Source: an uncultured Candidatus Saccharibacteria bacterium
GTDB taxonomy: Bacteria; Patescibacteriota; Minisyncoccia; Phycocordibacterales; UBA2100
Direction of reading: 5' to 3'
Length of the DNA: 56,518 bases
NCBI GenBank assembly: GCA_964604085.1
Contig: CAZRXN010000001.1
Span: 1-56,518 of the forward strand
Part shown: in pieces, positions 1-56,518 of the stretch
Layout of the letters: each line of letters opens with the position of its first letter
Position numbering within the stretch: position 1 is the stretch's first letter
Notes under the pieces: model-generated
Seen by the model: only the letters and a program-made list of their open reading frames with translations
Database searches by the model: none
What the model was told of the DNA's origin: nothing
Translations under genes and position numbers: made by a program

Positions 1-65
1 GGGAGAGCACGAGCTCCCCGGGAGAGCCCAGCAGCGCATGAACGGTTGTCCCGACGAATAGCAAC

Positions 66-106
66 GCGGCAGCGGCCACGAGGGCCGCTGCCGCTCTCCT
101 CTTCTC
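66..106. terminator. GC-rich hairpin between a possible partial upstream ORF end and the 125..364 gene
   Basis: 12-bp stem GCGGCAGCGGCC / GGCCGCTGCCGC with a 5-nt loop, followed by the pyrimidine/T-rich tract tctcctcttctc. Lies just downstream of the minus-strand gene's stop. Confidence 0.4.
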
Positions 107-124
107 ACGCACAGCCATAGGCTT

Positions 125-364
125 CTATCTTCCGGCGGCACGCGTAAGGTAGAGGTACATCGCACCCGCACCCGCGACGATTATCGCGGCTACGAGGAGC
201 GCAAGCGTGATGGCCAAATCGCCACCCGCCCCGGTGTTCGGTACCCCCGGAGTCGATGTTCCCGTTGTCGTTCCCGTGGTGGTTTGCGCGCTCGCTATGC
301 CCGCTGCGCCAAGCGCAATGAGCGGTAGTGCGGCTTTCTGGATTCTGCGAAGTGCTTGCTGCAT
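125..364 (-). CDS. tiny secreted protein with a sortase-type C-terminal sorting signal
   Basis: N-terminal signal peptide (MQQALRRIQKAALPLIALGAAGIASA). About 14 aa of Thr/Gly-rich mature segment. VPNTG motif, then a hydrophobic helix (LAITLALLVAAIIVAGAGAMYLYL) and a basic tail (TRAAGR). Confidence 0.7.
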   Translation of the reverse strand: MQQALRRIQKAALPLIALGAAGIASAQTTTGTTTGTSTPGVPNTGAGGDLAITLALLVAAIIVAGAGAMYLYLTRAAGR

Positions 365-470
365 AGTGATTTATTCTAGAGGTTCTTCTAGCGTTAGTAG
401 GGCTGCTAAATCGCTCGACCTCAACACACACGGTACGCGGAAGGCGGTGAAATACGGGTGAATCGTACGG

Positions 471-890
471 TTATTCAGTCCCCGTGCGCGGCTCCTCTTC
501 TCCTGCTTCTTCGTCATCACCGTCCGATTCATCGTCTTCGCTCTCGTCTTCTTCGTCATCCTCATTGGTCATATCAGCATCGCCGTCGTCCGTGTCCTCC
601 GCGTCCCGTTCGACAAACTTGAAGAAGTAGCTCACGCCACCGTCGGAAGTGCGCTCCTGGTAGAGAAACGCGAGGTTGTTGTCGTCGAAGATTCTGAAAA
701 AGTCGTCCCACGATATCTCTTCGAGACCGGGCTCTTTCTCTCCGAAATCTATTCGGAGCATTCCACCCCCGTCCTCATCTTTCGTGCTTTCGACTACTGC
801 GGGCTTCCCATCGCGTGCCTCCGCCCATGCGCGGATCTCTTCCGCATCTATAGTGCGTATACTGTCGTGTTGTATTTGCGCCATAGGCAT
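471..890 (-). CDS. hypothetical protein with a strongly acidic C-terminal tail
   Basis: The ORF 471..1043 has an Arg/Ser-rich, junk-like N-terminus. ATG at 890 gives MPMAQIQHDS..., a globular-looking domain followed by a D/E-rich tail. The start choice is inference. Confidence 0.6.
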   Translation of the reverse strand: MPMAQIQHDSIRTIDAEEIRAWAEARDGKPAVVESTKDEDGGGMLRIDFGEKEPGLEEISWDDFFRIFDDNNLAFLYQERTSDGGVSYFFKFVERDAEDTDDGDADMTNEDDEEDESEDDESDGDDEEAGEEEPRTGTE

Positions 891-1205
891 CTCGCCGAAC
901 TTAGAGCTCGTAATAGCTGTGTTGTACGCTACGCGCATGGAATGTGCGTGAATGGCAGCACGTCTATGCGCGTGCGATCCCAACGAGCAAAACCGCGAGC
1001 AGGATAACGGCAAGGGAGAGAGCGACCAAGAAAGCCGATCCATACGTTCGATACCATTGCTTCATATGGTATTGCGAGTACTCGGTAACCCGGACGCTTA
1101 GTCGAGCGGTTGATTCGCGTGGAACGAGCATAGCTTGTCGCACTGAATTAGGGGTGAACGGGCGTGCACATGAACCCCTCATGCAGGAGGCGGTAGAGTC
1201 CATAC

Positions 1206-2228
1206 ATGCATGTGCCCGGCCTCGTCCAATGGTTCAGGTTTGGCGAAGAGGAGCTCTTGGCCGACACCATAGAATTATTAAATGAGCTTTCGGTGTCGGA
1301 GTTTCGCGTTCTTTGTTCTTGGGCGGATTGGGAGAGAGAAGGTGGCAAAGAGTGGTTCGACACCTACCTCCCAGCACTCGGAAACGGGACGCGTGCTCGT
1401 CTCATCCTGAATCCCTTCTACACGCCACTCCCCCTGGCCCGGAAAGACGAGCATGGTGAAGCAAGGACCTCGCATCCGCCGCGCGACCTTGAGAGCTACG
1501 CCGTCTTTATTGGAGAGCTCATCGGGCGGTACGGTAGATTCGCGGACTGGGTACAAATCTGGAATGAGCCGAACTGGACGCCCTACTGGAACGAGGCCCT
1601 CGATCCGGGATGGGAGCTGTTTGCTGCAATGGCGCGCGCTGCGGCTCGCGAGATTCATGCGCGAGGGAAACGCGCCGCGCTCGGTGGTCTTTCTCCCTAT
1701 GAGCCCCAGTGGATCTATCGAATGTACGAGCTAGGCGTGATGCTGGACATTGACGCCGTGGGCATCCATTTTTCCCCGTCATGGTCGTCGCAGCGGCGCC
1801 GATGGTTTGGGTGGGAGACGGAGCTCGCATCGGCGCGAGCGCACCTCTCGGGCATCGGCTCCCGTGCGGAGCTATGGATCGCTGAAACGGGCTACGCGAC
1901 ACTCGCGAGCGCGGAGTACGGGACGCGGGAAGCGGAGTCCGAGCAAATACGGTACTTCGACGCAATTCGCGCGCTTCCCGCCGACAAAATTCTCTGGTAC
2001 TGCGCCTTCGATCAAGAAAAGGAGCATGCAACCGACGACGCCCTCAACATGGGCACCTCTGAGGAGCAGGCGGCATATCACTTGGGACTTCGAGACGCGG
2101 AAAAAAGGTGGAAGCCGCTCTTTTTCCACTGGAAGAGACTCGCGGATCAATCGCGCGGAGCTCATCTGCCATTCACGCATAAGCGTCTTAATGAGAGTCA
2201 GACGCATAAAGGAGATACCCATGCATGA
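1206..2228 (+). CDS. clan GH-A (TIM-barrel) glycoside hydrolase-like protein
   Basis: WVQIWNEPNW (NEP acid/base motif) and LWIAETGY (candidate nucleophile Glu). Paralogous to the next gene. Confidence 0.7.
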   Translation: MHVPGLVQWFRFGEEELLADTIELLNELSVSEFRVLCSWADWEREGGKEWFDTYLPALGNGTRARLILNPFYTPLPLARKDEHGEARTSHPPRDLESYAVFIGELIGRYGRFADWVQIWNEPNWTPYWNEALDPGWELFAAMARAAAREIHARGKRAALGGLSPYEPQWIYRMYELGVMLDIDAVGIHFSPSWSSQRRRWFGWETELASARAHLSGIGSRAELWIAETGYATLASAEYGTREAESEQIRYFDAIRALPADKILWYCAFDQEKEHATDDALNMGTSEEQAAYHLGLRDAEKRWKPLFFHWKRLADQSRGAHLPFTHKRLNESQTHKGDTHA

Positions 2229-3453
2229 AAAAGTTGTGCCGGGACTCGGATATCTAGTATGGAAAAAAATTCCAGCGCAGTGTCTTGACGATCCATCGCT
2301 TGAGCTCGCACTCCGAAACGGAGATACGGAGTGTGAGTACGGGCGTCTCGTGGAAACCGCGCGCACCGACGTGCTCCATACGATAGAAGCACTGCGGGCA
2401 CGAAACATACGTCACGTGCGCACCGGCATTTCCTGGGCGGAGTGGTATCGGCCCGGTGGCCAGGCGTACGCAAAGTGGTACATACGAGCGTACAAGGACG
2501 CGGGGTTCCACATCCTCCCAACGCTCACATACACCCCTCCGGAGCTCGGCGTAGAGTCCGGGACGAATGCACCTCCGCGCGATCTGCGTACCTATGCGCA
2601 TTTTGTAGGAGAGGTATGCGATACCCTTCAAGACTGCTTCGATGAGGTGGAACTATGGAATGAGTGGAACTTGAACACCGACTGGGATCCCCAGTACGAT
2701 CCAGAGTACCGGATCTTCGCGGTCATGATAGGACTCGGCGCGTCCGCCGCACGCGCACGCGGGATGTCCGTGGTGCTCGGAGGCATGTCGAAGGTGAACG
2801 ACCGTACGCTCATCTTGCTGCGGACTCTGCTACGCACCGGAGTCGGCGGCTATCTAGACGCGATCGGCTTCCACAACCTGCGGGGCACATGGAGCGATCA
2901 TATTCCGCCACCGCCACTCGACGAACAGGGCAACCTCATCGAGGAGGAGTGGGCCGCGGCAGAGCGCGTGCGGCCGGACGATGTGGAATTCGAACAGGCG
3001 CTCTCGACGCTGAGCGAGCGGTCGGCTCCCAGGCTAGAGCGGCGTCGATCGCCGCACGGACATTACCTCACGGAGTACGGCTTCCCTCCTGTACCGTTCG
3101 GGACTCGTCGCTCCCAGCAGGAGCTCGAAGAAATACAAGTCGTCCTGTTTGCCGAAATGACTCGTCTCCTTTTGTCAGGACGCTTGAGCCGCGGTTACTG
3201 GTACACGCTTCGAGACAAGGTCTCTCCATCGGTGCGGTTTACGACGACAGGATGGGAAGACTGGCTGCAGTACTACTACGGCGACTCGCACGAGGACGGA
3301 TCACCAAAACTCCTCGGGTCATTGCTCCTCGAAGGGGGTCCCACGGCAGTTCTTTCCTACGTCGAAAAGCTCGGGCTTTGGCACCTCTTGGATGAGGCCT
3401 CCCTGAAACGAGATCCGCCGCCGGAGTACCACCTAACCCAGCAGCGCGTATAG
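2221..3453 (+). CDS. clan GH-A glycoside hydrolase-like protein, paralog of 1206..2228
   Basis: Start MHEKVVPG at 2221 overlaps the upstream stop by 8 nt. Motifs VELWNEWN and YLTEYGF align with the NEP and ETG motifs of the neighbour. The ORF part 1750..2220 is an out-of-context extension. Confidence 0.7.
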   Translation: MHEKVVPGLGYLVWKKIPAQCLDDPSLELALRNGDTECEYGRLVETARTDVLHTIEALRARNIRHVRTGISWAEWYRPGGQAYAKWYIRAYKDAGFHILPTLTYTPPELGVESGTNAPPRDLRTYAHFVGEVCDTLQDCFDEVELWNEWNLNTDWDPQYDPEYRIFAVMIGLGASAARARGMSVVLGGMSKVNDRTLILLRTLLRTGVGGYLDAIGFHNLRGTWSDHIPPPPLDEQGNLIEEEWAAAERVRPDDVEFEQALSTLSERSAPRLERRRSPHGHYLTEYGFPPVPFGTRRSQQELEEIQVVLFAEMTRLLLSGRLSRGYWYTLRDKVSPSVRFTTTGWEDWLQYYYGDSHEDGSPKLLGSLLLEGGPTAVLSYVEKLGLWHLLDEASLKRDPPPEYHLTQQRV

Positions 3454-3454
3454 C

Positions 3455-3486
3455 AAAACGCCCTCGCATCTGCGAGGGCGTTTTTC
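3455..3486. terminator. bidirectional rho-independent terminator
   Basis: AAAA-CGCCCTCGCA-tc-TGCGAGGGCG-TTTTT. Perfect 10-bp stem flanked by A and T runs, between convergent genes. Confidence 0.8.
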
Positions 3487-3496
3487 TCACACGGGG

Positions 3497-3892
3497 TTAG
3501 GATCGCTTCCGAGGCGTTTTCTTCGCGGTTCGCTTCTTTGTGGTTTTTGCGACACTGCGCCGCGTCTTCTGGAGCTCGCTCGTCAATTCCTGCCAGTGCT
3601 GCTTCAGTTCTTTAGCGGCGCGCAGGACATCCTCCTTGCTCGCACTCTTGGTTTGCTGGTACATCTTTGCCGCCTTGTCGATTGCGGCAAGCACCGAGGC
3701 CTTATCGATCTTTTTGAGTTCCCCTATTTCCCGCTCCGCGCTCTTCTTGAGATCGCCGGCCCACCGCGCGGCAGTCGCCCGGTGTTTCTTAGCGTCTTTG
3801 CTGAAGTAAAAATAGTAACTCGCAGCCGCTGCGGCCGCGCCTGCCGCGAGTCCCGCGCCGATCGCCGTTCGTTTCGTACTCTTCTTTGCCAT
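3497..3892 (-). CDS. hypothetical membrane-anchored, Lys/Ala-rich protein (YtxH-like appearance)
   Basis: N-terminal Gly/Ala-rich hydrophobic segment, then predicted helical, basic, low-complexity sequence. Confidence 0.6.
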   Translation of the reverse strand: MAKKSTKRTAIGAGLAAGAAAAAASYYFYFSKDAKKHRATAARWAGDLKKSAEREIGELKKIDKASVLAAIDKAAKMYQQTKSASKEDVLRAAKELKQHWQELTSELQKTRRSVAKTTKKRTAKKTPRKRS

Positions 3893-3955
3893 AGGATATT
3901 AAAATTCAGATAAAGCTATCACGAGTAATTACAACTGCTCCCCATGAATGCGCGA

Positions 3956-4249
3956 TTAAGCGTCGCTCTCCTTTTTTCGACTGCGTGCGCGCTTCACGGG
4001 GCCGAAGAAGGAAGTCGCAAGCTGGAGTAGGTGCTTGAAGCGGAACCCTTCGCGCTTTACCGCCATACGCACGTCCGCCACGTCGCGTCGTACTATATCG
4101 CTCTCTTCGGAGATATTGCGCGAAATGTGCTCGACATTGCGCAAAATCCTGAAAACGACCACCAAGACGAGCGCGACTAGAAGCCCGAGAATGACGACCA
4201 CTGCCGTGGTAACTGCGAAGAAGATGTCCATCTTGAGAAAATCGGACAT
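3956..4249 (-). CDS. small single-TM membrane protein
   Basis: One strong TM helix (IFFAVTTAVVVILGLLVALVLVVVF) followed by a charged helical region. Confidence 0.6.
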   Translation of the reverse strand: MSDFLKMDIFFAVTTAVVVILGLLVALVLVVVFRILRNVEHISRNISEESDIVRRDVADVRMAVKREGFRFKHLLQLATSFFGPVKRARSRKKESDA

Positions 4250-4362
4250 GCATCGAGTATACCCCGCGAGGCGGATTTTCTCCTGTGTATTACTTGGCCC
4301 TTATTCGCGAACAGTCTCTGGACCCGTCCCCGGGATGTTCACCCAAGGGAGCGCGCGCCGGC

Positions 4363-5574
4363 TTAGCGGGCAGCCATGAGAGCGTCCCACATCGCCGGAT
4401 CTTCACCGCCGTCTATCTTGAAGATCGCGACGCCGCGCAAGCCCAGGCGCTGCGCGAGCTCAACTTTGTCATTTATGGCCTGCGCGTCGCTCCACCACAT
4501 CATTCGAAATGGGATGTGCGTATTGTTCGTGCCTGCGACCGCTGCGGCGGCCGAGGCGACGAGAGAGCCGGGCCACGCAGAGGCGGGGCGAGGGAGTGCG
4601 AACGCGCCGGTATCCGGAAAGTACGTGAAGCTCTTTTCGCCCGCGGCGTTGCGCTGCGGGGTGATGTTGTATGTAGTTGCCATATCGAGCGCGTACTGCG
4701 GATTGAACGACCACAAGAGATCGTAGGTGTACCCGTCCGCATAGGCGGTTACATCGTACTCATAGCCGTACGTCGGAATGCCGAGCACCAGCTTGCGCTT
4801 GCTGATGGATTTCGCCGCCTCCTCAACGACCTTTTCCACCCAGCGCGGATCAGCTACCGGCGAGTACGGTCCGGGCGTCGACGCATTCAGCTTGAGGTCT
4901 ATCGACTGCTGGTCGTACGCCATTATGCGCACGCGATCGCACCAGCGATTGAGCGCATCGAAATCGTTCGCATATGCAATATCATCAGGGATGGATTCCG
5001 GGGACGAGTAGCGCGAGTCCAGGGGCGTGCGTGATTCGACGGTGCACATCACCCACCGATTGCCCATTGCCGTGTAGAGCTCCCGAAGGAATATGGAGAA
5101 GGCATCCTTCGTCTCGGCACGCTTTGCTTCGAAGTCTATATCGATGCCGTCCCAGCCGTTTACCCAGACTTCGTCCACGATCTGCTTCACGAGCAGCGCT
5201 CGCTGCTCTGGATTAGTTAGCACCGCGTGAATGGCGTCCCCATTGGACCACATGACGGTCGGAATGAAACGAATGTGCTTCGCTTTCGCTTCCGCGCGCG
5301 CATTGGTCCACGTCTCGCCGAGGAGATTCGCCGCGTCGTAGAGATGTCCTTCCGAGTCAACGGTGTATCCGAAAGGGTTGATTTCCGTAAAGGCGTCCGC
5401 ATGCGCGAGTGCATCGGCGGTTCCGGTTGCCGTACGCCAGTACGGTACCCACCCGGACACCTCGAAAGGATCCGAGATCACTTCCGCACGCACCGTGAAC
5501 GGCATCAGAGCGAGTGAAAGCACCAAAAGCGCGCACGCGCCTGTCATTCCTCCTAAGAGAGTTTTTTGCTGCAT
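4363..5574 (-). CDS. secreted glycoside hydrolase family 18 (chitinase/YaaH-like)
   Basis: Signal peptide plus the GH18 catalytic motif DGIDIDFE (DxxDxDxE). Confidence 0.85.
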   Translation of the reverse strand: MQQKTLLGGMTGACALLVLSLALMPFTVRAEVISDPFEVSGWVPYWRTATGTADALAHADAFTEINPFGYTVDSEGHLYDAANLLGETWTNARAEAKAKHIRFIPTVMWSNGDAIHAVLTNPEQRALLVKQIVDEVWVNGWDGIDIDFEAKRAETKDAFSIFLRELYTAMGNRWVMCTVESRTPLDSRYSSPESIPDDIAYANDFDALNRWCDRVRIMAYDQQSIDLKLNASTPGPYSPVADPRWVEKVVEEAAKSISKRKLVLGIPTYGYEYDVTAYADGYTYDLLWSFNPQYALDMATTYNITPQRNAAGEKSFTYFPDTGAFALPRPASAWPGSLVASAAAAVAGTNNTHIPFRMMWWSDAQAINDKVELAQRLGLRGVAIFKIDGGEDPAMWDALMAAR

Positions 5575-5604
5575 ATCTATGATGACGGGGTGAATCCGCC
5601 TTGC

Positions 5605-6075
5605 TTACGCGCTCTGCTTCGGCCCCTGCTTTTTCAGAATTTCTTGAATCTTTGCCGCAAGGTCGGTGAGAGCGAAATTTGCCTTGATTAAATACTCGCT
5701 GACCCCAAGCGCTTTTGCACGATCGAGGTCTTTCTGCTGGTTGAGATTCGAGAGCACGATGACAGGAAGCTCCTTGTACGCTTCTTCCGCGCGGATCTTC
5801 TCAAGCACCTCAAATCCGTTCATGCCAGGAAGCACAACGTCAAGAATCACGAGATCCGGATTCAGGTCGTGTATGTGCGCGATTGCTTCATCGCCATTAA
5901 AGGCGATGTCCACGTTGACGCCCTGATCGCGCAGCACTTGAAGGTAGTCCGCGAGCAAATTGTGAAGGAACGGGTCGTCCTCAACGATAATGACGCACTT
6001 ACCGAGGAGTACTGCCGCATCCGCGCTCGTTACCTCTGCCATGGATTCCAGTATACCGTAGCGCATCTGCAGCAC
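5605..6075 (-). CDS. stand-alone response regulator receiver (CheY-like)
   Basis: IIVEDDP..., DLVILDVVLPGMNG, PVIVLSN, K near the C-terminus. GTG start at 6075 has GGAGAGG 5 nt upstream. ATG alternatives at 6066 and 6042. Confidence 0.85.
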   Translation of the reverse strand: MLQMRYGILESMAEVTSADAAVLLGKCVIIVEDDPFLHNLLADYLQVLRDQGVNVDIAFNGDEAIAHIHDLNPDLVILDVVLPGMNGFEVLEKIRAEEAYKELPVIVLSNLNQQKDLDRAKALGVSEYLIKANFALTDLAAKIQEILKKQGPKQSA

Positions 6076-6092
6076 AACGACCTCTCCGTGTA

Positions 6093-7289
6093 TTGCCTAC
6101 GCCATCCCGAATGCTAGCTGTTCGAATATTCCACCCGCCTACGTGGCGCGGTATACTTTTGGCAATGCAACAAGAGGCCGCCTCTCGAATCAGCGAAATC
6201 CAAGCCAAGTCGGTTATGTACAGCTTGCGAGACGGTCTGATCGTCTACGGATCGGACGGCAAGGTGCGAGACATGAACCCAAGAGCCGTTGAGCTTCTCG
6301 GCGCGACGAGAGATGAGACGATCGGCTTTGACCCCTTAGCGGAAGCGCGCACTGACGGCGCAAAGAACGTTGAGGCAGTCACACGCATCACGCTGAATCC
6401 GTATGAGAGCAAGGCGCTCGCTATCAGCCGACCTATCGCGCGTCAACTGGAGATCACGCACGTCCCGCTCTTTTCCGAAAGCGGCGCTGAAGACGGCTAT
6501 CTCAGATCGATTCACGACGTGAGCTCCGAGCGCCGAGCTGACACGCTGAAATCGAACTTTGTTTCCACTGCCACACACCAACTCCGGACCCCCCTCACGG
6601 GGATAGGATGGGGACTCGACACGCTGGCTGCGCCGAACTCGGGGATCAGCGACAAGCAGCGCATATTGGTCGAGCAGATGCGCAACACAACGCGTTACGT
6701 CATCGCGCTCGTAAACGACCTTCTCAATGTTTCGGAGCTCGAGGAAGGCCGCGCAGTGTACCAATTTGAACGGCAAAATATCACTCCCGTTATCCGTACC
6801 ATCCTCGACGGCTTGAAAGTGGAACTTGAGGAGAAGCATCTCAAAACGACATTTGACGAGCCGGAGGACAGCGAGCGAACCTATCCCGCAATTGATCGTG
6901 TGCGCATCGGCATGGCGCTCCAAAACATTATCGACAACGCAGTGCGCTATACGCCGGAGGGCGGCGCTATCAAGATCGCCGTGCGCACGTCCGCTGATGC
7001 ACTTGTGATCTCGGTCTCCGATACCGGTATCGGCATCTCCGAGTCCGATCAAAAGCTCCTTTTCAATAAATTCTTCCGTGCGCCAAATGCGGTGCATGCT
7101 GTTCCCGACGGCTCAGGTCTCGGGCTCTACCTCACGAAGCGCATCGTCGAAGATCACAATGGCTCGATTTCGGTAGACAGTGCGGAAGGCAAAGGCACCA
7201 CGTTCTCTGTGGAGCTGCCGCTTGATCCCGCGCGCATGCCTAAATCAACATCGACTGCGACGGACGACACAACGAGAGCGGATTCATGA
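6093..7289 (+). CDS. cytoplasmic PAS-domain sensor histidine kinase
   Basis: H-box HQLRTPLTGI, N-box NIIDNAVRYTPEGG, G1 DTGIGI, G2 GSGLGLYL. No TM segment. Start uncertain: TTG 6093 is only 17 bp from the divergent RR start, so ATG 6111 or 6165 are possible. Confidence 0.85.
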   Translation: MPTPSRMLAVRIFHPPTWRGILLAMQQEAASRISEIQAKSVMYSLRDGLIVYGSDGKVRDMNPRAVELLGATRDETIGFDPLAEARTDGAKNVEAVTRITLNPYESKALAISRPIARQLEITHVPLFSESGAEDGYLRSIHDVSSERRADTLKSNFVSTATHQLRTPLTGIGWGLDTLAAPNSGISDKQRILVEQMRNTTRYVIALVNDLLNVSELEEGRAVYQFERQNITPVIRTILDGLKVELEEKHLKTTFDEPEDSERTYPAIDRVRIGMALQNIIDNAVRYTPEGGAIKIAVRTSADALVISVSDTGIGISESDQKLLFNKFFRAPNAVHAVPDGSGLGLYLTKRIVEDHNGSISVDSAEGKGTTFSVELPLDPARMPKSTSTATDDTTRADS

Positions 7290-7335
7290 AGGAATTAGAC
7301 ATGAAGGAGCGGTGAATCTACAATGACGCGATCAC

Positions 7336-7956
7336 ATGCGTCTTTTTTTGATGACCTTCCCCGTCTTCGTGCTCCTGCTTGCGCAGCATGCGCTATTTTC
7401 AGTGGCCGACACTACCCTGCCACTGCCGCACCAGCCCGCACTCTTGCGCGCCGAAGCAGCAGAAACCCCCAACATGAGCGTCGCTACGGCGACGTCGGAG
7501 CAAGAGTCAATTCAACCGGCTCCGGACGCTCGCCCCGCGCGCCTTTCAATTCCTTCAATCGGGCTCGATTCGCCAATCATTCCAATGGGGATGGATGCGA
7601 AGGGCGATCTCGCCGTCCCCAACGGCGACACAAACAACGTCGGCTGGTGGGCGCAAGGTACGGTGCCCGGAGAAATGGGGACCGCGGTGCTCGACGCGCA
7701 TGTCTTTGCCGCATTTTCCGAACTGCACCACCTCACCCCGGGAGCCGAAATTATCGTAACCACCAAGGACGGGGCGCAGCTGCGCTTCACCGTGCAAGAG
7801 ATGCACACCTACGCCCTTTCCGAGCTGACGCCGGACATGCTCTTCAATCGAGCCGGTGCGCGCGGTTTGAACCTGATCACCTGCGCGGGCTCCCTTACGG
7901 CTGATCGCTCGACCTACGATCATCGCCTCGTCGTGTACGCAACCCTAACGGAATAA
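7336..7956 (+). CDS. sortase family transpeptidase (class F-like)
   Basis: N-terminal TM/signal. Conserved His (VLDAHV), the catalytic-Cys motif NLITCAG, and a downstream Arg (DHRLVVYA). Confidence 0.8.
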   Translation: MRLFLMTFPVFVLLLAQHALFSVADTTLPLPHQPALLRAEAAETPNMSVATATSEQESIQPAPDARPARLSIPSIGLDSPIIPMGMDAKGDLAVPNGDTNNVGWWAQGTVPGEMGTAVLDAHVFAAFSELHHLTPGAEIIVTTKDGAQLRFTVQEMHTYALSELTPDMLFNRAGARGLNLITCAGSLTADRSTYDHRLVVYATLTE

Positions 7957-9163
7957 CCCCGACATGCTCGGGTCGCAGACCCATCCCGATTAAACGAGCC
8001 GGAATGCGGCGTAGTACGGGAAATCTCTGAAGGAGGCGGAGAGCGAAGGGCGGCGCTATCCCATCCGTATCTTCGAGCACGCGCCGAATCACCCGCTTTT
8101 GTATAAAAGACTGCACTACCTGGACGGCGCGTGCCGGAAGTCGCCGCCTCCTTTCCACCCGGTCGAGATCCGCCTCGGTTACGCGCTGTTCGAGAAGTGG
8201 CGCCGCGAGAATATTGGCGGCCGCAACGGCATCTTGTATCGCAAGGTTGATTCCGACTCCTCCAATCGGCGACATCGCATGCGCCGCGTCCCCGATGCAG
8301 AGGAGGCCAGGGACATGCCAGCGCTCAAGATGATCGATCGTAACGCGCAGAAGGTGTACCTTATCCCAGCTGTCCAATTCGCTCACGCGATTCGCGAGAA
8401 ACGGCGCTGCCTCGCGTACGCGTCCCTGGAAGCGCTCGAGCTCTTCCTTCTTCAAGTCCTCGTAGGCACCTTTCGCAATGACAAAACCGCACTGCCAATA
8501 CGTGTTGCGATCGATCAGGATCATCATGCGCCCCGAATCGGCGCGTCCGAGCGTGTGGGCGGGGTCGCCCTCTTTACGGGAGAGCGAAAACCATAGCACG
8601 TCGATGGGAGAATCTCCCTCCACTAGAGTAAGGCCGCTCTTTTCGCGCACCGTCGAGTGACGTCCATCGGCGCCGACCACGAGTGATGCTCGAATGTCGT
8701 ACACGCCCTCCGGTCCCTTCGCCCGAACGCCGACTACGCGTGCACCCTCGAAAATGAGGTCGACCGCCTCCGTTGCCATTGCGAGCATAAAGTGCGGATA
8801 CTGCGCCGCCTCCTGTGCGAGAAAATTGAGAAAGTCCCATTGGGGCATGAACGCGATGAATGGTGCGCGCACAGGCAAATGGGAGAAATCGGCGATCGTA
8901 ATTTGCTGCCCGCCGATAACGCCTTCAAGTTCATACGCCTTCTGGTGCGGGAGCGCTAGAAATTTCTCGAGCAATCCGAGCTCGTGCATAAGCTCCATGG
9001 TGGAAGGATGAATCGTGTCGCCGCGAAAATCTCGAAAAAAATCCGGCCACTTCTCAAGCACGATCACGCTAACCCCCGCGCGCGCGAGAAGATACCCGAG
9101 CATCATGCCTGCGGGTCCTCCTCCTGCGATACAGCAGCGTACCTCCTTCGGCGAGTCGGCCAT
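7895..9163 (-). CDS. FAD-dependent monooxygenase (UbiH/PHBH-type)
   Basis: N-terminal Rossmann motif CCIAGGGPAGMMLGYLLARAG, plus GDAAH and GGVGINLAIQDA motifs. The 3' end overlaps the convergent sortase gene by 62 nt. Confidence 0.8.
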   Translation of the reverse strand: MADSPKEVRCCIAGGGPAGMMLGYLLARAGVSVIVLEKWPDFFRDFRGDTIHPSTMELMHELGLLEKFLALPHQKAYELEGVIGGQQITIADFSHLPVRAPFIAFMPQWDFLNFLAQEAAQYPHFMLAMATEAVDLIFEGARVVGVRAKGPEGVYDIRASLVVGADGRHSTVREKSGLTLVEGDSPIDVLWFSLSRKEGDPAHTLGRADSGRMMILIDRNTYWQCGFVIAKGAYEDLKKEELERFQGRVREAAPFLANRVSELDSWDKVHLLRVTIDHLERWHVPGLLCIGDAAHAMSPIGGVGINLAIQDAVAAANILAAPLLEQRVTEADLDRVERRRRLPARAVQVVQSFIQKRVIRRVLEDTDGIAPPFALRLLQRFPVLRRIPARLIGMGLRPEHVGVIPLGLRTRRGDDRRSSDQP

Positions 9164-9230
9164 TACCCTAGTCTACCGCGTCCGCTCCATCCGAGAATAG
9201 GTAGAACGGGAACTGAGCCTACGAATCGGA

Positions 9231-9566
9231 TCAGTAGGTTCCATGTGTGCGAATGGCGTACGCTGTTTCGAGATGCTCCAGCATCGATTGCCGTGCCCAC
9301 CAGCTGAAGTAGGGCGCGAATGCGGTTCGCTCCTCGAACGTGCCCCCATACTTGAGATAGATGTTGAATGCCATGTCGAAGACGCGCATACCCGCGCTCT
9401 CGAGCTCACCTGTAAGCGCCCGATCAAGCGACTGCGCTTTTATAATTTCTTCCGCCTGCTGCTTCGCGTTGGCCGCAACGAACTGGCGCAACTCTTCGCG
9501 CGCATCGGGATCCACCGAGGCGCGCTGTTCAAGCTCCTTATCGTTCACCGGTATTGCGTGCGTCAT
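9231..9566 (-). CDS. hypothetical small protein with a sigma-70 region-2-like patch
   Basis: FAPYFSWWARQSMLEHL resembles FSTYATWWIRQAI of sigma-70 region 2. Otherwise unassigned. Start is ATG 9566 (GGAGGG upstream) or GTG 9587. Confidence 0.45.
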   Translation of the reverse strand: MTHAIPVNDKELEQRASVDPDAREELRQFVAANAKQQAEEIIKAQSLDRALTGELESAGMRVFDMAFNIYLKYGGTFEERTAFAPYFSWWARQSMLEHLETAYAIRTHGTY

Positions 9567-9646
9567 CAGCGGCACTATGCCCTCCACGGCATGTAGGCAG
9601 TATTAAGCCGTCCGAGTATACTCCTTTCGTGAAGCACGAGTTTCCG

Positions 9647-10336
9647 ATGCGTATAAATCGCTACCTCGCACAAGAAGGATACGCCACAAGAAAAGGCGTC
9701 GACCTCCTCATCGAGCGCAGGCGCGTGCTTATCAATGGGATTCCCGCCGTGCTCGGCCAAAAGGTCTCTGCCGAGGACCGTATCGAGGTTAATCTTCCCA
9801 CGCGTAAGGCCTACCGCTATATTGCCTACAATAAACCGATGGGGATTGTCACCCACTCACCCAAAGCAGGCGAAGTGGACGCGCTCTCCGCAAGCGGACT
9901 CACCGGCGTCTTTCCGGTCGGCCGACTCGATAAAGCGTCGCACGGCCTACTCATCCTCACTGACGACGCGCGCGTTACCGACCGATTGCTCAATCCTTCC
10001 CGAGCACATGAAAAGGAGTACGTCGTAAAGACGCGCGAAGCGCTGCGATCGGATTTCAAACGCCGCATGGAGCGCGGGGTGGATATTGACGGGTACGTGA
10101 CAAAGCCGTGCACGGTGCCGGAAGTGGGGCAAACGCGCTTTCGTATCATTCTCGGCGAAGGGAAAACGCATCAAATCCGTCGCATGTGCGCGGCGCTCTC
10201 GTATACCGTCGTCGATCTCGAGCGTATCCGGATCGGTACCATACGTCTCGGGGGACTGAAGCCTGGCAGTCATCGTGATCTCTCCGCGATTGAGCGCGAT
10301 AGATTTCTTCGCACGCTGGACCTTCCAGATCGCTAG
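9647..10336 (+). CDS. pseudouridine synthase, RsuA/RluB family (S4 domain plus catalytic domain)
   Basis: MRINRYLAQEGYATRKG (S4 domain) and the catalytic motif GRLDKASHGLLILTDD. The ORF part 9554..9646 is rejected as an extension. Confidence 0.85.
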   Translation: MRINRYLAQEGYATRKGVDLLIERRRVLINGIPAVLGQKVSAEDRIEVNLPTRKAYRYIAYNKPMGIVTHSPKAGEVDALSASGLTGVFPVGRLDKASHGLLILTDDARVTDRLLNPSRAHEKEYVVKTREALRSDFKRRMERGVDIDGYVTKPCTVPEVGQTRFRIILGEGKTHQIRRMCAALSYTVVDLERIRIGTIRLGGLKPGSHRDLSAIERDRFLRTLDLPDR

Positions 10337-11715
10337 GATGCGTACGATTGCTCGAGCGACGTATCGTCGCCGACCGGCGCCTCCTTCGTCACGCACAGCT
10401 CTTGCAACATTCGCTCCTCGTCGAAAGAGAACTGCGGCAACGATCGCACGACAAATTGTGCATCCCGTAGGGCGTTATTGAGACATACGGACGCGCCCGG
10501 AGACGGCGTCATATTGAAGAGAATACGCTCGCCTTCGATTTTTCCCTCCCCGAGCAAAAGCTCTCTCGTTTCCGTATTGACCCTCTGCAAGCGCATACCG
10601 CCGTATCCGCGCGCCCACTCGAGCTCCCCTGCGGTTATCGTGGGTATGATCTTCCGCAGCTGCGGAAGAAGGGCGTACCTGCCGATGATTGGCAGGTCAT
10701 AGAAGAAATTCTTGAGGAGGTACCAAAAACGGATCGGCTCCAGCAGAATAGATACGAAGCTGATCCATGTAGAGATGCGGTGCATGCCGGACGTTGCGAA
10801 AAATGCGCCCATGGTCGAGAGCGCACGAGCTTCGAGCACCGGAAAGAAACGGGCGGTCGGTCCCCAGCGCGTAGCCCCGTCCCTCGTCAGGTCGGGATCG
10901 CCGTGTATCGCAGCAAACGGCATGCGCTTCGCCTGGACCCGGTACACTTTCCCTCGAAGGCGCTCTTTCGTGAAGTAGAAATTTCCCGCGATGGGGATGA
11001 GCGAGAAGTGCGTGCCGTAGCCGAGCCGCTTGGCGAAACGCAAGCTGTGCGCATCCGCATCTACGACGACCACGCTCGCGCGCGCCTCTCCTTTGTTCGT
11101 CCAAACCTTCCAATCCTCCCTGTCACGCTCCAATGAGAGCACTTCATGCCCGAGCAGCACGTCTATCCTTCCGTCACCTGCTGCGCTTTTTGCATGAGAG
11201 GCTAGAGAGCGGGCGAGCGCGCCGAAATTTACGGCGTACCCCTCCTCGCTGAAGAGAGCGAGTACTGGCTCCTCGCCCCTCCCGCGCATCACTTCTGGCT
11301 CGGCCGCGCGAATGCCCTCTGCATCCAAGCGAACGAGATCGGGGAATATTTCTTTTAGATGCTCGTACCTCGCGCCAAGCTCGTCTACCTCTTGCTTTCC
11401 CACCGCGAGCACCATTTTCTGGACCTTGCGGATAATGGATGCGCGCTCATCCTCTTCCAGCGAATCGGTATACCGCTTCACCATGAGCGCAGCAGTGCGC
11501 ACCTGCCGCGCCTTTTCAAACGAATAGTTCGTCTCGATATCGCCGACGTGAAGGGTCTGACTATTGTTCTTGGGGTGCGAGTTGACGCTTCCGAGCGCCG
11601 CGTTCTTTTCGAGAAGCGCGATGCTGCCTATATCCGTATAGCGCGAAAGTGCATAGAGGAGTGCCGTCCCGCTCGCTCCGCCGCCGATGATGATGACATC
11701 GTATGCCGGTCGCAT
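10333..11715 (-). CDS. mqo: FAD-dependent oxidoreductase, malate:quinone oxidoreductase-like
   Basis: DVIIIGGGASGTALL dinucleotide fold. NNSQTLHVGDIETNY and EEGYAVNFGAL resemble the Mqo-family motifs NNAGTGHSALCELNYT and GTDVNFG. Confidence 0.6.
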   Translation of the reverse strand: MRPAYDVIIIGGGASGTALLYALSRYTDIGSIALLEKNAALGSVNSHPKNNSQTLHVGDIETNYSFEKARQVRTAALMVKRYTDSLEEDERASIIRKVQKMVLAVGKQEVDELGARYEHLKEIFPDLVRLDAEGIRAAEPEVMRGRGEEPVLALFSEEGYAVNFGALARSLASHAKSAAGDGRIDVLLGHEVLSLERDREDWKVWTNKGEARASVVVVDADAHSLRFAKRLGYGTHFSLIPIAGNFYFTKERLRGKVYRVQAKRMPFAAIHGDPDLTRDGATRWGPTARFFPVLEARALSTMGAFFATSGMHRISTWISFVSILLEPIRFWYLLKNFFYDLPIIGRYALLPQLRKIIPTITAGELEWARGYGGMRLQRVNTETRELLLGEGKIEGERILFNMTPSPGASVCLNNALRDAQFVVRSLPQFSFDEERMLQELCVTKEAPVGDDTSLEQSYAS

Positions 11716-11762
11716 CGGAGTAGTATAGCAAATACTTTAACGAACGCTAAACTGACGAGCAA

Positions 11763-12233
11763 TCACCCCTTTCCCCTGGCAAGCGCGAGCACTCGTTCGA
11801 AGTGCCCCTTCGAGACCGGCTGCACTGAGAGTCGTCCGCGCTCCAGCACGAGCATGCCCCGAAGCTCAGGGTCGCTGCGCATCTCCTCCAGCAATACGGG
11901 GTTTCTAAATGCGCGGACGAACCGCACATCCACGCAGTACCATTTCGGCTTCTCTCGCCGCGAGGTCGGATCGTAGTGCGGGTCCCCTTTATCGAATTGC
12001 GTCGTGTCCGGATGCGCGAGAGCCACGACTTTCGCGACGCCGTATACGCCGATATCGGCCGCGCTCGAATGGTACAAGAGCACGAGGTCACCCAGATGCA
12101 TTTCCCGCATAAAATTGCGGGCCTGGAAGTTCCTCACGCCATCCCATGGCGCTACGCCATCACGCTTCAAATCGGAGATCGAATACACATCCCCTTCCGT
12201 CTTCATCAACCAGTATCTCTTCTCCGCTGCCAT
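11763..12233 (-). CDS. EVE (PUA-like) domain protein
   Basis: MAAEKRYWLMKTEGDVYSISDL...WDGVRNFQARNFMREMHLGDLVLLYHS is a typical EVE/thymocyte nuclear protein 1-like N-terminus. The upstream ORF part is rejected. Confidence 0.8.
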   Translation of the reverse strand: MAAEKRYWLMKTEGDVYSISDLKRDGVAPWDGVRNFQARNFMREMHLGDLVLLYHSSAADIGVYGVAKVVALAHPDTTQFDKGDPHYDPTSRREKPKWYCVDVRFVRAFRNPVLLEEMRSDPELRGMLVLERGRLSVQPVSKGHFERVLALARGKG

Positions 12234-12237
12234 GTCC

Positions 12238-12891
12238 CTATCCCAAATGGGTGTGATCGTTGTACACCCAGAGTCGCCAGAAGTAATCGTCTTCGTCGCC
12301 ACGCTCGTGCCTGAGCGCGGTGAGGGCGGTATTCTCCGTCGACGCGCGCTCTTGAATGCGCAGGAACGCATCCGGAGAGAGCAGATCCCCCAGGAGCACT
12401 CGTCCGACGATCGTCCGCAGGAAGTAGCCGTGTGTGACAACAAGAAGTGAAGATTCTTCCCTCTCTTCGAGAAATCGGAGCGCGGCGTCTGCGCGCGCGA
12501 CCAGTTCCTCATAACTCTCTCCGTCCCCTACCTTGAGCCCAGGCGTATGCAGGCTGCGATTAAATTCGAGCCATAGGGCGCTCGCCTCCGGATCGTCGTG
12601 AGGACGCCCATGAAGCTCGTTTGGATGCATGCGTTCAATGAATAAATCGGAGTATTCCGCCTTCTTTCCTGTCGCTTTTTCTATCTGCGCCGCCGTGTCG
12701 CGTGCGCGCAGGAAGGGACTGGAAATGAGCGCCTCAAACGGGAGCCGCGAAGCGCGCTGGGCTATGCGACGTGCCTGCGTCATGCCCAATTCCGTAAGCG
12801 GCGAATCTGGCGCCTGGAAGATCGGGAGGACGTTCGACTCACTCTGGCCATGTCGTACGAAATACACAACCTTTTCCGACGCGCTCTGCAT
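12238..12891 (-). CDS. histidine phosphatase family protein (phosphoglycerate mutase-like)
   Basis: VVYFVRHGQSESN (RHG catalytic motif) and VVTHG near the C-terminus. Start MQSASEK at 12891. Confidence 0.8.
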   Translation of the reverse strand: MQSASEKVVYFVRHGQSESNVLPIFQAPDSPLTELGMTQARRIAQRASRLPFEALISSPFLRARDTAAQIEKATGKKAEYSDLFIERMHPNELHGRPHDDPEASALWLEFNRSLHTPGLKVGDGESYEELVARADAALRFLEEREESSLLVVTHGYFLRTIVGRVLLGDLLSPDAFLRIQERASTENTALTALRHERGDEDDYFWRLWVYNDHTHLG

Positions 12892-12898
12892 TTCATGA

Positions 12899-13579
12899 TT
12901 ATATGCGCTCAGCACGCTCCGACAACGCTTCTTCCTGCCGCCGCCAGCGAAATCTACGCGCCGCAAGAAAGAGCCCGTAGTGGAGTCCGAAGGCGCCAAG
13001 TACGAGTACGGCCATGTAGATCGGCCACAGAATGCTCGGGTATGGCAGTCCATGCGCGCATCCGGTAAAAACGCAGTTCACATTGTCTCCGGGACCGGTG
13101 CCCGAGAGCGTAGTCACGTACAGGCCGGCAATGTAGAGGAGCGCGTACCCGATTGCACGCGACGTGGGGCGAGCTCGATACACATACCAAAGCGCTACGA
13201 AGGGCATCGTCGTATGCAGAATGATCGATACGTTGTTTGAGAAGGTGAGCCCTTCCGCATACACGTAGTTTGCGGTGTCAGAGAGATCGAGCCCGAAGAG
13301 CGGCGAAACCAGATCGAAGACCCACAAGAGCTGCGGCAGGATTCCCACCAGATTGATGCCCCGAATGTACTCGGTGTTCTTCTGCCAGAATGCGATGGCG
13401 TAGAAGAATGCCGCGTTATTGCAGTACCAAAACAGAAGTACGCGCTTATTCGGATCAGGTAGGAGGGCGATGAGAACGGCGATCTGCAGTAGGGCGAAGT
13501 AGGCTACTGGTGCAAGCGCTGCGACACGAGCCCCTCGACCCGCTGGCAGTATTCTCGCGACACTGTTCGCAACGTTCAC
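12899..13579 (-). CDS. polytopic membrane protein, unknown function
   Basis: About 6 hydrophobic helices. GTG start. Confidence 0.6.
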   Translation of the reverse strand: MNVANSVARILPAGRGARVAALAPVAYFALLQIAVLIALLPDPNKRVLLFWYCNNAAFFYAIAFWQKNTEYIRGINLVGILPQLLWVFDLVSPLFGLDLSDTANYVYAEGLTFSNNVSIILHTTMPFVALWYVYRARPTSRAIGYALLYIAGLYVTTLSGTGPGDNVNCVFTGCAHGLPYPSILWPIYMAVLVLGAFGLHYGLFLAARRFRWRRQEEALSERAERI

Positions 13580-13671
13580 TCATACAGTGTCTTTTTTCGA
13601 CCCGGTACTCTCTATGAAGATAACCCTTACCAAGGCCCCGCCTTGGTAAAACGGCGACAACCTGCTTGCTA

Positions 13672-13742
13672 TTGCCGGACTTGGATTCGAACCAAGATAC
13701 TCGCCTCCAAAGGGCGATGTCCTACCATTAGACGATCCGGCA
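13672..13742 (-). tRNA. tRNA-Gln (TTG)
   Basis: Hand-folded cloverleaf: acceptor TGCCGGA/TCCGGCA, anticodon stem TCGCC/GGCGA with loop CTTTGGA, T-arm CTTGG-TTCGAAT-CCAAG. 71 nt, no encoded CCA. Confidence 0.9.
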
Positions 13743-13788
13743 CGTCCCGTTATCCTACGAGCAATCGCCGGGCTCTGCAATCCGCGCA

Positions 13789-14175
13789 CTAGTAGATATT
13801 CTCCTCCGGATAGCGCGTACCGCGCTTTATGAAGTGCGTCTCGACGTCCTTGAGCTGGAACTGGTCACGGAAGAACTTTTCGATAAACGCGATGTCCATG
13901 CCGTTTTTGCAGGTGTACACGTCGGCACTCACGAAGCCGCGCTTCGGAAACGTATGCACGCTGATATGACTCTCGGCAATCGTTACGACGCCGGTCCAGC
14001 CACCCGGGTCTTTCAGGTCATTCGGACCCGCATGATAAATCTGTGCGGGCGCAAGCTGGTGCATACCGAGGAGTCCCGGTAGCTCGTTAAGGCACGCTGA
14101 TACTTTCTCTTGGCTATCGAGCGCTTGCTCGTCGCCTCCATACCCGTCGAGGGTCAGGTGTTCGCCAAAGTGCAT
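13789..14175 (-). CDS. speH: S-adenosylmethionine decarboxylase proenzyme (SpeH/SpeD type)
   Basis: The self-processing motif AESHISVHTFP is present. Start MHFGEHL at 14175. Confidence 0.8.
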   Translation of the reverse strand: MHFGEHLTLDGYGGDEQALDSQEKVSACLNELPGLLGMHQLAPAQIYHAGPNDLKDPGGWTGVVTIAESHISVHTFPKRGFVSADVYTCKNGMDIAFIEKFFRDQFQLKDVETHFIKRGTRYPEENIY

Positions 14176-14285
14176 CTGTGATGTGCGATGGGTGGATAGC
14201 TCCACTAGGTAATAAATGAATGCCCGGGCATTGTACTGCAAACTTCCAAGAAAGCGAGTCTAGCGGCAAACCAGTGTGTATAACC

Positions 14286-15332
14286 TTAAGCCGCGCTCCC
14301 CGCGACGTCGGCAATCGCGAGCTCGAGAGGTAGGTGAGGCAGCGCCGCATACGCCATCATGCCGTACGCATCGAGGAAGCGCCGGAGCGTGTCGGACGTG
14401 ATGCCTGGATTTTTTGCCGCCTGCGCCGCAAGCTCGACGTCCGCCTCCGAGAGCTCTTGAGAGAGCTCTTTGCCAAGTTCCGGATCATAGCGGAGGAGGA
14501 GCGCTACACGCAGGCGATGAATGAGCAGTTTCGTTAGGATCCGTACATCGAGATTGTTCGAGACGGCTTCGCGGACGGAAGCTAGCGCAGAGCCCGCATC
14601 TTTCTCCGCAACGGCGCGGAAGAGCCGTCGCACCAGCTCTCCGCGTGGCGCCCCGGACACGGTCTCGACATCTTCGACACTCACCTGCTTCTTGTCCGCT
14701 ACGGTAAGGACTTTTTGCAGAATCGAGAGTGCATCGCGAAAAGATCCTTCGGCGAGGAGTGCGACGAGCTCCGCCGCGCTCGGCTCTATGGTATACCCCT
14801 CTTTCTTAGCGACATCGAGAACCACATCTGCGAGCATCGCGCGCGTGGGCGGTTTGAAGCTGTAGACCTCGCAGCGGGACTGGATAGTATCCGGCACCTT
14901 GTCTCGCTCTGTTGTCGCGAGGACGAACATAGCGTGCGCAGGCGGCTCTTCGAGCGTCTTGAGCAGCGCATTCCACGCCTGTTTCGAGAGCATGTGCGCC
15001 TCGTCAATAATGTAGAACTTATAGGGCGACTCAAAGGGCATCGCGTTTACGCCTTCCCGAAGCTCGCGCACATCCTCCACACTCGTGTGCGAGGCGGCAT
15101 CCATTTCATACAGGTCCTTGTCAGAAACGTCGAGCTCCCGCGCCAAAATGCGCGCCACGGACGTTTTCCCAGTGCCTCGCCCACCGACGAATAGGTACGC
15201 GTGGGCGGGCGCGCCCTTGCGCACAGCCGCTTCGAGAACCGAGACCACATGATCCTGTCCTTGTACGTCCGCGAACGTCTGAGGCCGATGGGCCCGGTAG
15301 AGGGTCGCGCGCGGTTTCGATCGTTGTGCCAT
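14286..15332 (-). CDS. dnaX: DNA polymerase III subunit gamma/tau (short form)
   Basis: YRAHRPQTFADVQGQDHV, Walker A GGRGTGKTS, IIDEAHML, and the sensor TTERDKVPDTIQSRC. Confidence 0.9.
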   Translation of the reverse strand: MAQRSKPRATLYRAHRPQTFADVQGQDHVVSVLEAAVRKGAPAHAYLFVGGRGTGKTSVARILARELDVSDKDLYEMDAASHTSVEDVRELREGVNAMPFESPYKFYIIDEAHMLSKQAWNALLKTLEEPPAHAMFVLATTERDKVPDTIQSRCEVYSFKPPTRAMLADVVLDVAKKEGYTIEPSAAELVALLAEGSFRDALSILQKVLTVADKKQVSVEDVETVSGAPRGELVRRLFRAVAEKDAGSALASVREAVSNNLDVRILTKLLIHRLRVALLLRYDPELGKELSQELSEADVELAAQAAKNPGITSDTLRRFLDAYGMMAYAALPHLPLELAIADVAGSAA

Positions 15333-15394
15333 GGTTGGATTATACAAAAGAAATCCCCGGAGACGCGCCCCGGGGATCATCTTCACAAAACCTG

Positions 15395-15943
15395 CTACTT
15401 GCACGTTCGCCGCCCTGGCGCCTTGATGCCGAGCTGCGCGCGCTCGTCTTTTGGGAGCGAGGTGATGAAGCTCACGAGTGTTCCCTTATTGGCCCCAAGT
15501 TTTTCCGCAGAAATGCGTGCCACCTCGCTGATCGGAACATCATGTCCCAGTTCGGCTACCGCTTCCCGCAGGGCTTGTATTTTTTTCTCGCGAGAGAGCT
15601 TTACCCTGGGGACGCGCTCCCTTTTATCATCCTCCTCTTCCTCACTCCCGACAGGGTCCATATGCGGGACGATGGATGAGGGTGCGGGTGCTTTCTCCTG
15701 TGCGCCATGTTGCGCATGGAACGCGCAGAGATTGCGAGCGGGGTCCCCGCCGATCTCGTTCACGAAGCCGGGTCGCTTTGAGAGTTGCAGAATGCACGCT
15801 AGGCAGACACGCCACGGCGATTCGCAGTCCTTGCATTTCTGCGCGAGCTGCCGCACTGGTACACGAGAAATCTCGATGCACCCACGGCTGGTAATCTTCT
15901 TATCTGCGGCGTAGGCGCATTTTTTATATATTCCGGATGCCAT
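15395..15943 (-). CDS. hypothetical Cys-rich protein with an acidic linker and an HTH-like C-terminus
   Basis: Several Cys/His pairs in the first ~80 aa (CKDC, CLAC, C..H..H). EEEEDD linker. C-terminal helical segment ISEVARISAEKLGANKGT. Confidence 0.5.
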   Translation of the reverse strand: MASGIYKKCAYAADKKITSRGCIEISRVPVRQLAQKCKDCESPWRVCLACILQLSKRPGFVNEIGGDPARNLCAFHAQHGAQEKAPAPSSIVPHMDPVGSEEEEDDKRERVPRVKLSREKKIQALREAVAELGHDVPISEVARISAEKLGANKGTLVSFITSLPKDERAQLGIKAPGRRTCK

Positions 15944-16004
15944 GGATCTCTCCATTGTTTGTCCGAACCAAACGTATACGCTCCCCTCGCTTCATGCAAG
16001 CGAG

Positions 16005-17030
16005 TCAGGCGTGGATCACAGGAGGATACTCTGCGACATCTGCCCCGAGTGCGCCGGCGAGGAGTGCGCGGGCTTCTTTCGGGTCTCGCGTCTCCATGAG
16101 CCGCATGCGCAACTCCTTGGCATCATGCCAACCCGAAATATACGCTTTGAAGTGCTTTTTCATGACCGCATAGTTGGTCGTATCGGAGAGCAGCGATTCA
16201 AACGCTTCGATGTGCCGCATCAGGGCTGCAATCCGCTCCTCTCTCGTGGGCATATGCGGCCGATCGCTTCCCGAGGAGAGCGGCGCATAGAGCCAGGGAT
16301 TGCCGAAGATAGCGCGCCCCAACATCACGCCATCGCATCCCGTCGCGTCCGCTTTTGAGCGAGCGTCCGCAAGATCCAGCGCGTCCCCGTTGCCGATGAT
16401 GAGCGTCTCCGATCCCGCAGCATCGCGTATGACCGCGGCTTCGGCGACTCGCCGCCAATCCGCTGGCACGAGCGAGAGTTGTTTGCGGGTACGCGCATGT
16501 ATTGCTATCGCAGCTGGACTCTCGGAGAGAAGCTGAGGGAGCCACTCCTCGAGCTCATTAGTTCCATACCCGATGCGCGTCTTGACCGATACCGGAATCG
16601 GGCGACCGGAAGACGCGATACCCCGTTTCGCTGCACGGATCAGCTCTCGAGCGAGCTCCGGATTCCGGATGAGTGCCGCCCCGCAGCCGCTCTTCTCGAT
16701 CGCACGATCCGGACAGCCCATATTTATGTCTAATCCGTCGAATCCGAGTTCCGCTACGATAGCCGCGGCGCGCTCCATGCGTTCCGGAATCGCTGAGAAG
16801 AGCTGCGCGACTATGGGCCGTTCCTGCTCCGTGTAGAGCAGTTTCTTGCGCAGCACGCGCTGACCGTGCTCGGGGGCGAGCACCAGCCCGTCCGCGGATG
16901 TGAATTCCGTATACATGACGTGCGGCCGCCCGAAACTCACGATCAGTCCGCGAAACGCAGCATCCGTTACATCTTCCATGGGCGCCTGTACGAAGAAGGG
17001 CCGGGGTAGTGCGTCCCAAAAACCGTTCAT
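16005..17030 (-). CDS. dus: tRNA-dihydrouridine synthase
   Basis: FFVQAPMEDVTDAAFR, GFDGLDINMGCP, and the conserved K/H in SVKTRIG...AIAIHART. Confidence 0.9.
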   Translation of the reverse strand: MNGFWDALPRPFFVQAPMEDVTDAAFRGLIVSFGRPHVMYTEFTSADGLVLAPEHGQRVLRKKLLYTEQERPIVAQLFSAIPERMERAAAIVAELGFDGLDINMGCPDRAIEKSGCGAALIRNPELARELIRAAKRGIASSGRPIPVSVKTRIGYGTNELEEWLPQLLSESPAAIAIHARTRKQLSLVPADWRRVAEAAVIRDAAGSETLIIGNGDALDLADARSKADATGCDGVMLGRAIFGNPWLYAPLSSGSDRPHMPTREERIAALMRHIEAFESLLSDTTNYAVMKKHFKAYISGWHDAKELRMRLMETRDPKEARALLAGALGADVAEYPPVIHA

Positions 17031-17062
17031 CGCCGCACCATACCACGTGGCATTATTTTTCC

Positions 17063-17938
17063 TTACTCACCTGTCGTCTTGTAGTAGACTCGATTTCCAA
17101 AACGCAGATCGACATACTCGAGTTCGGATACGTCACCCGAGAGGGCATCCGATGAAAGAGAGAGTTTTAGATTCCGTGCGACGGTTTCCGCGTCGGATGC
17201 AAACGCCGACTTCATCGCATACCCTTCGAGGCAGCCGACTGTGTAATCCTGCGCGTCTTCCACAGTGAAGGTAGCCGGCGTGCAGCCCGCGGCGGGAAGG
17301 CGAGCAATGAGGTCCTGTACAGACGAGAACGCGTTCGGCAGAAAGCTCTGCCCGACGGCATCCGCATCCCTCGAAAGTCCGCCGCTGAATTTCACGGCCA
17401 GCTGCGTCTCCTCGCCCTGCGACGACGCGAATACGAATCCATTGCTGTCCATCAGATAGCAGCCCGCCTCGTCGCACCAAAGAGCGAATGGGTCCCGCTC
17501 TTCCACCGTGATCCTTACCGCTTGCGCCAAGAGCCCTCTGCGGGAAACCGATACCGAATCAATGCGCGGAAATTCCGACGCGAGCGCCTCTTCGATGCTA
17601 CTGCGCGGATACAGGAAGATGTTGCGCCTCGAGAAGAGGTGGAATGCGCCATCGTCTATCACTGCTTCGGCGTGTTCCTCCACGCGCTCCGACGAGACCG
17701 AGTTCGCTCCCGAGACATCAATGTCCCGTATCACGAGCCGATCCGTGCGCGAAAGCGCCCCTGCACCCCCTACGAGGAGCATGAGGCACACCACGGCTAA
17801 AACGCCGAGGAGAAGTCGACGCTTACGTCGCTTTGCTGCCAGACGCGGGCGTCGCGGCGGCGTCGGGGCACTGGTCCGGCGCGCGGCGGGTGCAGCCGAC
17901 CTTTTACGTATGGTAAGGACTCGGGATGACATCGCCAC
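17063..17938 (-). CDS. ftsQ: cell division protein FtsQ-like (POTRA)
   Basis: Basic N-terminus, one TM helix, and a POTRA-like segment LVIRDIDVSGANSVSSERVEEH. Overlaps the serS 3' end by 35 nt. Confidence 0.75.
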   Translation of the reverse strand: MAMSSRVLTIRKRSAAPAARRTSAPTPPRRPRLAAKRRKRRLLLGVLAVVCLMLLVGGAGALSRTDRLVIRDIDVSGANSVSSERVEEHAEAVIDDGAFHLFSRRNIFLYPRSSIEEALASEFPRIDSVSVSRRGLLAQAVRITVEERDPFALWCDEAGCYLMDSNGFVFASSQGEETQLAVKFSGGLSRDADAVGQSFLPNAFSSVQDLIARLPAAGCTPATFTVEDAQDYTVGCLEGYAMKSAFASDAETVARNLKLSLSSDALSGDVSELEYVDLRFGNRVYYKTTGE

Positions 17939-19181
17939 CGAAATATTCCCGCAGTGCCGCGGGGACGGAAATCGAGCCGTCTTTCTGTTGGAAATTTTCG
18001 ACGATGTGACACAAGATCCTCGGAAGCGCGAGCGCCGTATTGTTCAGTGAGTGTGCGAATCGAAGGACGCCATCTTCGTCCCGGTAGCGGATATTTAGTC
18101 GCCTTGTTTGGAAATCATGGAAGTACGAAGACGAGTGCGTCTCCCGATACGTGCGCTCGCTCGGCATCCACGCCTCGATATCGTATTTCTTTACCTGTCC
18201 GAGGCCGATGTCGCCGCCACAATTCAGCACGACATGGAATGGCAGTTCAAGTTCCTGTAAGAGCGCTTCCGAGTTTGCCGTCAATGTCTCATGATGCTGC
18301 ACCGATTCTTCGTGACTCGCCTCGCACAGGACAATCTGCTCATATTTCACGAATTCGTGGACGCGGAAAAGCCCTTTAGTGTCCTTGCCGTGACTCCCGG
18401 CCTCTCGCCGGAAGCACGGGGAGAATGCGAAGAACTTCACCGGCAGATCTTTCTTCTCGAGAACCTCATCCATGAAGTAACCCATGCCCGCTACTTCCGC
18501 AGTACCAGCGAGGTACTCGCCGTCCTGCGTCTTGTAGAGATCCTCTTCACTCTGGGGAAGATACCCCGTCCCGACGAACGGCTCCCGTCGCACGAGCGAC
18601 GGCACGATGAGAGGCGTGAACCCATCTCTGCGCATGAAGCGGTCCTGCACGAAGCGCTCGAGCGCCCAGAGGAGGCGCACGCCGTCGTTCTTGAGGAAGT
18701 AGCCGCGGAATCCGGCGACCTTAGCTCCGCGCTCGAAATCAGCCATATCGTGGAGCGCCATAAGCTCGGTATGGCTTTTCGGCTCGAACTCGAACTCGGG
18801 AATATTCCCCCACGTGCGTACCTCCTTGTTGTCGGCGTCTGAATCTCCCTCCGGCACTGACGGGTCAGGTACGTTCGGTACCTGCACCATGAGCTCGCGC
18901 CACTCCTTCAGCGTTTCTGCGAGCGACTCCTCGTTCGCCTTTAGGCCCTCTTTCAGCGTCTGCATCCGACTGATCAGTTCTTTCTTCTCTACGTCATCTG
19001 CGCGCGCCACCTGCTCGGATGCGGCATTCTGTTCCGCGCGCTTCGCATCCACCTCCTGTTGCAGCTCCTTGCGGCGATCGTCCAGTTCGAGTAGGCGATT
19101 GAGATCCACGGACACGTGCTTCTTTCGCGCGCCCGCTTCGACGATTTCTTTATGTTCGCGTATGAATTTTATGTCGAGCAC
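17904..19181 (-). CDS. serS: serine--tRNA ligase
   Basis: MLDIKFIRE start (GTG), N-terminal coiled-coil arm, class II motifs (FRREAGS..., GLFRVHEF). Confidence 0.95.
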   Translation of the reverse strand: MLDIKFIREHKEIVEAGARKKHVSVDLNRLLELDDRRKELQQEVDAKRAEQNAASEQVARADDVEKKELISRMQTLKEGLKANEESLAETLKEWRELMVQVPNVPDPSVPEGDSDADNKEVRTWGNIPEFEFEPKSHTELMALHDMADFERGAKVAGFRGYFLKNDGVRLLWALERFVQDRFMRRDGFTPLIVPSLVRREPFVGTGYLPQSEEDLYKTQDGEYLAGTAEVAGMGYFMDEVLEKKDLPVKFFAFSPCFRREAGSHGKDTKGLFRVHEFVKYEQIVLCEASHEESVQHHETLTANSEALLQELELPFHVVLNCGGDIGLGQVKKYDIEAWMPSERTYRETHSSSYFHDFQTRRLNIRYRDEDGVLRFAHSLNNTALALPRILCHIVENFQQKDGSISVPAALREYFGGDVIPSPYHT

Positions 19182-19259
19182 GGTGGATCAGACGCCGGTG
19201 CCGCACTTTCCCCCGTGCGCGCTTCGCGATCGGGCGTTCTGTCCTATGATGATACCATC

Positions 19260-20117
19260 ATGGATGAAGCGCTCAAATCGATCCCTCGGGATTCTTTTCC
19301 GCCGCTCCTCAATGAAATTCCCGAGCCGCCTAAGCAGCTCTGGGTCCGCGGGACTCTCCCGGCATACGAGTGGACCTGGCTCACGATCGTTGGTTCACGT
19401 ACGGCGACGCAGTATGGACGACGCGCCGTATCGGATTTGGTGCGAAGTCTCTCCGGCGAGCGCGTCGTGATCGTGAGCGGACTCGCGTACGGAATCGATG
19501 CGTGCGCTCACGCCGCCGCACTCGAGTGCGGGCTCCCCACTGTCGCAGTCCCCGGCTCTGGACTCTCCCAAGAGGTGCTCTACCCCCGCGCGCACGTGAA
19601 GCTCGCAGAGCGGATTCTCGAAGCGGGTGGCGCACTCCTTTCCGAATTCGATCCCGAGCAGCAAGCGACTCCCTACACCTTCCCGCGGCGAAACAGGATA
19701 ATGGCCGGCCTTTCGCGCGCGACACTCGTCGTCGAGGCGAAGGAGCGATCCGGCTCCCTCATTACCGCTCGACTTGCCGCCGACTACAATCGCGATCTAC
19801 TAGTTGTGCCTGGGTCGATTTTCAGCGTCGAGAGCCGCGGAACGCACCAATTCCTTAAGCTGGGCGCGACGCCGATTACTTCGCCCGACGACCTGCGCAC
19901 TGCTCTTGGCCTTGAAGCCAACGGGGAGGCCGCAACAGATCGAAGCGATCTATCTGCGATCGAGCGGCGAGTACTCGATCTGCTTGCGGATCCCCGCTCG
20001 CGCGAGGAGATCGCCGATGCGCTCTCCCTCACGGCAGCCGAATCGAACATCCTCCTCTCTACGATGGAAATAAAGGGGTTGCTCACGGACGACCTAGGCG
20101 TTCTTCGTGCGCTCTAG
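19260..20117 (+). CDS. dprA: DNA processing protein DprA
   Basis: IVGSRTATQYG, SGLAYGIDACAHAAAL, SGSLITARLAADYNRDLLVVPG. Confidence 0.9.
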   Translation: MDEALKSIPRDSFPPLLNEIPEPPKQLWVRGTLPAYEWTWLTIVGSRTATQYGRRAVSDLVRSLSGERVVIVSGLAYGIDACAHAAALECGLPTVAVPGSGLSQEVLYPRAHVKLAERILEAGGALLSEFDPEQQATPYTFPRRNRIMAGLSRATLVVEAKERSGSLITARLAADYNRDLLVVPGSIFSVESRGTHQFLKLGATPITSPDDLRTALGLEANGEAATDRSDLSAIERRVLDLLADPRSREEIADALSLTAAESNILLSTMEIKGLLTDDLGVLRAL

Positions 20118-20248
20118 GGAGCGCATTCCCGGAGTTTTCATCTCTTTTTCTCACGATTGCACTCGCCTGCGCGCACTTTGCGGGGTTGACACATGCTATT
20201 GTTTCGGGATATCACTCCCTCCCATAGGTGCTGTGGCACCGTAATTGT

Positions 20249-22429
20249 ATGAAGCTTGTAATCGTAGAGTCTCCGGCAAAAGCGAAGACGATCGAAAAAT
20301 ATCTCGGCAACGGGTATACCGTCCGTGCATCGGTCGGCCACATTCGCGACCTGCCGAAAAGCAATAAGGATGCCGTCGACATCGAGGGCGGCTTCGTGCC
20401 GCGCTACCGCGTCGTCCCCGCGAAGCAGCAGGTTATCAATCAGCTTGCGGACGCCGCGGAAATAGCAGACGAGGTCATCCTCGCGACAGACCCCGACCGC
20501 GAAGGAGAGGCGATCGCGTGGCACCTGGCGCAGGCAATCGGGCTCAAAAAGCCCAAGCGTATCGTCTTCCATGAAATTACCGAGCATGCGGTGCGGGATG
20601 CGCTCGCGCACCCTCGCGCGATAGATGACAAGCTGCGCCGCGCGCAGGAAGCGAGGCGCGTGCTGGATCGCCTCTTCGGGTACGATCTCTCCGGCCTGAT
20701 CTGGAAGAAGGTGCGGTACGGCCTTTCCGCCGGACGGGTACAGTCCCCCGCGCTCCGCATCCTTATGGAGCGCGAGCGCGAGATACGCGCATTCGTGCCG
20801 GAGCAATTCTGGGTGTTGACGGCTCTCTTCGACACGAAAAAGGGAGAGCGCATTGTCGCCGCCTGCACAGAGGAGCCAAAGACGGAAAAGGAGGCCGAGC
20901 GCATCGTGAGCGCCGCTCAAAAGACCGATTGGCGCGTAGAAAAAGTGGATGAGAGCGAGCAGAAGCGCTCACCCCGTCCTCCCTTTACGACCTCCACGCT
21001 GCAGCAAACTGCCTCGACGCGTCTCGGATTCTCACCATCGCGCACGATGCGGATCGCGCAGAAGCTCTACGAAGGCGGGTACATCAGCTACATGCGTACC
21101 GACAGTACGAACCTCTCCAAGGAGGCACTCGGCCAGCTCGCTTCGGTCGCAAAGAGCGAGTTCGGCGACGAATATGTCTCTCCGCGCCAGTACAAGACCA
21201 AGAGTAAGTCGGCCCAGGAGGCGCACGAAGCGATTCGTCCGACCGACGCGCGGAAGCGTACCGCAGGCAACACAGACGAACAGAAGAAGCTGTATGCGTT
21301 GATACGCGCACGCGCGCTCGCAAGCCAGATGACGGAAGCACGAATCATGCGCACAACGATTACCGCAAGCGCATCGGATACGTCGATCCCGCATTTCGTC
21401 GCACGCGGCTCGCGCATACTATTTGAAGGATGGCTCAAGGCGGATCCTGCTGCCCGCGGCGAGGAATCGGAGCTCCCAAAGGCAGCGGCCGGCGATCCAC
21501 TCTCACTCGCTAATATCAGTTCGGAAGGTAAGGAAACGCAGCCGCCTGGCCGCTACACGGAAGCGGGGCTCGTAAAGGAGCTGGAGAAGCGCGGTATCGG
21601 CCGCCCGTCCACGTACGCGTCAATCATCAAGACCCTCGAGGATCGTGGCTACGTGGAGAAGCAGGGGCGAACGCTCATTCCGACAGCGACGGGAGATGTC
21701 GTTTCGAGCTTCATCGAGAATAATTTTTCCGATTACATCAGCGACACCTTCACTTCTGAAATGGAAGACGAGCTTGATGAGATCGCGGAGGGTAAGCGTG
21801 AGTATGAGAAGACACTCAAGGATTTCTACGGTCCGTTCACCAAAGCCGTCAAGAGCAAAGAGAAAATCGAGAAATTGACCAACATGGGACCCGCGCCCGA
21901 GGAATTCCCCTGCCCCGAGTGTGGCGCGCCGATGGTGTACAAGCTCTCGCGAAGCGGCCGTTTTATGAGCTGCTCGAGATTCCCCGACTGTCTGGGTGCT
22001 CGCAAGGAGGACGGGAGCATTATCGAGCCGCCCAAAGAGCTCGGCGAGCATTGCCCCGAGTGCGCCGACGGAAAGCTCATCGAGCGAGAAGGGCGTTTCG
22101 GGCGCTTTATCGCGTGCAGCAACTACCCAAAGTGCAAGTACGTCAAAAAAGACCCCGCAGAGGAGGCAAGATCGAAAACCGGCGTCACCTGCCCCGAGTG
22201 TGCAAAGGCAGGCCGTACGGGAGGTGAGATGGTGGAGCGGCGCGGACGCTTCGGCCCGTTCTTCTCATGCTCAAATTACCCCGAGTGCAAGTACGCGATC
22301 AAAGCGCGGCCGACGGGCGCTGTCTGTCCCGAGTGTGGGTCTCTCATGATGGAAGGTACTAAAACGATTCCGGAGCGCTGCTCAAACAAGGCGTGTCCGA
22401 TGCACAACCCCCACAAGCTGAAAAAATAA
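20249..22429 (+). CDS. topA: DNA topoisomerase I with four C-terminal C4 zinc ribbons
   Basis: MKLVIVESPAKAKTIEKYLG (TOPRIM), the active-site region SYMRTDS, and four CPEC...C..C repeats at the C-terminus. Confidence 0.95.
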   Translation: MKLVIVESPAKAKTIEKYLGNGYTVRASVGHIRDLPKSNKDAVDIEGGFVPRYRVVPAKQQVINQLADAAEIADEVILATDPDREGEAIAWHLAQAIGLKKPKRIVFHEITEHAVRDALAHPRAIDDKLRRAQEARRVLDRLFGYDLSGLIWKKVRYGLSAGRVQSPALRILMEREREIRAFVPEQFWVLTALFDTKKGERIVAACTEEPKTEKEAERIVSAAQKTDWRVEKVDESEQKRSPRPPFTTSTLQQTASTRLGFSPSRTMRIAQKLYEGGYISYMRTDSTNLSKEALGQLASVAKSEFGDEYVSPRQYKTKSKSAQEAHEAIRPTDARKRTAGNTDEQKKLYALIRARALASQMTEARIMRTTITASASDTSIPHFVARGSRILFEGWLKADPAARGEESELPKAAAGDPLSLANISSEGKETQPPGRYTEAGLVKELEKRGIGRPSTYASIIKTLEDRGYVEKQGRTLIPTATGDVVSSFIENNFSDYISDTFTSEMEDELDEIAEGKREYEKTLKDFYGPFTKAVKSKEKIEKLTNMGPAPEEFPCPECGAPMVYKLSRSGRFMSCSRFPDCLGARKEDGSIIEPPKELGEHCPECADGKLIEREGRFGRFIACSNYPKCKYVKKDPAEEARSKTGVTCPECAKAGRTGGEMVERRGRFGPFFSCSNYPECKYAIKARPTGAVCPECGSLMMEGTKTIPERCSNKACPMHNPHKLKK

Positions 22430-22434
22430 CGCCG

Positions 22435-22470
22435 TAGTATGTACTATAGTATATACTATGGTATATACTA
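22435..22470. repeat. three tandem 12-bp palindromic units (TAGTATGTACTA TAGTATATACTA TGGTATATACTA), locus 1
   Basis: Read directly from the sequence. The unit TAGTATATACTA equals its own reverse complement. Near-identical blocks occur at 35016 and 48361. Confidence 0.95.
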
Positions 22471-22480
22471 TTCGGCTTGC

Positions 22481-22519
22481 CCTAAAACAATCGCGCGGCG
22501 CCCAATGCGGGCGCCGCGC
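22481..22519 (-). terminator. rho-independent terminator of the Zn-ribbon gene
   Basis: 11-bp stem GCGCGGCGCCC/GGGCGCCGCGC with loop AATGC. On the minus strand it is followed by GATTGTTTTAG. Confidence 0.7.
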
Positions 22520-22532
22520 CTCACAGCCCCCT

Positions 22533-22685
22533 TTATTGCCCGGGCTCCTGCAAGAGAGTACCGCTGCAGTTAGGACAGCATGTCTCTACTGTTTGTTTCG
22601 ATCGAAGCCCGCACTTGTTGCACGCAAACCATCGCAGCGGCAATGCTGCGATGCTGCAACCGGCCGCCTTCAGCATCTCTATCAT
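22533..22685 (-). CDS. 50-aa zinc-ribbon protein (not in the ORF track)
   Basis: GGGAGG lies 5 nt upstream of the ATG. Translation: MIEMLKAAGCSIAALPLRWFACNKCGLRSKQTVETCCPNCSGTLLQEPGQ, with CxxC...CxxC. A terminator hairpin lies immediately downstream. Confidence 0.6.
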   Translation of the reverse strand: MIEMLKAAGCSIAALPLRWFACNKCGLRSKQTVETCCPNCSGTLLQEPGQ

Positions 22686-22781
22686 GCAAACCTCCCAAAA
22701 TAAAAGGCCTCAATTAGAGTAGAGTCTTTTCAGACTCGACTTCTTCAAGTATCATATGGAATTGCCTCTACGTCAACTCCT

Positions 22782-24371
22782 ATGGAACACATTCGCGAAC
22801 TTCAAGATATCCTCTCGGCCATCCAGACGAAATCGGAGGGCGAGACCGCTCTCATACAGAAGGCGTACGAATTCGCGAGGGAGGCGCACAAAAATCAGAC
22901 GCGCTACTCCGGCGATCCCTACTTTCTGCACCCGGCCGAGGTGGCATTTGAGCTCGCTGAAATGGGCGTCGATGCGCACGCCGTCGCTGCCGGCCTCTTG
23001 CACGATTGCCTCGAAGATGCGGGGGTTGCAGCTGCGGTTATTGAACGCGAGTTCGGGCCCGAAGTGCTCTCACTCGTACGTGGCGTCACCAAGCTTGGCG
23101 CGTTGCGCTATCGCGGACTTGAGCGTCACACCGAGTCGCTTCGCCGTCTATTCGCGGCGACGGCGCAGGATATCCGCGTACTGATCATCAAGCTGACGGA
23201 TCGTCTCCACAATGCGAAAACCCTTGAGCATGTCCCCGCAGAAAAGCGGCGTCGCATCGCGATCGAAACGCTTGAGATTTATGCGCCGATAGCAGACCGC
23301 CTCGGTATGAGCGTGCTCAAAATGGAGCTTGAGGATGCCGCCTTCCCCTATGCGTACCCTAAAGAGTATGAGAAAACGCGCGAGCTTCTGAAAGAGCGCA
23401 AGCGCGAAAACGAAAAGCGTCTCGAAAAGGCTGAGCATGACCTCAAGCGCATCCTCGCCGATCAGGGCATGCGTGATTTCCGTACCGAAGCCCGTGTGAA
23501 GGGCATGTACAGCCTGTTCCGAAAGCTCGAGAGGAAGCAGTGGGACATCGATGCGATTCACGACATCATGGCGCTTCGCATCATCGTCCGAACGCTCGCC
23601 GATTGCTACGCGGTGCTCGGGCTCGTGCACAAACAGTGGCGGCCGGTGCCCGGCAAGATCAAGGACTACATCGCATTCCCAAAGCCAAACGGCTATCAAT
23701 CCATCCACACTACCGTCTACACCGGCGATGGCGGCGCGCTCGAAATCCAGATTCGCACCGAAGCGATGCACCAGGAGGCACTCTACGGTATCGCGTCGCA
23801 CCTTACCTACAAGGAGCGACAGAGCGGACGCGGCGGAAGGCGCGGCAGCGGTCTGGATTGGATTCGGCAATTTCTCCCTGGTGGGGGCAGAGGTAAAGCC
23901 GCAACCGTAGCTGCCCATACGACGGCAACAGCGGAGCGCGATGTGCCGCAGTGGGTGAAGGAGCTCGCTCGCGCCGACGCCCAGGGTGAGCAATCGGAAG
24001 AGTATCTCGCGAGCTTAAAGACGGATTTCTTCAGCCATCGCGTATTCGTCTTTACACCCAAGGGCGACGTTATCGATCTGCCGCTCGCCGCGACGCCCAT
24101 CGACTTCGCGTATGCGATTCACTCCGAAGTGGCAAATAAGATGGCGGGCGCGCGGGTCAACGGCAAGATGGTGTCGATAGATAGGCCACTGCACAACGGC
24201 GACATGGTCGAGATCGTAACGAAAGCGTCCGCGAAGCCGTCGCGCAAATGGTACGACATCGCCAAAACGACGCTCGCAAAGAAGATGATCCGTGCAGCGC
24301 TTGCGAGCGACACGCCCGAGCAGGCCCCCGCCCCGAAACGCGGGAAGCAACGAGGTCAGTCTAAACGGTAA
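22782..24371 (+). CDS. RelA/SpoT-family bifunctional (p)ppGpp synthetase/hydrolase, short form
   Basis: HD domain (HPAEV...LHDCLED), synthetase domain (RIIVRT...GYQSIHT), and TGS (VFVFTPKGDVIDLP...GARVNG). Ends soon after TGS. Confidence 0.9.
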   Translation: MEHIRELQDILSAIQTKSEGETALIQKAYEFAREAHKNQTRYSGDPYFLHPAEVAFELAEMGVDAHAVAAGLLHDCLEDAGVAAAVIEREFGPEVLSLVRGVTKLGALRYRGLERHTESLRRLFAATAQDIRVLIIKLTDRLHNAKTLEHVPAEKRRRIAIETLEIYAPIADRLGMSVLKMELEDAAFPYAYPKEYEKTRELLKERKRENEKRLEKAEHDLKRILADQGMRDFRTEARVKGMYSLFRKLERKQWDIDAIHDIMALRIIVRTLADCYAVLGLVHKQWRPVPGKIKDYIAFPKPNGYQSIHTTVYTGDGGALEIQIRTEAMHQEALYGIASHLTYKERQSGRGGRRGSGLDWIRQFLPGGGRGKAATVAAHTTATAERDVPQWVKELARADAQGEQSEEYLASLKTDFFSHRVFVFTPKGDVIDLPLAATPIDFAYAIHSEVANKMAGARVNGKMVSIDRPLHNGDMVEIVTKASAKPSRKWYDIAKTTLAKKMIRAALASDTPEQAPAPKRGKQRGQSKR

Positions 24372-25356
24372 AATTACGCGCGGAGTAGAGGTCTGCGTCC
24401 TCTTTCTGCTCCTCCCTGTAGGCAGGTTCCGGCTCACTCGCCGCCCCGACGGGTCCGTCTTCAGGTACGCGCGGCTCTGCATCTTCGGACACGGCACTCT
24501 CCTGCGCATTCGCAGCGGTAGTATTCGCCTGCTCCTCCATCTGCTTGATCTGCGCAGCCAGCTTCATACACAAGTGCGCGAGGTCTTCAGAAGAAAAGAA
24601 ATCAATGAGTACCTTTCCTCCATTCTCCTTTTTTTCGATGCGTACGCGTGTCCCGAGCTGCTCCGTAAGCTGTCGTTCGAGAATGAGAAGGTCCGGCGTC
24701 AGGTCCGATTTGCGCGCTCGCTCCACGGCGATGCGCCGCGAGAGCTGCTCCGCGTCGCGCACCGTGAGGTGGCGCGTAACGATCTCCTTAAACAGCGTCT
24801 GCTGCTCCTCCGGTTTATCGATGAGCATGAGAAGGGGACGTGTGTGCCCTTCGTTTATAGATCCGCCTGCGAGCGCATCGAGCATTCCCTTTGGCAGCAT
24901 GAGGATGCGCAACGTGTTGGAGACATACTCGCGACTCTTCCCTACTTTCTTGCCTATATCTACGTGCTTCATCCCGAACTCGTCTACGAGCTGCTTGAAT
25001 GCCGTGGCCCGATCTACAGGATTGAGATCTTCGCGCTGGAGATTCTCGATAATCGCGAGCTCGAGCTTCAGGCGATCGGAATCCTCGGGCCGTCGGATCA
25101 CCACCGGCACCTGATAGACGCCTGCTTTTTTCGCTGCCCGGAGACGACGCTCACCTGCGATCAGCTCGTACTCCACGGTAATACCCTCGCCAGGCCGCTC
25201 CGTTTCCCTTTTGGTAACAGTGAGAGGATTTAATACGCCATACTGGCGGATGGATTCAGCAAGCGAATTGAGGGCCGCCTCGTCGAACGTTTTACGCGGC
25301 TGAAAGGGGTTTGGCTTAATTCGATCTACTTCCACCCAGAAGATCGAGTCGCTCAT
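24361..25356 (-). CDS. parB: ParB/Spo0J family protein with an acidic C-terminal tail
   Basis: IKPNPFQPRKTFDE and LIAGERRLRAAKKAGVYQVPVVIR (ParB box). HTH segment VDIGKKVGKSREYVSNTLRIL. Start at 25356 (AGAGG upstream), alternatives 25371 and 25383. No parA adjacent. Confidence 0.85.
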   Translation of the reverse strand: MSDSIFWVEVDRIKPNPFQPRKTFDEAALNSLAESIRQYGVLNPLTVTKRETERPGEGITVEYELIAGERRLRAAKKAGVYQVPVVIRRPEDSDRLKLELAIIENLQREDLNPVDRATAFKQLVDEFGMKHVDIGKKVGKSREYVSNTLRILMLPKGMLDALAGGSINEGHTRPLLMLIDKPEEQQTLFKEIVTRHLTVRDAEQLSRRIAVERARKSDLTPDLLILERQLTEQLGTRVRIEKKENGGKVLIDFFSSEDLAHLCMKLAAQIKQMEEQANTTAANAQESAVSEDAEPRVPEDGPVGAASEPEPAYREEQKEDADLYSARNFTV

Positions 25357-25441
25357 GTACGCCTCTTTCATAAAATCCTCCATAACAGCAGTATACCACG
25401 AGCGTTGTCTGCTGAATTGAATCCGAGTACACTCTGGTATT

Positions 25442-25522
25442 GCCGGAGTGGCGGAATGGCAGACGCGCACGACTCAAAATCGTGTCTCGCAAGAGGTGAG
25501 GGTTCAAGTCCCTCCTCCGGCA
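25442..25522 (+). tRNA. tRNA-Leu (CAA)
   Basis: Acceptor GCCGGAG/CTCCGGC, anticodon stem CACGA/TCGTG with loop CTCAAAA, long variable arm, T-arm GAGGG-TTCAAGT-CCCTC. Confidence 0.9.
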
Positions 25523-25524
25523 CC

Positions 25525-26436
25525 GTGGAATCGAAGACAAAGCTTCTTATCATCGTCGGACCCACTGCATCCGGCAAGAGCGCGCTCGCCATTCGGCTCG
25601 CGCGCCGCTTCAACGGCGAGATCATATCTGCCGACTCTCGGCAGGTGTATCGGGGCCTCAACATTGGAACGGGTAAAGTAACGAAACGGGAAATGGCCGG
25701 CATCCCCCATCATCTCCTCGATGTAGCTTCGCCGAAGCGCCGCTTCACCGCGGGCGATTTCCTGAAGTTGGCCGACGCCGCCGTACAGGAAATCGCCGCG
25801 CGCGGCAAGTTGCCAATCGTAGCGGGTGGCACCGGCTTCTACATCGACGCACTCGTAGGCAGGATGCACGTACCGAACGTGCCGCCGGATACGGCATTGC
25901 GAAAGAAACTCGGCAAGAAAACCGCCGCCGAGCTATTCGCAATGCTTAAAAAGAATGATCCTCGTCGCGCGCGAGCCATGAATACTCCAAGCGAGCGTAA
26001 CAACAAGGTACGAATCATCCGTGCTCTGGAGATCGCGAAGGGCGCCACATCCTCCCCCTTGTCCTCCCAGGAGGACTCATCTCGGTATGACGCGACGTGG
26101 ATCGGCATACGGTCGGACATGAAGGCGCTCGAGAAGAAAATTAGGGCGCGGCTCCTCGCGCGCATGAGGAGCGGCATGGTGGCGGAAGCAAAGCGTCTCC
26201 ACGAGGGCGGTCTCTCCTATAAACGCATGGAAGAGCTCGGACTCGAATATCGATCGCTGGCTCGGCATCTGCTGGGGAAAATCAGTCGCGAGGATCTGAT
26301 AGCGGAGCTCACTCGAGATATCCGTCGGTATGCGAAAAATCAGCTCGCGTACTGGAAGCGCAATCCGGAAATCAAATGGCAGAAGAGTACTGCAAGAAGT
26401 ATTACCGTCATCAGAGCAGTCTACGGCGGGCGCTGA
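25525..26436 (+). CDS. miaA: tRNA dimethylallyltransferase
   Basis: IVGPTASGKSALAIRLA (P-loop) and IISADSRQVYRGLNIGTGK. The only in-frame start after the tRNA is GTG at 25525. The ORF-track N-terminus (25405..) runs through tRNA-Leu and is rejected. Confidence 0.85.
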   Translation: MESKTKLLIIVGPTASGKSALAIRLARRFNGEIISADSRQVYRGLNIGTGKVTKREMAGIPHHLLDVASPKRRFTAGDFLKLADAAVQEIAARGKLPIVAGGTGFYIDALVGRMHVPNVPPDTALRKKLGKKTAAELFAMLKKNDPRRARAMNTPSERNNKVRIIRALEIAKGATSSPLSSQEDSSRYDATWIGIRSDMKALEKKIRARLLARMRSGMVAEAKRLHEGGLSYKRMEELGLEYRSLARHLLGKISREDLIAELTRDIRRYAKNQLAYWKRNPEIKWQKSTARSITVIRAVYGGR

Positions 26437-26497
26437 GGGAATCGAACCCCCACTAGCGGTTTTGGAGACCGCTGTTCTACCACTAAACTAAGCGCCC
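26427..26497 (-). tRNA. tRNA-Trp (CCA)
   Basis: Acceptor GGGCGCT/AGCGCCC, anticodon stem GCGGT/ACCGC with loop CTCCAAA, T-loop TTCGATT. Its 3' end overlaps the last 10 nt of miaA on the opposite strand. Confidence 0.9.
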
Positions 26498-26565
26498 TTC
26501 AGAAAAGCCCGGTGAGTGCAGGCTTCGCGAAAAGTATATCGTAAGACGTTGCAGCGGGCGAACGC

Positions 26566-26724
26566 CTATTTCTTCGCCTCCTTATGTACCGTGTGCTTAC
26601 GGCACCACTTGCAGTGCTTTTTGAGCTCGATTTTGCGCTCGACGAGCTTCTTATTCTTCCGCGACCAGTAATTGATTCGGCCGCACTCCTTACAAGCGAG
26701 CTTAATGAGTTGATCTTGAGACAT
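26566..26724 (-). CDS. rpmG: 50S ribosomal protein L33 (not in the ORF track)
   Basis: Translation: MSQDQLIKLACKECGRINYWSRKNKKLVERKIELKKHCKWCRKHTVHKEAKK. This is the L33 pattern CxxC...NY...KN...KKxCxxCxKHTxHKE. tRNA-Trp lies just downstream, as in many bacteria. Confidence 0.9.
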   Translation of the reverse strand: MSQDQLIKLACKECGRINYWSRKNKKLVERKIELKKHCKWCRKHTVHKEAKK

Positions 26725-26768
26725 TGCGCGATACTATACCCGACCCTCCGCTATGGCGCAAATTCGCG

Positions 26769-27068
26769 CTAACAGATCGTAAAGAAGCTGAAATCCCGGC
26801 CAAGCAGCGTGCTCATGAGCGTATAGACGACGAGCCATGCTCCGAGGATGATGACGAGCCCGATCACGACATTGGTAAAGATGCTGCGGGCCCGCTGCGC
26901 CTCCCCCGTCGTTACATTGCTTAGATACAGCCATCCCGCATAGGCGAACAAGAGAGCTGAAAGAATGATGACAATGAATATCCCCGTATTGAGAACGTTC
27001 TGCGCAAGCGTGGCGACGTCGCACACCGTGCAGTCCACGCCATCGCATGGGACGATCTTATCCGGCAT
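26769..27068 (-). CDS. T4SS-pilin-like (VirB2/TrbC-like, CPR type) small two-TM protein lacking a signal peptide
   Basis: MPDKIVPCDGVDCTVCDV... followed by two TM helices separated by SNVTTGEAQRARS. Matches my recollection of the Pfam T4SS_pilin pattern (VPCG..C..C, G..G....K, iG.vi.l.aW.iv). The ORF-track extension to 27446 crosses tRNA-Tyr and is rejected. Confidence 0.65.
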   Translation of the reverse strand: MPDKIVPCDGVDCTVCDVATLAQNVLNTGIFIVIILSALLFAYAGWLYLSNVTTGEAQRARSIFTNVVIGLVIILGAWLVVYTLMSTLLGRDFSFFTIC

Positions 27069-27159
27069 GTCGAAAGTATACCCCCGTCCTGCAGATTCTT
27101 CCCCGCCTATCTGTGTATGTGTTGAAGGAACGGCAAACCTGCGGCATACTGCCCCTATC

Positions 27160-27243
27160 GCGTCGGTGGCGGAGTGGTCAATCGCACGTGGCTGTAGACC
27201 ACGCGGGCTTTGCCCTACGGGGGTTCGAATCCCTCCCGGCGCA
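27160..27243 (+). tRNA. tRNA-Tyr (GTA), class II with a long variable arm
   Basis: Acceptor GCGTCGG/CCGGCGC (one G-U pair), anticodon stem CGTGG/CCACG with loop CTGTAGA, variable arm CGGGCTTTGCCCTAC, T-arm GGGGG-TTCGAAT-CCCTC, discriminator A. Confidence 0.9.
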
Positions 27244-27297
27244 CACAATGTAAAATGGCGGCCCCTGCGGTCGCCATTTTGCATTGGGAGCAGGATT
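27225..27297 (+). repeat. direct repeat copy A (tRNA-Tyr T-loop to 3' end plus downstream terminator)
   Basis: 73 nt beginning TCGAATCCCTCCCGGCGCACACAATG... It matches 27370..27442 with 4 mismatches. Confidence 0.9.
27252..27280 (+). terminator. tRNA-Tyr terminator hairpin
   Basis: AAAATGGCGGCC-CCTGC-GGTCGCCATTTT, flanked by A and T runs. A second copy lies at about 27397..27425. Confidence 0.75.
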
Positions 27298-27369
27298 CGA
27301 ACGGGCGGAGCCGAAGGCGAGCCAGGGCAGTGACCACTTAACGAGCGCAGCGAGTTTAGTGAGTCACGC
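27298..27369 (+). other. 72-bp structured insert between the two repeat copies (candidate miniature integrative element or RNA)
   Basis: Contains hairpin 27330..27367: GTGAC-CACTTAAC ... GTTTAGTG-A-GTCAC. Homologous in sequence and structure to 35174..35340 downstream of tRNA-Cys. Confidence 0.5.
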
Positions 27370-27442
27370 TCGAATCCCTCCCGGCGCACACAATGCGAAA
27401 TGGCGGCCCCTGCGGTCGCCATTTTACATTGGGAGCAGAATT
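27370..27442 (+). repeat. direct repeat copy B (orphan tRNA-Tyr 3' segment plus terminator copy)
   Basis: Begins TCGAATCCCTCCCGGCGCACACAATGCGAAATGG... There is no tRNA 5' part upstream of it. Confidence 0.9.
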
Positions 27443-27628
27443 GCACTCCGGAACTATAGATAATTACACATAAGCCGTTACAAAACTGACCCCATTTTTA
27501 CGATGGGGGCGATGAGCAGAATAAGAATGGGAGCACCACCTATCGTTTGAGGGGCCTTTCTTCAAAACTTGAACAAGCAGGAACGTTGTGATGTAATGCC
27601 GAGGGATCCAAAAGCGAAGGAGATCGCA

Positions 27629-28210
27629 ATGATTCGTTTCCTTTCCTCGATACTCTTGCTAATGTCGACGAGCGCGATAGCAGCAGAGGACATTCTGCTG
27701 GTACAGAGTCCTCCTGTGTATCACTCCGGCGAGTCCGCCGTAGGGGTCGTAATAGGGCAAGACGGCACGAGACTGGCACTGCAGCAAACCGTCCAGCACG
27801 TGGGGAAGCAAGCATACCTTCTGACAACATTCGTCGATGAAGTCGGCAATGTTCGAGGATGGGTGTTGTTCGACCCACGTACGTGGCTTTCTCTAGCCAC
27901 GAACGATGCCACGATCCTGCAAGGTCTGTCCACCACTTGTGCAGCGGATACGCTCTTTCCTATCACGCTGGGCAAAGTGTACGAATGCGTAACCAGCATG
28001 CGGGATGATGATCAAGTCCATACGGCCCGGTCGCGTTTGGAGTTCGACACTGTCCATCGAGACGCGGACGGGAAAATGATCGGATTTTGCGCGCTATCAA
28101 CCGATGATGCGGAAAATCTAGTCTTCTCGGCACGTGTCTGTATGTCTCCTGACGGAAAGTGGATTCGCTCGATAAAAATACTTTCTGTCGCGCAGATCCA
28201 ACGAAGCTGA
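27629..28210 (+). CDS. secreted hypothetical protein
   Basis: AAGGAG lies 7 nt upstream of the ATG. Signal peptide MIRFLSSILLLMSTSAIAAE. The surrounding DNA (27443..28210) is visibly less GC-rich than the flanks. Confidence 0.6.
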   Translation: MIRFLSSILLLMSTSAIAAEDILLVQSPPVYHSGESAVGVVIGQDGTRLALQQTVQHVGKQAYLLTTFVDEVGNVRGWVLFDPRTWLSLATNDATILQGLSTTCAADTLFPITLGKVYECVTSMRDDDQVHTARSRLEFDTVHRDADGKMIGFCALSTDDAENLVFSARVCMSPDGKWIRSIKILSVAQIQRS

Positions 28211-28217
28211 GACTCTA

Positions 28218-28255
28218 GACCGGGTGCCACCAATGGCAGCCGGTCCTTCCTTTTG
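28218..28255 (+). terminator. rho-independent terminator
   Basis: GACCGGgTGCCA-ccaa-TGGCAgCCGGTC followed by CTTCCTTTTGC. Confidence 0.65.
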
Positions 28256-28277
28256 CAGATTTTACTGTGCACGCACC

Positions 28278-30959
28278 CTACGCTGCCGCTTTCGCGCGGG
28301 TCCTGATGCTACGCGTGCGCTCCGCTGCTTTGCGAACATCGAAGGTAAGCTCGCCATCTTTGACGTCGACGCGTACCGCTCCCCCCTCGAGCACGCCGCG
28401 CGCGATCATCATGTTTGCGACCGGCGTGAGGATCTTAGTCTGAATGAGCCGTCGGAGCGGGCGCGCACCGTACTGCGCGTTGTACCCTTCCTTCGAGAAG
28501 TACTCGAGCGCCGCATCCGATACCGAAAGCGCGATCTGCTTTTCTTCGAGACGCTTCGTAACTTCCTGCATCTGCAGCGAGACGATTTCTCGCACCGCCT
28601 CGGGCGTGAGAATGTTGAAGAGGATGATGTCGTCGAGACGATTAAGAAACTCCGGCCGGAAGTACTCCTTGAGCGACCCCATCACTTTCTGCTTCACCTG
28701 CTCGTAGCGTTCGCTCTCGTCACCTTTCGCAGCACCGCTGAATCCGAGGTTGGACATGCGGTCGATGTGCTCGGCTCCGATGTTGGAGGTCATGATGATC
28801 ACCGTATTCTTGAAGTTCACCACGCGTCCCTTCGCATCCGTGAGTCGGCCGTTGTCGAGGACCTGGAGCAGGATATTGAACACCTCCGGGTGTGCCTTCT
28901 CAATCTCATCGAAGAGAATCACCGAGTACGGCCGGTGTCGCACGAGCTCGGTCAAGCCGCCACCTTCGTCGTATCCGACATAGCCCGGAGGCGATCCGAT
29001 CATTTTCGATACGGAGTGCTTTTCCATGTACTCGGACATATCGACCCGGATCAAGGCCTTGTCGCTGTTGAAGAGGAAGTCCGCGAGCGCGCGTGTGAGC
29101 TCTGTCTTTCCGACGCCCGTAGGTCCCAAGAAAAGGAACGATGCGACGGGCCTGTTCGGATCGGAAATGCCCGCGCGGCTGCGCTTGATCGCATCCGACA
29201 CTTTCACCACGGCTTCGTCCTGACCGATGATGCGCTTCTTGAGCTCCTGATCCATGCGCGCCAATTTCTCCGCCTCCTCTTCCAGCATTCGCGAGACTGG
29301 TACGCCCGTCCAGCGAGCAACGACTTCCGCTATATCTTCCGCGGTAATCTCCTCGCGCAACACGCGGCGCGTAGCTTGCAGCTTCTTGAGGCGCTTGCTC
29401 GACGTATCGAGCTCTTTCTCGAGTGCGGGGATTCGCCCGTAGCGGATCTCTGCGGTTTTTGTCAGATCGCTTTTTGCTTCTGCCTGCTCCGCTTCAATTC
29501 GCAGTGACTCAAGCTCGTTTTTGATGCGCTTGATATCGGTGAGCGTCTCCTTTTCGTTCTTCCACTTCATTTCGAGCTCTCGCGTGCCGTCCTGGAGGTC
29601 GGCGATTTCGCGCTCTATGGACTTGACGCGGCTCTTGGCCTTTGAGTCGCCGGCCTCGTTCTCCTTCTTCAGGGCTTCGCGCTCGATCTCGAGGCGCGTG
29701 ATCGTACGGTGTGCTTCCTCGAGCGCGGGCGGCTTGTTCTCGAGCGAAAGACGAAGGGCGGAAGCGGCCTCGTCTATAAGGTCGATCGCCTTATCGGGAA
29801 GATAGCGCTCCGTAATGTAGCGGGAGGAGAGCTGTACAGCAGCGACGATCGCGTCGTCCGTGATGTGCACGCCGTGGTAGAGCTCGTAGCGCTCCTTGAG
29901 CCCGCGCAAAATGGAGACCGCGTCCTCCACGGATGGCTCGTTTACATACACTGGCTGAAAGCGGCGCGTAAAGGCCGGGTCATGCTCGATGTGGCGCTGG
30001 TACTCTTTGAGGGTCGTCGCGCCGATGACGCGCATCTCGCCGCGGGCGAGCGCAGGCTTCAGCATGTTCGACGCGTCGAGTGCGCCATCTGCCGCACCCG
30101 CGCCGATCAGCGTGTGGATCTCATCAATAAAGAGGATGATCTTTCCTTCCGCACGCTCTACCTCCTTCATGACAGCCTTTAAGCGCTCCTCAAATTCCCC
30201 TCGATACTTGGTCCCCGCGACCAAAAGCCCCAGATCGAGCTGGACGAGCTCCTTGCCGCGCAGACTCTCCGGCACGTCGCCGCTCGCCATGCGCTGCGCA
30301 AGACCTTCTGCGACAGCCGTCTTGCCGACGCCCGCCTCTCCGATGAGGATCGGATTGTTTTTGGTGCGGCGCGAGAGGATCTGTATGACGCGCGTGATTT
30401 CCGTATCTCGGCCGATGACGGGGTCGAGCTTGTTTTCCCTTGCGCGGTCCGTGAGCGAGCGCGCGAAGCGCGCGAGCGCCCGGAGCTTCTTCGGCTCCTC
30501 CGCGTCTCGTATCTTCCCTTCCTTTATATCCGCGAGCACGCGCGCCAGCGCGGAGCGATCTATGCGAAAGCGCGCCAGGATGTCTGCCGCCGGTCCGGGA
30601 TGCTCGGTGATACCCAGGACAAGATGCTCGGGTGACACGAACTGATCGTTGAAACTTGCGGCGATGCGCGGCGCACCCTCGAATACGCGCACGAGCTCCG
30701 GTGTAAGATAGAGCTGGAAAGAGGGGGACACGGTCGTGCCGCCGCTCCCCTCGATAAGCTCAAACACGGAATCAGAGAGGTGTGCCGTGTCGATATCGAG
30801 CTGCTCAAACATCGGCAGCACCATAGTCTCCTCTTGTCCGAGGAGTGCTGCGAATAGATGGAGTGTAGATACCTGATTATGGCCACGCTCGACTGCTAGT
30901 TGATGAGCCCTCTGGATCGCCTCTTTTGCTTTCGTCGTAAAGTTATTGAATGGTGCCAT
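28278..30959 (-). CDS. clpB: ATP-dependent chaperone ClpB
   Basis: Clp N-domain, two AAA+ modules ([16 protein letters not shown]), and a long coiled-coil M-domain between them. Confidence 0.95.
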
Positions 30960-30979
30960 ATGCGTATTGTATTTAGGTG

Positions 30980-31816
30980 TTAGGGAGACGACTGCTCCGC
31001 TCCCCCTTCACTGCTCGCATTGTACGTTAAAAGTTCTGAAGCCGCAAGGAAGGTTTTCTCCGATAAAGCCCGGCTTTCCGCCGTGCTGAAGCCGACGACA
31101 CTCCCGTCCACGTCCATGAGGACACTGCCGAAGACGATGGCGTCGCTCGGGATGTTCGTCTCTATCATGGAGACGGGTGTCTCCCCTGTTTTCTTTCCGC
31201 TCGGGAGTGCTACAACGATGCCGTCGGCAATCCGGGTCGCACCGTGCTCCGCGACCGATACCACGGTCTCGCCGAGCGAAGGAGGCGCTCCCGCAATGCT
31301 TGCAGCCGCCCACGTCTGCTCGGAGCTCGTCGCTTGAAGCACCGCCAAGCCGGCTCCTGTCTTCTTGCGTGCGACGCTCGCAGGGATGCGCGCGTCCCCG
31401 ACGCCGATTTCTATGCTGCCGCTTGCAGGAAGCGATGCGATATCGGCTAGTACCGCCCCGGAATTGCTTATGACGAGGCCGAGCCCTAGGAATACCTCGG
31501 TATCTTTACCGCTCGCGTCCTTCCCGCGTGCATAGAGCTGAACCACGGAGGGAGCCAGCTTTTTAAGCGCGGTCGCTATCAGGTCCGATTCCTTTACGAT
31601 CACCGTCTTCTCTGTCGTAACGACCGCCGCCGCTTGTCCGGAAGGGACGACTTTCTCGACAGTGCGCTCGATGACGCGGTTGACCGTCTGCGCCATAGCC
31701 GGCGGCGCCTGCTCCATGAGCGATACGGTAACGATGCCGGTCGCGATTGAGGTGACGAAGCTCACGAGAAGTCCGAGGAGGATGATTTGAGATTTCGTGA
31801 GCTTCTCGATATCCAT
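30980..31816 (-). CDS. membrane-anchored trypsin/HtrA-like domain protein, apparently lacking the catalytic triad
   Basis: N-terminal TM helix. SVVQLY...GLGLVISNSGAVLAD and GSVLMDVDGSVVGF align with the HtrA blocks GSGFIIS..G.ILTNNHV and GNSGGPL...G.VIG, but His and Ser are not in place. Confidence 0.5.
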   Translation of the reverse strand: MDIEKLTKSQIILLGLLVSFVTSIATGIVTVSLMEQAPPAMAQTVNRVIERTVEKVVPSGQAAAVVTTEKTVIVKESDLIATALKKLAPSVVQLYARGKDASGKDTEVFLGLGLVISNSGAVLADIASLPASGSIEIGVGDARIPASVARKKTGAGLAVLQATSSEQTWAAASIAGAPPSLGETVVSVAEHGATRIADGIVVALPSGKKTGETPVSMIETNIPSDAIVFGSVLMDVDGSVVGFSTAESRALSEKTFLAASELLTYNASSEGGAEQSSP

Positions 31817-31861
31817 GAGGCGAGTATACCACCTCGCCGGTTGTCCCAGAAAAGAAAGGAG

Positions 31862-33079
31862 TCAGTGGATACGCGACCCGGGCAGACGGAGTACCTCTTC
31901 GAGCGTGTCGACGGCTCGCTGGACGTCGCCCATGCGCGTGTCGCGCCCGAGAGAGATGCGCAGTGTATGCGACGCGCGCCACGGCGCGGGCGGCTCGGCG
32001 TCTGCAGCCGCTCGCTCAAGAGCGGCGACTACGTGCGAGAGCTTTTCCTCTCCTTCGCGACAGGCACTCTTTGTGGAAAGCGCTACACCGCGATGATCCA
32101 TCGCCAAAACCACGTACTCGCTCTCGATACCTGGAATGGAAACATTGAGGATGTGCGGCAAGCCCGGCTCTCCATTGCGCACTGCGCCTGGAGCGACGGC
32201 CTGGATGCGCGCCGCAAACGCCTCGGAGAGCACTCGCAGACGTTTCGCCTCCCGCTGCCGCTCATGCGCCACTATCTGGAGCGCTGCGGCGAATCCAGCC
32301 GCGAGCGCCACGTTTTCCGTGCCTCCGCGCAATCCATACTCCTGGCCTCCACCGACAATGAGTGGCGCGAGCCACTCTTCGCTGCCCGGACGAATAACAA
32401 GTGCGCCGATTCCGCGCGGTCCGTAAAGCTTTCCAGAGTCGAAAGTCATGAGATCGGGGCCGAGCCCATGTACGAGCGCACGAAGATAGAGCGGCCCCTG
32501 CCCCGCATCGCAGTGGAAGACGATCGGCGCCGTGCGCGAGCTTTGCGAACGCAGAAGTTGCGCGATCTCCGCAATCGGCTGCAGCGTCCCTATCTCATGA
32601 TTCGCCCAGCCGATCGAGACGAATACCGTATCCTGCTTCAGGAGCGCAGCGACGGCATCTGGCCGGATACGCCCATCTGAGTCCGGGGCGATGCGCTCAA
32701 CGCGCGCGCCCGCTTTCTCGATTATGTCGAAACACGCGAGCACCGAAGGATGTTCTATAGCTGACACGAGCCAGTGCGTATCGGCTATGTGGGTGCCCTT
32801 TTTCTCGAGCGCACGGAAAAAGCCAAGGATTGCTAGATTGTTTGCCTCGGTGCCTCCGGATACGAATACGATCTCGCGCGGCTTTACTCCTAGCACGCTC
32901 GCTATGCTTGCGCGCGAGGCGGCGAGTGATGCTTTGGCGCGCGCTCCTTCGCTGTGAATCGCGCCAGGGTTTCCAAAAAGAGCGGCCGCTGCGTCCGCTG
33001 CCTCTTGGGCGCGGGGCAAGACAGGGGTCGCCCCTGCAAAGTCCATGTAGATGCGCTTCCTGCGCCCGAAACCGAACAT
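31862..33079 (-). CDS. cysteine desulfurase (class V aminotransferase, NifS/IscS-like)
   Basis: IYMDFAGATP, SGGTEANN, the PLP-Lys region FDSGKLYGPRGIG, and the active-site Cys STKSACREG. Start uncertain (33118, 33079 or 33046). Confidence 0.85.
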   Translation of the reverse strand: MFGFGRRKRIYMDFAGATPVLPRAQEAADAAAALFGNPGAIHSEGARAKASLAASRASIASVLGVKPREIVFVSGGTEANNLAILGFFRALEKKGTHIADTHWLVSAIEHPSVLACFDIIEKAGARVERIAPDSDGRIRPDAVAALLKQDTVFVSIGWANHEIGTLQPIAEIAQLLRSQSSRTAPIVFHCDAGQGPLYLRALVHGLGPDLMTFDSGKLYGPRGIGALVIRPGSEEWLAPLIVGGGQEYGLRGGTENVALAAGFAAALQIVAHERQREAKRLRVLSEAFAARIQAVAPGAVRNGEPGLPHILNVSIPGIESEYVVLAMDHRGVALSTKSACREGEEKLSHVVAALERAAADAEPPAPWRASHTLRISLGRDTRMGDVQRAVDTLEEVLRLPGSRIH

Positions 33080-33192
33080 CGCATCATTGTCTATATGTAT
33101 GGGCGCTTTGCAATCCATGCTGCTTGGAAAAAGAGGTCCTGTCTCGTATACTCTTGCGAATATACCCGCAGTATGGTCTGCGCAAGAAACCT

Positions 33193-34704
33193 ATGGCATC
33201 CGCTTCCAAAGCAACCCGTATGGAGAGGCCGCCCATTGTGGCGGTCCTTGGGCACGTGGATCATGGTAAATCCACGCTTCTCGATCACATCCGAAAGTCC
33301 AATACGGTCGCGGGCGAAGCTGGCGGCATAACCCAGCACGTCGCCGCGTATGAAGTTGAGCACGCCGCCGAAGGAGGTGAGCAGAAGCGCATCACGTTCA
33401 TCGATACGCCCGGCCATGCCGCGTTCCACGCGATACGCGCGCGAGGCGCTAATATCGCCGACGTGGCGATCCTCGTCGTAGCCGCGGACGACGGCGTGAA
33501 GGCGCAAACACTCGAAGCGCTCCAGAGCATCGAGAGCTCGGGCATTCCCTTCGTTATCGCGATCAATAAGATCGATAAGCCTAATGCTTCGCTCGACCGC
33601 ACGCACGCCTCGCTGCTCGAGCACAAAATATACGTGGAAAAGATGGGCGGCTCGATACCCTGGGCGGCCATTTCGGCGAAAACAGGACAGGGCGTCTCCG
33701 AGCTGCTCGATCTCGTACTCCTGGTGGCGCAGCTACAGGAGCTCACGGGCGACCCATCCAAAGAGGCCGAGGGGTACGTCATAGAGGCGCACCGCGACCA
33801 AAAGCGCGGTATAGCCGCAACGCTCATCATTACCGACGGGACACTAAGACGCGGCGACGCAGTGCTCGCTGGCCGCGCGATCGCGCCGGTTCGCATAATG
33901 GAAGATCACACCGGACGCGCGCTCGAAGAAGCGTCTTTCTCCGCGCCCGTCCAGCTTGTCGGCTTCGATGAGCTGCCGGAAGTGGGCGTGCCTTTCACCA
34001 CCTTTCCGGCCAAGCGTGCCGCGGAGGATGCCCGGAAGACCGCGCGCGCTGCCGAAGCCCCCGAAGCAACCGCAGCGCTCGAAGAGGAAGGGGCGCGATT
34101 CATCCTCCCCATAATCGTACGCGCCGATGCGACGGGCTCCCTTGAAGCGATCGCACACGAGGTTTCCCGTCTCGGCGATGAATTCGCTGGCGTCCGTATC
34201 GTGCACTCCGGCGTAGGGTCCGTGTCCGAAGCCGATATCAAGGCGGCGCTCGGTGGCGACCGCCCGGCGGCTGTCGTGGGATTCAATGTCGGCGTGGACG
34301 CGCTCGCGCGCGAGCATGCCCGCCAGCATGGCGTCTCCATCGAGACGTTCGACATTATCTATAAGCTCACAGAGCGGCTAGAAGAGCTCATGCGGGAAGC
34401 TGCGCCGACGCGTACGGTGGAAGAAATTGTCGGCCGCGCAAAGGTGCTAAAGGTATTCTCGCAGCGCAAGGAAACACACGTACTTGGCGGCGTCGTCCTC
34501 TCCGGCCGCATCGAACGCGGCGCCCTCGTGCGCGCCATTCGACGCGGTGAGCCCCTCGGAGTCGGCTCCATCGAGAATATCCAGTCGCATAAGCAGAACG
34601 TCGATCGAATTGAAGAAGGGGGCGAGTTTGGCGCGGAAATAGAGATCGACGCAACGCTCGCGCAAGGAGACACCCTCGAGTGTTTTTACGAAAAGCAGGT
34701 ATGA
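33193..34704 (+). CDS. infB: translation initiation factor IF-2, short form lacking the long N-terminal region
   Basis: PPIVAVLGHVDHGKSTLLD (G1), DTPGH (G3), NKID (G4), and the C-terminal domains. The ORF part 32830..33192 is antisense to the desulfurase gene and rejected. Confidence 0.9.
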   Translation: MASASKATRMERPPIVAVLGHVDHGKSTLLDHIRKSNTVAGEAGGITQHVAAYEVEHAAEGGEQKRITFIDTPGHAAFHAIRARGANIADVAILVVAADDGVKAQTLEALQSIESSGIPFVIAINKIDKPNASLDRTHASLLEHKIYVEKMGGSIPWAAISAKTGQGVSELLDLVLLVAQLQELTGDPSKEAEGYVIEAHRDQKRGIAATLIITDGTLRRGDAVLAGRAIAPVRIMEDHTGRALEEASFSAPVQLVGFDELPEVGVPFTTFPAKRAAEDARKTARAAEAPEATAALEEEGARFILPIIVRADATGSLEAIAHEVSRLGDEFAGVRIVHSGVGSVSEADIKAALGGDRPAAVVGFNVGVDALAREHARQHGVSIETFDIIYKLTERLEELMREAAPTRTVEEIVGRAKVLKVFSQRKETHVLGGVVLSGRIERGALVRAIRRGEPLGVGSIENIQSHKQNVDRIEEGGEFGAEIEIDATLAQGDTLECFYEKQV

Positions 34705-35018
34705 GCCGCCGCACCGATCAGGTCTCGCAGGAGCTCGCCCAGCACGCGGGCACTTTTCTCTCGCTGAAGTCGAGCCACACATCGCTCATTACGGTTACCC
34801 GCGCGGACGTATCGCCCGATCTGCGCTCCGCTACGATTTACCTATCCGTGCTGCCAGAGCCGCAAGAGAGCGCCGCGCTCGATTTCGCAAAACGCCAGCG
34901 TGGGCCCTTCCGCGAATACTTGAAAGGGCACGCTCGTCTCAAATACGTTCCGACAGTTGATTTTCTCATCGACGGGGGCGAGAAGAATCGACAGCGCATC
35001 GATGAACTCACGCGATAG
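34701..35018 (+). CDS. rbfA: ribosome-binding factor A
   Basis: ATGA start/stop overlap with infB. LITVTRADVSPDLRSATIYLSV is a typical RbfA segment. Confidence 0.85.
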   Translation: MSRRTDQVSQELAQHAGTFLSLKSSHTSLITVTRADVSPDLRSATIYLSVLPEPQESAALDFAKRQRGPFREYLKGHARLKYVPTVDFLIDGGEKNRQRIDELTR

Positions 35019-35051
35019 TATATACTATAGTATATACTATGGTATATACTA
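35016..35051. repeat. three tandem 12-bp palindromic units (TAGTATATACTA x2 plus TGGTATATACTA), locus 2
   Basis: Read directly from the sequence. The first unit starts with the rbfA TAG stop codon. Confidence 0.95.
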
Positions 35052-35098
35052 TTCCCCGCCCCTCAAGCGCCGGGCGAACGTGGTATATTTGGGGTCTT

Positions 35099-35173
35099 GG
35101 CCCGATGGTGAAGGGGTAACACGGCGGTCTGCAAAACCGCTACGCGCGGGTTCGAGTCCCGCTCGGGCCTCCA
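35099..35173 (+). tRNA. tRNA-Cys (GCA) with encoded CCA
   Basis: Acceptor GGCCCGA/TCGGGCC, anticodon stem GCGGT/ACCGC with loop CTGCAAA, T-arm GCGGG-TTCGAGT-CCCGC, discriminator T (U73, as expected for Cys). Confidence 0.9.
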
Positions 35174-35340
35174 GACCGAGAGAATCGTGCGTTTGCACGA
35201 TTCGTCCGGACTCGAAAGGCGCAGCGATGTCGCGAGCTTGCGAGCGACCGCGAGCCCGGGCAGCCTGCCTGCCGGTAGGCAGGGAGCCACTTAGCGAATC
35301 GGAGCGCCGGGCGCGAACGATGAGCTTAGTGAGCTGACGC
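35174..35340 (+). other. about 167-bp structured insert downstream of tRNA-Cys, homologous to the tRNA-Tyr insert
   Basis: Hairpins GAATCGTGC-GTTT-GCACGATTC and CCTGCC...GGCAGG. Three GCGAGC copies. Terminal hairpin 35285..35335: AGC-CACTTAGC ... GCTTAGTG-A-GCT. Confidence 0.5.
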
Positions 35341-35358
35341 CGAGTCCCGCTCGGGCCT
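35341..35358 (+). repeat. orphan direct repeat of the tRNA-Cys T-loop-to-discriminator segment
   Basis: CGAGTCCCGCTCGGGCCT is identical to 35153..35170 inside tRNA-Cys. Confidence 0.85.
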
Positions 35359-35405
35359 TCCTCTAGTGCTTGTATGAGTGGCTCTCTCGCTGCTAGAGTG
35401 ATGCT

Positions 35406-36281
35406 ATGGCAGCAATAACAAAGGTCATCATCCCCGTCGCCGGATCAGGCACGCGCTTCCTCCCCGCCACCAAGGCGCAGCCGAAGGAGATGCTGCCTGT
35501 GATCGATAAGCCGGTCATCCAGTACCTGGTAGAGGAAGTCGTACAGGCAGGCGTTACCGACATTATTTTTGTCACAGGACGCAATAAGCGCGCGATCGAA
35601 GATCACTTCGACGCCTCGCCCGAGCTCGAAGCGCAGCTGGAGGAGCGCGGCAAGAGCGAACTGTTGAAGACCGTTCAGGACGTGTCCGAGCTCGCGCGCT
35701 TCTCATTCGTCCGGCAACGATTCCCGCTCGGGGACGGTGACGCGATCCTTTGCGCAGAGCACCTCGTCGGCAAGGACGAGCCCGTCGGTGTCATGTTCGG
35801 CGACGATATTTTCGTCGGGCCTGCTCCCCGACTCACCCAGATCGGAAGAGTATTTGTGGAGCGCGGAGGCGTCGTCGCCGCGCTCGAGCGGGTTCCGCAA
35901 GCGGAAGTGAGCCGCTACGGCGTCGTGGGCGGAGAGCAAGGAGAAGGGGGCATTCTCGATATCAAGACGATCGTCGAAAAGCCCGCTGTGAATGATGCGC
36001 CGTCGGACCTGATTCTTATGGGAACTTACATAATCAACGGAGGAGTCTTTAAGGAATTACGCACACTGAAGGATCGGTCGACGGAGGGCGAGATCCGATT
36101 GGCGGATGCGCTGAAGGCGTACGCAGCGCACGATCCCGTCTACGGACTCACCATGGAGGGCAAACGCTATGACTGCGGCGATAAGCTCGGCTACTTAAAG
36201 ACGACGGTGGATTTCGCCCTTATGCATCCGGAGTTCAAAGACGAGTTCCGCGCGTACTTGCGAGAAGTGCTCGGCGAGTAA
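35406..36281 (+). CDS. galU: UTP--glucose-1-phosphate uridylyltransferase
   Basis: KVIIPVAGSGTRFLPATKAQPKEMLPVIDKP is the canonical GalU N-terminus. Confidence 0.9.
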   Translation: MAAITKVIIPVAGSGTRFLPATKAQPKEMLPVIDKPVIQYLVEEVVQAGVTDIIFVTGRNKRAIEDHFDASPELEAQLEERGKSELLKTVQDVSELARFSFVRQRFPLGDGDAILCAEHLVGKDEPVGVMFGDDIFVGPAPRLTQIGRVFVERGGVVAALERVPQAEVSRYGVVGGEQGEGGILDIKTIVEKPAVNDAPSDLILMGTYIINGGVFKELRTLKDRSTEGEIRLADALKAYAAHDPVYGLTMEGKRYDCGDKLGYLKTTVDFALMHPEFKDEFRAYLREVLGE

Positions 36282-36321
36282 GCTTCCACTTCCCCGTCTT
36301 CTATAGCACAATTAATACCTC

Positions 36322-36402
36322 GCCGGGGTGATGGAATGGTAGACATAGGAGACTTAAAATCTCCGAGCGCAAGCTGTGTGGGTTCGAGTCCCACCCCCGG
36401 CA
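36322..36402 (+). tRNA. tRNA-Leu (TAA)
   Basis: Acceptor GCCGGGG/CCCCGGC, anticodon stem GGAGA/TCTCC with loop CTTAAAA, long variable arm, T-arm GTGGG-TTCGAGT-CCCAC. Confidence 0.9.
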
Positions 36403-36420
36403 CTTGCGCGATGGGATAAT

Positions 36421-36449
36421 AAAAAAACCGCGGCACGTACGTGCCGCGG
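36421..36449 (-). terminator. rho-independent terminator of 36478..37119
   Basis: 22-nt perfect palindrome CCGCGGCACGTACGTGCCGCGG, followed on the minus strand by T7. Confidence 0.8.
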
Positions 36450-36477
36450 CATGACTGGCCATTACCCATCTCATGTT

Positions 36478-37119
36478 TCAGCCCACAGTATCAGGGCTCT
36501 TTATACGCTTGGCCGCATCTGCCCATATCTGATCGATCTCGGCGTCAGCCCGCCTCGCTAGCTCTTCTTTCGAGACGAACGCGTGCGGGACGCCCTGCGT
36601 GCGACCTGCGTGGTCCTCGGCTGCTTGTCTGGTGGGCCACCACTTTCGGATTCGGACATACGACGACTCTGAATTACCAGGGTCGTAGCCGACGATAAGT
36701 TGGCCGTACTGGTACCTCAAGTAGGCGATCGGTGCTTCGAAGATTTCGCGCTTTTCAGGATCAACTCCGTAGACCACCTGCCCAAGTTCGGGCACGTCAG
36801 CGGGAAGCGCTTTCATTTCAGGTGCCGTACCTTCAAATCGAATACGAGCGAACCACGATATGCGGCCCTCGCGCATGAGCCGCCGCACCTTATTGGAAGC
36901 GGCTCGCCGCGTAGCATATGGCTCTCCTTCGGTATTTGGTTCGAAACTGCCAATGAGCGTCGTTTTGATCCTGTCATGGGACTGTGCAATGGCGAAGCTG
37001 CTATCAAGCCCTGCAATGTGTATCACTCTGGCAGGCATGACACGGAATCGCGAATTTCGTCCAAAGTGCACATCGGCGATATAGCAAGGATCGCCCAGCT
37101 TCCATTTTCGATCGGCCAT
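36478..37119 (-). CDS. hypothetical protein (islet gene)
   Basis: 213-aa ORF with no recognisable motifs, possibly two small beta-rich modules. Has its own terminator. Confidence 0.55.
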   Translation of the reverse strand: MADRKWKLGDPCYIADVHFGRNSRFRVMPARVIHIAGLDSSFAIAQSHDRIKTTLIGSFEPNTEGEPYATRRAASNKVRRLMREGRISWFARIRFEGTAPEMKALPADVPELGQVVYGVDPEKREIFEAPIAYLRYQYGQLIVGYDPGNSESSYVRIRKWWPTRQAAEDHAGRTQGVPHAFVSKEELARRADAEIDQIWADAAKRIKSPDTVG

Positions 37120-37219
37120 ACCGGCCCCCTTTCTGTTGAGTGAGAACGGAAGAGTGCTTCTTCAACAGTATCGTGCATATAAAAATGCGTCCAGAGAGAA
37201 TCGCCCACTGCTGCGCATA

Positions 37220-37247
37220 TTGCGTTTGTTGGATAATATTGTATAAT
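37220..37247 (+). promoter_or_regulatory. sigma-70-like promoter TTGCGT-16-TATAAT
   Basis: Read directly from the sequence. Followed by AAAGGAGAGA and the ATG at 37278. Confidence 0.55.
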
Positions 37248-37277
37248 GCGGCCCGCTAACAGAGACGAAAGGAGAGA

Positions 37278-37805
37278 ATGATGTTTGTCCCTCTTTGGCT
37301 CTTCGTGCTGTTTGTCGCTGCCGCTGCATGGGCAATCGTGATTACGCTGCTATTCTTCTATCACAACCCGCTTCCCTTCCCCGATCGAGGTCATCGCTGC
37401 TTCGCCGTTCCTAACATAAAAGCGGCTGCATACATCGGGGGCATCTTGCGCGATCTTGGCGGGCTGTCGGAGAAGTTTACCTTTTTTGTTGGCGGTACAA
37501 CGCAAACACTGTTTTCCGATAACACGACCGTGTTGATCACGCATGACTCCCGACATTCCGTAGAGGAACTCCCACCGAATGCGCTTTCGCTTGTGTCGCA
37601 CGATCCTACTGTCGCCGCACGCGCAGCTGCCCAAAAGCTGCAAACGGCTGGATTCCAGGCAAAGGTACACCTCGACGTAATACCGACGCTCGGCGACAAG
37701 CTCGTGGCGGTCTCAAGCAATGCTTTCGACGGCTGGATACTCATCTTTCGACGGCACGCCCTCGCGATGGGCAAGCCGCCCGGCATGTGTAAGATCATTC
37801 AGTAA
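37278..37805 (+). CDS. hypothetical N-terminally membrane-anchored protein (islet gene)
   Basis: Strong SD. TM helix FVPLWLFVLFVAAAAWAIVITLLFF, then a soluble domain. Confidence 0.6.
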   Translation: MMFVPLWLFVLFVAAAAWAIVITLLFFYHNPLPFPDRGHRCFAVPNIKAAAYIGGILRDLGGLSEKFTFFVGGTTQTLFSDNTTVLITHDSRHSVEELPPNALSLVSHDPTVAARAAAQKLQTAGFQAKVHLDVIPTLGDKLVAVSSNAFDGWILIFRRHALAMGKPPGMCKIIQ

Positions 37806-37810
37806 AATCT

Positions 37811-37847
37811 TTGGGCGCCGCCCCTGTGCGGCGCCCAAACCTTTTTT
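37811..37847 (+). terminator. rho-independent terminator
   Basis: TTGGGCGCCGC-ccctgt-GCGGCGCCCAA followed by ACCTTTTTTG. Confidence 0.8.
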
Positions 37848-37872
37848 GTTGAGAGGGTGGTACGATGCGAGC

Positions 37873-38195
37873 ATGGCAGAAGACGGGAAGGGACATATCG
37901 ACTCGAGCACTGCATTTATGATGATTCTCGTGGCGCTGTTTCTTGACGGCACGCAAGCGCTCCTCGATTTTCTTATTATAGGTATTTTCGCGAACCCTCT
38001 TCTGGATATTTTGCCGCTATCCTCTTCGGTATGTGGTTTTCGCACCACGGCATCAGCGTCGTCGCATCGAAGCGCGCACTCGGTTTCGGCGGCACCATAA
38101 TCGGAGAATTCATTCCCCTCCTTAACGCTCTGCCACTCTGGACGGCATTCGTCGTCATTACCGCGCTCAAGAACCGAGTAAAGGAGAGTCTATAA
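37873..38195 (+). pseudogene. small polytopic membrane protein gene interrupted by a 1-nt frame change at a T4 run (~38009..38012)
   Basis: Frame 1 reads MAEDGKGHIDSSTAFMMILVALFLDGTQALLDFLIIGIFANPLLDI, then degenerates. The -1 frame continues as FAAILFGMWFSHHGISVVASKRALGFGGTIIGEFIPLLNALPLWTAFVVITALKNRVKESL up to TAA at 38193. Confidence 0.55.
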
Positions 38196-38202
38196 AATTG
38201 GG

Positions 38203-38275
38203 TCCCCCCAGTAGGACTCGAACCTACAACCAATCGCTTAAGAGGCGACTGCTCTGCCAATTGAGCTATAGGGGG
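38203..38275 (-). tRNA. tRNA-Lys (CTT)
   Basis: Acceptor CCCCCTA/TGGGGGG, D-arm GCTC-AATTGGCA-GAGC, anticodon loop CTCTTAA, T-arm GTAGG-TTCGAGT-CCTAC. Confidence 0.85.
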
Positions 38276-38338
38276 AATTAGGTAGGATTGTACACAAGTT
38301 TTGCAGATTGAGAATACGCATGATACACCGTATTTGAT

Positions 38339-38419
38339 GGGCAGGTGGCGGAATGGTAGACGCGCTAGCCTTAGGAGCTAGTCTCGCAAGAGGTGGGAGT
38401 TCGAGTCTCCCCCTGCCCA
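38339..38419 (+). tRNA. tRNA-Leu (TAG)
   Basis: Acceptor GGGCAGG/CCTGCCC, anticodon stem CTAGC/GCTAG with loop CTTAGGA, variable arm TCTCGCAAGAGGT (same as Leu-CAA), T-arm GGGAG-TTCGAGT-CTCCC. Confidence 0.9.
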
Positions 38420-38438
38420 CTGACAGCAGACCGTATAG

Positions 38439-38467
38439 TTGACGCTTTACGATTCTTTCCATACTGT
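38439..38467 (+). promoter_or_regulatory. candidate promoter TTGACG-17-TACTGT
   Basis: Read directly from the sequence. Lies upstream of AGGAGGAG and the ATG at 38502. Confidence 0.4.
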
Positions 38468-38501
38468 TCTTCCCAGCTAATTCCCAGCAGGAGGAGAAGA
38501 A

Positions 38502-38828
38502 ATGAGGGCGAGTCTCTTGTTACTGAGTCTTATCGGCCTTGTTGCCGCCATCATCGGTGTCGACCTCGTCTATTCAAGGACGCACGGCATTGCGATAACG
38601 TGCCGTGTCGACTCGATCACACAGGAGAGCCGTGATACGACCCTAGTTGCGTGGCTCTGTGATGGAGATATGTCCGAAATCGCACCTATGGGCGGCCCGA
38701 GCCTTCGTCAATTCCCCAAGGTCGGCGACACCGTGCGATGCACGAAATGGCGACCAAAAATTCTAGGGCCTCTCACAGGAGACATCGTCCAGGAATGCCA
38801 TCCAATAGCGCCTAGTATAGAGTCCTAG
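38502..38828 (+). CDS. small membrane-anchored protein with four Cys
   Basis: Strong SD AGGAGGAG. TM helix LLLLSLIGLVAAIIGVDLV. A terminator lies downstream. Confidence 0.6.
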   Translation: MRASLLLLSLIGLVAAIIGVDLVYSRTHGIAITCRVDSITQESRDTTLVAWLCDGDMSEIAPMGGPSLRQFPKVGDTVRCTKWRPKILGPLTGDIVQECHPIAPSIES

Positions 38829-38845
38829 TTCCTGTCTCGCACTTG

Positions 38846-38878
38846 ACCGCCCGGCATCTGTCGGGCGGTTTTCTATTG
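38846..38878 (+). terminator. rho-independent terminator
   Basis: ACCGCCCG-gcatctgt-CGGGCGGT followed by TTTTCTATT. Confidence 0.8.
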
Positions 38879-38880
38879 CT

Positions 38881-39189
38881 CTAAAAATTGAATCCGTTGA
38901 CGATATCGTTCGCGCGGCTCACGTCGGGAGAGGCGAGATCGAGCCCGAAGGTGTTCGTGATCAGCGCAACGATGCCGTACACGGAAACCATGATGAGCAT
39001 GCCGACCATGCCCCAGATCATGTGCCGGACGCCATTCTCGCGTCCACTCGACTGTTCTACCTTAAAGAGAAACTCAACAAGCCCGAAAAGGAACAGGAGA
39101 AAACCCGCCGTGAAGATGAGGAGTATCGCAGGATCGATGATGTACGTTACAAAACGACCCAGCACTTCTTGACCTGCGCCCGGTTGCAT
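38881..39189 (-). CDS. small two-TM protein, paralog family member 5 (no signal peptide evident)
   Basis: Two TM helices. Shares the motif R..(I/F)WG(M/I)V...(I/F)(M/V)VSV(Y/W)GI with 39213.., 39676.. and 39892.. Confidence 0.65.
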   Translation of the reverse strand: MQPGAGQEVLGRFVTYIIDPAILLIFTAGFLLFLFGLVEFLFKVEQSSGRENGVRHMIWGMVGMLIMVSVYGIVALITNTFGLDLASPDVSRANDIVNGFNF

Positions 39190-39212
39190 ACGAGGCAGCG
39201 CGGCTTATCAGA

Positions 39213-39581
39213 TTAGAATCCAGGGTAGCCGCCGGTCGTAACCTGAATACCCTTCGGTACGATCGGATCGGTAGACGTTACCTTGAAGGTGCTCTGCAGA
39301 AGGCGGATGATGCCCCATATGGAAACCATCACGAAAATCGCGACGATGCCCCAAAGCATGAGATTGAGACCTGCCTTCGCATTATCGGATCCGAGAGCGC
39401 GCAAGTACTGGATGAGGCCCCAAAAGAATACGAGGATCGCGACAGTGATGAGGAGGCCGATCGCCGCGTTCAAGAACGTATTGATGAGGGCGAGGGTATT
39501 GAGAAGCGTCTGCGCTGATGCGAGTGATGGCAGGAGCAGCGAGGCTGTCGCAAGTGTGGAAACGGCTATACGTGAGCGCAT
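39213..39581 (-). CDS. small secreted two-TM protein, paralog family member 4
   Basis: Signal peptide ending ASAQ. Two TM helices. Motif LMLWGIVAIFVMVSIWGII. Confidence 0.7.
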   Translation of the reverse strand: MRSRIAVSTLATASLLLPSLASAQTLLNTLALINTFLNAAIGLLITVAILVFFWGLIQYLRALGSDNAKAGLNLMLWGIVAIFVMVSIWGIIRLLQSTFKVTSTDPIVPKGIQVTTGGYPGF

Positions 39582-39611
39582 GATAGTGAGAAAGATATTA
39601 ATAGTGCTTTC

Positions 39612-39639
39612 ATTGTATAGGTGGCGAGCAGGAACACAA
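39612..39639 (-). promoter_or_regulatory. candidate internal promoter TTGTGT-16-TACAAT (minus strand)
   Basis: Lies in the only sizeable gap of the array (39582..39675). Confidence 0.3.
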
Positions 39640-39675
39640 CGGGCTCCGAGGAGCCGTGTGGATAAGCCGAAGGAC

Positions 39676-39888
39676 TCACTCGAAGACTCGTAACAAGATC
39701 TCGATACAGACCACCACGAAAAGGATGGCGACTCCCCACTCCATTACGACGATTCCCTTTTTGCGATTCTCCCGTCCAAGCCGCGAGAGGTACAGGATGA
39801 AGCCACCCGTAAAGCAGCCAAACGAAATCGCCCCGAAGAGCCCGATAATGCCGTAGGTACCGGCGCGCACCACATCGAGAAATTCCAT
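39676..39888 (-). CDS. small two-TM protein, paralog family member 3 (70 aa)
   Basis: Two TM helices. Motif RKKGIVVMEWGVAILFVVV. Starts 3 nt after the upstream stop. Confidence 0.6.
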   Translation of the reverse strand: MEFLDVVRAGTYGIIGLFGAISFGCFTGGFILYLSRLGRENRKKGIVVMEWGVAILFVVVCIEILLRVFE

Positions 39889-39891
39889 ACC

Positions 39892-40281
39892 CTACTCGAT
39901 GACTCCGGCTTGCTCCGGAGAGAGAAAGCCGCCGGACTGCGCGCTCCCCTGCGAGGAAAAATCGACACCCGTGGAGAGAAAAGTGGCTTTGAGCAACGCG
40001 AGGATGCCCCACACCGATACCATGACGAAGAGAATCACGATGCCCCACACGAAGAAGTTGCGCCGTTTCTCCGCGCCCTTTTCCCCATCGCCGAAGTGGA
40101 TGATGTTGGAGGAGACCCCGAATAGGTACACGACCAGGCCAGCGACGACGAGGACGCCGATCCCCCGATTCATGAGCGACACAAGGTACTCGGCAAGTTC
40201 TTTAAATGTACGCGGCGCGGCGAGGGCGACGAGCGGAACGAGAAGTACCGCCGCGCCAGTCAGGATCGGTCGCAGCCGCAT
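39892..40281 (-). CDS. small secreted two-TM protein, paralog family member 2
   Basis: Signal peptide (LVALAAP). Motif RRNFFVWGIVILFVMVSVWGIL. Starts 1 nt after the upstream stop. Confidence 0.7.
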   Translation of the reverse strand: MRLRPILTGAAVLLVPLVALAAPRTFKELAEYLVSLMNRGIGVLVVAGLVVYLFGVSSNIIHFGDGEKGAEKRRNFFVWGIVILFVMVSVWGILALLKATFLSTGVDFSSQGSAQSGGFLSPEQAGVIE

Positions 40282-40282
40282 A

Positions 40283-40639
40283 TCAATTGCCCATAAGTTG
40301 GGTTACCGTGCCGCCGATGAGCGTCGCGAGCACCCATGCGCCGAGAATGAGCGTCGTCCCCAGGAGCACGTAGAGAAAGTTCGTGTGCGCCGTTTTTATT
40401 TTATCGCTGTTCCCTCGCGCCCAGACATACATGAACCCCGCGATCACGATGAACACCGTAATGATCGGCAGCGCGATCATCACCACCGCGCGCATAGCTC
40501 CTTCGATGAATTCAGAGAGCGTGTCGAATCCCGTGAGCGGATTTTGCAGCGTTTGCGCGAGCGCTGGGAAAGCAAAAAAGAGGAGCGCCGAGCCGATGAG
40601 CGTGGGGAGGATCCACCTGATGTGCGTCATAAGGGTCAT
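40283..40639 (-). CDS. VirB2/TrbC-like (T4SS-pilin-like) small secreted two-TM protein, member 1
   Basis: Signal peptide ending PALAQ, then TLQNPL..., two TM helices separated by ARGNSDKIKTAH. ATGA overlap with the upstream SBP gene. Confidence 0.7.
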   Translation of the reverse strand: MTLMTHIRWILPTLIGSALLFFAFPALAQTLQNPLTGFDTLSEFIEGAMRAVVMIALPIITVFIVIAGFMYVWARGNSDKIKTAHTNFLYVLLGTTLILGAWVLATLIGGTVTQLMGN

Positions 40640-41991
40640 GAGTTGATGAGTTGGGAGAGCGCCTGCTCCGCTCTCTGGACTGATTCCTGCACGCCGAGTG
40701 CGCCACTGGTCACGTTTTCAATCATATCGCGGAAGATCTCCTCTGTCCTTTCGGAATCGGGATCTATCCACGTACGACTGATAAGGGCCTGAGAGGCGAT
40801 GAGGATCTCAACGCTCTGCCGGGGCTGCAGGAGTTGCGCCGTGGCATTCGCATTCGCGGCGGACACCTGTTGCTCGAGCACGTCGCGACGCGCCGAAGGG
40901 ATGCCGAGCGCGATAGAGAGCAGCTGGGAGGCCTCGGGGGATGCGAGCAGGTAACTTACGGTCCTGCCGCCGACCGGATTGTGCGCCGCTCTTGGCACGG
41001 CAAATCCATACACGTGCGCGAACGTGAGTCGAGGTGCGCCCGGATCACTCGAGAGCTGCGGCACGCCCGAGATGCCGAAATTGAGATTAGGGTTCATTTG
41101 GCGCAAGAGCGGCTCCTCGCTCGCGTAGCCAATATAGAGCGCGAGATCGCCCGCCGCGAAGCTCTCGCGCGAGCCGGGCAGGGATCGATTCCAGCTATAG
41201 TACGAGGCCGACGGATTCGCGAAGGCGGTGTAAAAATTAAGCGCGCCCTGCGACGGAAGCTCCGATTCCCCCGTTCGCGGCACGAGCGCGGGAATGAGCT
41301 TGCCAGCACCGTCGTAGGCGGTGATCGCCCCACCCGCCTGAAGGATCAGCATCGAGAGAATGTCCTTCGCATGCTGTACATTTTGGTACTCGCCAAATGC
41401 GACGGCGCTCTTCTCGATCGTGTTGGATTGCGTGCGCTTCGATACGTCGGACGCAAAGGTATAAAACTTCTCGTTCCACTCCGAGGGGGGCTGCGTGAAT
41501 CCGGAGGCGGCCAAGAGATCGCGATTCCAATACAGGACGAGTGGGTCCACAACGAGGGGCACCGCAAGCGAACCAGTCGAGCCGACGAATGAGGAGGCCG
41601 CATCCACGAACGTGCTCTGGTACTGCGTCGCCGAAAGCTGCTCAAAGGGGATAATTGCGATCTTACTCGCATCTTTCGGCCCGAAATCCTGTCGCAGGAT
41701 AAACACATCCGGACCTGCTCCGGACGCGAGTGCGTCCGAAAGTTCCCGCTCGTACGTCCGCTCATCTTTTTGGACGTAGGTGACCTGCTTGAGCTGCGAC
41801 TGCGTCTCGGAGAGCTGCCGCAATACGACGTTGAAAGCTGCTTGGTCGAGCGTGCCCCATATAACGACGGGTCCGATCGCCGTATTCTTGGAGCCGCCGA
41901 TGACGAATGCGAAAATCAATACACCCGCGACTGCGAACGCTCCGAAGAGACCGAGCATCACCGCCTGGAATGCACTGAATCGCCCTTTCAT
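40636..41991 (-). CDS. membrane-anchored extracellular solute-binding protein (ABC family-1 SBP-like), orphan
   Basis: N-terminal TM anchor. SBP-like blocks (PDVFIL, VVDPLVLYWNRDLL, ...YGFAVP). No permease or ATPase genes in the window. Confidence 0.7.
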   Translation of the reverse strand: MKGRFSAFQAVMLGLFGAFAVAGVLIFAFVIGGSKNTAIGPVVIWGTLDQAAFNVVLRQLSETQSQLKQVTYVQKDERTYERELSDALASGAGPDVFILRQDFGPKDASKIAIIPFEQLSATQYQSTFVDAASSFVGSTGSLAVPLVVDPLVLYWNRDLLAASGFTQPPSEWNEKFYTFASDVSKRTQSNTIEKSAVAFGEYQNVQHAKDILSMLILQAGGAITAYDGAGKLIPALVPRTGESELPSQGALNFYTAFANPSASYYSWNRSLPGSRESFAAGDLALYIGYASEEPLLRQMNPNLNFGISGVPQLSSDPGAPRLTFAHVYGFAVPRAAHNPVGGRTVSYLLASPEASQLLSIALGIPSARRDVLEQQVSAANANATAQLLQPRQSVEILIASQALISRTWIDPDSERTEEIFRDMIENVTSGALGVQESVQRAEQALSQLINS

Positions 41992-42536
41992 ACCCGCTTG
42001 AAGATCAGCCCATAATGATGTTCACCTGCCGGAAACTCCCTCACTAGCGAGAATCCCACTTTCTCAGCAAGCGACAGCGCCGTCTCCTTCGATACGACGT
42101 GATCCGCTCGCGGGCCGATCGCGCCGGCGCTCTCGCTCCAATCGATGATGACGAGTCGGCCCGTGGGCTTCAGCACGCGCAGCGCCTCTTCGAGCGCGAG
42201 GTGTGTATCCTCTGTCTGAAACAGCACATTGGAGAGGAGGACGAGATTGGCCGACCCATCGTGCAGCTTCGATCCGCTCTCCGACTCGATATCGCCCCAG
42301 AGCACTTCCACGTTCGTGAGGCCGCGGCGCTGCGCCTCATTGCCGATGCGGCGGAGCAGATCCTTCTGGACGTCTATCGCATACACGCGGCCGCTGCCGG
42401 CCATGCGCGAGGCGATCGCGAATACGTACGCGCCGCTACCCGCGCCGAAATCTGCAACCGTCATCCCCGGCTCTATATTCAAAAAATCGACCGCGCGCTC
42501 CGGATCGGCGAATGCGCCGCGGGGGATTGATTCCAT
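41988..42536 (-). CDS. class I SAM-dependent methyltransferase
   Basis: Motif I VADFGAGSGAYV, acidic post-I AIDV, and the LKPTGRLVIID motif. Confidence 0.8.
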   Translation of the reverse strand: MESIPRGAFADPERAVDFLNIEPGMTVADFGAGSGAYVFAIASRMAGSGRVYAIDVQKDLLRRIGNEAQRRGLTNVEVLWGDIESESGSKLHDGSANLVLLSNVLFQTEDTHLALEEALRVLKPTGRLVIIDWSESAGAIGPRADHVVSKETALSLAEKVGFSLVREFPAGEHHYGLIFKRV

Positions 42537-42584
42537 GCACCCATTATACCGGGCTTCCGCAGGGCGCTGTGCGGCAATACACAG

Positions 42585-45083
42585 CTAGGCCGCACTCTCC
42601 TGCCCCTCCTTGCCGGTAAGCGCGACACATGCGGCGATCTTATCGCCCGCGCGCAATTTCATAATGCGTACGCCCTGCGTCGCGCGAGAAAGCGAGCGAA
42701 TCTCCTCGAGTCCCGTGCGGATGACCTGACTCTTTTGCGACATTGCCACGATCTCACCTCCCTCTCCGACGACCATCGCCGCGATCAGCGGCCCCGTCTT
42801 TGCCGTCGTGGAGGCGGTGCGTATGCCGCTGCCGCCGCGCCCCTGTACCTTATACTCCGAGATGGGCGTCTTCTTGCCGAAGCCGAGCGCCGAAAGCACC
42901 AAAAGCTCCGCGCCCTTCGTATCCTTTTCGACAACGCCGGTGCCGATGATGTGATCTCCTGCGTCGAGCCGCATGCCGCGCACCCCCGCCGCCTGTCGGC
43001 CCATTTCCCGCACATCCGCTTCCTTGAAACGAATGGACTGTCCCTTGGAGGTAACGAGGAAAATCGTGTCGCCCTTGCGCACGAATCGCGCGCTGATGAG
43101 GGCATCGCCCTTGTCGAGCGAGATGGCGATGAGGCCGCTGCGCCGTACTTCTTTAAATTTATCCGCCGAGACTTTTTTGACGGTACCCTGCTTCGTCGTC
43201 ATGAGGAGCGCGAGCCCTTCGCTCGCCCGCACCGCTTTCGGCACGGCGAGAATGGAGGTGATCACCTCGCCCTGCTCCAGCGAAAGGAAGTTCATGATCG
43301 ATTTGCCGCGCGTGGCGCGCTTACCCTCCGGGAGTTCGTACATCTTGAGCTGGTACACCTTGCCCCGATCGGAGAAAAAGAGCAGATCGCTGTGCGTCGA
43401 AGCCGTGAGGAACTGCGTTACGAAGTCTTCCTCTTTCGTATTGAGATCGACGACGCCGACGCCCCCACGCTTCTGGCGCCGGTATTCCGCCGGATTCGTA
43501 CGCTTGATGTATCCGCCCTGCGTGAGCACGAGCACGCTCTCTTCGTCCGCCACGAGATCCTCTGCGGAGAGGAGTTGCGCCGGACGCTTTACGATCTTGG
43601 TGCGGCGATCGTCTCCATACTTCTCCGAGAGTTCGGCCACTTCTTTCTTTATGAGATCCATCAGCTTCTTCTCGCTCTTAAGGAGTGCGGTGAGCTCCGC
43701 GATGAGCGCCTGCACCTCTTTGAGCTCGTCTTCCACCTTCTGCCGCTCGAGTCCGGCGAGCTTCTGCAGCCGCATTTCGAGAATGGCATTCGCCTGTATC
43801 TCGGAAAAGCGGAACTCTTTCATGAGTCCGGCGCGTGCGCTCTCCACATCCTTACTCTTCTTGATGAGCGCGATGATTTTATCGATATGATCGAGCGCTT
43901 TCTTGAGGCCGAGCAGGATGTGCTCGCGCGCCTGCGCTTTCGCGAGATCGAATCTCGTGCGGCGGATCACCACCTCTTTGCGATGCCCGATGAACGATTC
44001 GATAATCGCTTTCAGCGAGAGTGTCTTCGGCACGCCGTCGACGAGAGCCACGACGTTGTAATGGAACGTTTCCTCGAGCTGCGTGTGCTTGTAGAGGTAG
44101 TTCAGGATCGTCTGCGGGTGCGCACTGCCCTTCAGCTCGACGACGACGCGGATGTCCTTCGTGGATTCGTCGCGAATGTCCCGGATGCCCTCGAGCTTCT
44201 TGCTGTGCACGAGCTCCGCGATTTTCTGCAAAAGGTCCGCCTTGTTCACGCGGTACGGAATCGACGTGATGATCACCTGGTAGTCACCCTTCTTACCCTC
44301 CACGATCTCCGCATTGCCGCGCACGACGACGCCGCCGCGCCCTGTCGCGTACGCGTGCGCGATATCTTTCTCATTGAACGCGATGCAGCCCGTCGGAAAG
44401 TCGGGACCCTTGATGAACTCGAGGAGATCGTCGGTTGTCGCCTCCGGATGTTCGATGAGGTGCACGGTCGCATCGGCGACTTCCCGCATGTTGTGCGGCG
44501 GGATGTTGGTCGCCATACCCACGGCGATGCCGAGCGTGCCGTTGAGGAGCAAGTTCGGCGCGGCGGCCGGCAGCACCTCCGGCTCCATCTTCGTGTTGTC
44601 GTAGTTCGGTCGGAAATTGACCGTTTCCTTTTCGATATCCTTCAGCATTTCTCCGGCGAGCCGGCTCAATTTCGCCTCCGTGTAGCGCATCGCCGCCGGT
44701 GCATCGCCATCGATCGAGCCGAAGTTACCTTGCCCGATGATGAGCGGATAGCGCATCGAGAAGTCCTGCGCGAGCTTTACCATCGCGTCATATACCGCGA
44801 CGTCTCCGTGCGGATGGTATTTACCGAGCACCTCACCGACGACGGTCGCGGATTTGCGAGTCTTCGCGCTCGCGCCGAGCCCTATCTCATGCATGGCGAA
44901 GAGGATGCGTCGGTGCACCGGCTTCAAGCCGTCCCGCACATCCGGAAGCGCGCGCGCCGTAATGACCGACATTGCATAATTGAGATACGATTCGCGCATC
45001 TCCGCGGTGATCGAGCGCGGGAGCACACCGGAATCATTCGGAGCGCTCTCTTGCGGCTCTATATCGTCCTTTTTTCGGGCCAT
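42585..45083 (-). CDS. gyrA: DNA gyrase subunit A
   Basis: [16 protein letters not shown], the active-site region AAMRYTE, and C-terminal beta-pinwheel repeats. Confidence 0.95.
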
Positions 45084-45146
45084 ACGTGCTCAAAATATAC
45101 CATATATTGAGTCATTTTTCACCCCGAGGCGAGTGAGCGAGGCGAA

Positions 45147-45602
45147 TCAGTAGTTGCCGACGGGCGAGCCGAATTGATCCGTATCTCCGGGCCGATACAC
45201 GTTTACCGGCGTGGGCTGAAGTGCCGCGCCACTACCTCCGGCGGCTCGGTCGCGCAGCTGCCGCAGTTCGTCCTCCTTGAAGGTATCGCCAAGCGAATCC
45301 ATGAGCTGCTGCTCTGCTTCCCGCACCGAAGAGAAATTAAACTCATCCTGCGCCGTGCCTCCGAGCGAATCGAGCGGCGCACCCTGCTGGATTTTTTTCA
45401 AAAAAAGGATCGCCCATCCGATCATGAGGATCACTACCACCGTGATCGCGGCGCCGCCCGCGATGACGCGCTTTTCATCATTCGGACGGTCTTGGAGTCT
45501 GCCTCCACCGCTCTTTGCAGGTGTTCCGTGTGCATCAATCATAGTCCGATCCTCATGCATTGAGTGTAGCCCATGCGCGGGCGTTCGGAAGATGCTATCC
45601 AC
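45147..45602 (-). CDS. hypothetical single-TM protein
   Basis: TM helix AAITVVVILMIGWAILFL. GTG start shares one nt with the upstream TAG. ATG alternatives at 45560 and 45542. Confidence 0.5.
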   Translation of the reverse strand: MDSIFRTPAHGLHSMHEDRTMIDAHGTPAKSGGGRLQDRPNDEKRVIAGGAAITVVVILMIGWAILFLKKIQQGAPLDSLGGTAQDEFNFSSVREAEQQLMDSLGDTFKEDELRQLRDRAAGGSGAALQPTPVNVYRPGDTDQFGSPVGNY

Positions 45603-46222
45603 TATGCGCTAAGCACGACGATCTCGTTCTGTTTGCCCGAGAGATCTTTCGGCTTCACGGTGAACTTCTCTATCGGCTTCACGTCTTCCGCTCCCGCTTC
45701 CTTGAGGAGTACTTTTATCGTCGCATCACTCCCGGCGACCGGAATCAGCACTTTCGCCTCGAGCTTCACGGCGAGTTTCTCCGCCTCCGCGGGCGTGAGC
45801 GCGCCCTCGCCGCAGATCGGCGCGATCATGATATCGGGTGCATCCATTTCAAGCAGCTCTTTCGGTAGATCGGTGCCGTGCAGCGCCCCGAGGTAGAGGA
45901 TCGTCATGCCGTCGAAGGATACTTCGTACACCGTGTTGATCCGCTCTTCCCCGCCCCAGCCGGAGGAGGTCGGAAAACCAAACACGGTAGTCCCTTTCAC
46001 CTCATACTCCCCCGGTCCCATGACGACGAAGGGCTGCTTGTCGCCCCGGGCCGCCTCGTCCGCGCCATTCAGATCGGGATGATTAAGCGGAATGAAAGCC
46101 ACGTCGGCGCCAAAATTCGTCTGCTTGAAATTCTTCGACTGCTTCGACACGGGGCCGAAGACGAGCGTCGTGTCGCCTGCGGATGCGCGAATACAGAATC
46201 CCGAATGATAGGTAAGAATCAT
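45602..46222 (-). CDS. MBL-fold-like protein (UPF0173/UlaG-like) with a degenerate metal motif
   Basis: The overall pattern resembles the small MBL-fold hydrolases (MILTYHSGFCIRA...LVFGP...). LNHPDLNG sits where HxHxDH is expected. Confidence 0.5.
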   Translation of the reverse strand: MILTYHSGFCIRASAGDTTLVFGPVSKQSKNFKQTNFGADVAFIPLNHPDLNGADEAARGDKQPFVVMGPGEYEVKGTTVFGFPTSSGWGGEERINTVYEVSFDGMTILYLGALHGTDLPKELLEMDAPDIMIAPICGEGALTPAEAEKLAVKLEAKVLIPVAGSDATIKVLLKEAGAEDVKPIEKFTVKPKDLSGKQNEIVVLSA

Positions 46223-46283
46223 AGCTCTTTGCGCGCAGTATAGCGCAAACCGCGGAGCGCATGAAGATAGGCCAAAAACCGGA

Positions 46284-46313
46284 TTGACACTGCGCGAACA
46301 GGCGCGCTAGCAT
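46284..46313 (+). promoter_or_regulatory. candidate promoter TTGACA-18-TAGCAT
   Basis: Perfect -35 hexamer in a 340-bp intergenic region. The -10 is weak. Confidence 0.35.
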
Positions 46314-46319
46314 GGAACC

Positions 46320-46428
46320 TAGTTCAACTAGTAAGGAGCGCCGCATGTAAGCACTCTGCAATGCGCAATGTCCAGAAGGTGCTGTCGTTTAAACATCCCC
46401 AACGACAGCACCTTTTCTCTTCTTATTT
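46320..46428 (+). ncRNA. candidate small transcript ending in a strong orphan terminator
   Basis: Terminator AGGTGCTGTCGTT-taaacatcccc-AACGACAGCACCT plus TTTTCTCTTCTTATTT (46377..46428), with no plus-strand gene upstream. Contains hairpin CTAGT-TCA-ACTAG and AAGGAG-6nt-ATG-TAA. Confidence 0.3.
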
Positions 46429-46455
46429 GCATTTTCCCCCTCCTCTCTATATATT
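46427..46455 (+). promoter_or_regulatory. candidate rpsA promoter TTGCAT-17-TATATT
   Basis: Read directly from the sequence. About 108 nt upstream of the rpsA ATG. The leader contains hairpin TCCCGC-GACA-GCGGGA. Confidence 0.45.
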
Positions 46456-46563
46456 GTATGTCCCGCGACAGCGGGATTATTTAATAGAGTATCAGCCCCG
46501 GGTTACACTTTCCTGCTTCACGACGGACACGGGAGGCGCAGGAAGCCCCGAGTGCTCCATAGC

Positions 46564-47691
46564 ATGCCTGAAACAGAAACAGACCTAAAAGAAGCAATTA
46601 CTAAGAAGGACGAGGATCAAGAGAAGGAACACGCCCCCGAGGGGCCCATGGACGAGCTGCTTCGCGCGACACCCAAGCGCCCCGAGATTGATGACGTGGT
46701 AGAGGGACCGGTGATCGCGATCGGCAGAGCGCGCGTCTTCGTAGACCTGCACCCGTTCGGTACCGGCATTATATTCGGCCGAGAGTATCTCTCCGCGAGA
46801 GAGCAGCTCAAGAACGTAAACATCGGCGACACGATCACGGCAAAGGTGGTCGGCGAAGATAATGCCGAAGGGTACATCGAGCTTTCGTTGCGCGAGGCGC
46901 GGCAAGCGCTCATGTGGAACGAAGCGGAGACCGCCATGCAGAAGAAGACGGTGTTCGAACTTCCCGTGGCAGACGCCAACAAGGGCGGCCTCATTATCGA
47001 GTGGAGCGGCCTCCAGGGTTTTCTCCCCGCGTCCCAGCTCGCGCCCGCGCACTACCCGCGCGTGCCCGATGCAGACAAGGATAAGATTTTCGTCGAACTC
47101 AAGAAGCTGGTCGGCCAGACCATCGAGGTACAGATCATCACCGCGAATCCGAAGGAGCAAAAGCTCATCTTCAGCGAGAAAGGCGCGGGCACCTCGGAGC
47201 GCGCGACGCTCGTCGAGAAGTACCACGTCGGCGACGTCCTCGAGGGTGTCGTGACAGGCGCGACCGAATTCGGCGTCTTCGTGAAGCTCGAGCAGGGGCT
47301 CGAAGGCCTCGTGCATATCTCGGAAATGGATTGGGCGCTCGTCGATAATCCGAAAACCCGCTACAAGGTGGGCGAGGCAGTGAAGGTCAAGGTCATCGAG
47401 ATTAAGGACGACAAAATATCGCTTTCGATCAAGGCCCTCACGGATGATCCGTGGAAGTCGGCCGCCGAAAAGTACAAGAAAGACGAGACAGTCAATGCCG
47501 TTGTCATCAAGTACAACAAGCACGGCGCACTCGCGTCGGTGGAAGAGGGCGTCGCGGGCCTCGTACACATCTCCGAATTCGCCAACGACGAGGAGATGCG
47601 CGCATCGCTGGAGCTCGGCAAGGTATATCCTTTCACGATTACGCTCTTCGAGCCGAAGGAGCGCCGAATGACCCTCAAGCCGGTGCGCTAA
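46564..47691 (+). CDS. rpsA: 30S ribosomal protein S1 (four S1 domains)
   Basis: Repeated S1-motif blocks (G.V..G.V......G.FV.L....GL.HISE). Confidence 0.9.
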   Translation: MPETETDLKEAITKKDEDQEKEHAPEGPMDELLRATPKRPEIDDVVEGPVIAIGRARVFVDLHPFGTGIIFGREYLSAREQLKNVNIGDTITAKVVGEDNAEGYIELSLREARQALMWNEAETAMQKKTVFELPVADANKGGLIIEWSGLQGFLPASQLAPAHYPRVPDADKDKIFVELKKLVGQTIEVQIITANPKEQKLIFSEKGAGTSERATLVEKYHVGDVLEGVVTGATEFGVFVKLEQGLEGLVHISEMDWALVDNPKTRYKVGEAVKVKVIEIKDDKISLSIKALTDDPWKSAAEKYKKDETVNAVVIKYNKHGALASVEEGVAGLVHISEFANDEEMRASLELGKVYPFTITLFEPKERRMTLKPVR

Positions 47692-47692
47692 A

Positions 47693-48289
47693 TCAGCGCG
47701 CCGAGTTCAGCGCATTCATCGCGTGCACGGGAGTGCTGGTAAGCGACGTCTCGAGCGCCGCCGTCGTCCGCTTGAATACGCTCTTTAGCGCATCCTGTTC
47801 CTCTTTCTTGAACCTGCCCAGGATGAAATCGTGCACCGCGTCTTCGCCCTGCGGCTTTTTCGCTTTCCCGCGAGAGACGGGTGAGACGCCGACGCGAATG
47901 CGCCAGAAGAGCTTCGTCTTCACCGCGCGCATAATGCTCTCGAGCCCCTTATGTCCGCCGCTGCCGCGATCGAACGCCATCTTTGCCACTCCGATCGGAA
48001 GATCGAGATCGTCGTATACGACGATCAGCTTCTTCGCTTGAGGCACGTTTTTTACGAACTTCGTTACCGCGCTCCCCGACTTATTCATATACGTGTCGGG
48101 TAAGACGAGGATTGAGAGCGCGCGCTCGACGACACACTTCGCCACTTCCGCGTTCGCCTTCGCGTCGACTTTCCACTCGGACGCATCGTGCTTCGACGCA
48201 AAATGACGCACGGCCATGCGCCCCGCATTGTGCCGCGTGTTTTCGTACTCCTCTCCCGGGTTACCCAAGCCGACGATGACCCATGTCAT
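47693..48289 (-). CDS. pth: peptidyl-tRNA hydrolase
   Basis: MTWVIVGLGNPGEEYENTRHNAGRM is the canonical Pth N-terminus. GSGGHKGL is also present. Confidence 0.9.
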   Translation of the reverse strand: MTWVIVGLGNPGEEYENTRHNAGRMAVRHFASKHDASEWKVDAKANAEVAKCVVERALSILVLPDTYMNKSGSAVTKFVKNVPQAKKLIVVYDDLDLPIGVAKMAFDRGSGGHKGLESIMRAVKTKLFWRIRVGVSPVSRGKAKKPQGEDAVHDFILGRFKKEEQDALKSVFKRTTAALETSLTSTPVHAMNALNSAR

Positions 48290-48360
48290 ACGACAGAAGT
48301 GTACAGGAAACGGTTCGCGGTGCACAGTTGATAGAAAATATGCGTTCAGCTGGAGTAAAA

Positions 48361-48396
48361 TAGTATATACTATAGTATGTACTATAGTATATACTA
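48361..48396. repeat. three tandem 12-bp palindromic units (TAGTATATACTA TAGTATGTACTA TAGTATATACTA), locus 3
   Basis: Read directly from the sequence. Lies between divergent pth and lepB. Confidence 0.95.
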
Positions 48397-48441
48397 TTTG
48401 AATAGCGCGCTCCCGCAGTGTATCTCAACCTACAAAACACA

Positions 48442-48564
48442 GTTGCATTCGCATGCGTAGGTATGTTTCTCGATCCTAGCGAGGCCGACGGGCCGAGCTC
48501 GAGGAATTTTTCAGCAGAAAAATATCCGTGTGAGAGAAATATACCTATGCATGCACGATGCAAC
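48442..48564. repeat. imperfect inverted repeat (~23 bp arms) enclosing nested hairpins
   Basis: GTTGCATTCGCATGCGTAGGTAT (48442..48464) versus the reverse complement of ATACCTATGCATGCACGATGCAAC (48541..48564). Inner hairpins are ATTTTTC-AGCA-GAAAAAT and GGCC-GACG-GGCC. Confidence 0.7.
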
Positions 48565-48576
48565 ACCCAAAACACT

Positions 48577-48605
48577 TTGCGTCAACGCTTCATGAGTAGT
48601 ACAAT
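48577..48605 (+). promoter_or_regulatory. candidate lepB promoter TTGCGT-17-TACAAT
   Basis: Read directly from the sequence. The -10 ends 9 nt before the lepB ATG and there is no SD. Confidence 0.45.
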
Positions 48606-48614
48606 CCCCGCTAC

Positions 48615-49256
48615 ATGAATGATCCGATGATGCAAAAGACGACATCACCGGATGGAATGACCTCCGACTCTGATTCGAGCGCACGCACGGAGAATCCCCA
48701 ATCCCAAAAATCTTCCGAAGGCCGCTCGCTTTTCGGCTATACCATCGCCGCGCTCGCTGTCGCGCTCATCGTGCGCTTCTTTATCGCTGCCCCCTACGTC
48801 GTTTCCGGCGCCTCCATGGAGCCGAATTTCGATAATTGGGATTATCTCATCACCGATCGGCTCACCTACCGCTTCGAAGAGCCCTCCCGGGGCGACATTA
48901 TCGTCTTTCACCTTCCCCAGGACCCCTCTCGCACGCTCATTAAGCGCATTATCGGCCTGCCCGGCGAGACGATCCGCATGAATGAGGACGGCGTCGAGGT
49001 ATTTAACGACGCGCATCCAGACGGACTGGTCCTCGTAGAGCCATATCTTTCACCGGAGAATCGCGGCGGGCTCACGCCGGAGACGATAGAGCTGCAAAAT
49101 GATCAGTATTTCGTACTCGGAGACAACAGGCGCGTTTCGTCCGACTCGCGCATTTGGGGGCCGCTCCCGAAGGAGAACATCATCGGCCGCGTACTCATTC
49201 GGCTCTTCCCGTTCTCGCACGTGGGCGTGCTGCCCGCCGAAGCGCGATATGAATAG
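48615..49256 (+). CDS. lepB: signal peptidase I
   Basis: TM anchor, the catalytic Ser box VSGASMEPN, the Lys box LIKRIIGLPGE, and GDNRRVSSDSR. Confidence 0.9.
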   Translation: MNDPMMQKTTSPDGMTSDSDSSARTENPQSQKSSEGRSLFGYTIAALAVALIVRFFIAAPYVVSGASMEPNFDNWDYLITDRLTYRFEEPSRGDIIVFHLPQDPSRTLIKRIIGLPGETIRMNEDGVEVFNDAHPDGLVLVEPYLSPENRGGLTPETIELQNDQYFVLGDNRRVSSDSRIWGPLPKENIIGRVLIRLFPFSHVGVLPAEARYE

Positions 49257-49309
49257 CGACGCATAGGCGGCGCGGGGAGAGACGCATTACCAGGTAACAT
49301 CTCTTTTCC

Positions 49310-50509
49310 ATGATCCGCCTTAAAGACACGACGCACCAAAATACTGCCGCTTTTCTCTCAAACGCTATCAAAGTGGCGGAGCACTATGGATTCCAGCCGC
49401 TTCGCGCGGCACCGCGCGCGCTTTCGCGCCCGCGGGGCACTCCCCGCCCTCCCGCAGTAAAGCAAGCTGAAGTGCAGTTCGCCCGCAAGGACGAGCGCGC
49501 GCTCTTTTCGACCGCAAAGCAGTGCCTCGCGTGCGCGCGACAGGAGGGCCGCCCCCTCCTCGTGTGGCGCGTCGCGGACGCCGCGACGCGCGGCGGAGAA
49601 AACATCGCGTGCACCGCGCTCGAATTTCATATTATCGGCGCGGGCGGCGCAATCGCCGAAGCGCTCCTCATCGTCATCGCGGATGCGATCGCTGCGGAAA
49701 GCGGCATCGCGAAACGCACCGTATCCACCAATAGCATCGGTGCGGTAGATTCCTCGGCGCGCTACTTACGCGACGTATCCGCCTTCCTCCGTAAACACCT
49801 CGATTCCATTTCCCCCTCTCTGCATGCGCGCGCCGGGACCGATCCGCTCGGCACCCTCGTCCAGCTCTTCGAGCGAGGCCATCCAGGGATGGCGCGCGCG
49901 CCGCAGCCGACCGAATACCTCACCGAAGAGGAGCGTCGCCGCTTCTGGGATCTTTTGGAGTACCTCGAGGGCGTCGGCATCCCCTACGAGCTTGATCCGT
50001 CCGTGCTCGGCAGCCGCGAACTGTGGTCACACACGCTCTACGAGATCTCTGCGCTCGACGAGGAGACCGGATCGCGCATTCCCTTTGCCTTCGGCGGCCG
50101 GTACGACCCGCTCGCGAGCCGCCTCGCAGGTGTACCCCTCTCCGCAGCGATGATCAGCATCCTGTGCGAGACGCGCGGCCGCTCAAGCGTGAAGGCGCAG
50201 GCCGCCCCTTCACCCTCAATCTACTTCGCACACCTCGGATCTGAAGCGCGTCGGAAGCTCCTTCCCGTCCTCGAGGATCTGCGTCGCGCCGGCATCCCCG
50301 TGCACCAGTCGCTCCTCATAGAGCGGCTCGGAGAGCAAATGGGCCATGCCCGGGAAGCACGGGCGACACACCTCGTCATCATGGGGCATAAGGAGGCGGT
50401 AGAGGGCACCGCGCTCGTGCGCCACATCGCCACGAACTCGCAGGAGGCCGTACCAGTCCAGGAGCTCTCCGGCTATCTTCGTCGCCACCGCACAGCTGTA
50501 CGCGTCTGA
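49310..50509 (+). CDS. histidyl-tRNA synthetase-like protein with divergent catalytic motifs
   Basis: Motif-3-like FGGRYDPL and a C-terminal anticodon-binding-type domain (IYFAHLGSEARRKLLPVLEDLRRAGIPV...). The motif 2 region reads WRVADAATRGG...ALEFHIIG instead of FRYE..GR.REF.Q. Confidence 0.6.
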   Translation: MIRLKDTTHQNTAAFLSNAIKVAEHYGFQPLRAAPRALSRPRGTPRPPAVKQAEVQFARKDERALFSTAKQCLACARQEGRPLLVWRVADAATRGGENIACTALEFHIIGAGGAIAEALLIVIADAIAAESGIAKRTVSTNSIGAVDSSARYLRDVSAFLRKHLDSISPSLHARAGTDPLGTLVQLFERGHPGMARAPQPTEYLTEEERRRFWDLLEYLEGVGIPYELDPSVLGSRELWSHTLYEISALDEETGSRIPFAFGGRYDPLASRLAGVPLSAAMISILCETRGRSSVKAQAAPSPSIYFAHLGSEARRKLLPVLEDLRRAGIPVHQSLLIERLGEQMGHAREARATHLVIMGHKEAVEGTALVRHIATNSQEAVPVQELSGYLRRHRTAVRV

Positions 50510-50558
50510 ATCCACGGCGCTCTGGCGCGCTTCATCCTTTTCTGGTATTGTGCCGCGC

Positions 50559-50894
50559 ATGGTTCAAGCAGAGGTAGTCAAATCGGGCAACGAGAACCCG
50601 CTCGCCGTCATCCGGAAATTCAGCCGCCGGGTGCAGGGCACCGGGCTCATTCAGAGCGTCCGCAAGGGCCGCTACTACGCGCGTCCGGCATCCAAGACCG
50701 TCCGCAAAAAGCAGGCGCTAAAGCGCCTCAAGCGCCACGAAACCTACAAGCGCCTCGTGAAGGAAGGAAAGATGGCAGAGCGCGCACCTCGCCGCGGCCG
50801 CGGCCCGTCTACGGCTACCGCTGCCTCCGCGTCCCGCGAGAGCGGGAGCGCCACCCCGGCTCGCTTCGGCGAGAGCACGCCGATCGCCCGCTAA
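50559..50894 (+). CDS. rpsU: 30S ribosomal protein S21 with a long low-complexity C-terminal extension
   Basis: AVIRKFSRRVQGTGLIQSVRKGRYYARPASKTVRKKQA fits the S21 pattern. ATG at 50559 (GTG at 50550 is possible). Confidence 0.8.
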   Translation: MVQAEVVKSGNENPLAVIRKFSRRVQGTGLIQSVRKGRYYARPASKTVRKKQALKRLKRHETYKRLVKEGKMAERAPRRGRGPSTATAASASRESGSATPARFGESTPIAR

Positions 50895-50903
50895 GGCCGC
50901 GGC

Positions 50904-51299
50904 ATGGATCGTATGCCCGCCTTCGAGATGCGGCGCACGCTGCGGGACTCCATTCCCGCGCTCCCCTACGAGCACATCGCCGGGGCGATCCTTGGCAAAC
51001 GCTACGCGCTCTCTCTCGTCCTCTGTGGCGACACGCTCGCGCGCCGCATCAACCGCATCTCGCGCAAGAAGACCTACGCGCCCAACGTTCTCTCCTTTCC
51101 GCTCACCGACTCAGAAGGAGAAATATTTTTAAACGCGCGGAAAGCCCAGCGCGAAGCGCGTGCAGAAGGATCCTCCTGGCGCGCGCGCCTCGCCTTCCTT
51201 TTCATTCACGGCTGCCTTCACCTAAAGGGCTACAAACACGGCGCACGGATGGAGCGCCTCGAGCGTGAATACATGAAGCGCTTCGCGCTTACACAGTAA
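50904..51299 (+). CDS. ybeY: rRNA maturation RNase YbeY
   Basis: Zinc motif HGCLHLKGYKH. Confidence 0.85.
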   Translation: MDRMPAFEMRRTLRDSIPALPYEHIAGAILGKRYALSLVLCGDTLARRINRISRKKTYAPNVLSFPLTDSEGEIFLNARKAQREARAEGSSWRARLAFLFIHGCLHLKGYKHGARMERLEREYMKRFALTQ

Positions 51300-51391
51300 T
51301 CTGCGCTATCCCCGCATGCGCGATTTTTCGTGCGCTTTCGCAGAGCGTACAATAAGAAGACTGCCGCACGAGCGCGGCATGGGCATTCTGT

Positions 51392-52561
51392 ATGCGATCC
51401 ATTTTCACCGGCATCGATATCGGCACCTACCACGTGAAGGTCGTGATCGCGGCCTCTCCCGAAACCCCCGACCAGCCGCTCCAGATCCTCGGCACTGGCT
51501 CCGCAGCCTCGAAGGGCATGCGGCACGGCTACATCGTGGATACGAAAGAATTGGCGCGCAGCGTCCGGGAAGCAATCGGACGTGCCTCGCAGGCTTCCGG
51601 CGTGAAGGTGCGCCGCGCCTGGGTGGGAGTCGGCGGCGTCTCACTCGAAGAGTGCCGTTCAACGGGCGACGTTACGCTCACCGCCTCTGGAGGGCTCGTG
51701 ACCGCTCGTGATATCGCCCGCGCGCTCGAGGAGAGCCGCAAGAAAGCAGGACCAAAGCTCATCAATCGCCACGTGCTCGACACGATCCCGCTCGAGTACC
51801 GGATCGACGGCGTGCGCATGCCGCGCAAGCCCCTGCACCTGCAGGGCACGCGGCTCTCGGTAGACACGCTCATCATCACGACGCTCCAGCAGCACCAGGA
51901 GGACATCATCGAGGCCATCGAAATGGCGGGTATCGAAGTGGACGGCATCATGGCGGCGCCGCTCGCCGCGAGCGAAGTAACGCTCACGAAGGCGCAGCGG
52001 ACCGCGGGCGTCGTCCTCGCCAACATCGGCGCGGAGACGCTCTCCATCATCGTGTACGATGATGACCTCCCCGTCTCCCTCAAAGTATTCCCCATCGGCT
52101 CATCGGATATCACGGGCTCGATCGCGCTCTCCTTTCAGATCCCGCTTTCGGAGGCGGAGCAGATGAAGCACGGCGCAGTAACCGGAAGCGATATTCCTCA
52201 GCGAAAAATGAATACAGTCATCTCAGGACGACTGAAGGAAATGTTTATGCTCATCAACGCGCACCTCAAGACGATCAACCGCCAGCGACTCCTTCCTGCA
52301 GGCATCGTGCTCACCGGCGGCGGCAGCGGCGTCGCGGAGGTGTCCGACATCGCGCGGGCCATTCTACGGCTCCCTTCGCAAGTCGGACACGCAGGCATCA
52401 TTCCGCGTTTAGGCACGCTGGATGGCACCTGGGCGGTCGCATTCGGACTCTGCCGCGCGGCCTTTACCGAAGAGAGTGAAGCCGGATCGCGGCCATTTTC
52501 CGACGTTTTGCGGCGCACCGGGGAGACCCTCTCGGGCATGATCCGCTCCCTCCTGCCCTAG
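51392..52561 (+). CDS. ftsA: cell division protein FtsA
   Basis: TGIDIGTYHVKVV (actin-fold phosphate 1) and the IVLTGGGS motif. Immediately upstream of ftsZ. Confidence 0.9.
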   Translation: MRSIFTGIDIGTYHVKVVIAASPETPDQPLQILGTGSAASKGMRHGYIVDTKELARSVREAIGRASQASGVKVRRAWVGVGGVSLEECRSTGDVTLTASGGLVTARDIARALEESRKKAGPKLINRHVLDTIPLEYRIDGVRMPRKPLHLQGTRLSVDTLIITTLQQHQEDIIEAIEMAGIEVDGIMAAPLAASEVTLTKAQRTAGVVLANIGAETLSIIVYDDDLPVSLKVFPIGSSDITGSIALSFQIPLSEAEQMKHGAVTGSDIPQRKMNTVISGRLKEMFMLINAHLKTINRQRLLPAGIVLTGGGSGVAEVSDIARAILRLPSQVGHAGIIPRLGTLDGTWAVAFGLCRAAFTEESEAGSRPFSDVLRRTGETLSGMIRSLLP

Positions 52562-52652
52562 CGATCGCCCCTTTCTATACTTTCGCCGCAGCACGGCTGT
52601 GGGCTTCTGTCCACCTTTTCGCAAAGGGTGAACGTGCTATGATAGCCGGACT

Positions 52653-53837
52653 ATGGCGAAGCATGTGAAGCCGGATGTGGAGTCGTTCGCACGGATTCGC
52701 GTCGTCGGCGTCGGTGGCTCCGGCGGCAACGCGATCAATCACATGGTTTCCACCCACGTCCAAGGAGTCGATTTCATCGCGGTAAACACGGACGCCCAGG
52801 ATCTGCACAAGTCGAAGGCGAAAAAGAAAATCCACATCGGCAAGACGCTCACACGCGGCCTCGGCACGGGCATGAATTCTGATGTCGGCAAGCAGGCAGC
52901 CGAAGAGACGCGCGAGGAAATTCAAGAGGCACTCAAGGGCTCCGATATGGTGTTCATCACCTGCGGCATGGGCGGCGGCACGGGTACCGGCGCGGCGCCT
53001 GTCGTCGCGAAGGTCGCGCGCAATCTCGGCGCACTCACCGTCGGCGTGGTCACCAAGCCGTTCAACTTCGAGGGCGCGCAGCGCATGCGCTTCTCTGAAG
53101 CGGGCATCGCGGAGCTGCGCAAGGAAGTGGACGCCGTGATCATCATCCCGAACGAGAAACTGCTCACGATCGTCTCGCGCGACACCGGCGTGCGCAACGC
53201 CTTTGCCATGTGCGACGACATTCTCAAGCAGGCCGTAGAGGGTATTTCCGACCTCATCACCCAAACAGGCATTGTCAACGTCGACTTTGCCGACGTTCGC
53301 ACCATCATGCATAACACCGGCAGTGCCCTCATGGGCATCGGCACCGCGATCGGCGAGAAACGGGCGGAGCAGGCCGCGCGCGCCGCGATCAACTCTCCCC
53401 TCCTCGACGTTTCGATCAATGGCGCGAAGGGCGTCCTCTTCTCCATCGCGGGCGGCGACGATCTCGGCATGCTGGAGGTGCAGGACGCGGCAAATGTCAT
53501 CACCGAAGCGATAGATCCGGAGGCGAAGGTTATCTTCGGCACCGTTACCGACGACTCGCTCAAGAAGGGGCAGGTGCGCGTTACTGTCATCGCGACCGGC
53601 TTCCCGGAGGCGACCGCATCGCGCCCTCTCTTTGGCGGCGCGCCGCAGCGTCTCTCCCCGCGTGCCAAGCAGGATGAGCCGCCCGTGCGCGTGCGCAAGG
53701 CGAGCGAGGCCGCTGCAGAGACCGAGGTCAAGCAAGCACCTGCGATCGTCAAAGACGCCCCGGCCGAGCCCGGCATCGCTGCAAGCGAGGAGCCGGATGA
53801 GGATAGCTGGGGTCTCTCGTTCCTCCGGCGGAAGTAG
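52653..53837 (+). CDS. ftsZ: cell division protein FtsZ
   Basis: IRVVGVGGSGGNAINHM and the tubulin signature GMGGGTGTGAAPVVA. Confidence 0.95.
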   Translation: MAKHVKPDVESFARIRVVGVGGSGGNAINHMVSTHVQGVDFIAVNTDAQDLHKSKAKKKIHIGKTLTRGLGTGMNSDVGKQAAEETREEIQEALKGSDMVFITCGMGGGTGTGAAPVVAKVARNLGALTVGVVTKPFNFEGAQRMRFSEAGIAELRKEVDAVIIIPNEKLLTIVSRDTGVRNAFAMCDDILKQAVEGISDLITQTGIVNVDFADVRTIMHNTGSALMGIGTAIGEKRAEQAARAAINSPLLDVSINGAKGVLFSIAGGDDLGMLEVQDAANVITEAIDPEAKVIFGTVTDDSLKKGQVRVTVIATGFPEATASRPLFGGAPQRLSPRAKQDEPPVRVRKASEAAAETEVKQAPAIVKDAPAEPGIAASEEPDEDSWGLSFLRRK

Positions 53838-53885
53838 TCCTGCGCGGGATGGTATAGTACTCGATACGCATCTCGCGCTTTTTTT

Positions 53886-54818
53886 ATGTACGATCTCGCG
53901 ATCATTGGCGGCGGACCGGCGGGCGTTGCAGCCGGCGTGTACGCGGCGCGCAAGCGCTTGCGGACGGTATTCATAACGGAATCTTTCGGTGGTCAGAGCG
54001 TGGAGTCCCTGGAGATTCAAAACTGGATCGGCACAGAAAAAGTACCGGGCCCCGATCTCGCCAAGGCGCTCGAGGCGCACCTGCGCGCTTACGCGGGTGA
54101 CGTTGTGGACATACGCGCGGGAGAGCGCGTGCAGAAGCTCGAGGTCATCGCGGGCGGCTTTAAGACGACGACAACGAAAAGCGCCTACGAATCGCAGACC
54201 GTACTCGTAGCGACCGGCGGCATCCGCCGAAAGCTGGAAGTTCCCGGGGCGGAGCGCTTTGAGAACAAGGGCGTTACCTACTGCGCATCCTGCGACGGTC
54301 CGCTCTTCGCAGGAATGGATACGGTGGTGATCGGAGGCGGCAACGCGGGATTCGAGACCGCCGCGCAGCTCCTCGCGTATGCGAAGTCCGTTACGCTCAT
54401 TCACCGCAGCGCCGCATTCACAAAGGCCGACGCCTCCACAGTGGAGGCTGTCCTGAAGCATCCGTCTATGCGTGCCATGCTCAATACCACTCCCGTAGAG
54501 GTGAAGGGTGACAAGATGGTCGAGTCCGTCTCGGTCAAGGACGGTAGCGGCGTTGTTTCCGATATTCCCGCCGCCGGCGTATTCGTGGAGATCGGCATGA
54601 TTCCCGCGACCGATTTCGCGAAAGACCTCATCGAGCTCGACGAGATCGGGCGCATTCCCGTGGATCCCCGCTCGCAGCGCTCCTCGCTCTCCGGTCTCTG
54701 GGCCGCTGGCGACTGCACGAACGGCCTCTATCACCAAAACAACATCGCTGCGGGCGATGCCGTCAAAGCACTCGAGGATATCTACCTATTCGTGCGAGCG
54801 AACGCTCCTCGCGACTAG
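53886..54818 (+). CDS. trxB: thioredoxin-disulfide reductase
   Basis: DLAIIGGGPAGVAAGVYAAR, redox-active CASCDG, and a second dinucleotide fold VVIGGGNAGFE. Confidence 0.9.
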   Translation: MYDLAIIGGGPAGVAAGVYAARKRLRTVFITESFGGQSVESLEIQNWIGTEKVPGPDLAKALEAHLRAYAGDVVDIRAGERVQKLEVIAGGFKTTTTKSAYESQTVLVATGGIRRKLEVPGAERFENKGVTYCASCDGPLFAGMDTVVIGGGNAGFETAAQLLAYAKSVTLIHRSAAFTKADASTVEAVLKHPSMRAMLNTTPVEVKGDKMVESVSVKDGSGVVSDIPAAGVFVEIGMIPATDFAKDLIELDEIGRIPVDPRSQRSSLSGLWAAGDCTNGLYHQNNIAAGDAVKALEDIYLFVRANAPRD

Positions 54819-55843
54819 AGCACCGGCTCACGACGGCCGCGATTTCCAAAAAGCCAACCCACCGCGGAAAAGCGGTCGTACCCGTAGAGCAGGAACGCCC
54901 CCGCGAGCGCGAAGAGGATGATGTGCGGCCAGAGCGCTTCGCGGAAGAAGAGCATTGAGAGCGTCAGCCAGAATATGAGAAAGAGCGCCGTGTGTCGTAT
55001 CTCGATCCCCAGGAGCAGGAGGAAGCCAGCAAGAAATTCGATGATCGCCGCCCCAAGCACGACGAACTCCGGTGAAAATGGCGCGAACAACGCGTAGCTC
55101 GTGAGGTCGTACTTCTCGACGACGGAGAGCGCGAGCGAGTTGTGCAGGAATTTCGCATAGAGCGACGCATACATGATCGAAAAGCCAAACGCCGCGCGCA
55201 TGATGCCCCACCGCATCGCATAGAGACGCTGGAGCCAGCCAGCGGTTCGCGCGGACGTACTCTCCAGCGCGAGAAAGACGAGAAGGCCCGCATACTCGAT
55301 GTAGGTGAGGAGATAGGAGCCCTCGCGTGCGAATGCGGCAACATATGCTGCAAGGCCGAGGGCGGCGGCGAGGCGCGTGTAGTAGCCGAAGAGGAGCGCG
55401 ATCCCCGCTGCGCCGAGCGCGAATTGCAGCGGGAGCGCGAAGGCACCAAATAGCCGCCCCATGGAGAGCTCCGGACCGAAGAGCGCGCCTTCCAGCGCGA
55501 AAGAGAGAAACGCCGCGCCGCCGCCCAGGCGCGCGATGAGCGGCGCGTACGTCTTGGCGCGCATGAGCGCCGGACGCGCCGCATCGATGAGCCGGCGCGA
55601 TATGGACATGGCGAATACCGTCGAGACGATGACCGCAGTTACGAAAGCCCAGAACAGGAACTGCGAGGCATTCGCGGCAATCACCGGCCACGGGGGCATC
55701 GCTGGCGCCTCAATGGCACGGGCAACCTCCTCGGGCGAGAGCACGTACACCTCGTGCGCGTACGCACTCGTCGCGTACGCCAGCATGCCGAGGGTCGTGA
55801 GAATGAAAAGAAGCCCGCTCCAGGCAAAGGCCGAGCTACGCAT
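54815..55843 (-). CDS. polytopic membrane protein with a DoxX-like C-terminal half
   Basis: Signal/TM plus about 8 helices. EFLAGFLLLLGIEIRHTALFLIF resembles the DoxX family. Convergent 4-nt overlap with trxB. Confidence 0.55.
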   Translation of the reverse strand: MRSSAFAWSGLLFILTTLGMLAYATSAYAHEVYVLSPEEVARAIEAPAMPPWPVIAANASQFLFWAFVTAVIVSTVFAMSISRRLIDAARPALMRAKTYAPLIARLGGGAAFLSFALEGALFGPELSMGRLFGAFALPLQFALGAAGIALLFGYYTRLAAALGLAAYVAAFAREGSYLLTYIEYAGLLVFLALESTSARTAGWLQRLYAMRWGIMRAAFGFSIMYASLYAKFLHNSLALSVVEKYDLTSYALFAPFSPEFVVLGAAIIEFLAGFLLLLGIEIRHTALFLIFWLTLSMLFFREALWPHIILFALAGAFLLYGYDRFSAVGWLFGNRGRREPVL

Positions 55844-56474
55844 TGTTTTGTTTGGCCAGGAATTCCCGACCGTGCCCGACTTCGACGTTTATGGGTATGC
55901 CCCGCTTGCACAGTATGCAGTCGTCCGGCTGCCATGATTCGAGCTGTATGGACACGAGCGACTCGAATCGGGGCGGCTCCCCTATGTCTTGCGCCTTCAC
56001 GTCGCCGCGATTACAAATGACGGCGACACCCCGTACGTCCGCACCGCACTCTCGCGCGGCGCGAATGACTTTCAAGATGGAGCCCCCGGTCGTGGTGAGA
56101 TCCTCGACGACGAGCGTCTTTTTACCCTTGATCACGCTATCGTATCCGCGCTTCAGGATGAACCCTCCCTGCCCGTCCTTGTCGGCGTACACTGCATTTG
56201 TCGTCTTTCTCGTGAGTTCGGCTAGGTGGTAGGCCGTCCACTGCGAGAGAATAGCCGCGCCGATCGCGGGCCCGACGACGACCTCGATTCCCTCGCCTTC
56301 GAAGCGTCGGGCGATCTCCTCACAGAGCTTGGAAGTCTCTTTCGGGTATGTGTAGAGCGCGTCTTTATTTATATACGTGTCGCTATGCAGGCCGGATGTA
56401 AAAACGAAGTGGCCGGAGCGAAACGCACCTGCGTCTTCGAGTATGCCCAGTACATCTTGCTCCGATAGCGCCAT
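55836..56474 (-). CDS. pyrE: orotate phosphoribosyltransferase-like (type I PRTase)
   Basis: SGHFVFTSGLHSDTYI and the PRPP loop TLVVEDLTTTGGS. Confidence 0.75.
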   Translation of the reverse strand: MALSEQDVLGILEDAGAFRSGHFVFTSGLHSDTYINKDALYTYPKETSKLCEEIARRFEGEGIEVVVGPAIGAAILSQWTAYHLAELTRKTTNAVYADKDGQGGFILKRGYDSVIKGKKTLVVEDLTTTGGSILKVIRAARECGADVRGVAVICNRGDVKAQDIGEPPRFESLVSIQLESWQPDDCILCKRGIPINVEVGHGREFLAKQNNA

Positions 56475-56518
56475 ATGGTCTTCATTGTACCAATGCGGTG
56501 CGCAGGAGCATATCGATC

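What the first reader, a model, noticed from the sequence alone, without database searches (positions are those of the whole stretch)
22435..22470. Dispersed 36-bp element: three tandem copies of the perfect 12-bp palindrome TAGTATATACTA (locus 1 of 3)
Five nt after the topA stop lies TAGTATGTACTA-TAGTATATACTA-TGGTATATACTA. Near-identical 36-bp blocks occur at 35016..35051 and 48361..48396.

The consensus unit is its own reverse complement. The units are strictly head-to-tail with a 12-bp period, and the variants are single substitutions (A>G in the unit core, or A>G at unit position 2). In DNA this GC-rich, a pure A/T-dominated block recurring three times is not chance.

The three loci have different transcriptional contexts. 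This one lies between the 3' ends of convergent topA and a Zn-ribbon gene. Locus 2 overlaps a stop codon upstream of a tRNA. Locus 3 lies between divergent promoters. So a plain promoter or terminator role does not explain all three.

A DNA-level role seems more likely: an array of three dimer-binding operators, a centromere/partition-like or nucleoid-organising site, a recombination site, or a REP-like family. An orphan parB lies about 2 kb away, and I saw no canonical TGTTNCACGTGAAACA parS by eye.

Spacing between loci is 12.6 and 13.3 kb, from only three data points. I do not recognise this motif from any described system.
Basis: partly seen in the sequence, partly recalled or inferred. Interest (0 to 1): 0.7.

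Follow-up and report, generated by a model that had tools for sequence, protein, structure and literature searches.

The report
Dispersed operator arrays for AbrB/MazE-type protein
Three identical 36-bp blocks in this Kaiserbacteria-like (CPR) genome fragment are most likely triple binding sites, with a built-in promoter -10 box, for a tiny AbrB/MazE-fold DNA-binding protein; this points to an undescribed regulator-and-site network in a group of bacteria whose gene regulation is almost unknown.

Summary

The motif is not private to this genome. Arrays of 2-10 units occur in 102 public contigs, many of them CPR/Parcubacteria, and in none of 2.9 million viral contigs.

In about 18 of those loci the array lies 5-27 nt upstream of a small SpoVT/AbrB/MazE-fold gene. 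This is either a stand-alone ~53-aa family I call S, an AbrB-type vapB of a vapBC operon, or brnT.

I then ran a protein-first test. Eight S homologues were fetched by protein sequence alone. All carry 2-4 GTAT(A/G)TAC-type cores, one lineage with a variant core, at an exact 12-bp register just upstream of the ATG. The 4-bp linker between cores varies.

vapB loci place a TTGACA-like -35 box 16-17 nt from the unit's TATACT. The E. coli MazE operator (three adjacent dimer sites, site a TGATATATACTG) is a published precedent.

The window itself encodes no such protein. An S-gene contig that is compositionally indistinguishable from the window carries the same array.

What the orphan copies do is unresolved. 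They favour convergent gene ends, and the closest syntenic relative lacks them. I rate this a new variant of a known kind.

The parts
22435..22470 (.). Array 1: three 12-bp units (cores GTATGTAC, GTATATAC, GTATATAC at 22437, 22449, 22461). It lies 5 nt after the topA stop, in a convergent intergenic region. The TGG variant is in the right-hand unit.
35016..35051 (.). Array 2: three units. Its first TAG is the stop codon of rbfA. The TGG variant is in the right-hand unit, facing tRNA-Cys 47 nt downstream.
48361..48396 (.). Array 3: three units (central core GTATGTAC), flanked by AAAA and TTT. It lies between divergent pth (-) and lepB (+).
35081..35089 (+). TGGTATATT, an extended -10-like element 10 nt before tRNA-Cys. 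It resembles the left half of a TGG unit. It is probably a second, proximal tRNA promoter.
   Evidence: read from the sequence; no TSS data
35099..35173 (+). tRNA-Cys (GCA), the nearest downstream gene of array 2.
22493..22519 (-). GC-rich 12-bp-stem hairpin, 22 nt from array 1. On the - strand it is followed by GATTGTTTTA, so it is probably the terminator of the Zn-ribbon ORF (22533-22685, -). Similar array-plus-hairpin pairs occur in L083, L006, L011 and L060.
20249..22429 (+). topA. Its 3' end abuts array 1. The product is identical to P0164, and its closest named relatives are Candidatus Kaiserbacteria.
34680..35018 (+). rbfA. Its stop codon is supplied by array 2.
47693..48325 (-). pth. 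The ORF as listed starts 35 nt from array 3. The likely true start (MTWVIVGLGNPG) is about 70 nt from the array.
   Evidence: the start is my reading of the sequence
48615..49256 (+). lepB (signal peptidase I), 218 nt right of array 3.

Best explanation
Each 36-bp block is an array of three adjacent binding sites. Each site has an 8-bp palindromic core, GTATATAC, and the sites sit in a strict 12-bp register. The binder is a dimeric SpoVT/AbrB/MazE-fold (swapped-hairpin) DNA-binding protein.

The most likely binder is a stand-alone ~53-aa protein of a CPR family I call S. Its consensus is xxKxxRKLxKTSxYSYxxVIPKExIxKYGWKExQKLTIxDxGRGxLEVRDW. It would be encoded elsewhere in the genome.

Each unit also contains a -10-like TATACT, or TGGTATATA in the TGG variant. 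Where the array faces a gene it can therefore serve as a promoter that the bound protein occludes. That is the arrangement at the protein's own gene and at vapBC operons in other genomes.

In this window the three arrays are orphan operators:
- Array 2 probably drives or controls tRNA-Cys.
- Array 3 probably controls the divergent pth and lepB genes.
- Array 1 sits at convergent gene ends. There a bound protein array could only act as a roadblock, an insulator or a structural site, or be a tolerated relic.

Shown here (by computation): the sequence facts, the association with S, vapB and brnT genes, the conserved core and phase, and the protein fold.

Inferred: actual binding, one dimer per unit, repression, and the effect at each window locus.
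For: 1. The arrays are real and occur all-or-none.

2. A motif-first survey found arrays of 2-10 units in 11 genome contigs and 91 metagenome contigs. In about 18 distinct loci the array ends 5-27 nt before one of three gene types:
- a PF04014 (MazE/AbrB) gene of the stand-alone S family (L001, L019/L032, L074, L099, L039, L041, L067, and probably L079);
- a VapB antitoxin (NCBIfam VapB, E=2e-34; L030, L031, L033, L053, L054, L056, L065, L070);
- brnT (L012, L052/L058).

3. A protein-first survey is independent of the motif. S homologues P0002, P0003, P0006, P0007/P0005, P0008, P0010, P0013 and P0018 were fetched by protein sequence.
- Six of the eight have 2-4 GTAT(A/G)TAC cores (<=1 mismatch) at exactly 12-bp spacing, ending 4-22 nt before the ATG.
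- P0003 has the same layout with the variant core GTAAGTAC/GTACTTAC.
- P0013 has GTATATAC followed by a degenerate ATATATAT.
- The 4-bp linker differs between lineages (TATA, GTCC/ATGG, GTGC, CATG).
- The chance rate of one phased pair is about 0.09 per 100 kb.

4. In vapB loci a TTGACA/TTGACG/TTGACT box lies 16-17 nt from the TATACT of unit 1 or 2. The array therefore covers the spacer, the -10 and the start site. Several S genes look leaderless, with TATACT 6-7 nt before the ATG.

5. The TGG variant is the terminal, gene-facing unit in 15 of 20 asymmetric arrays.

6. S has the AbrB/MazE fold. Pfam PF04014 matches it. The AlphaFold2 model has pLDDT 82, and its top Foldseek hits are MazE, AbrB-N, SpoVT, Sso7c4 and VapB, though none is individually significant.

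7. Published precedent: E. coli MazE dimers bind three adjacent sites, and site a is TTGATATATACTGT (PMC4333400). AbrB-type VapB binds operators that overlap the -10 and -35 boxes (PMC3378870).

8. Links to this organism:
- The S-gene contig L103 has the array TAGTACATACTA TAGTATATACTA TGGTATATACGA. Its tetranucleotide correlation with the window is 0.960. The window's own 4.3-kb chunks score 0.92-0.97 against the rest. L103 shares no other sequence with the window.
- In the related Ga0326597 population (topA 70% aa identity), an S gene (L039) and at least 16 dispersed arrays co-occur with matching composition and the same TGATATATACTA variant.
Against: - No S, VapB or other AbrB/MazE-type gene lies in the 56.5-kb window. 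That this genome encodes a binder rests on composition matching only.
- brnT-brnA loci carry the same array although BrnA is not AbrB-fold (my knowledge). One cognate fold therefore does not explain every case.
- In the high-GC CPR-like loci the orphan arrays lie mostly between convergent genes: 9 convergent, 3-5 tandem and 0 divergent, using my crude ORF calls. They often supply the stop codon. That is not where operators are expected.
- Array 1 has no gene to regulate on either side.
- The closest syntenic relative, L119 (topA 80% aa identity), has no array in 22 kb. The arrays are therefore dispensable and patchily distributed.
- About 20 kb and 12 kb around the S genes in L117 and L118 show no orphan arrays. 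Dispersal is lineage-specific.
- No binding or transcription data exist.
Confidence: 0.6

Rival explanations
1. A REP-like, hairpin-forming element that acts as nucleic-acid structure rather than as a specific protein site. The 36-nt perfect palindrome would fold in the 3' UTR RNA as a stabiliser, a weak intrinsic terminator or an RNase III site, or would extrude as a DNA cruciform. It would spread or persist mainly where insertions are tolerated.
For: - Strong predicted hairpins: -22 to -26 kcal/mol, z -4.9 to -6.2.
- All four substitutions in the window are A>G on the + strand. They give G.U pairs in the sense-strand RNA of topA and rbfA: -25.6 vs -17.0 and -22.3 vs -19.3 kcal/mol.
- In CPR-like loci the arrays are enriched between convergent genes and abut stop codons.
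- The flank just after the array is T-rich: T 58-64% at position +1, G 0-2%. Several cases have an A-run on one side and a T-run on the other, e.g. L008 and window array 3.
- Many metagenome contigs break at the arrays.
- Unit number is polymorphic: L059 vs L069, and 10 units in L085.
- Distribution among close relatives is patchy.
Against: - Upstream of S genes it is the 8-bp core and the 12-bp phase that are conserved. The full palindrome is not, because the linkers vary and break the long hairpin.
- Variant units are mostly uncompensated: TGATATATACTA in L002, L025 and L060; TAGTATATAGTA in L017. Only L066 is symmetric.
- The same sequence occurs across 19-60% GC and in several phyla. REP families are species-specific (my knowledge).
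- The stems are almost pure A/U, and the U-tract at window arrays 1 and 2 is only TT. The genome has ordinary GC-rich terminators.
- No transposase or RAYT-like gene was seen next to the arrays.
- The TGG bias is equally well explained as an extended -10.
Confidence: 0.2
2. Plain portable sigma-70-type promoter modules with stacked -10 boxes (TATACT, TATAGT, TGGTATATA) and no dedicated binding protein.
For: - L031, L033 and L053 read TTGACA-17 nt-TATACT. L065 reads TTGACA-17-TGGTATATA. Shine-Dalgarno sequences and start codons follow at the right distances.
- S genes have TATACT 6-7 nt before the ATG.
- The TGG unit faces genes.
- Three unrelated gene types (S, vapB, brnT) share the module.
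- The promoters of this genome's tRNAs use similar -10 boxes, CATACT and TACAAT.
Against: - A promoter does not need a conserved spacer, dyad symmetry or an exact 12-bp repeat, yet these are what is conserved.
- The window arrays have no -35 box and were not called promoter-like by the scan.
- Array 1 and many CPR-like arrays lie between convergent gene ends with nothing to transcribe.
- Units never occur singly.
Confidence: 0.1
3. A non-canonical parS/centromere or nucleoid-organising site bound by the ParB encoded at 24361-25470.
For: - ParB is present without an adjacent parA in the stretch examined, and no canonical parS lies within 3 mismatches in the window.
- The arrays are palindromic and dispersed, and one lies about 2 kb from parB.
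Against: - Elsewhere the arrays sit in the promoters of AbrB/MazE-type genes, not near parB.
- The syntenic relative L119 keeps parB but has no arrays.
- The same motif occurs in phyla with ordinary ParB and parS.
- The unit is unrelated to the parS sequence, and ParB-type HTH proteins bind 16-bp palindromes, not 12-bp tandems (my knowledge).
Confidence: 0.02

Closest known systems
E. coli mazEF operator 'cab' bound by MazE (Marianovsky 2001; Zorzini 2015, PMC4333400)
   Same: - Three adjacent sites, each bound by one dimer of a swapped-hairpin (AbrB/MazE-fold) protein, overlapping the promoter.
- Site a, TGATATATACTG, differs from the unit here at 2-3 positions. It is identical in 11 of 12 positions to the variant unit TGATATATACTA seen in L002, L025, L039, L060 and L066.
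- Sites b and c have GTATCTAC cores.
   Different: - In E. coli the sites are irregularly spaced (an 'alternating palindrome'). They occur once, at the TA operon itself, and MazF acts as co-repressor.
- Here the register is an exact 12 bp.
- The copies are dispersed next to housekeeping genes.
- The candidate binder has no toxin-binding tail and no partner toxin.
vapBC operators vapO1/vapO2 bound by AbrB-type VapB (Salmonella/Shigella; PMC3378870)
   Same: - Operators overlap the -10 and -35 boxes of the TA promoter and are bound by AbrB-fold antitoxin dimers.
- Eight vapBC loci found here carry the very same array in that position.
   Different: - The published operators are two inverted repeats bridged by VapC, and they act locally only.
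- The window has no vapBC.
B. subtilis AbrB/Abh/SpoVT transition-state regulators
   Same: Same DNA-binding fold. One small protein controls many dispersed promoters.
   Different: - AbrB has a C-terminal multimerisation domain, binds as a tetramer and has only a loose site preference.
- S is the bare N-domain, with a sharply defined core and phase.
Archaeal stand-alone AbrB-like small proteins (Sso7c4, PDB 2l66; 'histone-like protein' 5itm)
   Same: About 50-aa single-domain SpoVT/AbrB-fold dimers, proposed as chromatin or nucleoid proteins. They are among the top structural matches.
   Different: Their binding is reported as largely non-specific. No dispersed specific arrays are known. Sequence similarity to S is insignificant (E=0.6).
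REP/BIME elements of enterobacteria and pseudomonads
   Same: Short dispersed palindromes in intergenic DNA, enriched at gene 3' ends and between convergent genes, with variable copy number.
   Different: - REPs are imperfect GC-rich palindromes, are species-specific and are linked to a RAYT transposase.
- Here the units are A/T-rich head-to-tail 12-mers, are shared across phyla, and are linked to a small DNA-binding protein gene.
MetJ met-box arrays and ParR-parC iterons (my knowledge)
   Same: Head-to-tail arrays of short sites. Each is bound by a small beta-strand-inserting dimer, with cooperativity along the array.
   Different: Different fold (ribbon-helix-helix), different periods (8 bp; 10-11 bp) and different sequences.

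Membership tests
Autoregulatory operator of an AbrB/MazE-fold protein (TA-type or stand-alone) | The site lies in the promoter of the gene that encodes the binding protein. | tested here: not met
   No AbrB/MazE/VapB/S-type ORF lies next to any window array or anywhere in the window. The feature is met at 14 or more S loci and 8 vapB loci in other contigs. The window copies are therefore orphan sites, not the autoregulatory operator itself.
Autoregulatory operator of an AbrB/MazE-fold protein (TA-type or stand-alone) | Repeated dyad-symmetric sites of about 8-14 bp, one per dimer, with sequence conserved among homologous systems. | tested here: met
   The core GTAT(A/G)TAC at a 12-bp register is conserved upstream of divergent S genes (31-70% identity) while the linkers vary. 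It resembles E. coli MazE site a.
Autoregulatory operator of an AbrB/MazE-fold protein (TA-type or stand-alone) | The protein physically binds the site. | not testable with these tools
   Needs EMSA, DAP-seq or ChIP.
parS / ParB centromere | A 16-bp palindrome related to TGTTNCACGTGAAACA. | tested here: not met
   The unit is unrelated to it. No parS-like site occurs within 3 mismatches in the window.
parS / ParB centromere | Co-occurrence with parB across relatives. | tested here: not met
   L119 keeps parB in the same synteny but has no arrays in 22 kb.
REP/BIME-RAYT system | A dispersed intergenic palindrome enriched at gene 3' ends. | tested here: met
   All three window copies are intergenic. 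CPR-like loci give 9 convergent, 3-5 tandem and 0 divergent contexts (crude ORF calls).
REP/BIME-RAYT system | An associated RAYT (IS200/IS605-type) transposase, and a repeat sequence specific to the species. | tested here: not met
   The gene recurrently flanked by the arrays is the S/VapB type, not a transposase. The same sequence occurs in several phyla at 19-60% GC. A RAYT elsewhere in this genome could not be checked.
MITE / IS terminal repeat | A larger conserved body with terminal inverted repeats and target-site duplications. | tested here: not met
   Similarity among the three loci ends within 1-3 nt of the 36-bp block.
Intrinsic (Rho-independent) terminator | A G+C-rich stem followed by a U-tract, at a gene 3' end. 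| tested here: not met
   The stems have 2 G/C per 12 nt. The tails are TT, TT and TTT. The terminator scan did not call the arrays, whereas it called ordinary GC-rich terminators nearby. Two of the three arrays are at 3' ends.
Sigma-70-type promoter | A -10 hexamer, with either a -35 box at 16-18 nt or an extended TGn, and a downstream gene. | tested here: inconclusive
   The -10-like TATACT is in every unit, and TGGTATATA is in the gene-facing unit of arrays 1 and 2. There is no -35 box. A downstream gene exists for arrays 2 and 3 but not for array 1. In vapB loci of other contigs the full -35/17/-10 geometry is met.
Known RNA families (Rfam) | A match to a curated covariance model. | tested here: not met
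   Only the 8 tRNAs reach the gathering score in the window.

The most novel reading that the evidence does not exclude
A stand-alone, toxin-less MazE/AbrB-domain protein (the S family, about 274 clusters at 50% identity; the named members seen come from CPR phyla) has become a genome-wide DNA-binding factor in some Parcubacteria/Kaiserbacteria. Its triple-site arrays have spread to tens of positions per roughly 1-Mb genome. They would act as repressible promoter cassettes in front of housekeeping genes such as tRNAs, pth and lepB. Between convergent genes they would act as protein roadblocks or insulators. That would amount to a domesticated antitoxin-type regulator with its own dispersed 'operator repeat' family, in organisms thought to have almost no transcriptional regulation.
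Probability: 0.3. Interest if true: 0.72.

Novelty: new variant of a known kind. Interest (0 to 1): 0.6.

Why it matters
CPR/Patescibacteria have tiny genomes, few recognisable transcription factors and no genetic system, so almost nothing is known about how they regulate genes.

This work pairs a sharply defined DNA site (core GTATATAC, 12-bp register, 2-4 copies) with a specific ~53-aa protein family. That gives a directly testable regulator-operator pair, because both a synthetic protein and a 36-bp oligonucleotide are trivial to make.

It would also be a clear case of TA-type operator DNA and an antitoxin-like DNA-binding domain working outside a toxin-antitoxin locus.

The array could further be used as a compact repressible promoter part.

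If the orphan copies prove to be inert, the result still documents a new dispersed-repeat family, and it explains why metagenome assemblies of these organisms break at this sequence.

Tried and rejected
- GntR/HutC operator. GTATATAC fits GT-N-TA-N-AC from memory. I dropped this because no GntR gene was associated and the AbrB/MazE association emerged.
- Regulon by flanking-gene function. Pfam scans of 53 'upstream-context' and 66 'downstream-context' flanking ORFs showed diverse housekeeping genes and no common pathway.
- tRNA association. It is not general; only a few arrays lie near tRNAs.
- Positional conservation after topA. The array is present in L096 (topA 70% aa identity) but absent in the closer relative L119. 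I therefore dropped it as an argument for selection.
- Compensatory change in the long hairpin. Only L066 is symmetric, and most variant units are uncompensated.
- Phage origin. There are 0 matches in the viral contigs.
- Exact-sequence look-ups of the window's relA and NTP-transferase products found nothing.
- Literature searches for the 12-mer and the 20-mer found nothing relevant. Searches for AbrB in Patescibacteria and for CPR promoter motifs also found nothing.
- PDB sequence search with the S profile gave no significant hit. NCBIfam has no model for S.
- My ORF caller is crude (longest non-overlapping ORFs) and produces spurious ORFs in high-GC DNA, for example in L052. The context counts are therefore approximate.
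Full report
**1. The observation**

- A search for TAGTATATACTA with up to 2 mismatches finds 9 units, all in the three arrays, against 0.24 expected.
- Relaxing to 3 mismatches adds only 5 scattered singletons, against 3.7 expected in all.
- Core pairs (GTATATAC, <=1 mismatch) in 12-bp register occur only at these loci and never in 200 shuffles.

So the element is all-or-none: always three units, never one. Similarity between the loci ends within 1-3 nt of the 36-bp block, so it is not the tip of a larger repeat.

The context statements are also right.
- Array 1 starts 5 nt after the topA stop. It faces a small Zn-ribbon ORF and its GC-rich terminator.
- The first TAG of array 2 is the rbfA stop codon. 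tRNA-Cys begins 47 nt downstream.
- Array 3 lies between divergent pth and lepB.
- ParB is encoded at 24361-25470. No parS-like site exists in the window even at 3 mismatches.

**2. Whose genome it is**

The genes are housekeeping genes of a small-genome bacterium. The topA product read from 20249 is identical to a protein on an NCBI contig of 56,518 nt. Its nearest named relatives (77-78% identity) are Candidatus Kaiserbacteria, Parcubacteria and Paceibacterota. This is a CPR/Patescibacteria MAG of about 59% G+C.

**3. The motif elsewhere**

A two-unit pattern was scanned through the public collections.
- It hit 11 contigs among species-representative genomes. These include three contigs of one Parcubacteria MAG, another Patescibacteria MAG and a Saccharibacteria MAG. 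Single two-unit copies also occur in MAGs labelled Fervidobacterium, Bdellovibrionales, Bacteriovoracaceae, Gammaproteobacteria and Cyanobacteria (UBA1221), plus an unclassified rumen MAG, RUG10582.
- It hit 91 metagenome contigs.
- It hit none of 2.9 million viral contigs.

Arrays have 2-10 units in DNA of 19-60% G+C. About a dozen metagenome contigs begin or end at an array, as expected for a repeat that breaks assemblies. One locus appears with 3 units in one contig and 2 in another (L059 vs L069).

One metagenome, Ga0326597, contributes 17 array-bearing contigs of about 50% G+C. Among them are a topA orthologue (70% aa identity to the window's, array again just after topA) and a relA orthologue with an array upstream.

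**4. The key association**

I listed the ORFs that start just beyond each array. A recurrent neighbour appeared.
- In L001, L019/L032, L074, L099, L039, L041 and L067, and probably L079, the array ends 5-27 nt before a 52-59-aa gene.
- The products align into one family, which I call S. Eight residues are invariant: K6, P20, K21, W29, Q33, K34, D49 and W50.
- Pfam assigns these proteins to PF04014, the MazE/AbrB/SpoVT domain. NCBIfam has no model for them.
- They stand alone. The next genes are ordinary ones: a tadA-like deaminase, yebC, a ZIP transporter.

In eight other loci the array precedes an AbrB-type vapB (NCBIfam VapB, E=2e-34). A 132-133-aa ORF follows and overlaps the vapB stop. It starts M(T/K)YMLDTN, which I read as a PIN-type VapC; I did not scan it. 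In three loci the array precedes brnT.

**5. An independent test**

The survey above was motif-first, so I reversed it. S homologues were collected by protein search (profile search: 274 clusters at E<=1e-3, mostly 50-65 aa). Named members come from candidate division Kazan, Paceibacterota and the Patescibacteria group. Their contigs were fetched by exact protein look-up.

Every one of the eight distinct homologues has the same architecture just upstream of its ATG:
- P0002: TAGTACATACTA TAGTATATACTA TGGTATATACGA
- P0006: a four-unit array
- P0018 (Kazan): TAGTATATAGCA TAGTATATACTA
- P0010: GTATATAC-CATG-GTATATAC
- P0007/P0005: GTATGTAC-GTCC-GTATGTAC-ATGG-GTATATAC
- P0008: GTATATAC-GTGC-GTATATAC
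- P0013: GTATATAC-GTAC-ATATATAT
- P0003: the same layout with a different core, GTACTTAC/GTAAGTAC

What is conserved is the 8-bp palindromic core and the exact 12-bp register, not the 4-bp linker. A chance pair of phased cores is expected about once per megabase. This is the signature of a protein that reads the core and polymerises in phase. It is not the signature of a structure that needs the whole palindrome.

**6. The promoter content of the array**

In the vapB loci a TTGACA, TTGACG or TTGACT box lies 16-17 nt upstream of the TATACT inside unit 1 or unit 2. A Shine-Dalgarno sequence and a start codon follow. L031, L033 and L053 read TTGACA-TAGTATATACTATAGTA-TATACT. The array is therefore the spacer, the -10 box and the start-site region of a consensus promoter, which is the classical position for an autorepressor.

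Several S genes have TATACT 6-7 nt before the ATG, which suggests leaderless mRNAs.

The A>G variant that turns TAG into TGG creates TGGTATATA, an extended -10. It sits in the terminal, gene-facing unit in 15 of 20 asymmetric arrays. In the window both TGG units are the right-hand unit. In array 2 it faces tRNA-Cys. That gene also has a proximal TGGTATATT 10 nt before the mature 5' end.

**7. The protein and the precedent**

The AlphaFold2 model of S has pLDDT 82. Its best structural matches are all SpoVT/AbrB-superfamily members: MazE, a Sulfolobus AbrB-like 'histone-like' protein, AbrB-N, SpoVT, Sso7c4 and VapB. The individual E-values are not significant, as expected for a 53-residue monomer of an intertwined dimer.

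The literature gives a close precedent. The E. coli mazEF operator holds three adjacent MazE-dimer sites, CTCGTATCTACAATGTAGATTGATATATACTGTATCTACATATGATAGCGT. Site a is TTGATATATACTGT, and GTATCTAC cores lie in sites b and c (PMC4333400). TGATATATACTA is one of the commonest variant units in the arrays. AbrB-type VapB of Salmonella likewise binds operators over the -10 and -35 boxes (PMC3378870). No paper in the library contains the 12-mer in a relevant context, or mentions AbrB together with Patescibacteria.

**8. Does this organism have the protein?**

The window does not encode it. Profile and pairwise searches of all six-frame ORFs with S, VapB and classical AbrB/MazE sequences give nothing better than E about 1. 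None of the ten small window ORFs I scanned is a recognisable regulator.

The S-gene contig L103 (P0002) is nonetheless a good candidate.
- Its tetranucleotide correlation with the window is 0.960. The window's own 4.3-kb pieces score 0.92-0.97 against the rest, and the syntenic relative L119 scores 0.957. Unrelated CPR contigs score 0.5-0.8.
- It shares no sequence with the window except the array.
- P0002 is also recorded from an NCBI source.

L103 therefore comes from the same genome or a very close relative.

In the Ga0326597 population, the S contig L039 matches the composition of the 16 array-bearing contigs as well as they match each other (0.88 against 0.87-0.96). It also shares their TGATATATACTA dialect.

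**9. What does not fit neatly**

- In the high-G+C, CPR-like contigs the orphan arrays are mostly between convergent genes. My crude ORF calls give 9 convergent, 3-5 tandem and 0 divergent. In the lower-G+C contigs they are mostly upstream of genes: 1 convergent, 12 tandem, 5 divergent.
- Arrays often provide the stop codon (L003, L010, L011, L018, L043, L092, window array 2).
- They are often followed within 5-30 nt by an ordinary GC-rich hairpin (window, L083, L006, L011, L060).
- The flanks are T-rich on the outside.
- The predicted RNA hairpins are strong. In the window they are stronger on the sense strand, because every substitution is A>G on that strand.
- The closest syntenic relative, L119 (topA 80% identical, same dprA-topA-relA-parB-miaA order, same G+C), has no array in 22 kb. 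The arrays are therefore gained and lost quickly, and the shared position after topA in L096 is not good evidence for selection.
- The 20 kb and 12 kb around the S genes of L117 and L118 contain no orphan arrays. Dispersal has happened only in some lineages.
- The brnTA loci have the array although BrnA is not an AbrB-fold protein (my knowledge).

These points keep a REP-like, structure-based reading alive. They also leave the function of array 1 open.

**10. Verdict**

The best-supported reading is that the blocks are triple operator arrays, with built-in -10 elements, for an AbrB/MazE-fold dimer. The probable binder is the stand-alone S protein. They are present here as orphan copies.
- Array 2 is placed to drive or gate tRNA-Cys.
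- Array 3 is placed to drive or gate pth and lepB.
- Array 1 can only be a roadblock, an insulator, a structural site or a relic.

I put this at about 0.6. A structure-only REP-like element gets about 0.2, a plain promoter module about 0.1 and a ParB site about 0.02.

The mechanism class is known: antitoxin/AbrB-type operators. The following appear to be undescribed: the exact 12-bp tandem design, the dispersal to housekeeping loci, the toxin-less cognate family, and the CPR setting. I therefore classify it as a new variant of a known kind. It is of moderate-to-good interest because it is cheaply testable.

Noticed in passing
window 27225-27297 and 27370-27442: A 73-nt direct repeat, 95% identical. 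It begins inside the 3' end of tRNA-Tyr (27160-27244) and includes the hairpin AAAATGGCGGCCCCTGCGGTCGCCATTTT. It looks like a duplicated tRNA 3' end plus terminator, or an att-like scar of an integrated element (D5/I1).
   Followed up: no
window 22533-22685 (-): A 50-aa four-cysteine Zn-ribbon ORF, convergent with topA and divergent from relA. A comparable Cys-rich ORF lies in the same position in L083 (4117-4392, -). The closer relative L119 has no such ORF in a 226-nt topA-relA gap.
   Followed up: partly
L085 (Ga0209364_1035279) 1699-1818: A ten-unit array, (TAGTATATACCA)x10, the longest seen. It shows that the unit can expand like a minisatellite.
   Followed up: no
L059 102-137 vs L069 29-52: The same locus (reverse complements) from one metagenome carries 3 units in one contig and 2 in the other. 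This is a copy-number polymorphism of the array.
   Followed up: partly
L067 9450-9550: A second array on this contig lies 24 nt from a fragment that matches only the last 18 residues of the S protein. It sits next to a LlaMI-type restriction endonuclease gene. It looks like a decayed duplicate of the array-plus-S module.
   Followed up: partly
L004, L016, L007, L040; L009, L020, L098: Two-unit arrays occur in non-CPR contexts. One set lies between a thioredoxin gene and a sigma-70-family gene, in a MAG labelled Cyanobacteria (UBA1221) and the unclassified rumen MAG RUG10582. The other lies 80 nt upstream of a rubredoxin gene, before gltX, in Fervidobacterium. No AbrB-type gene is adjacent, and what binds there is unknown.
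   Followed up: partly
L114 (P0003 locus) 320-371: This S homologue has the same 12-bp register but a different core: GAGTACTTACTT AAGTAAGTACTC GAGTAAGTACTT. The protein has H instead of R in the conserved xRKL and H instead of Y in GYSY. This may be co-variation of protein and site. The TAGTAAGTACTA unit also appears in L038 and L055.
   Followed up: no
window 39213-39581 (-): A T4SS-pilin-family (PF18895) small protein lies among several unannotatable small ORFs at 36.4-39.6 kb. That region has lower G+C (about 54%) and is rich in tRNA genes. It may be an accessory island.
   Followed up: no
window 37810-37839: A perfect 12-bp-stem GC-rich hairpin, flanked by A-rich and T-rich runs and called as a terminator on both strands. 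It shows that this genome uses ordinary intrinsic terminators.
   Followed up: no

Follow-up and report, generated by a model that had tools for sequence, protein, structure and literature searches.

Why should the 3' end of a tRNA gene be repeated, apart from the rest of the gene, a short way downstream of an intact copy of itself? In the window, by which we mean the whole 56,518-nucleotide stretch of DNA analysed here, this arrangement occurs at tRNA-Tyr(GTA) (27160-27244, + strand; ARAGORN, and 55.8 bits with the Rfam tRNA model) and again at tRNA-Cys(GCA) (35099-35173, + strand; ARAGORN and Rfam), the latter with an encoded CCA. The remaining six tRNAs of the window have no orphan copy of their 3' ends. 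The initial annotation had left the stretch between the repeats as either a miniature non-autonomous insertion element or a structured RNA linked to the tRNA, and that either/or reading is supported here.

At tRNA-Tyr the repeat finder returned the 73-nt direct repeat from the T-loop that had been described before (27225-27297 versus 27370-27442, 95% identical, spacing 145). It starts with the T-loop sequence TCGAAT, continues through the tRNA 3' end, and then takes in a long hairpin. The part of the upstream copy that belongs to the gene, which we call B, is the last 20 nt of tRNA-Tyr, T55 to C74 (27225-27244, + strand, direct-repeat search), and the same T55 to C74 segment forms the orphan copy B' at 27370-27389 (+ strand, direct repeat). 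Because the direct repeat starts in the T-loop, the tRNA gene stays intact. The hairpin directly 3' of tRNA-Tyr (27241-27291, + strand) has its arms at 27241-27263 and 27269-27291 in an inverted repeat, and had been labelled a terminator, but a search for a GC-rich stem followed by a T run scored no terminator-like site there on the + strand, so that it is unlike an intrinsic terminator; comparison across the family makes it the counterpart of a recurrent hairpin, Px, and part of the element.

The antisense guide of the Tyr copy, GGGAG-CA-GGATTCG with the junction AACG (27286-27303, + strand), was placed by inverted repeats, covariance model (CM) alignment and junction-target covariation. Its nucleotides 27293-27302 complement the intact T-loop and stem at 27223-27232 in 10 of 10 positions, and a further pairing of the guide, with the orphan copy at 27371-27382, gives the helix P1, of which B' is the 3' strand. 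Between the two strands of P1 lie two arms on the + strand. The P2-P3 arm (27304-27323; alignment to CM R1, covariation of P2 and P3) consists of P2, GGC at 27304-27306 with GCC at 27321-27323, and a minimal P3 hairpin, GCC-GAA-GGC at 27310-27318. The P4-P4b-P5 arm (27326-27370; motif matches, CM alignment, pair counts) reads GGC-A-GTGAC-CACTTAAC-GA..GA-GTTTAGTG-A-GTCAC-GC(T), contains a U.U mismatch, a bulged A and tandem G.A pairs, and closes through P4 on the first nucleotide of the orphan copy. The remnant of a second unit follows at 27390-27442 (+ strand, direct and inverted repeats), with a copy of the hairpin (arms 27386-27408 and 27414-27436) and the first 12 guide nucleotides, GGGAGCAGAATT, after which the homology stops. 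The second hairpin is 78% complementary versus 83% for the first, having been weakened by the four mismatches of the repeat. The 73-nt repeat is most simply read as a complete unit with a second unit, truncated and decaying, behind it; the repeat unit at tRNA-Tyr is 145 bp, not the 72 bp given earlier as the size of the element, and the repeat typical of the family is 19-20 nt.

At tRNA-Cys the gene's own copy B (35153-35170) is matched by an orphan B' at 35341-35358 (+ strand; C56 to U73, the 3' strand of P1), identical in 18 of 18 nt by repeat search. The 5' part of this element (35174-35217, + strand; sequence and CM alignment) comprises a linker with a partial anti-acceptor segment (GACCGAGA), Px at 35182-35203, the guide GTCCGGACTCG at 35204-35214 and the junction AAA, and 35209-35217 (GGACTCGAA) is the complement of the gene's own T-loop at 35151-35159. 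The P2-P3 arm occupies 35218-35256 (+ strand; CM alignment and covariation), with P2 as GGC at 35218-35220 and GCC at 35254-35256 and P3 as GCG(AU)GUCGC..GCGAC-CGC. The P4-P5 arm (35259-35341, + strand; motif matches and CM alignment) carries an extra hairpin, 35264-35283, inserted after GGGCAG, and within it P5 is formed on the + strand by CACTTAGC (35288-35295) and GCTTAGTG (35324-35331).

The two inserts are homologous, as had been proposed: a single covariance model, CM R1, scores both, at 79.3 bits for Tyr (27288-27385) and 52.3 bits for Cys (35202-35356), and finds nothing else in the window. The Tyr hairpin CCACTTAACGA..GAGTTTAGTGAG (27334-27363) and its Cys counterpart (35287-35333) are likewise the window's sole exact matches to the motifs CCACTTARCGA and GYTTAGTGAG. 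All of the hairpin details noted at the outset are present, namely the A-T to G-C change, the T.T mismatch and the bulged A, and covariation in the family agrees with them and also backs the different outer stems, GTGAC/GTCAC in Tyr versus AGC/GCT in Cys. What failed was the proposed alignment of the 5' ends, since the Cys GATTCG on which it relied (35199-35204) belongs to an unrelated hairpin, as its 3' arm; the Tyr GGATTCG (27293-27299) corresponds instead to the Cys GGACTCG (35209-35215), and each of these two complements its own T-loop.

The absence of further copies, which the initial annotation had named as telling against its reading, is not what we found. Scanning 185,579 species-representative genomes with the pattern CCACTTARCGA-N(5-35)-GYTTAGTGAG gave 73 loci in about 40 MAGs, nearly all labelled Patescibacteria/CPR (Kaiserbacteria, Nomurabacteria, Spechtbacterales, Moraniibacteriota, Paceibacterota, Parcubacteria and Saccharibacteria), with some carrying the label "Bdellovibrionales". 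All data on the family come from MAGs, and the element is known from sequence alone; as far as sampled, it appears to be restricted to Patescibacteria/CPR. About 45 of 75 motif matches have an intact co-directional tRNA 72-331 nt upstream of the motif, and these same loci carry an exact copy of their own tRNA's 3' end, mostly 19-20 nt (C56 to 74/75), 6-8 nt past the motif. CM R1 made 84 matches at E<=0.01 in CPR loci, among them copies that lack the seed motif, and a second CM run retained 75 copies at E<=1e-6 from 58 CPR loci and the window, both window copies included. Most CM matches begin 31-70 nt after an intact co-directional tRNA and are followed by an exact 18-21-nt copy of its 3' end.

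The hosts are tRNAs of 18 amino-acid specificities, tmRNA (L003, L008 and L042, the last scoring 99 bits with the Rfam tmRNA model) and, in a single case (L062), a protein gene with a zinc-ribbon-like C-terminus, at its 3' end; here the repeat extends over 116 nt and the guide is matched to the protein gene. Every recognisable upstream tRNA is intact except that of L012, and tRNAs with an element mostly lack an encoded CCA. In the window and the syntenic Kaiserbacteria loci, the latter an unbiased sample, between about one quarter and one half of the tRNA genes are occupied. Rfam 15 has no matching family, either at the gathering threshold on the window or at E<=10 on the two window copies plus a canonical one, and returned only tRNA, tmRNA and spurious hairpin matches, in keeping with the earlier statement that this was not recognised as a described family. 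The full text of open-access papers and bioRxiv, the literature covered, yielded no description of it, and the family is apparently undescribed.

On these alignments the family would consist of folded, protein-less elements of about 150 nt, within a range of about 110-200 nt, directly after tRNA or tmRNA genes and on the same strand. Manual comparison followed by alignment A2 resolves the following order of parts. A linker right after the tRNA, often with (G/A)AACGAAGUGA, leads into a variable anti-acceptor segment and then into Px, often GCAAAGCAAA-CUGC-UUUGCUUUGC. The anti-T segment, which is the 5' strand of P1, comes next and ends at the junction J1/2, which is GAAA, GCAA or GUGA. P2 (G-N-C), the variable hairpin P3, a GA, the second strand P2' and then CG or AG make up the first arm; the second runs from P4 (GGC) through a bulged A and P4b to P5 (CACUUARC / GYUUAGUG, with the U.U mismatch, bulged A and tandem G.A pairs) and back to P4' (GCC, in which tRNA C56 usually supplies the last C). 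The orphan copy B', which makes up the 3' strand of P1, is a sense copy of tRNA positions 56-74. The core is thus a three-way junction from which the P2/P3 and P4/P5 arms extend, with B' paired to the guide as P1, and the T55|C56 boundary of the repeat coincides with the P4/P1 junction, opposite a purine bulge. The junction purines (GAAA/GNRA-like, GAG and CG) are invariant.

In the hand-made alignment A2 (24 sequences), 93.5% of cells pair, against 31-36% with slid partners, and 23 of the 36 pairs have a compensatory change; the middle pair of P2, for example, is GC in 10 sequences, CG in 7, AU in 4 and UA in 2. The model-fitted alignment A3 (75 sequences), which is biased toward the model and in which the invariance of P5 is partly imposed by the seed pattern, has 94.5% of cells paired against 27-38% in slid controls and compensatory changes in 33 of 36 pairs, and its pairing values were reached by no shuffle. 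Among paired cells G.U outnumbers A.C by 79 to 36, from which it follows that the folded strand is the tRNA-sense strand. The covariation shows a conserved base-paired fold on that strand, and the initial annotation was right to regard the insert as a selected structure and not a random stretch.

The guide of the element follows the identity of the host. P1 covaries with the tRNA, so that position 57, for instance, is G or A and is matched by C or U. In genome S141_160, L015 and L032/L058 have an identical Px and core and differ in about 6 guide nucleotides, at which each copy matches its own tRNA. Many copies carry a second antisense segment before Px, directed to the acceptor strand; it is perfect over 9-10 nt in L002, L020, L041, L049, L063 and L071, and its longest run averages 6.4 versus 5.2 in permuted controls (control maximum 5.7). 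In the intact upstream copy, positions 56, 55 and 54 are the partners of the first three J1/2 nucleotides: GAAA occurs opposite GTTC (41 copies), GCAA opposite GTGC (3 copies) and GUGA opposite GCAC (L062), although for positions 54-55 this amounts to three or four independent covariation events only. Together with P1, this pairing suggests that the guide complements the uninterrupted target, positions 54-74, across the junction. The duplicated segment is the same segment that the guide covers.

The distribution of the element among relatives bears on whether it moves. The window belongs to a Kaiserbacteria genome. Its GalU, for which an exact-protein search returned no record, is 80% identical to that of a CG10 Kaiserbacteria MAG, and three syntenic Kaiserbacteria relatives were compared, in all of which the gene order is ClpB, protease, aminotransferase, IF2, RbfA, tRNA-Cys and GalU. 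In all three the tRNA-Cys has no element, and the gap between RbfA and GalU is 117-145 nt versus 387 nt in the window. At tRNA-Tyr, L074/L075 carry an element with a 19-nt repeat, whereas that of L078 is decayed, and L078 has elements at tRNA-Leu(TAA) and tRNA-Leu(TAG), genes that have none in the window. Presence at some tRNAs and absence at others among relatives means that the element has been gained and lost. Copies also accumulate and erode: there are tandem arrays in L003, L025, L038 and L073 and truncated second units at the window Tyr locus, L058 and L062, and in about a quarter of copies B' has decayed beyond its first 10-13 nt, in its acceptor part. Near the window copies and the solo copies L028 and L052 there is no integrase, transposase or reverse transcriptase gene, and the neighbours are housekeeping genes; a catalytic partner was not found among them. 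A sub-threshold resolvase is the only mobility-related match near L028 and L052.

We give about an even chance to the reading in which both window loci are copies of a small, non-autonomous, guide-bearing mobile structured element whose insertion site is chosen by pairing between guide and target. If this is how the element spreads, then base pairing of the guide with both sides of T55|C56 in an intact target would select the site, and the element would be joined at T55|C56 so that the gene is left intact and the segment covered by the guide is duplicated. The chemistry may be a ribozyme-like transesterification, or alternatively target-primed copying, or the work of a recombinase or nuclease encoded elsewhere and acting in trans on RNA or on a single-strand intermediate. 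Once in place, B' could mask the guide in cis, so that the upstream tRNA can still fold. Template switching onto the mature tRNA is disfavoured, given that element-bearing tRNAs mostly have no encoded CCA. The data fit both a fixed-length target-site duplication and the integration of a circle.

We infer movement from presence and absence among genomes at 70-80% GalU identity, among which no recent insertion or excision was caught. In the L025 and L038 arrays the distal copy is better preserved than the copy beside the tRNA, and this is, judging from the two arrays, a misfit with simple repeated insertion at the T-loop. At tRNA-Tyr, the core and B' are kept in both the window and L074/L075 despite diverged flanks, with B' still identical to the tRNA, and this conservation could equally mean a function for the host.

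Such a host function is the substance of the first alternative, which we regard as unlikely: the copies may belong to a family of host noncoding RNA genes that are not primarily mobile, each a tRNA-like RNA co-transcribed with its tRNA and serving some tRNA-related function. The guide and B' would then form a helix resembling an acceptor and T-stem, with Px in place of the D and anticodon arms and the three-way core in place of the T-loop, and the RNA could be cut out by RNase P, RNase Z and the CCA-adding enzyme. The co-directional position immediately after the tRNA, with no scored terminator between the two in the window, would suit this proposal, as would the bipartite guide and reduced cloverleaf topology, a core conserved across CPR lineages, the recurrence of the P5-type hairpin in other evidently RNA-like elements, and, in the window and L074/L075, a B' that has stayed identical to tRNA-Tyr despite diverged flanks. 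It fits poorly, however, with a patchy occurrence among close relatives, with the existence of decayed, tandem and truncated copies, with a B' whose acceptor part has decayed in about one copy in four and with the copy at a protein gene whose guide is matched to that gene. The Rfam tRNA model gives the element no score, and the proposal supplies no reason why each copy should mimic its own neighbouring tRNA.

A second alternative, somewhat more doubtful, is that the element is a ribozyme of a new class that cleaves, ligates or splices itself, with the P4/P1 junction as the reactive phosphate and the guide acting like an internal guide sequence; it would be an intron-like unit whose removal joins the 5' part of the tRNA to B', and as a possible chemistry it overlaps with RNA-guided insertion. 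The compact three-way junction with its invariant junction purines, a repeat boundary placed exactly at the junction and opposite the purine bulge, and a guide that seems to bridge the junction of the uninterrupted target, with the same polarity as the internal guide of group I introns, are all consistent with such an activity. The L012 locus has lost 6 nt from the upstream 3' end, and its tRNA-Arg(TCT) becomes canonical only once the 118 nt from T55 to C56' are taken out, although this locus may simply be a pseudogene. In every other copy that follows a recognisable tRNA the upstream gene is already intact, so splicing would be unnecessary, and the Rfam ribozyme models are silent even at E<=10.

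Like group I and group II mobile introns, the element places a structured core beside a guide that would pair with the flanking target across a junction, is commonly hosted by tRNA genes and is patchily distributed; its long segment pairs with the 3' side of the junction and 2-3 nt appear to pair with the 5' side, the polarity of P10-P1 in group I introns. It is far smaller than these introns, no group I or II core was detected (Rfam, E<=10), and its host gene is normally uninterrupted because the 3' segment is duplicated, with a need for splicing possibly only in L012. With the small nucleolytic ribozymes (hammerhead, hairpin, twister-sister) it shares its size, a helical junction with a purine-rich strand opposite a defined phosphate, and a substrate helix in which the sequence is free and the pairing conserved, but it matches the consensus of none of hammerhead, hairpin, HDV, twister, twister-sister, pistol or hatchet (Rfam 15, E<=10, both window copies and the canonical copy). 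Mapping the hammerhead and hairpin ribozymes by hand gave junction lengths and core motifs that misfit, and a K-turn reading of P2/P3 and P5 was set aside, the 3-nt bulge being absent.

The initial annotation had noted in the Tyr repeat the classic footprint of tyrosine-recombinase elements, and one could accordingly propose the remnant of an integrase-mediated element, a CIME-like attL-attR scar in which the repeat is the att core and the insert is what an internal deletion left behind. The T-loop is a sublocation typical of tyrosine-integrase att sites, and the resemblance to tRNA-targeting integrative elements (tyrosine-integrase islands, prophages and CIMEs) is real: these too lie at the 3' ends of tRNA and tmRNA genes with a repeat that starts in the T-loop and keeps the gene intact, they show tandem accretion and presence or absence among relatives, and the flanking repeat of the 3' part of the target tRNA by which they are recognised is present here. 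We nevertheless find a scar very improbable. All 75 of 75 copies are small and share one conserved, covarying, RNA-type fold of 110-200 nt with an internal antisense guide; there is no integrase in the element or beside any copy checked; and the element is essentially absent from viral contigs. The core is one and the same at tRNAs of 18 specificities, at tmRNA and at a protein gene, with a guide matched to the host in each case, unlike the one or few protein-recognised att sites of an integrase. That the element is instead a decayed tandem duplicate of the tRNA gene is scarcely credible, since, although its guide segments resemble by complementarity the 5' acceptor and T-stem strands and its orphan 3' end is identical to the tRNA, it has no recognisable D or anticodon arms such as a tRNA pseudogene would keep and gives no score with the Rfam tRNA model, its Px and core are common to different tRNAs and phyla, the guide is complementary and not homologous to the T-loop nucleotides, and the relatives carry the same element with no tRNA-Tyr 5' half, an outcome opposite to the one that the initial annotation had said would count for such a duplicate.

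Other mobile systems offer partial parallels to the element. The omega RNA of IS200/IS605 and the bridge RNA of IS110 are also structured RNAs at an insertion end with a specificity segment that corresponds to the flanking target, but the element has no TnpB, IscB or DEDD recombinase gene, its guide is internal, antisense and paired by the copy in the flank, and its scaffold differs (no Rfam match). The primer-binding site of LTR retroelements is similarly an 18-21-nt complement of a tRNA 3' end that ends in the T-loop. Retroviral primer-binding sites are re-copied from the primer tRNA, and such re-copying would be one possible route to the rewriting of guides. Unlike LTR retroelements, the element has no reverse transcriptase, LTRs or polypurine tract, its complementarity excludes the CCA in most copies, and a sense copy of the tRNA end is present as well. 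The element also differs from MITEs: it has no terminal inverted repeats, its only inverted pairing being that of guide with target copy, and its repeat of 18-21 nt or longer contrasts with target-site duplications of 2-10 bp.

More tentatively, and with the balance of our judgement against it, the element may amount to a protein-free or trans-assisted RNA-guided insertion module, in which a three-way-junction scaffold of about 100 nt, acting as a ribozyme or RNP, carries a re-writable bipartite guide of 21 nt, inserts at a chosen phosphate (T55|C56 of tRNAs, and also other sequences) and regenerates the 3' end of the gene. If true, the most reduced bacteria would harbour programmable mobile RNA or DNA of a new class. 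Bacterial diversity consists in large part of CPR/Patescibacteria, whose genomes are tiny. A conserved, covarying fold combined with a target-matched guide and no associated protein would imply either a new form of RNA-guided mobility, in which a ribozyme may take part, or a new function for a tRNA-linked RNA; in both cases the few natural programmable nucleic-acid systems would gain a family. The element would also explain the orphan tRNA 3' fragments that confuse tRNA annotation in CPR genomes, and the covariance model makes the question directly testable in cultured Saccharibacteria.

Two minor observations came from scans of other sequence collections. A metagenome scan with a tRNA-Tyr body string met one unrelated organism, which is without the element. 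Two pattern scans of viral contigs returned no full element; what they did return was one chance match in a coding region and the bare P5-type hairpin within phage tRNA arrays, a hairpin that recurs in other evidently RNA-like elements.

Among about 75 copies of the guide element, a single one appears to split its tRNA gene, the tRNA-Arg(TCT) at ~2585-2775 (+) of the comparison locus L012. Unspliced, this gene yields no tRNA call, and removal of 118 nt restores a canonical one. In L019, the anticodon loop of the tRNA upstream of the element (2295-2420, -) seems to hold a large insertion, possibly a group I intron. In several CPR tRNAs the T-loop reads UGCAAAU or UGCAAUU, and position 55, nearly universally U (as pseudouridine), is G; these are tRNA-Phe of L013 and L035, tRNA-Met of L050, and tRNA-Cys of L074.

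A mini-insertion of 26-28 nt, GGCGATTAG(A/C)AAATCGTGCCGAGAGGCT, repeatedly follows CAGG in differing contexts, lying inside the element core in L008, L038, and L073 and inside the orphan tRNA-Arg copy, the duplicated tRNA 3' end that closes the element, in L021 and L068. The tRNA-Cys copy of the window has a different extra hairpin (35264-35283) at this same position of the core. A longer palindromic insertion of ~100 nt (GGCAGGCCCACACCATAC ... GTATGGTGTGGGCAGG) is held by the core in L026, L040, and L063 (-) and may represent a small nested element. In L045 (1-200), the 5' part of the element is inverted by a long perfect palindrome around a terminator, which may be an artefact of assembly.

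Comparison of the tRNA-Tyr locus (window 27160-28277) with that of a syntenic Kaiserbacteria relative (L075 2715-3029) shows that, relative to clpB, the segment comprising tRNA-Tyr and its element is reversed in the window as against its relatives, and that in the window an additional stretch of ~830 bp separates this segment from clpB. An ORF within this stretch (27569-28210) matches no Pfam family. L075 also contains a second element of the tRNA-Tyr type (335-467, -), in front of which lies not tRNA-Tyr but an orphan tRNA-3'-like fragment (GTTCGAACCCTGTCCCGTTGCGGGGCAC); this second copy could be an assembly artefact because the scaffold has N gaps.

Hairpins of the P5 type, P5 being part of the conserved element core, also occur outside the full element. 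They stand bare in the tRNA-Phe/tRNA-Met spacer of large phage tRNA arrays (L080 9405-9436; also L081-L083) and, without the remaining element, in tandem units of ~70 nt downstream of a Saccharibacteria tRNA-Val (L034 2257-2291). Several more (CACUUAGCGA..UCGCUUACGUG) lie inside an RNA-like element of ~270 nt in rumen Lachnospiraceae MAGs (L017 5640-5900, -; also L023, L046, L066, and L031), which has a long closing stem (GGCTCCGCCCTGCAA..TTGCAGGGCGGAGCC in L017) and matches no Rfam family.

The window further contains three arrays, each of three tandem 12-bp palindromes (TAGTATATACTA), at 22435-22470, 35016-35051, and 48361-48396, where none would be expected by chance. One of them lies directly upstream of the promoter-like TGGTATATT of tRNA-Cys, and the array is a possible operator or promoter module.

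Follow-up and report, generated by a model that had tools for sequence, protein, structure and literature searches.

Small structured elements with arms matching the adjoining tRNA occupy tRNA gene 3′ ends in Patescibacteria

Integration sites in tRNA genes are said to include a 'T-loop sublocation' class, described by Williams in 2002. Smaller comparators are the CIMEs of Streptococcus ICEs and the MITE-like structured repeats Correia/NEMIS, RUP and BOX. The T-loop-targeting type of tyrosine integrase is represented by mycobacteriophage Ms6, which integrates at tRNA-Ala (PMC1762012). Here we describe a family of ~100–190 nt non-coding elements that occupies tRNA gene 3′ ends in Patescibacteria of the Kaiserbacteria/Spechtbacterales type. 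The family is absent from Rfam and previously uncatalogued; our literature search found no prior description of such an element. From 5′ to 3′, each element consists of an arm that repeats the 3′ end of the neighbouring tRNA in inverted orientation, a core of two hairpins (P2 and P3), a fixed junction and a direct copy of the tRNA 3′ end. Recognised mobile elements and known non-coding RNAs are few in the tiny genomes of candidate-phyla bacteria.

The window, which is the whole stretch of 56,518 nt analysed here, has two such elements, at tRNA-Cys and tRNA-Tyr. Its GalU protein is 80% identical to a Candidatus Kaiserbacteria homologue, and the other GalU relatives are from Parcubacteria/Patescibacteria. 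Judged by these sequences, the host is probably a Kaiserbacteria-like candidate-phyla bacterium. Housekeeping genes in the window include topA, dprA, serS, relA, parB, miaA, clpB, infB, rbfA, galU, gyrA and pth. Eight tRNAs are the sole Rfam 15 matches at the gathering threshold, so that neither element locus has an Rfam family besides tRNA. At E values up to 10, both loci gave tRNA-derived or spurious weak matches only.

The tRNA-Cys(GCA) gene, at 35099..35173, is intact and encodes its CCA (ARAGORN; Rfam tRNA 63 bits). This gene and the parts of the element described below are on the + strand. The 18-mer CGAGTCCCGCTCGGGCCT at 35153-35170, which runs from T-loop C56 to discriminator U73, recurs at 35341-35358. 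Both matches are exact, as stated in the initial annotation, which had also placed a conserved hairpin directly before the second copy; that sequence, GAGCTTAGTGAGCTGACGC, is at 35322-35340. A third match to CGAGTCCCGCTCGGGCCT is absent from the whole window, even at ≤3 mismatches, and two such loose matches were reached in 1 of 100 shuffles. The 167 nt between the two copies are homologous to the tRNA-Tyr insert. The whole Cys insert, 35174-35358, is 185 nt long and contains no ORF, and consensus scans found no promoter or terminator within the locus. The galU gene (35406-36281, ATG at 35406) lies directly 3′. Reading the sequence, we found a candidate extended −10-like box for galU, TGCTAGAGT, at 35391..35399 (+ strand), outside the element. 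L001 has a comparable box, TGATAGAGT. We infer that the Cys insertion left the galU box undamaged. Scans with Pfam and PHROGs found no integrase, transposase or reverse transcriptase in the ~40 ORFs of the window. The absence of an ORF from the element and of a recombinase from these ORFs, together with the adjoining galU and its promoter-like box, agrees with the earlier view that no large island is attached.

The left (5′) arm of the Cys element is split. Its distal part, GACCGAG (35174..35180), follows the CCA without a gap and is the complement of CUCGG(G)C in the 3′ fragment. This part is paired in the minimum-free-energy fold, and the same split-arm layout is seen at tRNA-Leu(TAA) of L105. 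Within the arm is a stable tetraloop hairpin, GAATCGTGC-GTTT-GCACGATTC (35182..35203), at the counterpart of the acceptor/T-stem boundary. Left-arm hairpins occur at the equivalent place in L105 (three copies), L107 and L123, with a compensatory change between L105 and L107. The 'extra hairpin' of the initial annotation is therefore an insertion within the 5′ arm, not a terminator. The proximal part, CCGGACTCGAA (35206..35216), forms the 5′ strand of helix P1, as indicated by its reverse-complement run and by P1 covariation. Here, GGACTCGAA reads as the tRNA-Cys T-loop, TTCGAGTCC, in reverse complement; the exact run is 9 nt and is specific to the tRNA type.

The core begins with helix P2 (35218..35256). 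This has a GGC/GCC closing stem, a conserved GNA/GA internal loop and a variable tip, and is supported by alignments A1-A4 and by covariation. The three GCGAGC repeats (35232-37, 35240-45 and 35250-55) are in the P2 tip of the Cys copy and are strands of that helix. A conserved joining segment, CGGGCAG (35257..35263; RNAalifold consensus), follows. Its GGC can pair with GCC at the junction of core and fragment, as a short helix P1b, and the first two pairs of P1b are GC or GU in 10 of 10 sequences. The GC-rich palindrome CCTGCCTGCCGGTAGGCAGG (CCTGCC...GGCAGG; 35264..35283) is a gap in alignments A1-A3. It is unique to the Cys copy, and a similar palindrome is found in the right arm of L099b. 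Hence, both hairpins and all three GCGAGC repeats that had been reported between the tRNA and galU were located in the sequence. Helix P3 (35284..35335) has the conserved base GAGCCACUUAG...CUUAGUG-A-GCU, in which there is a U.U mismatch and one A is bulged, and a hairpin tip that varies. The conserved junction GACGC (35336..35340) abuts the tRNA fragment. The right (3′) arm (35341..35358), which is the 3′ strand of P1, repeats nt 56-73 of tRNA-Cys with 18/18 identity and without CCA.

The sister locus, also on the + strand, follows an intact tRNA-Tyr(GTA) gene (27160..27244; ARAGORN, Rfam). A 73-nt direct repeat, 27225-27297 versus 27370-27442, is 95% identical and extends from the T-loop past the 3′ end to include a terminator-like hairpin. 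The sequence TTAGTGAGTCACGC is immediately 5′ of the second copy. The tRNA trailer (27245..27283) carries the terminator-like hairpin, AAAATGGCGGCC-CCTGC-GGTCGCCATTTT, and is homologous to the trailer ahead of L099 unit b. The left arm, TTGGGAGCAGGATTCGAA (27284..27301; fold z-score −4.8), repeats tRNA-Tyr nt 54 to ~69 in inverted orientation, apart from a 2-nt bulge. The core (27303..27369; covariance-model match 27291-27390) comprises P2 (27303-23), the joining segment AGGGCAG (27324-30), P3 (27331-66) and CGC (27367-69). The right arm is identical to tRNA-Tyr nt 55-74 and occupies 27370-89, within 27370..27442. On its 3′ side are a second copy of the trailer and terminator, then the opening 12 nt of a left arm (GGGAGCAGAATT). 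This distal repeat looks, from its sequence, like a truncated second unit.

Pairwise blastn of the Cys and Tyr inserts gave short collinear blocks only. We therefore rely on covariance model R2, which was built from alignment A4 with 10 copies from other genomes; the window copies were left out. Against the 56.5-kb window, R2 matched 27291-27390 (78 bits, E 4e-20) and 35206-35360 (58 bits, E 2e-14). The only other match in the window was the T-arm of tRNA-Tyr itself (E 0.007). Because R2 matches both loci, the two inserts are homologous, far above a GC-rich background. This bears out the earlier proposals that one element type is present at two different tRNAs and that the likeness of the inserts exceeds that background. 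The T-loop junction had likewise been placed at equivalent positions in the two tRNAs, and it falls at nt 55/56 in all complete copies examined.

Copies elsewhere were gathered with DNA pattern scans and covariance models from a genome collection, a metagenome collection and the contigs of GalU relatives. This gave ~17 copies in at least nine Patescibacteria genomes. Copies at tRNA-Tyr are in the window, L001/L002, L008, L012, L095, L099 (twice), L105 and L123. The tRNA-Cys copy is that of the window, tRNA-Gln is occupied in L007 and tRNA-Glu in L013. For tRNA-Leu, there are copies at CAA in L099, at TAA in L105 and L107, and at TAG in L105. The genome collection supplied four true copies (Gln and Glu of one Spechtbacterales genome, and Tyr of two other Patescibacteria). 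The metagenome collection supplied one partial tRNA-Tyr copy and one tRNA-Tyr locus with two tandem units. Contigs of GalU relatives supplied copies at Tyr (L001/L002, L105, L123) and at Leu TAA (L105, L107), TAG (L105) and CAA (L099). Thus, the core is present across orders and behind five amino-acid tRNA types, and up to half of the tRNA genes are occupied in the stretches sampled. The genome and metagenome scans yielded small copies only. Pattern scans of IMG/VR viral contigs found no true copy, and a phage or plasmid origin was rejected on that ground. This spread of the family in Patescibacteria had been overlooked in the initial annotation, as had the tRNA-specific inverted 5′ arm.

The 5′ arm is an inverted copy of the T-loop, the T-stem 3′ strand and the acceptor 3′ strand of the adjacent tRNA, and it differs by tRNA. 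The 3′ arm is a direct copy of tRNA nt 55/56 to 73/74. Tyr and Gln copies have GGATTCGAA in the left arm, which reads GGGATTCGAA; Cys and Leu(TAA) copies have GGACTCGAA, within GG(G)ACTCGAA. The Glu left arm, GGGATTTGAA, matches its own T-loop, TTCAAATCC. When the Glu element was compared with the tRNAs, it had a run of 12 nt with the Glu tRNA only and runs of ≤6 with the others. Runs of reverse complement to the own tRNA are 8–13 nt in 12 of 13 copies. The exception is L105 Leu(TAG), with one mismatch in the T-loop part of the arm and a longest exact run of 6 nt. Complementarity frequently reaches through the T-stem and acceptor 3′ strands; for example, the L008 left arm is TCAGCCAGGAGGGATTCGAA and the tRNA reverse complement is TGCGCCGGGAGGGATTCGAA.

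Right arms are identical to the tRNA over their full 18–20 nt in 9 of 13 copies. In L008, L105-Tyr, L105-Leu(TAA) and L099b, the right arm has drifted from the tRNA and the insert is still present. Hence, the link that had been drawn between repeat and insert holds in the window, where the repeat is exact, but not in these four copies, which retain the insert with a diverged repeat. In L008, a change from CCCGG to CCTGG in the right arm has a counterpart in the left arm. The left arm of the L105 Leu(TAA) copy, interrupted by a tetraloop hairpin, matches the inverted tRNA sequence at 21/21 nt, and the right arm has diverged. The contrast between these two arms indicates that an arm can follow the tRNA and not its partner arm. 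A perfect match to the tRNA thus marks young copies and is not required for persistence of the element.

On the tRNA-sense strand, the left and right arms pair as the long helix P1, which closes a three-way junction supported by covariation. The core consensus, 5′ to 3′, is P2 with a GGA/GA internal loop, the joining segment (N)GGG(C/T)(A/C)G, then P3. The consensus base of P3 is CCAYUUAG/CUUAGUG, with the U.U mismatch, the bulged A and a variable tip. The ACGC junction is invariant in alignment A2 (10 copies); subtype 3 has CTGAC or TTGAC, and L099a has TTGAC. In 10 sequences, pairing extends to 97.4% of cells, and 13 of the 30 pairs have changed at both positions. No shuffle out of 500 was as good, and slid alignments had 20–41% of cells paired. 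The compensatory changes, which had been put forward for a significance test, thus exceed the controls in these 10 sequences, with alignments fitted to the model. In P3, all cells are paired (100%) and both sides have changed in 8 of 14 pairs. In 16 sequences we counted 354 Watson-Crick, 14 G.U and 3 A.C pairs. All of these pair counts refer to 10–16 related sequences in model-fitted alignments. The excess of G.U over A.C pairs indicates that it is the tRNA-sense strand that folds. The Cys copy has a fold z-score of −4.7, or −3.0 when its opposite strand is folded, and the Tyr copy has one of −4.8. In both window copies, the minimum-free-energy fold closes the whole element, end to end.

Empty sites are found in relatives. 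In four of them (L001/L002, L105, L107 and L123), tRNA-Cys adjoins galU without an insert. In L001, 42 nt separate tRNA-Cys from galU; in the window, 47 nt lie between the second repeat copy and galU. In L004/L006 the tRNA-Cys gene is inverted, and tRNA-Tyr is empty in L107. These contrasts of filled and empty sites are between species. The L099 tRNA-Tyr locus has two tandem units; the middle tRNA fragment is intact and the most distal is the most decayed. In related genomes, tRNA-Tyr is occupied by different core subtypes, and modules such as P2 are common across subtypes. The Gln and Glu copies of one genome have ~88% core identity. Contigs L001 and L003 end at element loci, and L002 (scaffold PFBM01000021) has N-gaps there. 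In L002, two copies flank a 2.3-kb segment with HicAB, which might be an island or a small plasmid that integrated by way of the element.

Our preferred reading, held tentatively and at somewhat under an even chance, is that the family is a non-autonomous, structured insertion element that targets tRNA genes and is mobilised in trans. Mobility is suggested by the empty and filled relatives, the tandem units, the distal decay, the subtype differences at tRNA-Tyr and the Gln/Glu pair, in a sample of ~17 copies with presence and absence compared between species. Non-autonomy is suggested by the lack of an integrase, transposase or reverse transcriptase in the window, and among the genes near other copies (Pfam and PHROGs scans, gene tables). 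Entry would be site-specific and depend on a catalyst acting in trans, at the T-loop-to-3′-end segment of a tRNA gene or just behind it. Such an event would spare the tRNA and duplicate that segment, by the attL/attR-like logic of T-loop-targeting integrases. Successive insertions would then pile up, and older distal fragments would decay. The conserved fold could serve a single-stranded intermediate of insertion, or an RNA read through from the tRNA, and could additionally sequester the orphan tRNA fragment in a duplex.

The inserted unit could be bounded in two ways. A unit of 3′ end, trailer, left arm and core might enter the T-loop; the L099 locus favours this, as do the trailer and left arm common to the window's Tyr locus and L099b. 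Alternatively, a hairpin of left arm, core and right arm might be placed 0–60 nt behind the tRNA. In L001, L105 and L107 the tRNA-Cys gene encodes CCA, which is missing from the Cys right arm of the window. Since the Cys copy starts after the CCA and its right arm lacks CCA, a hairpin placed behind the CCA fits this copy better than insertion in the T-loop.

Some observations weigh against mobility. No recombinase is linked to the elements, and scans of IMG/VR found no autonomous parent. Ordinary att logic of integrases leaves the inverted target copy, and the re-specification of arms for each tRNA, unexplained. Furthermore, RNA-like covariation with G.U pairs suits a functional RNA gene equally well. 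The elements could be a family of host genes for a tRNA-linked small RNA, transcribed with the tRNA or read through from it, and we give this perhaps one chance in a few. The closing helix would then copy the acceptor/T-arm minihelix for RNase P, RNase Z, the CCA-adding enzyme and possibly the cognate synthetase; the function would be carried by the P2/P3 core. The element is always on the tRNA strand. Its three-way junction is conserved, with G.U pairs that are strand-specific and with compensatory changes. No terminator lies between tRNA and element at the Cys and Leu loci, and terminator-like hairpins come after the right arm. Helix P1 ends like a tRNA gene, in a discriminator and C74, and full CCA follows the right arm in L001 and L013. 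The left arm is split by its hairpin at the place from which the D and anticodon arms would leave a tRNA, and tRNA-Tyr is occupied in 8 of the 9 genomes with an examinable locus. Conversely, patchiness (tRNA-Cys is filled at one of six relatives' loci), tandem and truncated copies, and decayed arms are hallmarks of selfish repeats. Consensus scans found no promoter-like site, and at Tyr loci a terminator-like hairpin separates the tRNA from the element. The element does not score with the tRNA, tmRNA, YrlA or mascRNA models, and no Rfam family is matched even when E values up to 10 are admitted. Exact identity to the adjoining tRNA is also better explained by copying than by convergent constraint. 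A further reading, to which we give a slim chance, is a new tRNA-derived functional RNA, or else an element whose arms are copied from the target. Conceivably, the three-way-junction core presents a spare T-loop-to-discriminator segment in a helix with its matching antisense arm. The product might conceivably be a processed tRNA-minihelix mimic that receives CCA and perhaps an amino acid from the cognate synthetase. It might instead be a decoy or sponge, drawing off whichever enzymes, toxins or integrases recognise the tRNA 3′ half, or a cassette that releases its fragment at ACGC|C56 to repair tRNAs cut in the T-loop. It is also a possibility that arms are rewritten from the target tRNA during transposition; we know of no described precedent for such a target-copying mechanism, and found none.

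Inverted and direct target copies, ~70–130 nt apart, lie beside one junction in these elements. This is exactly the layout of integrated CTX-phi. The element could then be a folded single-stranded DNA site of the CTX-phi attP(+) or integron attC type, exchanged with the tRNA gene by a host or helper tyrosine recombinase. Its arms would pair to rebuild the duplex of the T-loop/acceptor segment of the tRNA gene. The bulged base and conserved mismatch of P3 resemble the extrahelical bases of attC, the tRNA-sense strand is the folding strand, and many hairpin tips are C-GNA-G triloops (GCGAAGC, GCGTAGC, GCGCAGC). Such triloops are exceptionally stable in DNA. We nevertheless think this improbable. 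There is no linked recombinase, IMG/VR scans found no element-bearing replicon, and a circle of 190–260 nt would have no means of replication. Moreover, the conserved P2 loop and joining nucleotides are left without a role, and G.U (G.T) pairs are less tolerated in DNA. Two other origins fare worse on the evidence. Direct repetition of the tRNA sequence from the T-loop to the 3′ end, with decaying distal fragments, is a classical scar, and the loci might be the attL/attR remnants of large tRNA-integrated prophages or islands after interior deletion. This is very improbable; ~17 independent deletions would be needed, each leaving the same 100–190 nt and boundaries, and the interior is conserved across orders with compensatory changes and a left arm that tracks the tRNA type. 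The tRNA-Tyr locus resembles a 145-bp tandem duplication, as expected if the tRNA 3′ end had been duplicated in tandem or by replication slippage, and if the GC-rich spacers were alike by chance. The E values of R2 (2e-14 and 4e-20), and the presence of the core in other orders behind five tRNA types, make this scarcely credible.

Several known classes were considered and rejected. ARAGORN found no tmRNA or permuted tmRNA; the 'ANDE...' frame of the Cys copy is not conserved elsewhere and has in-frame stops. For the hammerhead and other known self-cleaving ribozymes, the order and length of the joining segments misfit CUGANGA/GAA/H, and there is no Rfam match. A kink-turn or box C/D motif was suggested by CUGA in GCUGACGC; subtype 1 has no CUGA, and the P2 loop (3 versus 2 nt) is too short. 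TIGR-Tas guides are 36-nt box C/D guides in arrays (PMC12045711), and the dual-spacer guides of that system have an unrelated architecture. In a tRNA paralogue with a T-loop insertion, the left arm would resemble the tRNA 5′ strand. The Tyr left arm GAGGG complements the 3′ strand CCCTC, unlike the tRNA 5′ strand GGGGG; the acceptor part of L008 likewise follows the 3′ strand, and the tRNA model gives no score. Finally, the occupied tRNAs (Tyr, Cys, Gln, Glu and Leu) might reflect a preference for class I synthetases; nearly all sampled tRNAs are of class I, and the preference is not significant.

If mobile, as we tentatively favour, the family would be a minimal tRNA-targeting insertion element, with target recognition apparently written in its own arms. 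This raises the questions of which trans-acting enzyme moves the element and how the arms are re-specified. If the product is an RNA, the family would be a new class of tRNA-mimicking RNA. In practical terms, the element makes orphan tRNA 3′ fragments, its repeats break assemblies at tRNA loci, and it could be mistaken for the boundaries of genomic islands.

In comparison with known systems, the family resembles the tRNA-like non-coding RNAs (the tRNA-like domain of tmRNA, YrlA and mascRNA) in having a helix that imitates the acceptor/T-arm, a discriminator with C74 or CCA, and tRNA-type processing signals. Unlike in those RNAs, the T-loop is fully paired and opened into a three-way junction, and its sequence comes from the adjacent tRNA. 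As in CTX-phi attP(+) and attC, inverted target copies rebuild a duplex, in an imperfect hairpin with a bulge, a mismatch and a variable tip. However, the target of those sites is dif or attI rather than a tRNA gene, and our family has an extra conserved side helix, P2. By eye, the R box of the attC R/L box consensus is not visible in the aligned copies, and no IntI or Xer gene was found linked. With CIMEs and MITE-like repeats the family has in common that it is small, non-coding, multi-copy and patchy, with long hairpins and presumed mobilisation in trans. It differs in that its inverted ends copy the neighbouring tRNA, in its strict linkage to tRNA genes in one orientation, and in that no parent was found; moreover, the arms are not element-specific and the duplication is 18–20 nt or more, which sets it apart from MITEs. 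The T-loop integrative elements share with it a repeat from the T-loop to the tRNA 3′ end (nt 55/56 to 73/74), an intact tRNA, a displaced downstream 3′ fragment, tandem build-up and distal decay. Our family, conversely, is only 100–190 nt long, has neither integrase nor cargo, and combines an RNA-like structured core with an inverted copy of the target that depends on the tRNA.

The element, a non-coding insert of 100-190 nt behind tRNA 3' ends, can occur in tandem behind tRNA-Tyr. In L099, a contig from another member of the Patescibacteria, two tandem units follow a single tRNA-Tyr gene (8246-8648, minus strand; identical to L101 850-1252). The proximal unit carries a divergent P3 helix lacking TTAGTGAG and ends in ...GCGCTTGAC. 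Because of this different P3, the element family is broader than the search patterns used here. The distal tRNA fragment of this tandem locus is interrupted by a GC palindrome. A possible trace of duplication is also found in the window. Here, the distal tRNA-Tyr repeat copy (27370-27442) includes the terminator hairpin and 12 nt of left-arm start (GGGAGCAGAATT), and then ends abruptly. It looks like a truncated second unit. A comparable break, between ..GAGGGATT and TTATGC, lies 3' of the distal terminator in the relative L123.

Paired copies are also found further apart. L002 (GCA_002773285.1, PFBM01000021.1; 331-2843, minus strand) contains two copies of the terminator, element and tRNA fragment. 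The second differs slightly from the tRNA-Tyr copy, is separated from it by 2.3 kb and has a degenerate tRNA-3'-like stretch (AAAGTTCGAACCCTGTCCCGTTGCGGGGCAC) on its 5' side. The interval encodes HicA, HicB and a 226-aa ORF that matched no family. N-gaps follow each of the two element copies. This leaves two readings of the HicA/HicB segment: integration of a small island or plasmid via the element, or an assembly artefact. A defence gene was found near one further copy: 1.3 kb downstream from its tRNA-Gln element, L007 encodes an AbiTii abortive-infection protein (3145-3894; Pfam E 7e-47). No AbiTii gene was found near the remaining element copies.

Small GC-rich palindromes of the CCTGCC..GGCAGG type are inserted at different sites in two copies: at 35264-35283 in the window and in the right arm of the L099 unit L099b. 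These may be a separate mini-insertion sequence. A mini-hairpin, GAGCG-N-AGCGA(AGG), forms a C-GNA-G triloop with G/A flanks, and its position varies between copies. It is found at 27343-27354 in the window, at the P2 tips of L007 and L013, at the P3 tip of L002 and in the spacers of L105 and L107. The distribution is as if this module were an exchangeable unit.

The tRNA genes themselves also vary between relatives. A comparison of L004/L006, L001, L105, L107 and L123 with the window shows single tRNA genes reversed in place from one genome to another. In L004/L006, the minus strand encodes tRNA-Cys, and tRNA-Lys lies on one strand or the other among the compared genomes. tRNA-Tyr and clpB point the same way in L001 and L105, but towards each other in the window, L107 and L123. 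The T-loop of tRNA-Cys is canonical (TTCGAGT) in the window, L004 and L105. The tRNA-Cys genes of L001 (7236-7310) and L107 (9877-9952) are non-canonical; the T-loop reads TGCAATT or TGCAACT, position 55 is G and the D-loop lacks the GG pair. The element is absent at both. In L107, a free-standing LAGLIDADG endonuclease gene (9224-9883; Pfam PF14528, 34.8 bits; PHROG endonuclease, E 2e-29) is flanked by rbfA and tRNA-Cys, the locus that holds the element in the window.

Upstream of the window tRNA-Cys, a tandem array of the 12-nt unit ATAGTATATACT (35015-35052; 3.2 copies, 96% match) overlaps the rbfA stop codon and lies directly 5' of the tRNA-Cys -10-like sequence TGGTATATT. The array is strongly AT-rich, whereas the window is 59% GC, and may represent stacked promoter or UP-like boxes. 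Downstream, in the stretch just before galU (35391-35405), an extended -10-like sequence, TGCTAGAGT, ends 6 nt 5' of the ATG, and TGATAGAGT occupies the equivalent position at L001 galU. Taken together, this spacing and the shared position suggest that the galU mRNA is leaderless or has a very short leader.
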